Shown: positions 1-30,460, numbered from the stretch's first letter. The stretch is 30,460 nt of DNA from Olsenella sp. (GCA_015062715.1 SUUD01000001.1:1-30460); one strand, 5' to 3'. Notes: generated from the sequence alone by a model not told the origin. Translations and numbers: made by a program.

Positions 1-1
1 C

Positions 2-1171
2 GACATGAACGACCGCCAGCTCCGCAACGTCGTGGACGGCATGGGCGGCATCGCCGACGGCGTGCCTCGCCAGGACGGCTTCGACATCACCGTCGCCTCC
101 GAGGTCATGGCCGTGTTCTGCCTGGCCACCGACCTCGAGGACCTCAAGGCGCGCCTGGGCCGCATGGTCATCGCCTACACCTATGACCGCGAGCCCGTCA
201 CCGTGAGCGACATCCACGCCGAGGGCGCCTGCACGGCCCTTCTCAAGGACGCCATCAAGCCCAACTTGGTCCAGACCCTCGAGAACAATCCCGCCTTCGT
301 CCATGGCGGCCCGTTCGCCAACATCGCCCACGGCTGCAACTCCGTCCAGGCGACCATGACCGCCCTCAAGATGGCCGACTACGTGGTCACCGAGGCCGGC
401 TTCGGCGCAGACCTCGGTGCCGAGAAGTTCCTCGACATCAAGTGCCGCGCCACGGGCCTCAAGCCCAGTTGCGTGGTCATCGTGGCCACCGTCCGCGCCC
501 TCAAGTACAACGGCGGCGTGCCCAAGGCCGAGCTTGGCACCGAGAACCTCGAGGCGCTCGAGGCCGGCATGCCCAACCTGCTGCAGCACGTCTCCAACAT
601 CCAGGACGTCTATGGCCTGCCCGCGGTCGTCGCCATCAACGCCTTCCCCACGGACACCCCCGCCGAGCTCAAGCTCGTCCAGGACAAGTGCGCCGAGCTG
701 GGCGTCAATGCCGTGCTCGCCGAGCACTGGGCGAAGGGCGGCGAGGGTGCCGTCGCCCTGGCCGAGGAGGTCGTGCGCCAGTGCGAGAAGCCCAACGACT
801 TCCGCTTCTCCTACGACCTCGACCAGGACATCTACGGCAAGCTGCATGACATCGGCCACAAGATCTACCACGCCGAGCACGTCCTGCTCCTTCCCGCCGC
901 CGCCAAGAAGGCCAAGGAGCTCGAGCGCCTCGGCTTTGGCAACCTGCCCATCTGCGTGGCCAAGACCCAGTACAGCTTCTCCGACGACCCCACGCTGCTG
1001 GGCGCCCCGAAGGGCTTCACACTCAACGTGCGCGACCTGCGCGTCTCTGCCGGCGCCGGCTTCATCGTCGCCTACACCGGCGACATCATGACCATGCCCG
1101 GCCTGCCCAAGGTCCCGGCGGCCGAGAAGATCGACGTCACCCCCGACGGCAAGATTGTGGGCCTGTTCTAG
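2..1171 (+). CDS. fhs: Formate--tetrahydrofolate ligase, 5'-truncated by the window edge
   Basis: Fhs motifs [51 protein letters not shown] and IMTMPGLP. The frame is open to the window start, so the ATG at 5 is internal. Confidence 0.97.
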
Positions 1172-1184
1172 GAGCTGCTATCGA

Positions 1185-1263
1185 GGGGCCGAGCGTTTCC
1201 CCTCCGGACGTCCTCGCACAAGCCCAGTGCTGCGGGATGTCCGTCAGAGAAACGCTCGGCCCC
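1185..1263. repeat. Long nested inverted repeat (stem-loop) downstream of fhs
   Basis: Perfect 15-bp arms GGGGCCGAGCGTTTC (1185-1199) / GAAACGCTCGGCCCC (1249-1263) enclose an inner stem CGGACGTCCTCGCA / TGCGGGATGTCCG. A second hairpin CCAAGCTC/GAGCTTGG lies at 1309-1330. Confidence 0.85.
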
Positions 1264-1378
1264 GCATCTCCTGAACGAGTGCCTTTAGCTAGAAGGGCAA
1301 ACAGCGGGCCAAGCTCATCGGCGAGCTTGGTCTGGCCGTAGGCTTGTCAAAGAACGTCTTCACAGGAGGAGTTACGCC

Positions 1379-2005
1379 ATGGCAGAACCACTTACCAAGC
1401 TGAGCTGCGAGGACTTTGCCACCGTGCTTGCCGCCAAGGAGTCCGTGCCTGGCGGCGGCGGAGCGGCCGCGCTCGTGGGCGCCCTGGGCGTCGCCCTGGG
1501 GTCCATGGTGGGCAACTTCACCACCGGCAAGAAGCGCTATGCGGACGTCGAGGATGACATCCAGCGCATGCTGGCCGACGGCGAGGTCATCCGTGCCCGC
1601 CTCATCGAGCTCGTGGCCGAGGACGCCGAGGCGTTCTTCCCGCTCTCGCAGGCCTATGGCATCCCCAAGGAGGACCCCACGCGTGCCCAGGTGCTCGAGG
1701 AGGCCACCAAGAACGCCTGCGCCGGGCCCGTCGAGATGATGCGCCAGGTCTGCCGCGCGATCGAGCTGCTCGAGGAGATGGGCCAGAAGGGCTCCAAGAT
1801 GCTCATCTCGGACGTGGGCTGCGGGGCGCTGCTGTGCCGCGCCGCGCTCGAGGCCGCGAGCCTCAACGTCTTCGTCAACACCAAGACGCTTGCCGACCGC
1901 GCCTTCGCCGAGGGCCTCGAGGCCGAGTGCGACGCCATGCTCGCCGAGTACGGCCCGCGCGCCGAGGCCTGCGCCCAGGCCGTCATGGACCACATCAGGA
2001 AGTAG
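1379..2005 (+). CDS. fchA: Cyclodeaminase/cyclohydrolase (FTCD_C) family; likely methenyl-THF cyclohydrolase FchA
   Basis: Motifs SVPGGGGAAALVGALG, DAEAF, GSKMLISDVG and SLNVFVN. SD AGGAGG upstream; lies between fhs and folD. Confidence 0.85.
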   Translation: MAEPLTKLSCEDFATVLAAKESVPGGGGAAALVGALGVALGSMVGNFTTGKKRYADVEDDIQRMLADGEVIRARLIELVAEDAEAFFPLSQAYGIPKEDPTRAQVLEEATKNACAGPVEMMRQVCRAIELLEEMGQKGSKMLISDVGCGALLCRAALEAASLNVFVNTKTLADRAFAEGLEAECDAMLAEYGPRAEACAQAVMDHIRK

Positions 2006-2008
2006 CGC

Positions 2009-2055
2009 GATTGTGCCATTGGTGCCTGTCCCCAATGGCACCCAATGGCACAATC
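2009..2055. repeat. Intergenic REP-like palindrome with GTCCCC core
   Basis: 14-bp arms GATTGTGCCATTGG / CCAATGGCACAATC; near-identical copy at 29782-29816. Confidence 0.85.
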
Positions 2056-2073
2056 TGGATGAAAGGACTCACC

Positions 2074-2928
2074 ATGGCAGAACTGCTCAAGGGCCTGCCC
2101 GTTGCCAATGCCATCACCGAGGAGCTCGTCGGCCGCGTGGCGGCCCTCGAGGAGCGGGGCGTCCACCCCACCCTTGCCATCGTGCGCGTGGGCGAGCGCG
2201 ACGACGACCTCTCCTACGAGCGCGGCGCCCTCAAGCGCGCCGAGAAGGTGGGCCTGGGCGTGCGCCAGTTCGTCCTTCCTGCCGACTGCTCGCAGGACGA
2301 CCTCATGGCCGTCATCGACGAGGTCAACGCCGACGACTCCATCCACGGCTGCCTGATGTTCCGCCCGCTGCCCAAGACCCTCGACGAGGCTGCCGCCTGC
2401 GCCGCGCTCGACCCCGCCAAGGACGTCGACTGCATCACCGAGGGCTCGCTCTTCGGCGTCTTCGCCAACCGTCCCACGGGATTTCCGCCCTGCACCGCCC
2501 AGGCGGTCATCGAGATCCTCGACCACTACGGCTACGAGCTCACCGGCGTCAACGTCACCGTCGTGGGCCGTTCGCTGGTCATCGGCAAGCCCGTCTCGAT
2601 GATGCTCCAGGCGCGCAACGCCACCGTCACCATGTGCCACACCCGCACCCGCGACCTCGCCGCCGAGTGTGCCAAGGCCCAGATCCTGGTCGTCGCCGCC
2701 GGCCACATCGGAACCGCCGGGGCGGCGTCGGTCGCCCCCGGCCAGGTCGTCATCGACGTGGGCATCAACTGGGACGAGGCCGCCGGAAAGCTCTGCGGCG
2801 ACGTCCTCTTCGACGAGGTCGAGCCCATCGTGGCCGCCATAACGCCGGTCCCGGGCGGCGTGGGCTCGGTCACCACGGCCGTCCTCGCCAAGCATGTCGT
2901 CACCGCTGCGGAGCGCACGCTCGCGTAG
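2074..2928 (+). CDS. folD: Methylenetetrahydrofolate dehydrogenase (FolD family)
   Basis: Motifs KDVDC, VVGRSLVIGKP, VIDVGIN, GKLCGDV and ITPVPGGVGSVTTAVL. SD GAAAGGA before the ATG at 2074 (MAELLKG). Confidence 0.95.
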   Translation: MAELLKGLPVANAITEELVGRVAALEERGVHPTLAIVRVGERDDDLSYERGALKRAEKVGLGVRQFVLPADCSQDDLMAVIDEVNADDSIHGCLMFRPLPKTLDEAAACAALDPAKDVDCITEGSLFGVFANRPTGFPPCTAQAVIEILDHYGYELTGVNVTVVGRSLVIGKPVSMMLQARNATVTMCHTRTRDLAAECAKAQILVVAAGHIGTAGAASVAPGQVVIDVGINWDEAAGKLCGDVLFDEVEPIVAAITPVPGGVGSVTTAVLAKHVVTAAERTLA

Positions 2929-2938
2929 TAGGATTCGT

Positions 2939-2962
2939 GGTGCGCGGGATTGCCCGCGCACC
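2939..2962. other. GC-rich stem-loop without U-tract between folD and folE
   Basis: GGTGCGCGGG-ATTG-CCCGCGCACC, perfect 10-bp stem. Confidence 0.6.
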
Positions 2963-2991
2963 TGCTGCACGGTGAGGGAGGAAGGACCACC

Positions 2992-3579
2992 ATGAGCGAG
3001 AAGCTCACCTATCACGAGCTTGACAAGGCGCGCGTGGAGGCGGCCGTTCGCGAGCTGCTCCTCGCCATCGGCGAGGACCCCGACCGCGAGGGGCTGCAGG
3101 GCACGCCCGACCGCATCGCCCGTGCCTGCGAGGAGATCTTCGGCGGCATGCAGGAGGATCCGTCCCGCCACCTGCTCAAGCAGTTCGACGAGCCGGGCAA
3201 CGAGGACATGGTCATCGTGAAGGACATCCCCTTCGCCTCGATGTGCGAGCATCACCTGCTGCCCTTCACCGGGCGCGCCCACGTGTGCTACCTGCCGCGC
3301 GACGGCAAGATCACGGGCCTCTCCAAGCTGGCCCGCTGCGTGAGCGGCTACGCGCGCCGCCCGCAGCTCCAGGAGCGCCTCACCCAGCAGATCGCCGACG
3401 CCATCGTCGACCGCCTCGACGCGCGCGGCGTGCTCGTGGTGCTGCAGGCCGAGCACTCCTGCATGAACATGCGCGGCATCCGTGCGGCGGGCTCGCTCAC
3501 GGTGACCTCCGCCGTGCGCGGCTGGTTCAAGGACGACCTCAGGGCCCGCGAGGAGGCCCTGCGCCTCATCGGGCTGTAA
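2992..3579 (+). CDS. folE: GTP cyclohydrolase I
   Basis: Motifs [38 protein letters not shown] and [16 protein letters not shown] before the ATG at 2992. Confidence 0.96.
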
Positions 3580-3587
3580 CGGTGAGG

Positions 3588-3686
3588 GGAGCCAAAGGGG
3601 ACGTTTCCCTTTGGCTCCGAGCCAATAGGGACAGACGCTTATTCTGTTCCGGAAACGAGCCAAAGGGAAACGTCCCCTTTGGCCCC
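3588..3686. repeat. REP-like doublet: two inverted palindromic units with GGGGAC/GTCCCC core
   Basis: GGAGCCAAAGGGGACGTTTCCCTTTGGCTCC (3588-3618) and its inverse GAGCCAAAGGGAAACGTCCCCTTTGGC (3657-3683); another copy at 15188-15216. Confidence 0.85.
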
Positions 3687-3701
3687 GCGAGAGGGGACGG
3701 C

Positions 3702-4508
3702 ATGCCCACCAACGAGTATCCCACGGTCGACGCGCTCGCGCCGGCCGCCATAGAGGCCAAGGCGGAGGCCGTCGGTACCGGCAAGGCCACCATGCCGCCC
3801 GCGCGCTCCTTCGTGCTCGCCTGCCTGGCGGGCCTCTTCATTGGCATGGGCGGCATGTTCATGCTGCTCGTCAAGTCAGACTCCTCGCTCTCCTTCGCGG
3901 CGAGCTCGCTTCTGGGCGGCCTCTCGTTCAGCCTGGGCCTCTTTGCGGTGCTGGTTGCCGGGGCCGAGCTCTTCACCGGCAACAACCTCATGGTCCTGGG
4001 CTGCCTGGGCGGCAGGTACACGCCCGCCCAGCTCCTGCGCAGCTGGTGCGTGGTCTATGCGGGCAACCTCGTGGGCTCGCTCGTGCTGGTCGCCATCCTC
4101 GTCGGCGCGAACTTCGCCGGCATGGGAGGCGGCGCGGTGGGGGAGTGCGCGGTCGCGGTGGCGACCACCAAGTGCTCCCTGCCCTTCGCGACGGCCTTCT
4201 TCCGCGGGATCATGTGCAACGTCCTGGTGTGCCTCGCCGTGTGGCTGGGCTTTGCGGGCAAGACCGTGGTGGACAAGTTCCTGGCCGCCGCGGTTCCCGT
4301 GACGGCCTTCGTGGCCTGCGGCTTCGAGCACTGCGTGGCCAACATGTTCTTCCTGCCCTATGGCCTGGCGCTGTCGGGTGGCACCGAGGCCATCACCCTG
4401 GGCGCCATCGCGGGCAACATCATCGCCGCCACGTTGGGTAACATGGTGGGCGGGGCCGTGCTCTTCGCCGGCGCCTACTGGCTCGCCTTCGGAAGGAAGG
4501 ATGCGTAA
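3702..4508 (+). CDS. Formate/nitrite transporter (FNT) family channel
   Basis: FNT motifs GAELFTGN, GIMCNVLVCLAVW, GFEHCVANMF and TLGNMVGG; several hydrophobic helices; ATG at 3702 after GAGGGG. Confidence 0.93.
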   Translation: MPTNEYPTVDALAPAAIEAKAEAVGTGKATMPPARSFVLACLAGLFIGMGGMFMLLVKSDSSLSFAASSLLGGLSFSLGLFAVLVAGAELFTGNNLMVLGCLGGRYTPAQLLRSWCVVYAGNLVGSLVLVAILVGANFAGMGGGAVGECAVAVATTKCSLPFATAFFRGIMCNVLVCLAVWLGFAGKTVVDKFLAAAVPVTAFVACGFEHCVANMFFLPYGLALSGGTEAITLGAIAGNIIAATLGNMVGGAVLFAGAYWLAFGRKDA

Positions 4509-5920
4509 TGCCCTACTCGGTGCCCTTCGACGTCCCCGAGCTCACCTACGAGGAGTCGCTGCACGTCCTGCATGAGGTCCTGCGGTTCGGCATCTGCCCC
4601 ATGCTTGAGACGGTCGAGGACATGCTCGCCGAGCTGGGCGACCCCGACCTCGCCTTCGACTGCATCCAGGTTGCGGGCACCAACGGGAAGACCTCGACCA
4701 CGCGCTTCTGCGCCGCGATCCTCATGGGGGAGGGGCTCAATGCCGCCCTCTACACCAGCCCCGAGCTGGTGAGCTACACCGAGCGCATGGAGGTGGGCGG
4801 CAGGCCCGTCTCCGAGGCACAGTTCGCCCACGGGCTCTCGGCCGCCGTCGAGAGCGGTCGTCGCGTCAACGAGCGCCGCGCGGCCGCGGGCGAGCGCCCC
4901 TACGACATCACCGAGTTCGACCTGCTCACCGTCGCCGCCATGGTGGTCTATGCCGAGGCGGGCGTCGACGTCGCCGTGCTCGAGTGCGGCATGGGCGGGC
5001 GCTGGGACGCCACGAGCGCGGCAAAGTCGATCCGCTCGGTCGCCGTTACGGGCGTCGGGCTCGACCACATGCACGTGCTGGGCGACACCGTCGAGGCGAT
5101 TGCCGCCGAGAAGGCCGCCATCATCAAGCCCGGCCGCACCTGCGTGCTGGGCGTGGGCACCGCGGCGCCGGCATCGGTCGAGGACGTCTTCCTCGACCAG
5201 TGCGCCACGGCCGGCGTGACGCCCACCTTGCTCGTGCCCGAGCTGCTCGAGGACGCCGAGGGCGAGATGCTCTCCGACGAGGTCCGCCCGCACGAGGGGC
5301 TGCCCCACGCGTCGTTCCGCATCGCCCACAGGCCCTGCTCCCTGGGCGACGCCCTCGTCGTCGACGTCGTCACGCCCCGTGCCGCCTATGCGGGCGTCTC
5401 GGCGCCCAAGCCGCGCTACCAGGCTGCCAACATCGCCTGCGCCGTCGCGCTCGCCGAGGACTACCTGGGCCGGGCGCTCGACCCCGCCCTGCTCGCCGCG
5501 TCCGTCTCGACCTGCCCCACGCCGGGCCGCTTCGACGTCGTGCGGACCGAGCCCCTGGGCCTGATAGACGCCTGCCACAACCCCCAGAGCGTGGAGACCT
5601 TCCTCACGGCCGTACGCGCCATCGAGCCCGACCCTGCCGCTCGGCCGCTGCTTTTGTGCGCCGCCCTCGCCGACAAGGACTGCGCCGGCATGGTGGGGCT
5701 GCTCACGCCCGAGTTCCCCCGCGTGGTGGTGACGCAGACCTCAAGCCCGCGCGCCCTGGCCGCAGACGAGCTGGCCGGCCTCTTCCGCGAGGCTGGCGCG
5801 GACGTCGTGGCGACCCATCCCACGGTGGCCGAGGCCCTGGCGGCGCTGGCAGAGGTGCCCTTCGTGGCCTGCGGGTCCATCACCCTGGCGGGGGAGGTCG
5901 CGGGCATCCTGCGCGCCTAG
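4508..5920 (+). CDS. folC: Folylpolyglutamate synthase/dihydrofolate synthase family
   Basis: P-loop AGTNGKTST, ECGMGGRWDAT, GLDH, EKAAIIK, PGRF and DACHN. The start overlaps the FNT stop (TAATG). Confidence 0.9.
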   Translation: MPYSVPFDVPELTYEESLHVLHEVLRFGICPMLETVEDMLAELGDPDLAFDCIQVAGTNGKTSTTRFCAAILMGEGLNAALYTSPELVSYTERMEVGGRPVSEAQFAHGLSAAVESGRRVNERRAAAGERPYDITEFDLLTVAAMVVYAEAGVDVAVLECGMGGRWDATSAAKSIRSVAVTGVGLDHMHVLGDTVEAIAAEKAAIIKPGRTCVLGVGTAAPASVEDVFLDQCATAGVTPTLLVPELLEDAEGEMLSDEVRPHEGLPHASFRIAHRPCSLGDALVVDVVTPRAAYAGVSAPKPRYQAANIACAVALAEDYLGRALDPALLAASVSTCPTPGRFDVVRTEPLGLIDACHNPQSVETFLTAVRAIEPDPAARPLLLCAALADKDCAGMVGLLTPEFPRVVVTQTSSPRALAADELAGLFREAGADVVATHPTVAEALAALAEVPFVACGSITLAGEVAGILRA

Positions 5921-5974
5921 GCGCCAATAACCGATGCCTTGGGGCAAAGGTGCGCCCCTTGCCGTTCGTGATTT

Positions 5975-6096
5975 CGGGCACAACCTCCCCGATGCCCTCG
6001 GGTGGCTCCCTGCCAACTGGGAAAACGCGGTGCGGTTGTGCCCGTTTCCATGGTTGTGTCCGAAAGGCCGGCCGGCAGGGGGAAGGGTTGTGACCG
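5975..6096. promoter_or_regulatory. Four copies of 11-mer GGTTGTGNCCG (one inverted, three direct)
   Basis: CGGGCACAACC 5975-5985; GGTTGTGCCCG 6034-6044; GGTTGTGTCCG 6052-6062; GGTTGTGACCG 6086-6096. Function inferred only. Confidence 0.45.
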
Positions 6097-6191
6097 AAGG
6101 GCCTGGCGCCCGCGGGTCACGCCCCATTTGTGGTCATGTGCTGGCGTGTTGGCGGCCTTGCGTCCGCATGGGCACGGCCCTTCCGCCCTTT

Positions 6192-6200
6192 TGCTAAAAT
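6192..6200 (+). promoter_or_regulatory. Putative extended -10 promoter element
   Basis: TGcTAAAAT about 40 bp upstream of the ATG at 6241. Confidence 0.55.
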
Positions 6201-6240
6201 GAAACGCTGGATGCACCCGACACTAAGGAGACACCTCCCC

Positions 6241-6672
6241 ATGTCTGACATGATCAACCAGTTCATCACCCCCGAAGTGCGCATGGTCCTCTACATGATG
6301 CTTGCGTGCATCGTCATGCTGTACGTCCTCTCGATCGTCTACGTCATTCGCGACGCCCAGCGCCGCGGCGCCGAGCCCTGGTGGCTCTGGGCCATCATCT
6401 CGGTCATCCCCGTGGTGGGCCTGCTCGCCTACGTCATCCTGCGTCCCAGCTCCTACCTCATCGACCGCGAGGAGCAGGACCTCGACATCGCCCTGCGCGA
6501 GCACCAGCTTTCGCACTATGGCATCTGCCCCAAGTGCGGCACCCCCATCGACCGCGACTTCATCGTCTGCCCCATGTGCAACACGCAGGTGCGCAACGTC
6601 TGCCCCACCTGCCACAGGCCCCTCAACGCCGACTGGAAGGTCTGCCCCTACTGCCGCACCCGCATCCAGTAG
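6241..6672 (+). CDS. Membrane protein with PLDc_N-like TM hairpin and C-terminal double zinc ribbon
   Basis: RDAQRRG..WWLW...IPVVGLLAYVILRP followed by four CxxC pairs (CPKC, CPMC, CPTC, CPYC). SD AAGGAG before the ATG at 6241. Confidence 0.85.
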   Translation: MSDMINQFITPEVRMVLYMMLACIVMLYVLSIVYVIRDAQRRGAEPWWLWAIISVIPVVGLLAYVILRPSSYLIDREEQDLDIALREHQLSHYGICPKCGTPIDRDFIVCPMCNTQVRNVCPTCHRPLNADWKVCPYCRTRIQ

Positions 6673-6695
6673 CCCAATCCCAAAAGCGCATGTAC

Positions 6696-6726
6696 GAGGC
6701 CGTCCGCAAGGGCGGCCTCTTCCTTT
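6696..6726 (+). terminator. Intrinsic terminator
   Basis: GAGGCCGTCC-GCAA-GGGCGGCCTC followed by TTCCTTT. Confidence 0.7.
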
Positions 6727-6830
6727 CACGCCGCGACTGGCGATACAGGCGCGCCGAGGCGCCCGACGTGTGCGAGAATGGGGGCACGCGTTTGTGCCGC
6801 ATGACGATGCGGCCAGGAAAGGAGCAAAGC

Positions 6831-7913
6831 ATGTTCTGCAGCCACTGCGGTGCCGAGGTCATGGATGGCGCCGCCTTCTGCCCCAAGTGCGGGGCCGCTC
6901 TCTCTGCTTCGGCACCTGCCACGCCCGAGCCCGAGGTCGCGCCGGTCGTCGAGCCCGTCGTGGTCCCCGCGCCCGTCGCGACTCCGGAGCCGGTCCAGCC
7001 GGCCGAGAGCGTCACCCCGCTGATCCCGACCGATGCCGCGCCGGCGGTCGCGACCCCGGCACCCGTCCCGGAGCCCGTCCCCGCCTACGTCAGCACCCCG
7101 GCCCCGCAGCCCGCGCAGTACGTCCCGCAGCCCGTCTCGGACGTCCCGCCCACCAGCGGCGCCTCCAACCCCAGCCAGCCGGCCTACGTCCAGCAGCCCG
7201 CCCAGGGCTCCTACGGCTACCAGCCCGGCGCGCCGGTCGCGCCTGCCCCTGCCAAGAAGAAGCCGCCCGTGGTCGCCATCGTCATCGGGGCCATCGTCGC
7301 CCTCGCCGTCATCTTCGGCATCGGCGGGACCCTGTTTGGCGGGGATGACGACGACTACGAGCCGTCCGGCGCCTACACCCTCGACGGCCTCGACTACCAG
7401 GGCAACCCCACCTTCCAGGCGATGGCGGGCAGCGATGGCTCCAGCCTCGTGGACACGCTGGAGGGTATTGGCTGGGAGTGGAGCGAGGACAAGCTCTGGT
7501 TCACCTCGTCCGACGGCAACGACTGCTTCTACGTCTTCGGTCCCAACGACTACGAGTACACCTACGACGAGATCCGCGGCCTTGCCGCGGACGGTGCTGG
7601 TGAGCCCGTCGTCTACGTGCTGGCCCTCGACGACCGCGACTACTTCTCTGCCGAGGACGCCCTCGACAACATCACCGACTACGAGTACGACAAGGTCGAG
7701 TGGCTCAACGAGGACGAGAACACGGGCGTCGCCCTCATCACCAACGAGCAGGGCGAGACCCAGCTCATCCTCATAGACTACAAGGAAGACCCGGGCTTCT
7801 ACGTCATCAACATCTTCAACAACGAGGCCGTCGAGCAGAACGTAGCCTCCGAATGGCTGGGCGATGACTACGGCCGCACCCCCGAGCAGATCTGGTCCTC
7901 CCTCTTCGACTAG
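6831..7913 (+). CDS. Zinc-ribbon / Pro-rich / single-TM protein with acidic extracellular domain (paralogue 1)
   Basis: MFCSHCG..FCPKCG, Pro/Ala/Val linker, KKKPP followed by a hydrophobic helix, and a C-terminal domain shared with three neighbours. SD AAGGAG. Confidence 0.88.
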   Translation: MFCSHCGAEVMDGAAFCPKCGAALSASAPATPEPEVAPVVEPVVVPAPVATPEPVQPAESVTPLIPTDAAPAVATPAPVPEPVPAYVSTPAPQPAQYVPQPVSDVPPTSGASNPSQPAYVQQPAQGSYGYQPGAPVAPAPAKKKPPVVAIVIGAIVALAVIFGIGGTLFGGDDDDYEPSGAYTLDGLDYQGNPTFQAMAGSDGSSLVDTLEGIGWEWSEDKLWFTSSDGNDCFYVFGPNDYEYTYDEIRGLAADGAGEPVVYVLALDDRDYFSAEDALDNITDYEYDKVEWLNEDENTGVALITNEQGETQLILIDYKEDPGFYVINIFNNEAVEQNVASEWLGDDYGRTPEQIWSSLFD

Positions 7914-7943
7914 CGTCAGACAGACAATCGCACAAGGGCACAG

Positions 7944-7980
7944 GGCGCCCGTCGGGGTCACCGGCGGGCGCCATCTTTTT
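7944..7980 (+). terminator. Intrinsic terminator
   Basis: GGCGCCCGTCGG-GGTCA-CCGGCGGGCGCC followed by ATCTTTTT. Confidence 0.75.
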
Positions 7981-8126
7981 GCCCGCACATGCCCGCTCGC
8001 ATACCCGCTCATGCCAGAGGCCTATTTCGGGGCTGGTCTGAGGATGGCTTCCCTCGAGGTGTGAAAGAATCACGGTAGTCCGGTAAAGCGCGCCTGTCAC
8101 GCCTGGCAGGCAAGGAGGGAGTGCTC

Positions 8127-9212
8127 ATGTTTTGTACGAACTGCGGGGCCCAGATTGCGGACGGCTCCGTCTTCTGCCCCAAGTGCGGTGCCTCGCTGTC
8201 GGCGCCGACGGCCTCGACCGACCAGACGCAGGTTGTAGCCCCCGTGGAGCCCACGCAGGCCATCCCGGCAGCGGCGCGGACCCAGTACGTGCCGGCTGCC
8301 GTCCCCACGCCCGAGCCCGTTGCCCAGCCCACCTCGCAGCCCACCCAGGTGATGCCCCAGCCCGTCACGACCGCCCCGCCCACGAGCGGTGCGTCCCAGC
8401 CCTCCTACGCCTACCAGTCCCCGGCGCCCGCCCCCAAGAAGAAGTCGCCCCTGCCCGCGATCATCGGTGCTGTCGCCGCGCTCGCCGTGGTCGGCGCCGT
8501 AGGCATGCACTTCCTGGGCGGCGGCTCGGAGCCCGAGCCCGCCCCCAGCGTGCCCGAGGTGACCACGACCGACACCACCGAGACCGAGACGCCGGAGCCC
8601 GAGGCCACCGAACCGGAAGCCACGGAGCCTGAGGTCACCGCACCTGCCGCCAGCTTCCCCGACGAGTGCCTCGACGCTCTGGGCAACCCCACCTTCTACG
8701 CCATGTCGGAGCTCACCGGCTCCGACCTCGTCGCCGTCCTCGAGGGTGAGGGCTGGGGCTGGAACGAGGAGAAGCTCTGGTTTGCCTCGTCTGACCATAA
8801 TGACCTGTTCTATGTCTCTGGTCCCAACGACTACGAGTACACCTACGACGAGATCGGCGGCCTTTCGCAGTATGGCGCCGGCGAGCCGGTGGTTTACATC
8901 ACCGTCGTCGACGACCGCGACTACGCCTCTGCGTCAGATGTCATCGGCGCCCTCGCCGAGGGAAGCACCATCGACGCCATCGAGTGGCTCAATGACGAGC
9001 AGACCACCGGCGTGGTTGCCGTCTCCTGCCCCTCCACCGGCAGGTCCATCGCCCTCATCTCCTACGAGAGCAACACCGAGATGTACGTCGTCGACTTCTT
9101 CAACACCGAGGCCGTGGCCCAGGGCGTGGTTGACGAGTGGCTCGGCGACAACTACGGCACCTCCGTCGACGAAATCTGGGAAACCGTCTTCGGCTATACG
9201 CCTGGCGCATAG
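8127..9212 (+). CDS. Zinc-ribbon / Pro-rich / single-TM protein with acidic extracellular domain (paralogue 2)
   Basis: MFCTNCG..FCPKCG, KKKSPLP plus TM helix, TEPEA repeats and the shared domain. SD AAGGAGG. Confidence 0.88.
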   Translation: MFCTNCGAQIADGSVFCPKCGASLSAPTASTDQTQVVAPVEPTQAIPAAARTQYVPAAVPTPEPVAQPTSQPTQVMPQPVTTAPPTSGASQPSYAYQSPAPAPKKKSPLPAIIGAVAALAVVGAVGMHFLGGGSEPEPAPSVPEVTTTDTTETETPEPEATEPEATEPEVTAPAASFPDECLDALGNPTFYAMSELTGSDLVAVLEGEGWGWNEEKLWFASSDHNDLFYVSGPNDYEYTYDEIGGLSQYGAGEPVVYITVVDDRDYASASDVIGALAEGSTIDAIEWLNDEQTTGVVAVSCPSTGRSIALISYESNTEMYVVDFFNTEAVAQGVVDEWLGDNYGTSVDEIWETVFGYTPGA

Positions 9213-9236
9213 GGTATAGGAATACTGCTCGCGGCT

Positions 9237-9265
9237 CCCGCAGGCCTTGTGTCTGCGGGAGTTTT
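9237..9265 (+). terminator. Probable intrinsic terminator
   Basis: CCCGCAGGC-CTTGT-GTCTGCGGG followed by GGTTTT. Confidence 0.5.
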
Positions 9266-9267
9266 CA

Positions 9268-9338
9268 TGTCATTGGGGACGGTTCCCGATGTCAGGTTCC
9301 GAGATGAATGATGTCATTGGGAACCGTCCCCAATGACA
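9268..9338. repeat. REP-like inverted repeat with GGGGAC/GTCCCC core
   Basis: Perfect 20-bp arms TGTCATTGGGGACGGTTCCC (9268-9287) / GGGAACCGTCCCCAATGACA (9319-9338). Confidence 0.85.
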
Positions 9339-9452
9339 GGTCCCGGGTTGGGCGCCGTTCGCCGCATAGGTTGACGTGCGTGAGAGGCCGTCACCATTGT
9401 GGGGGATAATCTGGTCATGTTCCGTATCCGGGTAGCATGAGAGGTGACCGAC

Positions 9453-10250
9453 ATGACCAGCTCCGCCCGTATCCTGTCCGACGAACGAGGGAGGCAGGTC
9501 CTGCCCGTGGCGATTGCCGCCGCCCTCGCCCTTGGCCTGGCAATCTCCCTTGCAGGCTGCGGTGGCTCGGAGCCCGCGGCCGAGGAGCCGGAGGCCACGG
9601 AGGTGGCCGAGCCAGAGCAGCAGGAGGCCGTCGAGCCCGAGGCGGTCGAGGAAGAGGAGGCGGAGCCCGAGGCCTCCGCTCCCCAGGCAGAGGCCCCCGG
9701 CGCCGCATTCGACGCAAATGGCCTGCCCACCCTCTTTGCGGTGAGCGAGCTTTCGGGTGCCGACATCGTGGCCAATCTCGAGAGTTCGGGCTGGACCTGG
9801 GATGACGAGAGCCTCTGGTTTGCCTCCGACGACGCCGCCGGCATCTTCTACGTCTCGGGTCCCGAGGACTACGAGTACACCTACGACGAGACCGTGGCGC
9901 TTCCCGCGTTTGGCGCCGGCGATCCCGTCGTCCTCACCATCGCGGGCAGCGATGGGGCCTTCGCCTCTGCGTCGGAGTTCGTCGAGGACCTCTCCCAGGG
10001 CGTAACGGTCGAGGCCATCGAGTGGTTTGACGAGGAACAGGCAACCGGCATCGTCACGTTTTCCAACTCTGCGTCCGACCGCAGCGTGGCCCTCGTGAGC
10101 CATCCCGACAGGACCTCGTACTACATCGTCACCGCCTTCAGCACCACCGCGCTTGAGCAGAACATGGTCGCGGAATGGTTTGGCGAGGACGTCGGCACCA
10201 GCGTCGACGAGATCTGGAACAACCTCTTCGGCCACACGCCCGGCGCATAG
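9453..10250 (+). CDS. Lipoprotein carrying the same acidic extracellular domain (paralogue 3)
   Basis: Signal peptide ending in lipobox LAG-C, Glu/Pro/Ala linker, and the shared domain (GWTW, LWF, GPEDYEYTYDE, GTSVDEIW). SD GAGGTG before the ATG at 9453. Confidence 0.85.
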   Translation: MTSSARILSDERGRQVLPVAIAAALALGLAISLAGCGGSEPAAEEPEATEVAEPEQQEAVEPEAVEEEEAEPEASAPQAEAPGAAFDANGLPTLFAVSELSGADIVANLESSGWTWDDESLWFASDDAAGIFYVSGPEDYEYTYDETVALPAFGAGDPVVLTIAGSDGAFASASEFVEDLSQGVTVEAIEWFDEEQATGIVTFSNSASDRSVALVSHPDRTSYYIVTAFSTTALEQNMVAEWFGEDVGTSVDEIWNNLFGHTPGA

Positions 10251-10363
10251 CCCGACTTCCCCCGGCGTTCGCTGCATCTTTGGTATCAGTGACGAAAAGA
10301 CGTATTAGAATGAGCCGTAACCTAAAGAACGATATCCATTGAAGGATGGGCGAGAGGAGAACC

Positions 10364-11389
10364 ATGTATTGCTCTAAGTGCGGTGCGCAACTCCCGGACG
10401 GCTCCGCGTTCTGCCCCAAGTGCGGCGCGGCCCAGGCAGCTCCGGCCGCCCCGGTCGACGCGACGCAGCCCGCGACGCCCGTGGAGCCCGCCCAGGTAAC
10501 CCCTGCCGCGGCACAGGCCCAGTACGTGCCCGCGCCCGAGCCCGTGGCCCAGCCCGCGCAGGCCACGCCCCAGCCCGTCTCGGCTACCCCGCCCACGAGC
10601 GGTGCCTCGCAGCAGACCTACCAGCAGCCCTCCCAGCCCTCCTACGCCTACCAGGCGGTGCCGGCCGCGGCTCCCAAGAAGAAGTCGCCGCTCCCCGCGA
10701 TCATAGGGGCCGTCGCTGCCATCGCCGTGGTCGGCGCCGTAGGCATGCACTTCCTGGGCGGCGGGTCCGACCCCGAGCCGGCACCCAGCGCCCCCGAGGC
10801 GGCCACCACCGAGCCGGAGGCGACCGAGCCCGAGGCCACCGCGCCCGAGGCGATTTCCTCCGCCGACTACCTCGACTCCCATGGCAACCCCACCACCCGC
10901 GCCGTCTCCGACCTCAGCGGCGCCGACCTCGTGGCCCTGGTCGAGGGCGAGGGCTGGGAGTGGAGCGAGGACAAGCTCTGGTTCGTCTCGTCGACCCACG
11001 ACTACCTCTACGTCTTTGGTCCCGAAAACTACGAGTACACCTATGACGACACGGTCGGCCTGGGGCAGTTTGGCGGCAGCGAGCCCGTCACGTACCTGGT
11101 CGAGCTCGATGACGAGCACTATTCGTCGCTCGAGGACGCGATCGACTCGCTCATAACCCACGAGATCACGGACATCAGGTGGAACGATGACATGACCACG
11201 GCGCTGGTGTCCGTGAAGGGCTCGTCGACGGGGGACTTCATCGTCTTTGCGTATGTCAAGGAAGACTATGGTCTCTACAGCCTGAGGATCTTCAGCCCCG
11301 CGGCTATCGAGCAGGGCGAGTTCAACGCGTGGGTTGGCGAGGAGTCCGGCACGTCCGTTGACGAGATCTGGAGCAACCTCTTCGGATAA
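10364..11389 (+). CDS. Zinc-ribbon / Pro-rich / single-TM protein with acidic extracellular domain (paralogue 4)
   Basis: MYCSKCG..FCPKCG, KKKSPLP plus a TM helix nearly identical to paralogue 2, and the shared domain. SD GAGGAG. Confidence 0.88.
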   Translation: MYCSKCGAQLPDGSAFCPKCGAAQAAPAAPVDATQPATPVEPAQVTPAAAQAQYVPAPEPVAQPAQATPQPVSATPPTSGASQQTYQQPSQPSYAYQAVPAAAPKKKSPLPAIIGAVAAIAVVGAVGMHFLGGGSDPEPAPSAPEAATTEPEATEPEATAPEAISSADYLDSHGNPTTRAVSDLSGADLVALVEGEGWEWSEDKLWFVSSTHDYLYVFGPENYEYTYDDTVGLGQFGGSEPVTYLVELDDEHYSSLEDAIDSLITHEITDIRWNDDMTTALVSVKGSSTGDFIVFAYVKEDYGLYSLRIFSPAAIEQGEFNAWVGEESGTSVDEIWSNLFG

Positions 11390-11421
11390 TGCGTCCGCTG
11401 CACAACCTGGCGAGTTAGAAG

Positions 11422-11647
11422 GTCGCCCCGGGGGTTTCGTCTCCCGGGGCGACTCATGAGCACGGTGAGGCAGCCGGCCCGGAGGATTTGTCCCAGTTCG
11501 GGCGACTCATGGGCGCAGCCCATGAGCGAGCGAAGCGAGCGCGGAGCCTAGAACGGGACAAATCCTCCGGGCCGGCTGTCCCGGTCTGGACGAATCCTCC
11601 GGGCTGGCTGTCCCGGTCTGGGACGAATCCTCCGGGCTGGGTGTCCC
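11422..11647. repeat. Composite palindrome cluster: hairpins, a 24-bp inverted repeat and three tandem ~33-bp GGGAC..TGTCCC units
   Basis: Hairpin 11422-11453; 11471-11494 is the exact reverse complement of 11555-11578; tandem units begin at 11555, 11588 and 11620. Confidence 0.85.
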
Positions 11648-11707
11648 ACGGGTGAGTCTGTCGGTTTGGCAGAACCCGTCATGAGCGCTGCGCCAAGGGG
11701 TTCCCTG

Positions 11708-11716
11708 TGGTACAAC
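11708..11716 (+). promoter_or_regulatory. Putative extended -10 element for the thrS leader
   Basis: TGgTACAAC; no good -35 seen. Confidence 0.45.
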
Positions 11717-11717
11717 A

Positions 11718-11872
11718 GGTGGGTGCAAAACAAAGGGGAGGAACGGAGTTCATGCTCAACCAGCGAACTCAGACTCTATAGGCGCTTGTCCTTTCGCCGT
11801 GGCCACGGGCCATGCGACAAGCGCCACATGCCGCTCGGGGCCACCAGGCCCGGAGCTTTATTTTTGCCCACC
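11718..11872 (+). promoter_or_regulatory. Structured thrS leader with short uORF (11752-11781, MLNQRTQTL) and terminator (11833-11865); candidate attenuator
   Basis: GGAGG-preceded uORF with two ACT (Thr) codons; hairpins 11746-11770, 11781-11825 and 11833-11856; U-tract TTTATTTTT. No T-box consensus. Confidence 0.55.
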
Positions 11873-11903
11873 CCACCTCACGTCTAGAAGGCAAGGAGTC
11901 ATC

Positions 11904-13667
11904 ATGAAGATCCTGTACAGCGACGGTCGCGTCGACGAGTGCCCCGAGGACATCCTGGTCGATACCATCCGCCACAGCGCCTCACACATCATGGCGCAGG
12001 CCATCAAGCGCCTCTATCCCGAGGCCCACTTTGGCTTTGGCCCCTCCACCGAGAACGGCTTCTACTACGACATCGACCTGGGCGACGCCCACATCAGCGA
12101 GGACGACTTCCCCGCGATCGAGGCCGAGATGCGCAAGATCTGCAAGGAGAACCTCAAGTTCGAGACCTACGCCCTCTCGCACGAGGAGGCCAAGGAGCTC
12201 CTGCTGGGCCGCGGCGAGCACTATAAGGCCGAGCACGTCGACGACCTCGACCCCGAGGCGCCCATCACCTTCTTCCAGCAGGGCGAGTACATCGACATGT
12301 GCACCGGCCCCCACATCACCTACACCAAGGCCCTCAAGGCCTTCAAGCTCACGGCCGTCTCGGGCGCCTACTGGAAGAACGACGCCAACAACAAGATGCT
12401 CACCCGCATCAACGGCATCGCCTTCCCCACCAAGGAGGAGCTCGACGAGTACGAGCGCATGATCGAGGAGGCCAAGAAGCGCGACCACCGCAGGATCGGC
12501 CAGGAGATGGAGCTGTTCATGTTCGCCGACGAGGGCCCGGGCTTCCCGTTCTGGCTCCCCAACGGCACCAAGCTCAAGAACGCCCTCATCGACTACTGGC
12601 ACGAGATGATGGCCAAGTACAACTACGACGAGGTCGAGACCCCGCAGATCCTGTCGCGCAAGCTCTGGGAGACCAGCGGCCACTGGGACCACTACAAGGA
12701 GAACATGTACACGACGGTGATCGACGAGGAGGACTACGCCGTCAAGCCCATGAACTGCCCGGGCGCCTGCCTCATCTACAAGAGCCGCCCGCGCTCCTAC
12801 CGTGACCTGCCGCTCAAGCTCGCCGAGGCCGGCCTCGACCACCGCCACGAGCTCCGCGGCGCCCTGCACGGCCTCTTCCGCGTGCGCGCCTTCACTCAGG
12901 ACGACGGCCACATCTACGTGCGTCCCGACCAGATCTCGGACATCGTCCTCGAGACCGCCCGCCTGTTCGACGAGTACTACCACCAGTTCGGCTTCGAGTA
13001 CAAGGTCGAGCTCTCGACCCGTCCCGACGACTCCATGGGCTCCGACGAGGACTGGGAGCGTGCCGAGAACGGCCTGCGCGAGGCGCTCGAGAAGATGGGC
13101 AAGGACTACATCCTCAACGAGGGCGACGGCGCCTTCTACGGCCCCAAGATCGACTTCCACCTCAAGGACTGCCTGGGTCGCACCTGGCAGTGCGGCACCA
13201 TCCAGCTCGACTTCCAGCTCCCGCAGAACTTCGAGCTCGAGTACACGGGTGCCGACGGCGAGAAGCACCGCCCCATCATGATCCATCGCGCCGGCTTCGG
13301 CAGCTTCGAGCGCTTCATCGGCATGCTCACCGAGAACTACGCGGGCAAGTTCCCCACGTGGCTCGCGCCCTGCCAGGTCAAGGTCCTGCCCGTCTCCGAG
13401 AAGACCCGCGACTACGCCCTCGAGGTCGGCGCCGCCCTGCGCGCCGCCGGCGTGCGCGTCAAGGTCGACGAGCGCGACGAGAAGATCGGCTACAAGATCC
13501 GCGAGGCCCGTGGCATCGACCGCGTGCCCTACATGCTCATCCTGGGCGAGAAGGAGGCCGAGGGCGGCTATATCTCCGTCCGCGACCGCACCAACGAGAC
13601 CCACGAGGCCCAGCTCGACGAGTTCATCGCCCAGATCACCAAGGAGATCTGCGAGCGCCTGGGCTAG
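11904..13667 (+). CDS. thrS: Threonine--tRNA ligase (short form, apparently lacking the N-terminal TGS domain)
   Basis: Motifs RHSASH, DMCTGPH, RDHRRIG, SGHW, KPMNCP, GAFYGPKID and WQCGTIQLDF. SD AAGGAG before the ATG at 11904. Confidence 0.97.
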   Translation: MKILYSDGRVDECPEDILVDTIRHSASHIMAQAIKRLYPEAHFGFGPSTENGFYYDIDLGDAHISEDDFPAIEAEMRKICKENLKFETYALSHEEAKELLLGRGEHYKAEHVDDLDPEAPITFFQQGEYIDMCTGPHITYTKALKAFKLTAVSGAYWKNDANNKMLTRINGIAFPTKEELDEYERMIEEAKKRDHRRIGQEMELFMFADEGPGFPFWLPNGTKLKNALIDYWHEMMAKYNYDEVETPQILSRKLWETSGHWDHYKENMYTTVIDEEDYAVKPMNCPGACLIYKSRPRSYRDLPLKLAEAGLDHRHELRGALHGLFRVRAFTQDDGHIYVRPDQISDIVLETARLFDEYYHQFGFEYKVELSTRPDDSMGSDEDWERAENGLREALEKMGKDYILNEGDGAFYGPKIDFHLKDCLGRTWQCGTIQLDFQLPQNFELEYTGADGEKHRPIMIHRAGFGSFERFIGMLTENYAGKFPTWLAPCQVKVLPVSEKTRDYALEVGAALRAAGVRVKVDERDEKIGYKIREARGIDRVPYMLILGEKEAEGGYISVRDRTNETHEAQLDEFIAQITKEICERLG

Positions 13668-13689
13668 CCCGACACGTCAGATGGCATCC

Positions 13690-13728
13690 GTGCGGCGGGG
13701 TGGGGAGGCGTTCCCCGTCCCGCCGCAC
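13690..13728 (+). terminator. GC-rich hairpin after thrS (terminator-like, no U-tract)
   Basis: GTGCGGCGGG...CCCGCCGCAC arms with inner GGGGA/TTCCCC pairing. Confidence 0.55.
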
Positions 13729-13748
13729 CCATAGGGGAGGTGCAAGTG

Positions 13749-14501
13749 ATGGAGGGCATGACCTGCAGCATGTCGGCACAGGCAGACGAGCTGCTCGCGG
13801 CGTTCGCCCGGCGCATGGGCGCCTGGCGCGTGTGGCTGCTGCGCATGGACGCGGGGGACCTGCTCCGCGTGATGGGCGGGGCGGCAGGCGTCCCCGTCGA
13901 GGTCGGCCACGCCCTTGGCGGCACGCCGCTGTGCGTGCCCGACCTGCGCCTGCGCTCGCGCGAGACCTGGGGCGGCGCGCTCTTCGTCGTGGACACCTCG
14001 CTTGCCACCTCCGCCCTGTGCGCCCCCATCAAGCTTGGGGCTCCCGCCTGCGTCGAGTCGCTCGACACCATGCTGGGGCAGGAGGGCTCGGGCCTTGTCG
14101 TGGCGGGCGTTGGCCGCAAGTGCCGCTGGCGCGAGGCCCTGGCGTCCGCGCTCGACGGGCTTGCCGCCAGCCCCGGGCACGCCCCGCGCCTGTGGGATCC
14201 GGCGCTCGTGTCGGCCAGGCTCGAGGGGCTCGACGAGCGCATGCGCGCCGCGAGCGACGTCGCCCAGGAGGTCGCGACCTACCTCTCCTGCCACCCGCGC
14301 GTCTCGATGGTGCGCTACCCGGGGCTTCGCGAGGACCCTTCCTACGAGAACGCGGCCTCCGACCTGCACCACGGCTTTGGCCCATTCGTCGACTACCTGG
14401 TCAAGGGCGAGCACGAATGGCGGCGCCTGAGCTGCCTGGGAGCCGACGGCGCCCGCGACGTGGCCGAGATGGTCGGGCAGCTCGAGAAGGAGATGTCCTA
14501 G
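13749..14501 (+). CDS. Degenerate Cys/Met-metabolism PLP-dependent enzyme homologue (MetB/MetC-like), PLP lysine apparently absent
   Basis: VDTSLATS..PIKLGA..VESLDTMLG aligns by eye with VDNTFATP..PLELGA..VHSATKYLG; C-terminal ERM..VA.YL..HPRV..VRYPGL..P..GFG. The start could be 13740, 13746 or 13749. Confidence 0.7.
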   Translation: MEGMTCSMSAQADELLAAFARRMGAWRVWLLRMDAGDLLRVMGGAAGVPVEVGHALGGTPLCVPDLRLRSRETWGGALFVVDTSLATSALCAPIKLGAPACVESLDTMLGQEGSGLVVAGVGRKCRWREALASALDGLAASPGHAPRLWDPALVSARLEGLDERMRAASDVAQEVATYLSCHPRVSMVRYPGLREDPSYENAASDLHHGFGPFVDYLVKGEHEWRRLSCLGADGARDVAEMVGQLEKEMS

Positions 14502-14578
14502 CTGGTTTGCCGTCGTGCGGGCGTTGGGCGATACTAGGGCACGTGGTCCCGCACCAGCCATGGGAGAAAGCCGCCGTC

Positions 14579-15169
14579 ATGAAGAAGCATCTCGTCCTGC
14601 TTGCCAGCGTGTTCGTCGCCCTGGGGGTCACCCTTGGCCTTGCCGCCTGTGGGCCAAACGAGGAGGAGCTCATCAGGGAGCAGGTCGCGGCCGAGTTCGA
14701 CCGCGTGAGCGACGCGAGCGAGGAGAACGTGCGGGGGCTGCTGGGTGACGAGACGTTCACGTCGCTTCAGGACCAGGGGCTCGACCCCGTCGCCATCTAC
14801 TCCGCGCTCTTTGGGAAGTTCACCTACGAGATCACGGACGTGTCGATCGAGGACGACGTCGCGCAGGTGAGCCTGACGGTCACCAACGTGGACATAGCCT
14901 CCGCCGTCGCGGGATACGAGGCCTCGGTGACGGAGTGGGCCGGGTCGGACGACGCGGTCTACACCTTTGACCAGGAGGGCCAGGAGGGCATCGAGCGCGA
15001 GGTCACGCGCATGCTCTACGAGACGCTCACCAACCCCGACCTTGCCACCAAGACGGGCGACGTGACCATCGAGCTGCGGCGCGGCGAGGACGGCGTGTGG
15101 GTCCCGGCAAACGAGGCGCAGGTCACCTTGGCGCTCTTTGCCGGCGCCGACGTGAGCGGCCTGCTGTAG
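14579..15169 (+). CDS. Uncharacterised lipoprotein
   Basis: MKK plus hydrophobic stretch plus lipobox LAA-C; acidic mature domain. Confidence 0.8.
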   Translation: MKKHLVLLASVFVALGVTLGLAACGPNEEELIREQVAAEFDRVSDASEENVRGLLGDETFTSLQDQGLDPVAIYSALFGKFTYEITDVSIEDDVAQVSLTVTNVDIASAVAGYEASVTEWAGSDDAVYTFDQEGQEGIEREVTRMLYETLTNPDLATKTGDVTIELRRGEDGVWVPANEAQVTLALFAGADVSGLL

Positions 15170-15181
15170 CGACCAACCCCG

Positions 15182-15248
15182 AACCGGGGAGCCAAGGGAA
15201 ACGTCCCCTTTGGCTCGTCCCAGGGGAGACGCCTCCCGTGGCCCGGTT
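15182..15248. repeat. REP-like palindrome between convergent genes (possible bidirectional terminator)
   Basis: GGAGCCAAGGGAAACGTCCCCTTTGGCTC (15188-15216) matches the 3657-3683 unit with a 1-nt deletion; outer arms AACCGGG/CCCGGTT. Confidence 0.8.
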
Positions 15249-15259
15249 TGTCGGGCTCG

Positions 15260-15751
15260 CTACTTGCGGCGGTAGGTGACGAAGATGAAGGGCACGCCCT
15301 CGTCGGTCTCGCCCTCGTCGGAGAGGTCCTCGATGACCCAGGCGGGGTCCTCGTCGAGGTTGGGGAAGAAGACGTCCGCCGGACGCTGGCAGCCGTTCTT
15401 GGTCACGAACACGCGGTCGCAGTGGGGGAGCAGCTGCCGGTAGACGCTCGCCCCGCCAATGACCCAGACCTTGTCGGGGTCGTCGCCCTCGACCGCGGCC
15501 AGCGCCTCCGCCACGCTGTGCACGGGCTCCACGCCCTCCTGGGCGTAGCTGGGGTTGCGCGTGAGCACGATGTTGCGGCGGTTCTTGAGGGGACGGCCGC
15601 CGGGGAAGCTCTCGAGCGTGGTCCGGCCCATGATGACCGTGCCGCCCGTGGTGTGCTCCACGAAGAAGCGCATGTCATCGCGGTTGCGCACCAGCAGGCC
15701 GCCCTCGTGGCCAATGCCCCAGTCCTGGCAGACGGCGACTATTGCGTTCAT
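15260..15751 (-). CDS. folA: Dihydrofolate reductase
   Basis: IVAV..WGIG, DMRFF..T, VIMGRTTLES, PLKNRRNIVLT, VIGGASVY and ADVFFP. SD AAGGAG before the ATG at 15751. Confidence 0.95.
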   Translation of the reverse strand: MNAIVAVCQDWGIGHEGGLLVRNRDDMRFFVEHTTGGTVIMGRTTLESFPGGRPLKNRRNIVLTRNPSYAQEGVEPVHSVAEALAAVEGDDPDKVWVIGGASVYRQLLPHCDRVFVTKNGCQRPADVFFPNLDEDPAWVIEDLSDEGETDEGVPFIFVTYRRK

Positions 15752-15780
15752 GGCGGTCACTCCTTACGTGTCGGGCCCGC

Positions 15781-16632
15781 CTATATGGCGATGGGGATGT
15801 CCCTGATCTGCTCGCCCGTCTGGTAGTCCTCGACGATGAGGTCGTCGGTGGTGAAGGCGTAGAAGTCGGTGACGTCGGGGTTGAGGCTCACCTTGGGCGC
15901 GGGATGGGGCGTGCGGGAGATGAGCTCCTCCACGATGGGCACGTGGCGGTCGTAGATGTGGGCGTCGACGATCATGTGGACGAGTTCGCCGGCGACCATG
16001 CCGCTTGCCTGCGCGACCATCATGAGCAGGATCGCGTACTGGCAGACGTTCCAGTTGTTGGCGGCGAGCACGTCCTGGCTGCGCTGGTTGAGCACCATGT
16101 TGAGCGTGAGCCTTCCGTCCTCGCGACGGTCGTCGGTCACGTTGTAGGTGACGGAGTAGGCGCAGGGGTACAGGTGCATCTCGGACAGGTCGGCGAAGGT
16201 GTACATGTTGGTGATGATGCGGCGGCTGAAGGGCGTCTCGCGCAGGTCCTTGAGGACGCGGTCCATCTGGTCGTAGTCGCCGTCCGCGTAGTGCGACACC
16301 TGGCCGATCTGGTAGCCGTAGGCCTTGCCGATGGAGCCGGTCTCGTCGGCCCACTCGTCCCAGATGTGGGGCTTGAGGTCGTGGATGTTGTTGGACTTTC
16401 GCTGGTAGATCCAGAGGATCTCGTCCATGCAGCTCTTGAGGCCGGTGCGGCGCAGCGTGAGCGCGGGGAACTCCTCGCGCAGGTCGTAGCGGTTGCACAC
16501 GCCAAACTTCTTGACGGTGTAGGCGGGCGTGCCGTCGGGCCAGACGGGGCGCACCTTCTGGCCCTCGGTGGTGGTGCCGTTGTCGATGATGTCTCGGCAC
16601 ATGCCGATGAAGAGGTCGTCTGCCCTGCTCAT
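15781..16632 (-). CDS. thyA: Thymidylate synthase
   Basis: IWDEW, IGKAYGYQ, SRRII, LYPC, QRSQD..NNWN..QY and HIYDRH. Confidence 0.96.
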   Translation of the reverse strand: MSRADDLFIGMCRDIIDNGTTTEGQKVRPVWPDGTPAYTVKKFGVCNRYDLREEFPALTLRRTGLKSCMDEILWIYQRKSNNIHDLKPHIWDEWADETGSIGKAYGYQIGQVSHYADGDYDQMDRVLKDLRETPFSRRIITNMYTFADLSEMHLYPCAYSVTYNVTDDRREDGRLTLNMVLNQRSQDVLAANNWNVCQYAILLMMVAQASGMVAGELVHMIVDAHIYDRHVPIVEELISRTPHPAPKVSLNPDVTDFYAFTTDDLIVEDYQTGEQIRDIPIAI

Positions 16633-16674
16633 GGATGCCTCCCTCGATGGTTGGTCGGTGCGTGCGGCACGGAA

Positions 16675-16980
16675 CTAGGCGTTGCCGTCCTCGCCGTCGA
16701 GCAGGTCCGAGAAGTCCGGCGAGACGGGGTCGTCGCCGACCTGCCCCTGGAACTCCTGGAACTCCTCGAGGTCGAGCTCGTCGCCGTACTCGACGTAGAG
16801 CTCGCTCAGGACCTCGCCAAAGATCGGACCCACGCGGCTGCCCACCTGCGAGAGCAGCAGGCAGAGCGCGACCGTGGCCACGGCGAAGATGACGTAGATG
16901 GCATTGCCCGACGTGTTCGTCGCGGCGTTCGTGGTGGCGCTTGCGCTCTCGACGGCCTTTGGCTGAATCTGTTCGCTCAT
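16675..16980 (-). CDS. Small single-TM hypothetical protein with acidic tail
   Basis: ATG at 16980 after GAGGAGG; hydrophobic segment AIYVIFAVATVALCLLL; high GC at third codon positions. Confidence 0.65.
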   Translation of the reverse strand: MSEQIQPKAVESASATTNAATNTSGNAIYVIFAVATVALCLLLSQVGSRVGPIFGEVLSELYVEYGDELDLEEFQEFQGQVGDDPVSPDFSDLLDGEDGNA

Positions 16981-17027
16981 GGCGTGCCTCCTCGGGGTCA
17001 CCCCCATGATACGACAACGCGACGACG

Positions 17028-17423
17028 TCAGAAGAACTCGTCCCAGTCGTGGGCCAGTCGGCGGAGCGGCACGTCGTCTGCCGGAAGCCAGTCGACGTCG
17101 CGCAGCTCGTCGCGGCCGAGCCAGCGCAGCTGCTTGTGCTCGGTCGGCCGGAGCGCGGACTCGTCATCCAGGTGGCAGAGGAACAGGTCCATCGTGAGGT
17201 GGAACTCGGGGTAGTCATGCTCGACCGTCCCGAAGGGGAGCATGGCGCCCAGCTCGACGCCGAGCTCCTCCATGAGCTCGCGCCGGCAGGCCTGCTCGGG
17301 GGTCTCTCCCGGCTCGACCTTGCCGCCGGGGAACTCCCATCCCACCATGCCATACCCGCGCTGGCAGGACAGGATCCTGCCCCCGTGCTCGATGATCGCC
17401 GCCGCAACGTGCTTGCTGTCCAT
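17028..17423 (-). CDS. NUDIX hydrolase, MutT/NudG-like
   Basis: WEFPGGKVEPGETPEQACRRELMEELG is an intact Nudix box; C-terminal EH...RW and WLPAD. Confidence 0.92.
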   Translation of the reverse strand: MDSKHVAAAIIEHGGRILSCQRGYGMVGWEFPGGKVEPGETPEQACRRELMEELGVELGAMLPFGTVEHDYPEFHLTMDLFLCHLDDESALRPTEHKQLRWLGRDELRDVDWLPADDVPLRRLAHDWDEFF

Positions 17424-17453
17424 GAAGCCCCCTAACGAGTCGCCCGGATCATT

Positions 17454-19622
17454 CTAGTCCGTCGTCGCCCCGGACGCGTCGGCGGGCTGCTCGTAGGCCG
17501 CCTGGGCGTCCGCGACCATCTCGGCGTTGCGCTCGCGCCCGGCCGCGTTGACGGCGGCCACGTCGTCGGGGTCGCCAAAGACGTGCCGGTAGTAGTCGGT
17601 GGTGAGCACGCCGTTGCAGTAGCTGATGCGGTTCGCCACCGTGGCGCTGGTGGCCTCGACGTAGCCCTCGGGCACCTCGGCGCCGTCGTTGGCCACGAAC
17701 TGCCCCGAGCCCGCGTAGTAGGTGCCCAGGTCGCTTCGCCAGTCGTACGAGAGGTCATAGACCAGCGGCGCGGCGTCGCTGAAGACGTCGCGGCCGGGCA
17801 GGAGGCGCGAGTCCCACGCGCAGCCGAAGAGGTTGGCCAGGGTGGGCAGGACGTCGAGCGAGAACGTGGGCGTGTCGACGACGATGGGGTCCTCGTCCTC
17901 GAGCGACCCGCTCCAGACGATCAGGCGGTTGTGGTCGCGCTCGAAGTAGGTGGTGACGTCGTAGCCGTAGAGCTCGGAGAGGTAGGGGAGGCTGCCCAGG
18001 GGGCCGTCGTTGTCGAGGCCGTAGGGGAAGTGGTCGGCGCTGATGACGATGACCGTGCGGTCGGCGATCCCCAGCTCCTCGAGCCGTCCCACGAGCCACT
18101 CCATGGCGCGGTCGAGCTCGACGTTGGCCGCGAGGTATCCCTTGACGCGGTCGGAGAAGGGCAGCCCCTCCACGGCCTCCCAGTTCTTCTGGGACATCAT
18201 GTTGTCCCAGGGGTCGTAGTTTGAGTGCCCCGAGACGCTCATGTAGTAGACGTTGAACGGGGCCTCGGTGCCATAGAGGTTGTCGAAGGTCCCCTGGACC
18301 ATCTCGAGGTCGGACTGGGGCCACTGCCAGGCGACCCACTGCTCCATGCCGTTGCCATAGCCCATGTAGCCGTTGCTGTAGCCCAGGTTGACGTGCGTCT
18401 TGTCGCGCCCGTAGTAGGTGTAGGTGTTGTTGTGGAAGGCCCAGCCGGCATAGCCCTCGCGGTTGAGCAGGTTGCCCATGGTGAGCCACATGTTGTGGTC
18501 GGCGCACATCTTGACCGAGCTGCCGCCCTGGGTGGCGAGCAGCCCGAAGAGGTTGGCGCACTCTCCGCCGGTGGTGCCGGCCGTGTCGAACTGGTAGTAG
18601 TCGGTGAACTGGATGCCCCTGTTGGCCAGCCGCCACAGGGTGGGCGTGGTGTCCTGGCGGATGGCCTCGGCGCTGAAGGCCTCGGCCGAGATGAAGACGA
18701 GGTTGTAGCCCCTGAAGCGGCCGGTCATCTCGTTCTGGGCGCTCGGCTCGAGCGACGCCACGTAGTGGTCGAGGTCGGCCCAGGTCCCGTCCGCCGACTC
18801 CGCGAGCGCCTCGAAGTCGATGTCCAGGGCGCTGGGGGCATAGGTGACCTCCGCGGGCTCCTCCTCGACCTCGAGGACGTCTCCCTTGATGAGCGTCAGG
18901 ACCGCCTCGTCCCGCTCGAAGGAGGTGTCCGCGGGGGAGAGGAGGCGTGAGGCGTCCTTTGCCATGGAGGTGGCCAGCCCAAAGTTGGGCACGGCCGTCT
19001 GGAAGCTGTACTGGTCGGTGTAGGCGTGCCAGATGCCCGCGAAGGGGAGGACGAGGCAGAGGGCGACGAGGTGGGCCACGACGGCCCCGCAGGCGAGGCG
19101 CGTGCGGTTGGGGACCTCCGGCTCGCTCGGATGCGACGCCACGAGCCAGAGGGCGACCGGCATCAGGAAGAGGGCGACGTGCACGAGCCCCGAGGGATTG
19201 ATGACGAGGTCGGCGATTTGTCCCATGAAGCTGCCGGCGGCGTCGCGGGCGCCAGACAGGACCGTCTTGGTGTCGTAGAAGACCTTGAACGCCCGCCACA
19301 CGAAGTACTCGACCCCAAAGCCTACGCCAAGCAGGGCGAGCACGCAGGCCGTGGCCGCATGACGGGCCCTCGGGGGGACAAGGCAGGCAGCGAGCTCAAG
19401 CAAGAAGCCGGCAGAGGCGGCGAAGGCGAGGATGATGGGCAGCTGGGGGAGGAAGCCCAAGGAGGTCGAGACCTTGAAGACGAGCTCGAGGAACACGAGC
19501 CCGACTAGCAGCGCGTGGCGGGACACGAGGTCGGCAAGAGACTCCCAGGGGTCACGCGGCATCCCCGCAGGGACGTCCTCGTCGAGAGGGGCGTCCTCCT
19601 TTGCGCTGGTCTCCTCGTCCAT
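17454..19622 (-). CDS. LTA synthase (LtaS)/sulfatase-family membrane enzyme
   Basis: About five N-terminal TM helices, then ISAEAF, GTTGGE (putative catalytic Thr), VSGHSNY, SADHFPY and DVLPTLANL. SD GGAGGTG before the ATG at 19622. Confidence 0.85.
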   Translation of the reverse strand: MDEETSAKEDAPLDEDVPAGMPRDPWESLADLVSRHALLVGLVFLELVFKVSTSLGFLPQLPIILAFAASAGFLLELAACLVPPRARHAATACVLALLGVGFGVEYFVWRAFKVFYDTKTVLSGARDAAGSFMGQIADLVINPSGLVHVALFLMPVALWLVASHPSEPEVPNRTRLACGAVVAHLVALCLVLPFAGIWHAYTDQYSFQTAVPNFGLATSMAKDASRLLSPADTSFERDEAVLTLIKGDVLEVEEEPAEVTYAPSALDIDFEALAESADGTWADLDHYVASLEPSAQNEMTGRFRGYNLVFISAEAFSAEAIRQDTTPTLWRLANRGIQFTDYYQFDTAGTTGGECANLFGLLATQGGSSVKMCADHNMWLTMGNLLNREGYAGWAFHNNTYTYYGRDKTHVNLGYSNGYMGYGNGMEQWVAWQWPQSDLEMVQGTFDNLYGTEAPFNVYYMSVSGHSNYDPWDNMMSQKNWEAVEGLPFSDRVKGYLAANVELDRAMEWLVGRLEELGIADRTVIVISADHFPYGLDNDGPLGSLPYLSELYGYDVTTYFERDHNRLIVWSGSLEDEDPIVVDTPTFSLDVLPTLANLFGCAWDSRLLPGRDVFSDAAPLVYDLSYDWRSDLGTYYAGSGQFVANDGAEVPEGYVEATSATVANRISYCNGVLTTDYYRHVFGDPDDVAAVNAAGRERNAEMVADAQAAYEQPADASGATTD

Positions 19623-19703
19623 TCTCACCTCCCGCCTCTGAGCCACAAGCGTCAAGGATAGCGCCGTCTGACCGATTGGTGCGGTTAAATCCCCGGGGGA
19701 CGG

Positions 19704-19727
19704 CGACAATACAGAAGTCTGAGTCGT
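19704..19727 (+). promoter_or_regulatory. Putative ECF-sigma promoter (copy 1)
   Basis: CGACAAT-N8-CTGAGT-CGT; same spacing as the copy at 20992-21015. Confidence 0.6.
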
Positions 19728-19731
19728 GTAG

Positions 19732-20232
19732 GTGGCAGGAGGTGCGCAGCTGGCCGCGACGCTCGACATAGAGCAGGTGTTCAGGAGGAACGCGCAGGCG
19801 GTGTATCGCGTGTGCTACTCGTTCCTGGGCTCCGCCGCCGACGCCGAGGACGCCACGCAGGCCACCTTCATGCGCCTGATCGACCACCCGCGCACCTTCG
19901 AGGATGACGGGCACGAGCGCGCCTGGCTCATCACCGTGGCCTCCAACCTGTGCCGCGACATCCTCAAGAGCGCGGCGCGCACCCGGACGGTCGCCATGCC
20001 CGAGGGTGTCGAGTACGTGGACGAGCGGGCCTCGGCCGACCAGGTCGACGAGACGGTCGAGGCGGTCATGCGGCTGCCCGAGAAGTACAAGGACGTGGTC
20101 TACCTGCACTACTACGAGGGCATGCCCACGGACGAGATCGCGCGGGTGGTGGGCTCGCCGCCCTCCACCGTGCGCAACCGATTGCGCGACGCACGCGCCT
20201 TGCTCAGGAAGATGTTGGAGGACGACGGGTGA
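19732..20232 (+). CDS. ECF-family RNA polymerase sigma factor
   Basis: Region 2 DAEDATQATF..L / WLITVASNLCRD and region 4 LPEKYKDVVYLHYYEGM..EIA..TVRNRL. Start uncertain: GTG 19732 or CTG 19750. Confidence 0.93.
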   Translation: MAGGAQLAATLDIEQVFRRNAQAVYRVCYSFLGSAADAEDATQATFMRLIDHPRTFEDDGHERAWLITVASNLCRDILKSAARTRTVAMPEGVEYVDERASADQVDETVEAVMRLPEKYKDVVYLHYYEGMPTDEIARVVGSPPSTVRNRLRDARALLRKMLEDDG

Positions 20233-20249
20233 CGAGAGGGGGAGAGACC

Positions 20250-20942
20250 ATGCAAGACAAGATGAGCGACCTGCCTGACGAGGCGTTTGACGGGCGCATC
20301 CACGACGCATACGAGTCCGTCTCCCTCTCTCCCGAGGCAGAGGGGCGCATCCTGGCCGCCCTGCTCGAGGCCCAGGCGTCTCGTGAGCAGGAGGCTCCCA
20401 GGCTCGCCGAGGTTCTGCCGGGGCCGGCAAGCCGCCGTCGCCCCCGCCTGGCCATCGCGCTTTCGGCCGCGGCCTGCCTGGCCCTCGCCTTTGTCGCGGG
20501 CCGCGCGGCCCTTGTTGGCGGCGCCAGGGACAGCGCCCTCTCGGCGACGCTGGCGACCGAGGAGGCTGCCGTGGCGGAGGACTACGACGAGAGCGCGGTT
20601 CCCGATCAGGCCGCCGAGACCACGGGAGAGGCCTTTGCTGCCGCCGAGGCCCTGGACAGCACCGAGGAATCGCTCGACTCCTCGGCGGTCGTCACGGGGG
20701 CGTATGTCGCCCTCGAGGATGGCACGACCTACGCCCTCGCAACCGAGGGTGGGGCCCTTGTCGAGGCCGGGCCCGAGGTCGTGGGCGAGCCCGTGGGGTC
20801 GGGCGAGGCCTTCTCGGCCGATGGGACCTTCCTGTGGGGCTGCGAGCTCTTTGCCCCTGCGGATGGGTCTGGCCTGGCGGGCTATCTGGTGGCCTGTCCG
20901 GACGGGACGAACCTCTGCTACCTGGTGGACCTCGCCAGCTGA
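20250..20942 (+). CDS. Putative single-TM anti-sigma factor
   Basis: Immediately downstream of the ECF gene; short cytoplasmic N-terminus, one TM helix (LAIALSAAACLALAFV) and an acidic C-terminal domain. Confidence 0.7.
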   Translation: MQDKMSDLPDEAFDGRIHDAYESVSLSPEAEGRILAALLEAQASREQEAPRLAEVLPGPASRRRPRLAIALSAAACLALAFVAGRAALVGGARDSALSATLATEEAAVAEDYDESAVPDQAAETTGEAFAAAEALDSTEESLDSSAVVTGAYVALEDGTTYALATEGGALVEAGPEVVGEPVGSGEAFSADGTFLWGCELFAPADGSGLAGYLVACPDGTNLCYLVDLAS

Positions 20943-20991
20943 CCCACGGGGCCTCCCGCCTACGGGCCGCCATCGTCTTTTCTTGCGTCCC

Positions 20992-21015
20992 CGACATTTC
21001 CGCGGGCTGGGTCGT
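20992..21015 (+). promoter_or_regulatory. Putative ECF-sigma promoter (copy 2)
   Basis: CGACATT-N8-CTGGGT-CGT, about 32 bp upstream of the vWA ATG. Confidence 0.6.
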
Positions 21016-21047
21016 TTCCCTTGTGACGGCACGAGGGAAGGAGACCC

Positions 21048-22679
21048 ATGAACGCGACAGACATCGTTCGCCCGGCAAGCGTTGCGCTGCTCTCGCTGGC
21101 GCTCGTTGCGTGCGGCACGCCGCTTGTCCCGCAAAGCGAAGCGCCCACGGAGGAGGTGGTCTACGTCACCGAGCCTGGTGAGGCGGATGCCCTGTACGCC
21201 GCAGAGGCTAGGGATGCCTACGTGGAAGACCCATGGGCCGAGGTCGAGCCCTTCAACACCGAGGAGTACGCGCACGTGGACGAGCGCGGCTTCGTGGTGG
21301 TGAGGGCCAACCCGCTCTCGACGGTCTCTGCCGACGTCGACACCGCATCCTTTGCCAACCTGCGCCGCATGCTGCGCGACGGGTGGGTCCTCGACGAGGT
21401 GCCGGCGGGCGCGGTCCGCATCGAGGAGCTGGTCAACTACCTCGACTACGACTATCCCGAGCCCGCGGCGGGCGAGCGCTTCTCGATGACGGCGGCCATG
21501 GGGGAGTGCCCCTGGAACCCCCAGACCAAGCTGCTGGTGCTGGGCTTTGCCACGGCCAGGGAGGATGTTGCGGCATCCCGGGGCTCGAACCTGGTCTTTC
21601 TCGTCGACGTGTCGGGGTCCATGGACGCGCCTGACAAGCTCGACCTGCTCAAGGAGTCCCTCGAGGTGCTCGTCGACCAGCTGGGTCCCGAGGACCGCGT
21701 CTCGGTCGTGACCTATGCCAGCGGCGAGGAGCTGGTGTGCGAGGGCGTCCCCGGCACCGAGGGGCGCCAGATCATGCGCGCGGTGCGTCGCCTGCGGGCA
21801 GACGGCAGCACCAACGGCGAGCGCGGGCTCGAGCTTGCCTACGAGGTGGCCGAGCGCAACTTCATAGAGGGCGGCGTCAACCGCATCGTCATGTGCTCCG
21901 ATGGCGACCTCAACGTGGGGATGACGAGCGAGAGCGACCTGTTCGACTACGTGAGCGCCAAGCGCGAGACGGGCGTCTACCTGTCGGTGCTGGGCTTTGG
22001 CTCGGGCAACTACAAGGACAACAAGATGGAGACCCTGGCCGACAACGGCAACGGCTCCTACCACTACATCGACTGCCTGGACGAGGCCGAGCGGGTCCTG
22101 GGCGAGCGCGTGCAGGCCAACCTGGTGCCCTTTGCTGACGACGTCAAGGTGCAGGTCGAGTTCAACCCGTCCCAGGTGCGCGGCTATCGCCTCCTGGGCT
22201 ACGAGAACCGCGAGATGGCCGACGAGGACTTCCGCAACGACGGCGCCGATGCGGGCGAGGTCGGTCCCAACACGCAGTTCACGGTCGCCTACGAGATCGT
22301 CACGACCGACTCGGGGATGGAGCTGCCCGAGGTCGGGCTGAGGTATGGGGGAGGGGCGGACGTCGGGGCGGACCCCTCGCCCGAGTGGCTCACGGCGAGC
22401 CTGCGCTACCGCGCCCTCGACGATGGCGACGTTCACGAGCAGCTGATGTGCGTCGATGCGGGCGACCTCGCGGACGACCCTGGCGACGACTGGCACCGTG
22501 CCGCGGCGGCGATCGAGCTGGGCCTCGTCCTGCGCGACTCCGCCTGGCGAGGAGACGCGAGCCTGGAGGGGGCACAGGACCAGCTGAGCCTTGACGGGCG
22601 CGACGACTGGTCGCATGACGCCCTCGCGGAGCTCCTCGAGCTGGCCGCGTGCCCTGCGGTTGTCTGTCCTGCCTGGTGA
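21048..22679 (+). CDS. von Willebrand factor A domain lipoprotein (YfbK-like)
   Basis: Lipobox LVA-C; STVSADVDTAS, VRIEELVNY, MIDAS DVSGS..T..SDGD, GFGSGNYKD and DDVKVQVEFNP..YRLLGYENR. Confidence 0.9.
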   Translation: MNATDIVRPASVALLSLALVACGTPLVPQSEAPTEEVVYVTEPGEADALYAAEARDAYVEDPWAEVEPFNTEEYAHVDERGFVVVRANPLSTVSADVDTASFANLRRMLRDGWVLDEVPAGAVRIEELVNYLDYDYPEPAAGERFSMTAAMGECPWNPQTKLLVLGFATAREDVAASRGSNLVFLVDVSGSMDAPDKLDLLKESLEVLVDQLGPEDRVSVVTYASGEELVCEGVPGTEGRQIMRAVRRLRADGSTNGERGLELAYEVAERNFIEGGVNRIVMCSDGDLNVGMTSESDLFDYVSAKRETGVYLSVLGFGSGNYKDNKMETLADNGNGSYHYIDCLDEAERVLGERVQANLVPFADDVKVQVEFNPSQVRGYRLLGYENREMADEDFRNDGADAGEVGPNTQFTVAYEIVTTDSGMELPEVGLRYGGGADVGADPSPEWLTASLRYRALDDGDVHEQLMCVDAGDLADDPGDDWHRAAAAIELGLVLRDSAWRGDASLEGAQDQLSLDGRDDWSHDALAELLELAACPAVVCPAW

Positions 22680-22695
22680 CGAGCCTCGTCGAGTG

Positions 22696-22789
22696 CGCCC
22701 CGCCCGTCCCGGCCAGGGCGATTCACGAGCGAAGCGAATGAACGAGCGAGGCGAGCGCTGAGCCCAGGCTGGGACAGGCGGGGGGGGCG
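22696..22789. repeat. Imperfect inverted repeat with GTCCC/GGGAC arms and central GAGCGAAGCGA
   Basis: Left arm CGCCCCGCCCGTCCCGGCC, right arm GGCTGGGACAGGCGGGG; central 11-mer also present at 11528-11538. Confidence 0.7.
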
Positions 22790-22851
22790 ACCCACGCGTA
22801 TCCGGCTCCCGCATCACACACCCCACACACGCGCTGTGCTACCATACCCGT

Positions 22852-23117
22852 TTAGGCGATGACGGAGAGGTTCCGGGCTCGCGTGACCGGTGGACAGAGA
22901 GGGCACCCCAGGCTGAGAGGCGCCCACGCCAGTCGAGCGCGGGAGTTCACTCCACCAGCCGCGACCTGAACGGGCCCGCCCCCAGTAGGGAAGCCGTACG
23001 CCCCACGGAACGGGGCTCAACGAGTGGACGCTCGCGAGAGAAAACGCGCACGTCAATCAAGGTGGTACCGCGGAGATGATCCGTCCTTGGGCACACAGGC
23101 ACAGGGACGGCTTTTTT
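22852..23117 (+). promoter_or_regulatory. T-box riboswitch (Phe), transcriptional type
   Basis: 5' GCGATGA, AG box AGAGAG (22896), distal GCTGAGA (22912), specifier TTC (22946-22948), stem II GAA/AGTA, T-box AAGGTGGTACCGCGG (23059-23073), and terminator CCGTCC..GGGACGG plus TTTTTT. Extended -10 TGcTACCAT at 22837-22845. Confidence 0.93.
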
Positions 23118-23167
23118 GTCCCGAAAGACGATGCGGCCACGCGCCGCGCAGGGAAGGGGTTCGCAAG

Positions 23168-24235
23168 ATGTCACTGACCGACGACCTCAGGCTCATCGGC
23201 GAGCAGGCGCAGGAGATGATCGCCGGCGTCGCCTCGCTCGAGGAGCTCGACGCCATCCGCGTCGCCGTCATGGGTAAGAAGGGCTCGCTCACGGCGGCCA
23301 TGAAGGGCATGGGCAAGCTCGCCCCCGAGGAGCGCCCGCAGGTGGGCAAGCTCGCCAACGAGGTCCGCGCCCGCGTCGAGGCAGAGCTCGAGGCCCGCAA
23401 GGCCGAGCTCTCCGCCATCGCCATGCAGGCGCGCTTTGCCAAGGACGCCGTCGACGTCACCCTGCCGGGCAGGGGCCTCTCGCTGGGCACCCAGCACCTC
23501 ATCTCGCAGATCCGCGAGGAGATCGAGGACATCTTCTGCGGCCTGGGCTACATCGTGGCCGACGGCCCCTACGTCGAGACCACCTGGTACAACTTCACGG
23601 CCCTCAACGCCCCGGCCGACCACCCCAGCCGCAGCGCGCGCGACTCGTTCTACGTGGTCGACAACGCCCCCGAGGGCAAGGAGCCGCTGGTCCTGGGCGA
23701 CTCCGACGTCCTTCTGCGCACCCAGACCTCGGGCATGCAGGTCCACTTCATGGAGCAGAACAAGCCGCCCATCTACATGATCTGCCCGGGCACGGTCTTC
23801 CGCCCCGACACGGCCGACGCCAACCACCTCCCGCAGTTCAACCAGGTGGAGGGCCTCGTCGTCGACGAGGGCATCACCTTCGGCGACCTCAAGGGCACCC
23901 TCGACTACTTCACGCGCGAGATCTTCGGCAAGGACCGCGCCACCCGCTACCGCCCGCACTTCTTCCCGTTCACCGAGCCCAGCTGCGAGGTCGACGTGTC
24001 GTGCGGCGTCTGCGGGGGCAAGGGCTGCCGCTTCTGCAAGAACACCGGCTGGCTCGAGATTCTGGGCTGCGGCATGGTCGACCCCAACGTCCTCGAGAAC
24101 TGCGGCATCGACTCCGAGCGCTACACCGGCTTTGCCTTCGGCATTGGCGTCGAGCGTGTCGCGGCGCTTCGCTACGACCTTCCCGACCTGCGCATGCTCA
24201 TGGACGGCGACATGCGCTTCCTGCGCCAGTTCTAG
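23168..24235 (+). CDS. pheS: Phenylalanine--tRNA ligase alpha subunit
   Basis: DVTLPG, NFTALN.P.DHP, LLRTQTS, FNQVEGL, FFPFTEPS and GFAFGIGVER. Confidence 0.97.
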   Translation: MSLTDDLRLIGEQAQEMIAGVASLEELDAIRVAVMGKKGSLTAAMKGMGKLAPEERPQVGKLANEVRARVEAELEARKAELSAIAMQARFAKDAVDVTLPGRGLSLGTQHLISQIREEIEDIFCGLGYIVADGPYVETTWYNFTALNAPADHPSRSARDSFYVVDNAPEGKEPLVLGDSDVLLRTQTSGMQVHFMEQNKPPIYMICPGTVFRPDTADANHLPQFNQVEGLVVDEGITFGDLKGTLDYFTREIFGKDRATRYRPHFFPFTEPSCEVDVSCGVCGGKGCRFCKNTGWLEILGCGMVDPNVLENCGIDSERYTGFAFGIGVERVAALRYDLPDLRMLMDGDMRFLRQF

Positions 24236-24274
24236 GCGACCCGACCAACTACCCCGTGCAGAAAGGCAAATAAG

Positions 24275-26731
24275 ATGCGCGTCTCATACGAATGGCTCAA
24301 GGACATGGTCGACCTGCCCGACGACCCGGCCGAGCTGGTGGCGGAGTTCGTCCGCACCGGCACCGAGGTCGAGGGCGTCATCGACACCGCGGCCAACCTC
24401 AGGGGCGTGGTCACCGGCCACGTGCTCAGCTGCGAGCCCCATCCCGACTCCGACCACATGCACGTCTGCTCCGTCGACGTGGGCCGGAAGAACCTCGACG
24501 AGGACGGCAACCCCGCGCCGCTGCAGATCGTGTGCGGCGCACCCAACATGCGCGCCGGCCTCAAGGTGGCCGTCGCCACCATCGGCACCGTGCTCCCCGG
24601 CGACTTCAAGATCGAGCGCGCCAAGAAGCGTGGCGTGGTCTCGATGGGCATGTGCTGCTCGTCGGCCGAGCTTGGCCTCGACGCCGACCACTCGGGCATC
24701 ATCGAGCTGCCCGAGGACACGCCCGTGGGCCTGGACTACGCCCAGTGGAGCGGCATCGGCGACACCATCCTCGACTGCGAGATGACCCCCAACCGACCCG
24801 ACTGCCTGTCCATGTGCGGCGTGGCCGTCGAGGTGAGCGCCATGCTCGACAAGGACACCCACTTCGACCTGCCCCGCATTCAGAAGGAGGAGGGCCCCGA
24901 CGCCCACGAGCTGGTGGACGTTGCCATCGACGACGCCACCCTGTGCCCGCGCTACACCGCCCGCGTGGTGCGCAACGTCAAGATCGGCCCGTCCCCCGAG
25001 TGGCTCGCCCGCCGCGTGACCGCCGCCGGCGGCCGCCCCATCAACAACGTGGTCGACGTCACCAACTACGTCATGTACCTCACCGGCCAGCCCCTGCACG
25101 CCTTTGACCTGGGCAAGCTCTCCGAGCGCGACGGCAAGCGCCACATCGTCGTGCGCGCCGCCCGCGAGGGCGAGGTGCTCGTCACCCTCGACGGCCAGGA
25201 GCGCCACCTCATTCCCGAGAACACCCTCATCACCGACGACGGCGAGACCCCCATCGCGCTGGCCGGCGTCATGGGCGGGCTCGACTCCGAGATCGACGAG
25301 AACACCGTGGACGTCCTGCTCGAGAGCGCCGCGTTCAACAGCGGCAACATCTCGCGCACGAGCCGCGTTCTCGACCTCATGAGCGAGGCCTCGATCCGCT
25401 ATGAGCGCGTGGTCGACGCCAACGGCTGCGCCGCCGTGAGCGACATTGCGGCCGCCCTGTTCGAGAGCTGCTGCGGCGCCACCGTGTGCCCGGGCATGGT
25501 CGACTGCTATCCCAAGGCCATCGTCCCGCCGACCATCCCCTTCCGGCCCGAGCGCGTCCGCGCGATCGCCGGCGCCCCCCTCGACGACGACTTCATGGCC
25601 TGCCGCCTGGCGCGCCTGGGCTGCGGCGTCGAGCGCGCGGACGGCACCTGGAGCGTCACCGCGCCCACCAACCGCCCCGACCTCACCCGCGAGATCGACC
25701 TCGTCGAGGAGGTCGTGCGCCTGTGGGGCGAGGGTGACATCGAGCCCACCCTGCCCGCCGCGCGCAACCACGCGGGCGGCCTCACCGTCGAGCAGCAGCG
25801 CCTGCGCACCATCGGCCAGACCATGCGCGCCTGCGGCCTCTGCGAGACGAGCACCTACTGCTTCGCCGACCCGCGCGACCTCGAGCGCCTGGGCATGACC
25901 GAGCAGGGCAAGGGCGTCCCCGTCAAGATCATCCGCCCGCTCGTGGCAGACCAGAGCGAGATGCGCCGCGACCTTATCCCGGGCCTGCTGCGCGCCGTCG
26001 CCTACAACAAGGACCACGGCGTCGCCAACGTCCACCTGTACGAGGTCGGCCGCACGCTCTACGGCCGCGCGCACCGCAGCACCCCCGACGAGCCCACCTA
26101 CGTGGCGGCCGTCATGTCGGGCAGCTGGGACGAGGACGGCTGGAACGCCAAGCATCCCGAGCTCGACTTCTTCGACGCCAAGGGCATCGTGGAGCAGCTG
26201 CTGTCCACGCTGCGCATCTCCAAGGTGCGCTTCAAGCCCACCGACCCTGCCGCCTATGGCTGGCTGCAGCCGGGCCGCGGCGCCGAGGTCCTGGGCGAGG
26301 GCGAGCTTCTCGGCTGGGTGGGCAACATCCATCCCACGTCGCTTGCCAACTTTGGCGTGGACGACCCGGTCGTGGCCTTCGAGCTGTCGGTTGACGCCCT
26401 GCAGCGCCTGGCCAAGCGCCAGCTGCCCTACCAGGACGTGCCCACGCTCCCGGGCGTCGACGTCGACCTCGCCATCGTGGTCGACGAGGAGGTCACCTGC
26501 GAGATGCTCGAGCAGCGCATCGCCTCGGCCGGCGGCAAGCTCCTGCGCGAGGTGCGCCTGTTCGACGTCTACCGCGACCCAATCCGCGTCGGCCTGGGCA
26601 AGAAGTCCATGGCCTTCGCGCTCACGTACCGCGCCGACGACCACACCCTCACCTCCGAGGAGGTCGAGAAGGTCCACGGCAAGCTCGTGACCAAGGTCTG
26701 CAAGGCCACGGGCGGCGAGGTCCGCGGCTAG
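24275..26731 (+). CDS. pheT: Phenylalanine--tRNA ligase beta subunit
   Basis: HPDSD, IVCGAPN, TPNRPD, INNVVDVTNY, GQPLHAFD, ALAGVMGG and KSMAF. Confidence 0.97.
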   Translation: MRVSYEWLKDMVDLPDDPAELVAEFVRTGTEVEGVIDTAANLRGVVTGHVLSCEPHPDSDHMHVCSVDVGRKNLDEDGNPAPLQIVCGAPNMRAGLKVAVATIGTVLPGDFKIERAKKRGVVSMGMCCSSAELGLDADHSGIIELPEDTPVGLDYAQWSGIGDTILDCEMTPNRPDCLSMCGVAVEVSAMLDKDTHFDLPRIQKEEGPDAHELVDVAIDDATLCPRYTARVVRNVKIGPSPEWLARRVTAAGGRPINNVVDVTNYVMYLTGQPLHAFDLGKLSERDGKRHIVVRAAREGEVLVTLDGQERHLIPENTLITDDGETPIALAGVMGGLDSEIDENTVDVLLESAAFNSGNISRTSRVLDLMSEASIRYERVVDANGCAAVSDIAAALFESCCGATVCPGMVDCYPKAIVPPTIPFRPERVRAIAGAPLDDDFMACRLARLGCGVERADGTWSVTAPTNRPDLTREIDLVEEVVRLWGEGDIEPTLPAARNHAGGLTVEQQRLRTIGQTMRACGLCETSTYCFADPRDLERLGMTEQGKGVPVKIIRPLVADQSEMRRDLIPGLLRAVAYNKDHGVANVHLYEVGRTLYGRAHRSTPDEPTYVAAVMSGSWDEDGWNAKHPELDFFDAKGIVEQLLSTLRISKVRFKPTDPAAYGWLQPGRGAEVLGEGELLGWVGNIHPTSLANFGVDDPVVAFELSVDALQRLAKRQLPYQDVPTLPGVDVDLAIVVDEEVTCEMLEQRIASAGGKLLREVRLFDVYRDPIRVGLGKKSMAFALTYRADDHTLTSEEVEKVHGKLVTKVCKATGGEVRG

Positions 26732-26738
26732 AGAAAAC

Positions 26739-26799
26739 GGCACATGTCACCGGGTAACCATGTTCCATCTGGCACACGGTTACCCGGTAACCTTGTGCC
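26739..26799. repeat. Palindromic element with ACCGGGTA/TACCCGGT cores
   Basis: ACCGGGTAACC (26749-26759) / GGTTACCCGGT (26778-26788); GGCACA-C-GGTTACC-C-GGTAACC-T-TGTGCC (26771-26799). Confidence 0.7.
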
Positions 26800-26811
26800 G
26801 GGGGAGGGGCC

Positions 26812-27522
26812 ATGCCGAGCTGGAACATACACACCGCGCTCGCGGAGCGCGTCCTTGACGAGGAGGGGCCCGAGCGCCTGGGCGTCCGCGACGTCGACGC
26901 CTTCCTGCTGGGCAACCTCGCCCCCGACGTCCACGTGGGCTACATGGTCGCCCCCAAGCGCCTCTCCCGCAAGCTCAAGTACCGCTTCACGCACTTCACG
27001 CCGCCCTCCATCGTGCCCGAGCCTGCCTACTGGAAGTTCTTCGAGCGCTATGGGGACCAGGCCGAGGGCCCTGCCGGCGACATGGTCCTGGGCTGCTGGG
27101 CGCACCTCGTCGCCGACCACACGTACAACGTCCGCTCGAACCGCTTCCTCTGGGACAACGGCATCGAGCCCTGTGACGAGGTGCGCAAGCGCAAGCAGGG
27201 CGACTTCGACGTCTTTGGCTGCAAGGCCGTGGCCTCGAGGGCGCCGCATGCGACCGCCGGCGTGATCGCCCAGGCCACGGCCTTCCCCCAGTACGCGTTC
27301 ACGGAGGGCGACGTCGTGGCGGCCTGCGAGTCCATGGAGGGCATCGTGGCGAAGGACGCCGCCCGCCGCGCCGAGGGGCTCCCTGGTTACCAAATGTTTG
27401 ACCAAGCCTTCCTCGACGAGGCGTTTGCCTCCGCCGGGCGTATCATTGCACAGGGGCTGCTCGCCTATGAGCAGGGCGACCCCTACTGGGGAGAGCGTCG
27501 TGACGAGGGGAGCCGCCCATGA
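26812..27522 (+). CDS. Zinc-dependent phospholipase C-like family protein
   Basis: N-terminal MPSWNIH, FLLGNLAPD, THF and LGCWAHLVAD metal-ligand pattern; no signal peptide seen. Confidence 0.65.
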   Translation: MPSWNIHTALAERVLDEEGPERLGVRDVDAFLLGNLAPDVHVGYMVAPKRLSRKLKYRFTHFTPPSIVPEPAYWKFFERYGDQAEGPAGDMVLGCWAHLVADHTYNVRSNRFLWDNGIEPCDEVRKRKQGDFDVFGCKAVASRAPHATAGVIAQATAFPQYAFTEGDVVAACESMEGIVAKDAARRAEGLPGYQMFDQAFLDEAFASAGRIIAQGLLAYEQGDPYWGERRDEGSRP

Positions 27523-28256
27523 CGGGCTTCGAGAAGACCAAGGACTCGCCGCTCTACGAGCAGGTGTCGGACTTCGTCCGCGAGAAGGTCTACTCAAAGG
27601 AGTGGGGCGCCGACCGGCGGATCCCCTCCGAGCACGAGCTCATGGAGCTGTTCGGGCTGTCGCGCGGCACCGTGCAGCGCGGCATCCGCGTGCTGGTCGA
27701 CGAGGGCCTGCTCGTGCAGCAGCGCGGGCGCGGCACCTTCGTGGCCCAGCCCGTCATGGCCCGCCCGTCGTCCAACAGCCTGCTCTCGTTCGCCGAATCC
27801 ATGGACGAGCAGGGCATCTCGTACGAGACGCGCGTGGTCGAGATGCGCGTGGAGTCGGCCGGGCCGGTCTGTGCGGCCAAGCTGGGCATCGTCGAGGGCG
27901 CCGACTACCTCTACCTGCTGCGCGTCCGCAGCGTGCGCGGCAGGCCCGTCATGCTCATTGAGAGCCGCCTCAACCTGCGCGCCTGCCCCGGCCTCGACCG
28001 CGCAGACTTCGACAGCGAGGGCCTGTTCGCCGCGGCGGAGCGCACGAGCGGGCATGCCATCGGGGCATCCGAGATGGTCTACAGCGCCCGTGCCGTGGGC
28101 AAGCGGCGCGGCCGGTGGCTGGGCTGCGAGGAGCACGCCCCCGTGCTCGAGCTTGAGCAGCTCGTCTCGCTCGACGACGGCACGCCCTTCGAGTGGGGCA
28201 GCGTGTGGCTGCCCGCCAACCGCTGCGTCATCTCGAGCGAGACCGTCCGCGAGTGA
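27519..28256 (+). CDS. GntR-family regulator with UTRA domain (HutC subfamily)
   Basis: PLYEQV, RIPSEHELMELFGLSRGTVQRG, RGRGTFV and a C-terminal UTRA-like region; ATGA overlap with the upstream stop. Confidence 0.92.
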   Translation: MTGFEKTKDSPLYEQVSDFVREKVYSKEWGADRRIPSEHELMELFGLSRGTVQRGIRVLVDEGLLVQQRGRGTFVAQPVMARPSSNSLLSFAESMDEQGISYETRVVEMRVESAGPVCAAKLGIVEGADYLYLLRVRSVRGRPVMLIESRLNLRACPGLDRADFDSEGLFAAAERTSGHAIGASEMVYSARAVGKRRGRWLGCEEHAPVLELEQLVSLDDGTPFEWGSVWLPANRCVISSETVRE

Positions 28257-28264
28257 AACACTTT

Positions 28265-28330
28265 TACCCGGTAGTTTTGTCCCGTTTGGCACATCGGTAC
28301 CGGGTATTGCCGTTCCGTCCCCAGGGGAGA
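28265..28330. repeat. Intergenic inverted motif TACCCGGTA/TACCGGGTA plus GTCCCCAGGGGAGA
   Basis: 28265-28273 and 28298-28306 are reverse complements; 28317-28330 resembles 15217-15229. Confidence 0.6.
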
Positions 28331-28340
28331 GGAGCCTGCT

Positions 28341-29777
28341 TTGGGCAAGCGAACCAAGATCGTGTGCACGATGGGCCCGGCGACCGAGGACGAGAACGTC
28401 CTGCGCCAGCTCATCGAGGGCGGCATGAACGTCGCCCGCTTCAACTTCAGCCACGGTAGCCACGAGTACCACCACGCCGGCATCGAGCGCGTGCGCCGCG
28501 TGGCCGACGAGCTGGGGGTGCCGGTGGCCATCATGCTCGACACCAAGGGCCCCGAGATCCGCACGGGGATGCTCGCGGGCCACGAGCGCGTCACGCTCGA
28601 GCCGGGCATGGACGTGACCATCACGACCGAGCAGGTCGAGGGCACGGCCGAGCGCTTCTCCATCAGCTACGCCGGCCTGCCGGACGAGGTGGCCCCGGGC
28701 TCGACGATCCTGGTCGATGATGGCCTCATCGCCCTCGAGGTCACGGGCGTCACGTCCGCCGAGATCGCCTGCCGGGTCATGAGCGGCGGCGAGCTGGGCG
28801 AGCGCAAGGGCGTCAACGTCCCCGGCGCCCACCTGGGGCTGCCCGCCGTGACCGAGCAGGACGTGGATGACATCGTGTTTGGCTGCGCGGAGGGCATCGA
28901 CGCCATCGCCGCCTCGTTCATCCGCGACGCAGCTGGCGTGCGCCGCATCCGCGAGATCTGCGCGGAGCAGGGGCGCGAGGACGTCATGATCCTGCCCAAG
29001 ATCGAGTGCGCGGAGGGCATCGAGAACTTCGATGAGATCCTGGCCGAGGCCGACGGCATCATGGTCGCACGCGGCGACCTGGGCGTCGAGGTGCCCGCGC
29101 AGGAGGTCCCGCACCTGCAGAAGGACATGATCCGCCGCTGCAACGTGGCCTACAAGCCGGTCATCACCGCCACCCAGATGCTCGACTCCATGATCCGCAA
29201 CCCCCGGCCCACCCGCGCCGAGGTCGCTGACGTCGCCAACGCCATATACGACGGCACCGACTGCGTCATGCTGAGCGGCGAGACGGCCGCCGGCCAGTGG
29301 CCGGTCGAGTCCGTGCGCACCATGGCGTCCATCTGCGTGGAGACCGAGCGCTACCTCGACGAGCGCCTCGAGTACCCCGACCGCGGCAACGTCAGGAACG
29401 TGAACGGCGCCATTGGCTTTGCGGCGGTCACCACGGCCGAGCGCGTGGGCGCCACCTGCATCATCGCCCCGTCCATGACCGGCCGCACCGCGCGGCTCAT
29501 CTCGACCTTCAGGCCGCACCTGCCACTCATCTGCTTCTCGCCCATCGAGGCGACGCTGCGCAAGTGCAACTTCTACTGGGGCGTCGACGCCCACCCCTCG
29601 CAGCTCATGCCGTCGATGAGCGCCACGGTGAAGAGCGCCCTCATGCTCGCGAAGGAGGCCGGCGTGGCGCAGGTGGGAGACCTGGTCATGGTGGCCGCGG
29701 GCGACCCCACGACGTCGCCGTCGCAGGGCGAGTACATCACGTCGACCAACGTCCTGATGGTCTGCCAGCTGCGCTAG
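28341..29777 (+). CDS. pyk: Pyruvate kinase (TTG start)
   Basis: RTKIVCTMGP, ARFNFSHG, DTKGPEIR, KGVN.PG, PKIE, GIMVARGDLGVE, TATQMLDSM and DCVMLSGETA. Confidence 0.97.
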   Translation: MGKRTKIVCTMGPATEDENVLRQLIEGGMNVARFNFSHGSHEYHHAGIERVRRVADELGVPVAIMLDTKGPEIRTGMLAGHERVTLEPGMDVTITTEQVEGTAERFSISYAGLPDEVAPGSTILVDDGLIALEVTGVTSAEIACRVMSGGELGERKGVNVPGAHLGLPAVTEQDVDDIVFGCAEGIDAIAASFIRDAAGVRRIREICAEQGREDVMILPKIECAEGIENFDEILAEADGIMVARGDLGVEVPAQEVPHLQKDMIRRCNVAYKPVITATQMLDSMIRNPRPTRAEVADVANAIYDGTDCVMLSGETAAGQWPVESVRTMASICVETERYLDERLEYPDRGNVRNVNGAIGFAAVTTAERVGATCIIAPSMTGRTARLISTFRPHLPLICFSPIEATLRKCNFYWGVDAHPSQLMPSMSATVKSALMLAKEAGVAQVGDLVMVAAGDPTTSPSQGEYITSTNVLMVCQLR

Positions 29778-29781
29778 AGAA

Positions 29782-29820
29782 ATTGTGCCATCGGTGCCTG
29801 TCCCCAATGGCACAATGGCA
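29782..29820. repeat. REP-like palindrome between convergent pyk and ldh
   Basis: ATTGTGCCATCGGTGCCTGTCCCCAATGGCAC; one mismatch in 32 nt versus 2010-2041. Confidence 0.85.
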
Positions 29821-29822
29821 CG

Positions 29823-30460
29823 CTAGTCCATGCCCGGGGCGCAGACCACGCTGCCGGGCACGTACTCACCCACCTGCTCGTTGTAGACGCGGGCGTTGTG
29901 CAGCGTGCACTCGGCGATGGCGTCGAGCGCCTCGTGCGTGAAGAAGGCCTGGTGGCTCGTCACCACGACGTTGGGGAACGAGCACAGCCTGGCGGTGGGG
30001 GAGTCGAAGACCTCGCCGGCACGGTCGAGGTAGACGTTGGGGTCCTCCTCCTCGTACACGTCGAGGCCCGCGGCGCCGATCTTGCCGCTCAGGATGCCGT
30101 CGATGAGGGCGTTGGTGTCGACCAGGCCACCGCGGCCGGTGTTGACCAGGATCACGCCGTCCTTCATGCGCGCGATGGTCTCGGCGTTGATCATGTGGCG
30201 GCTCTCGTCGTTGAGGAAGGCGTGCAGGCTGATGAGGTCGGCCCGCTCGAAGATGGCGTCGTTGTCCACGTACTCGTCGATGACGTGCTCCTCGTCGACG
30301 AGCGCCTGGTTGGGGTAGAGGTCGCTGCCCAGCACCGTCATGCCGAAGCCCTTGCAGATGCGGCACAGCGCCGCGCCGATCTTACCGGTGCCGATGATGC
30401 CGGCGGTCTTGCCGTGCAGCGTGGTGCCCACCAGGCCCGTGAGCGAGAAGTTGTTCTCGC
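29823..30460 (-). CDS. ldhA: D-lactate/2-hydroxyacid dehydrogenase, 5'-truncated by the window edge
   Basis: ENNFSLTGL..LHGKTAGIIGTGKIG, LVNTGRG, GAAGLDVYEEE and NVVVTSHQAFFT; frame open past the window end. Confidence 0.88.
   Translation of the reverse strand, partial: ENNFSLTGLVGTTLHGKTAGIIGTGKIGAALCRICKGFGMTVLGSDLYPNQALVDEEHVIDEYVDNDAIFERADLISLHAFLNDESRHMINAETIARMKDGVILVNTGRGGLVDTNALIDGILSGKIGAAGLDVYEEEDPNVYLDRAGEVFDSPTARLCSFPNVVVTSHQAFFTHEALDAIAECTLHNARVYNEQVGEYVPGSVVCAPGMD

Follow-up and report, generated by a model that had tools for sequence, protein, structure and literature searches.

A threonine-codon leader peptide fused to a conserved hairpin upstream of thrS in Coriobacteriales probably forms a ribosome-mediated attenuator

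Introduction

How is threonyl-tRNA synthetase (ThrRS) adjusted in an actinobacterium whose thrS leader resembles none of the known control elements of this gene? In Firmicutes, thrS is usually controlled by a T-box (RF00230), as is ileS in Actinobacteria. In E. coli, thrS is translationally autorepressed through an operator in which ThrRS binds tRNA-Thr-like hairpins. Leader-peptide attenuation is established for E. coli pheST, classical attenuators have been predicted upstream of Streptomyces trpS and leuS, and no conserved Thr-related RNA element emerged from a 2005 survey of Actinobacteria (PMC1262725). From RNA-seq of S. lividans, a leader peptide with two Thr codons, thrL, was predicted before thrS, as a prediction only, together with leuL-leuS, trpL-trpS, and alaL-alaS (PMC8079986).

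The thrS gene studied here lies in the window, the whole 30,460-nucleotide stretch of Olsenella sp. DNA that was analyzed. A preliminary description of its leader had suggested a Thr-sensing leader-peptide attenuator, made up of a small upstream open reading frame (uORF) with Thr codons, three hairpins, and a terminator. The main point of that suggestion is supported by the comparative data presented below. The element is a real leader-peptide element of an aminoacyl-tRNA synthetase (aaRS) gene and is undescribed, although its principle is known; a full-text literature search found no description of a Coriobacteriales thrS element of this kind.

Anatomy of the thrS leader

The thrS product is an editing-type enzyme with class II core and anticodon-binding domains, in which a Pfam search found no TGS domain. 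The gene is the sole ThrRS-like gene found in the 90.6%-complete assembly. It is preceded by 196 bases, counted from position 11708, that hold a promoter element, the uORF, a strong hairpin termed P1, and an intrinsic terminator (Table 1). The elements named in the preliminary description, i.e., the extended -10, the Shine-Dalgarno (SD) sequence, the uORF encoding MLNQRTQTL, the hairpins, and the terminator, each lie where it had placed them.

Table 1. Features of thrS and its leader, in positions of the window
Feature	Position	Strand	Details
Extended -10, TGgTACAAC	11708..11716	+	Read in the sequence; conserved in relatives
SD region of the uORF	11735..11748	+	GGGGAGG 11735-11741, GGAG 11745-11748
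Small hairpin P0	11746..11770	+	GAGUUC (SD/AUG region) with GAACUC (Arg and first Thr codon)
Leader uORF, MLNQRTQTL-stop	11752..11781	+	ATG CTC AAC CAG CGA ACT CAG ACT CTA TAG; 9 codons and TAG
Thr codon ACT, position -4 from stop	11767..11769	+	Thr in 30/35 distinct leaders
Thr codon ACT, position -2 from stop	11773..11775	+	Invariant; Thr in 35/35 distinct leaders
Hairpin P1	11781..11825	+	10-bp lower stem, asymmetric pyrimidine-rich internal loop, apical GC hairpin
Linker ACAUGCC	11826..11832	+	7 nt, from P1 to terminator
Intrinsic terminator	11833..11865	+	Hairpin 11833-11856, then U tract 11857-11865
SD of thrS, AAGGAG	11893..11898	+	5 nt before the ATG at 11904
thrS, threonyl-tRNA synthetase	11904..13667	+	587 aa; Pfam tRNA_SAD, tRNA-synt_2b, HGTP_anticodon

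In relatives, TGTGGTAAACC or GTGGTACAAC is found at a similar distance upstream of the uORF as the counterpart of the -10. Since a sigma-70 consensus scan found no promoter at the thrS leader, the assignment of the extended -10 is based on conservation only. The uORFs of relatives are likewise preceded by an SD sequence, GAAAGG or AAGGAG, located 7-10 nt upstream of the ATG.

The uORF ends with TAG at 11779-11781, and P1 starts at the G of this stop codon. In the lower stem of P1, GGCGCTTGTC (11781-11790) pairs with GACAAGCGCC (11816-11825). The hairpin has a dG of -27.3 kcal/mol and a z of -4.5, and 0 of 200 shuffles folded as well. The linker that follows is mostly GCAUAU or ACAU in relatives. 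The terminator hairpin, with a loop of ACCA and one G-G mismatch, has a dG of -19.9 and a z of -3.95, and its U tract reads TTTATTTTT. A simple terminator scan of 11200-12100 returned no terminator-like site; the stem carries the one mismatch.

The three hairpins reported earlier differ in their conservation. P1 and the terminator are conserved, whereas the first hairpin, P0, occurs in a subset of the leaders only. P0 has a dG of -8.5 and a z of -2.96 in this sequence, pairing of the SD/AUG region with the Thr region gives a mean z of -0.49 across relatives, and the role of P0 is uncertain. A four-way structure closed by a long-range helix had also been proposed. The minimum free energy (MFE) fold of 11712-11910 is indeed a four-way junction that includes the closing helix (dG -79.3, z -3.58), but this helix is not conserved in relatives. 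Pairing of 11718-11730 with 11861-11872 has the same energy as composition-matched shuffles (z -0.08) and no equivalent in 18 other leaders, and it was rejected as a part of the element; the four-way structure is specific to this sequence.

Rfam search and T-box elements elsewhere in the genome

At the gathering score, the Rfam models gave 0 matches in the whole window. A cmscan with all 4227 families, Thr_leader included, returned nothing relevant in the thrS leader. No match to the T-box (RF00230) was obtained in 11350-12000 even at E<=10, in agreement with the earlier statement that this leader is not a T-box. In E-value mode, the same region yielded only chance miRNA-like and preQ1-III matches, which fall in the upstream repeats.

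The genome had also been said to use a T-box for pheS, which holds roughly. A partial T-box match of 31 bits, below the Rfam cut-off, lies at 23022-23088 before pheS/pheT, and a second match, of 60 bits, lies on contig C6 of the same genome. Given these two matches, T-box-like leaders are used elsewhere in this genome.

The element is linked to thrS and occurs once per genome

We read the regions upstream of thrS at loci from 40 related genomes. Many orthologues share a nearly invariant block, CGA ACT CAG ACT ATC TAG GCGYCTGYC ... GRCAGRCGCC, in which the 3' end of a small ORF runs into the P1 hairpin. When 401 genomes of the class were searched with this kind of pattern and further loci were added, 44 unique leaders were obtained, and the uORF in them has an ATG and an SD sequence. 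Pattern matches in genus g37 (AGGCTTTCTAGGCGCTTG and AGACTCTGTAGGGGACTG) proved to be unrelated sequences and were rejected.

A covariance model, R1, was built from the core comprising the Thr codons and P1. In the window's own genome, R1 finds a single strong site, at thrS. Among 151 sampled genomes of the order, it finds one site per genome in 29, distributed over three families: 18 of the 22 genomes of the window's family and 8 of 21 and 2 of 19 in the two others. No R1 site was found in the remaining families of the order in this sample. The distribution is patchy, as the element is absent from several relatives, including the closest one (80% ThrRS identity), and no alternative Thr-rich uORF was found before thrS in the relatives without the motif. 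The leader is also present upstream of a second, 46%-identical type of ThrRS in two genomes, at loci L027 and L030. The unit of uORF and P1 adjoins thrS despite different upstream genes, on either strand.

That the leader might have no regulatory function at all, the hairpins belonging to the terminator region of the upstream gene or to an adjacent repeat element and the ORF arising by chance, has a negligible probability: the upstream intergenic region 11440-11660 is indeed full of repeats and hairpins, but these repeats lie outside the conserved unit, and the occurrence of uORF and P1 at thrS once per genome, beside varied upstream genes on either strand, contradicts it together with the other conservation data.

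The uORF is conserved as a reading frame with fixed threonine codons

The preliminary description had proposed to look for a conserved uORF with conserved Thr codons in related thrS leaders, and this is what the alignment reveals, across three families. The homologous uORFs end in [R]-T-x-T-x-UAG. In 35/35 distinct leaders the stop codon is UAG, and P1 begins with its G. The codon at -2, Thr throughout, is ACT in 33 leaders and ACA in 2, and in L005 it is ACC. At -4, the 30 Thr codons comprise 16 ACT, 10 ACG, 2 ACC, and 2 ACA, and the entropy of this codon is 1.38 at the third position compared with 0.3 at positions 1 and 2, which we regard as a coding signature. The Arg at -5 is kept across the synonymous codons CGA, CGT, CGC, and CGG, a hint at a possible role of the peptide as such.

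In 19 leaders the uORF has exactly 14 codons, with a variable interior, a constant end R-T-Q-T-I-stop, and an undisrupted frame. Overall, its length ranges from 9 to about 30 codons. Thr-rich variants include GIPTTTTTTI, TGRTTTSETRTQTI, NTQTQTM, TTETM, MMAIWCFTTETM, and ARTQALTQTI, and in one genus the uORF ends T-L-T-R-stop. The L005 uORF ends R-T-V-T-A-stop (CGG ACG GTG ACC GCA TAG), so that every codon differs from the consensus and Arg, Thr, and Thr are retained.

The choice of ACT is unusual for this genome, which has a G+C content of 66.9%. Among 540 long ORFs, ACT makes up 1.7% of Thr codons compared with 61.8% for ACC and 34.3% for ACG, in line with the earlier remark that Thr in the surrounding genes is mostly ACC or ACG, and two ACT codons within nine uORF codons are therefore beyond what composition would give. 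ARAGORN found tRNA-Thr genes with the anticodons GGU and UGU. The ACU codon would be read by the GGU tRNA-Thr through a wobble pair. Taken together, the codon patterns of the aligned uORFs fit selection on decoding and not on RNA sequence. Since frame, start, Thr codons, and stop are all conserved, the uORF is unlikely to be a chance ORF.

P1 and the terminator are conserved structures

In an alignment of 32 sequences, 98.4% of the cells of the P1 lower stem are paired, and 5 of its 10 pairs show compensatory changes. Its first four pairs are GGCG/CGCC throughout, and 23/32 sequences have a U-G pair. The terminator hairpin and U tract are present in 24 aligned leaders of relatives, the base of the hairpin (CGCUCG/CGGGCG) being conserved in sequence and the upper stem variable. 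In several lineages, the uORF and P1 are kept and the terminator is absent. An all-against-all scan of 13 leader segments raised only P1 (mean z -3.67) and the terminator (mean z -2.86) well above shuffles. Judged by their conservation, the uORF, P1, and the terminator are more than chance. The alignments thus document a conserved ORF with fixed Thr codons, P1, a terminator, a single copy per genome, and an exclusive linkage to thrS.

Search for an antiterminator

The preliminary description had named no convincing antiterminator, and likewise none in the leader is statistically supported by our folds, duplex energies, segment scan, or covariation analysis. One candidate switch was considered. 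The GGCG of the P1 3' strand is complementary to the CGCU of the terminator base in 21-24 of 24 leaders, and 80.8% of the cells of this pairing are paired compared with 25-61% when the partner is slid. No covariation was detected in the GGCG:CGCU helix, and duplexes between the P1 3' strand and the 5' arm of the terminator have the same energy as their dinucleotide shuffles (mean z -0.15), L075 and L013 being the only exceptions.

We also computed full-length MFE folds with the ribosome masked. The terminator was kept in nearly every ribosome position; the exceptions are L006 and L063, in which a stalled ribosome leads the P1 3' strand to pair anew within the terminator region. For E. coli trp, equilibrium folds likewise keep the terminator, the choice there being kinetic. 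In several leaders, truncated transcripts with a masked P1 5' strand folded so that the 5' arm of the terminator was paired to the P1 3' strand. As the link between stalling and readthrough, the GGCG:CGCU pairing is no more than a candidate. A 1:2 / 2:3 / 3:4 scheme would result from it, and the sequence conservation of the terminator base would be accounted for.

Several other pairings noticed by eye were not significant in the segment scan and were discarded: a complementarity of the uORF start AUGCAGCGC with GCGCC-GCAU, a resemblance of the uORF interior to the linker and the terminator 5' arm, and a role of the P1 internal loop as an anti-SD. Translational control in the lineages without a terminator was rejected as well, since the modelled accessibility of the thrS SD did not change consistently upon opening of P1.

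A model of threonine-dependent attenuation

We consider that the thrS leader is a ribosome-mediated, threonine-codon-dependent attenuator, with a probability of roughly 0.7. We infer that the uORF is translated, in which direction the leader responds, and how stalling is linked to readthrough. According to this model, the transcript would start just downstream of the extended -10 and carry the short leader ORF, whose last five codons specify R-T-x-T-x and whose UAG contributes its G to the opening of the conserved strong hairpin P1; P1 would be followed by 7 nt, the intrinsic terminator, and thrS. When charged tRNA-Thr is plentiful, the ribosome would pass the Thr codons, terminate at the UAG, and leave. 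P1 and the terminator would then fold, and most transcripts would end upstream of thrS. When charged tRNA-Thr is scarce, owing to low threonine or low ThrRS activity, the ribosome would wait with the -2 Thr codon in the A site, its mRNA entry channel lying over the start of P1, the invariant GGCG. In this way the leader would respond to threonine.

If the ribosome covers about 12 nt beyond the codon in decoding, the usual modelling assumption (quoted in PMC4833913), it would keep GGCGUCU single-stranded when stalled at -2. The P1 3' strand, which ends in the palindrome GGCGCC, would thereby be released. Within this palindrome, CGCC pairs with the P1 5' strand and the overlapping GGCG could pair with the CGCU of the terminator. 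The freed P1 3' strand would hinder closure of the terminator base (CGCUCG/CGGGCG), RNA polymerase would read through, and thrS would be made. Since P1 would be opened still further by a ribosome sitting on the stop codon, the model needs fast release at the UAG.

Several further points speak against an attenuator. The leader in this genome has only two Thr codons, far fewer than classical leaders. The helicase site of the ribosome lies about 11-13 nt from the P site, and P1 may remain nearly closed during a stall at -2. In some lineages, Thr codons are also placed so far upstream that a stall there would not bring the ribosome to P1. The lineages that keep the uORF and P1 and lack a terminator count against it as well.

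Among the metatranscriptome contigs, a single one covers 11709-11975, running through the terminator into thrS; it has low depth, comes from a close relative, and differs by a synonymous change, CTA>CTC, in the final codon of the uORF. At most, this contig hints weakly at the existence of readthrough transcripts, and it is no evidence for or against attenuation, because contigs cannot show starts, ends, or levels.

Alternative explanations

The element may instead be a minimal ribosome sensor that is coded by position and has no alternative-hairpin switch, a reading that we hold to be possible yet rather unlikely. The invariant GGCGCC base of P1 would serve as a docking site for the waiting ribosome or be partly unzipped by it, and the resulting state of ribosome and P1 would act directly, e.g., on RNA polymerase pausing, mRNA stability, or Rho access. 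Such a sensor would explain why the uORF-P1 unit is kept with or without a terminator and why no antiterminator was found.

A different role for the peptide was also weighed, in which the R-T-x-T-x C-terminus pauses the ribosome at the UAG, perhaps depending on a small molecule, so that P1 is held open and what lies downstream is controlled; the Thr codons would then be conserved for the peptide and not for tRNA sensing. TnaC provides an example of a small-molecule-dependent pause at a stop codon. The persistence of Arg at -5 through four synonymous codons, the invariant T-x-T-x-stop spacing with its exclusive UAG, and the missing classical antiterminator are all in line with such a pause, and by geometry a ribosome at the stop codon opens more of P1 than a stall at -2. 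However, all residues other than the Thr at -2 vary (KETM, AKQTM, VRTI, TLTR, TTTI), as does uORF length from 9 to about 30 codons. Moreover, lineage-specific Thr runs such as TTTTTTI are the hallmark of tRNA sensing and not of an arrest peptide, and the exclusive linkage to thrS points to a Thr-tRNA signal. We therefore regard a peptide-dependent pause as improbable.

No more probable is a reversed, growth-coupled logic, in which full translation of the uORF opens P1 and permits thrS expression, stalling at Thr codons lowers it, and thrS follows general translation capacity. Geometry gives this logic some appeal: P1 is fully unwound only by a ribosome at the last codons or the stop, the naked RNA folds into P1 and the terminator, and the far-upstream Thr codons of some leaders would keep P1 closed during a stall. 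Yet the sole ThrRS gene found would be placed under a destabilizing positive feedback, in which less ThrRS causes more stalling and more stalling causes less ThrRS. Known aaRS leaders, namely the T-box and E. coli pheST, induce upon starvation (established knowledge; PMC1262725), and a reversed logic offers no reason for the selection of cognate Thr codons.

Still less credible is a structured RNA or protein operator, e.g., one in which ThrRS binds P1 as a mimic of tRNA-Thr and the uORF is incidental or serves coupling only. The P1 lower stem is conserved in sequence as well as in pairing, with GGCG/CGCC invariant and the U-G pair in 23/32, and E. coli thrS is known to be autoregulated through tRNA-like hairpins. 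Against this, P1 is unlike the acceptor stem and the anticodon arm of the tRNA-Thr(GGU) and tRNA-Thr(UGU) of this genome, and an anticodon-like NGU motif is missing from its apical loops, among them GGCA, GCGA, and ACG. Furthermore, P1 ends at 11825, 79 nt from the ATG at 11904, so it cannot compete with 30S binding. Conservation of the ORF frame, start, Thr codons, and stop would also not be expected of an incidental ORF, and no Rfam family matches the leader.

Comparison with known leader elements

Attenuation in the thrS leader, as we propose it, would resemble the E. coli pheM-pheST leader (Phe_leader) and the thr, his, trp, and leu leaders in the combination of an ORF with cognate codons, hairpins, and an intrinsic terminator. 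The likeness to pheM-pheST extends to the position before an aaRS gene and to the expected logic, in which a stall leads to readthrough. No sequence or Rfam relationship to these leaders was found. In contrast to them, the thrS leader has one or two control codons fixed at -2 and -4 and not a run, its stop is fused to the first hairpin, a 2:3 antiterminator is not statistically supported, and the terminator is absent in some lineages.

The predicted thrL of S. lividans comes from the same phylum and shares the idea, and its peptide MKRVRPFLETTPGFVPAR also has just two Thr codons. Unlike the present leader, thrL is itself leaderless, with Thr codons in the middle of the peptide and a hairpin without a U tract; by inspection of the published peptide, the two share no peptide end, P1 motif, or spacing. 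The Coriobacteriales element, with about 45 leaders, appears by this comparison to be a family independent of the Streptomyces leaders.

Like a T-box, the thrS leader would place an aaRS gene under control by tRNA charging, which in T-boxes often acts through a terminator. It has no Stem I, specifier loop, or T-box sequence, and it would sense through a translating ribosome, whereas the T-box binds tRNA directly. With the E. coli thrS operator it has in common that the same gene is controlled through its 5' leader; it differs in that P1 is not tRNA-Thr-like, lies 79 nt from the start codon, and is tied to a conserved uORF.

Ribosome occupancy near a stop codon sets expression in the mycobacterial Cys-codon leader ORFs, which lack terminators, and in tnaC with its stop-codon stalling. 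Neither uses a classical three-hairpin switch, and their outputs are exposure of the ribosome-binding site and Rho. Their amino acids and outputs differ from those of the thrS leader.

Biological significance

The geometry of the thrS leader is unusual among attenuators, in that Thr is fixed at -2, the stop codon merges with the invariant base of a hairpin, and an antiterminator is not evident. It offers a compact test case for the minimum number of control codons that a ribosome sensor needs and for the coupling of a stalled ribosome to termination. As a well-supported, uncatalogued cis-regulatory family of about 45 leaders, present once per genome, the element could serve as the basis of an Rfam-style model and for annotation. 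Judging from the conserved sequences, common gut Actinobacteria of the order Coriobacteriales probably adjust their sole ThrRS via a translated leader, which apparently takes the place of the T-box of Firmicutes or the ThrRS-binding operator of E. coli.

Variation of the thrS leader and its neighbouring genes among relatives

The nine-codon leader ORF (uORF) ahead of thrS ends at the conserved hairpin P1, whose first base is the G of the UAG stop. At one related thrS locus (L113), from one species of genus g17, CGA/GAG replaces the TAG stop (ACT ATC GAG GCG) and the uORF reads on across P1, gaining about 30 codons. L113 is a natural variant in which the fusion of stop and hairpin is lost.

In many relatives (L004, L009, L015, L018, L073-L075, L103, and L113), the thrS leader is preceded by a gene for a zinc-ribbon protein with a C-terminus of ...WKVCPYCRTRIQ-stop or similar. 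The L018 gene ends in CGA ACT AGG ATC CTC TAG GCG, similar to the uORF end CGA ACT CAG ACT ATC TAG GCG, which may be a coincidence or a clue to the origin of the uORF.

The ThrRS of the window (thrS, 11904-13667) is short (587 aa), and a Pfam search found no TGS domain in it. Among relatives from the same family or order (loci L024-L030 included), the ThrRS is either of this type, at 69-80% identity, or of a second type, which shares only 45-49% identity with it and aligns from about residue 20. The uORF-P1 leader is still present with the second type in two genomes (L027 and L030), approximately 300-350 nt upstream. The only match of the product encoded after thrS is a partial Cys_Met_Meta_PP (profile positions 167-310 of 381).

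Other features of the window and genome

A nest of repeats occupies the intergenic region 5' of the thrS promoter, where the tandem copies also pair with the first arm of the inverted repeat. Rfam searches of this region returned miRNA-like and preQ1-III matches at chance level only. The repeats may represent a REP/MITE-like element, or else the upstream gene may have its terminator region here.

Directly 5' of pheS, the T-box model matches in part (model positions 159-216) with a score of 31 bits, well under the Rfam cut-off of 93 bits. Two other contigs of the genome (C6 and C238) each carry a T-box-like site, that on C6 being fuller (60 bits). All three look like atypical actinobacterial T-boxes under Rfam thresholds.

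Features of the window, other contigs and one related locus
Feature	Coordinates	Detail
Repeat-rich region	11440-11660	
Perfect inverted repeat	11471-11494 / 11555-11578	24 nt
Direct repeat	11447 / 11500	15 nt
Tandem repeat	11556-11652	32-nt unit, 3 copies
SD/AUG pairing	11746-11770	predicted
Gene after thrS	13740-14501	253 aa
T-box-like site, pheS	23022-23088	
pheS	23024-24235	Phe_tRNA-synt_N + tRNA-synt_2d (Pfam)
pheT	24275-26731	
T-box-like site	C6:4006-4243	
T-box-like site, C238		
L113 leader	G121:C1:333693-333759	

Predicted pairing over the uORF start

The SD/AUG region of the uORF is predicted to pair with its Arg and first Thr codons (GAGUUC/GAACUC; -8.5 kcal/mol, z -2.96). This pairing is confined to leaders with ACU at position -4, counted back from the uORF stop, and recurs in the relatives L012, L068, and L069. 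If real, it would leave the uORF open only to ribosomes that load co-transcriptionally.
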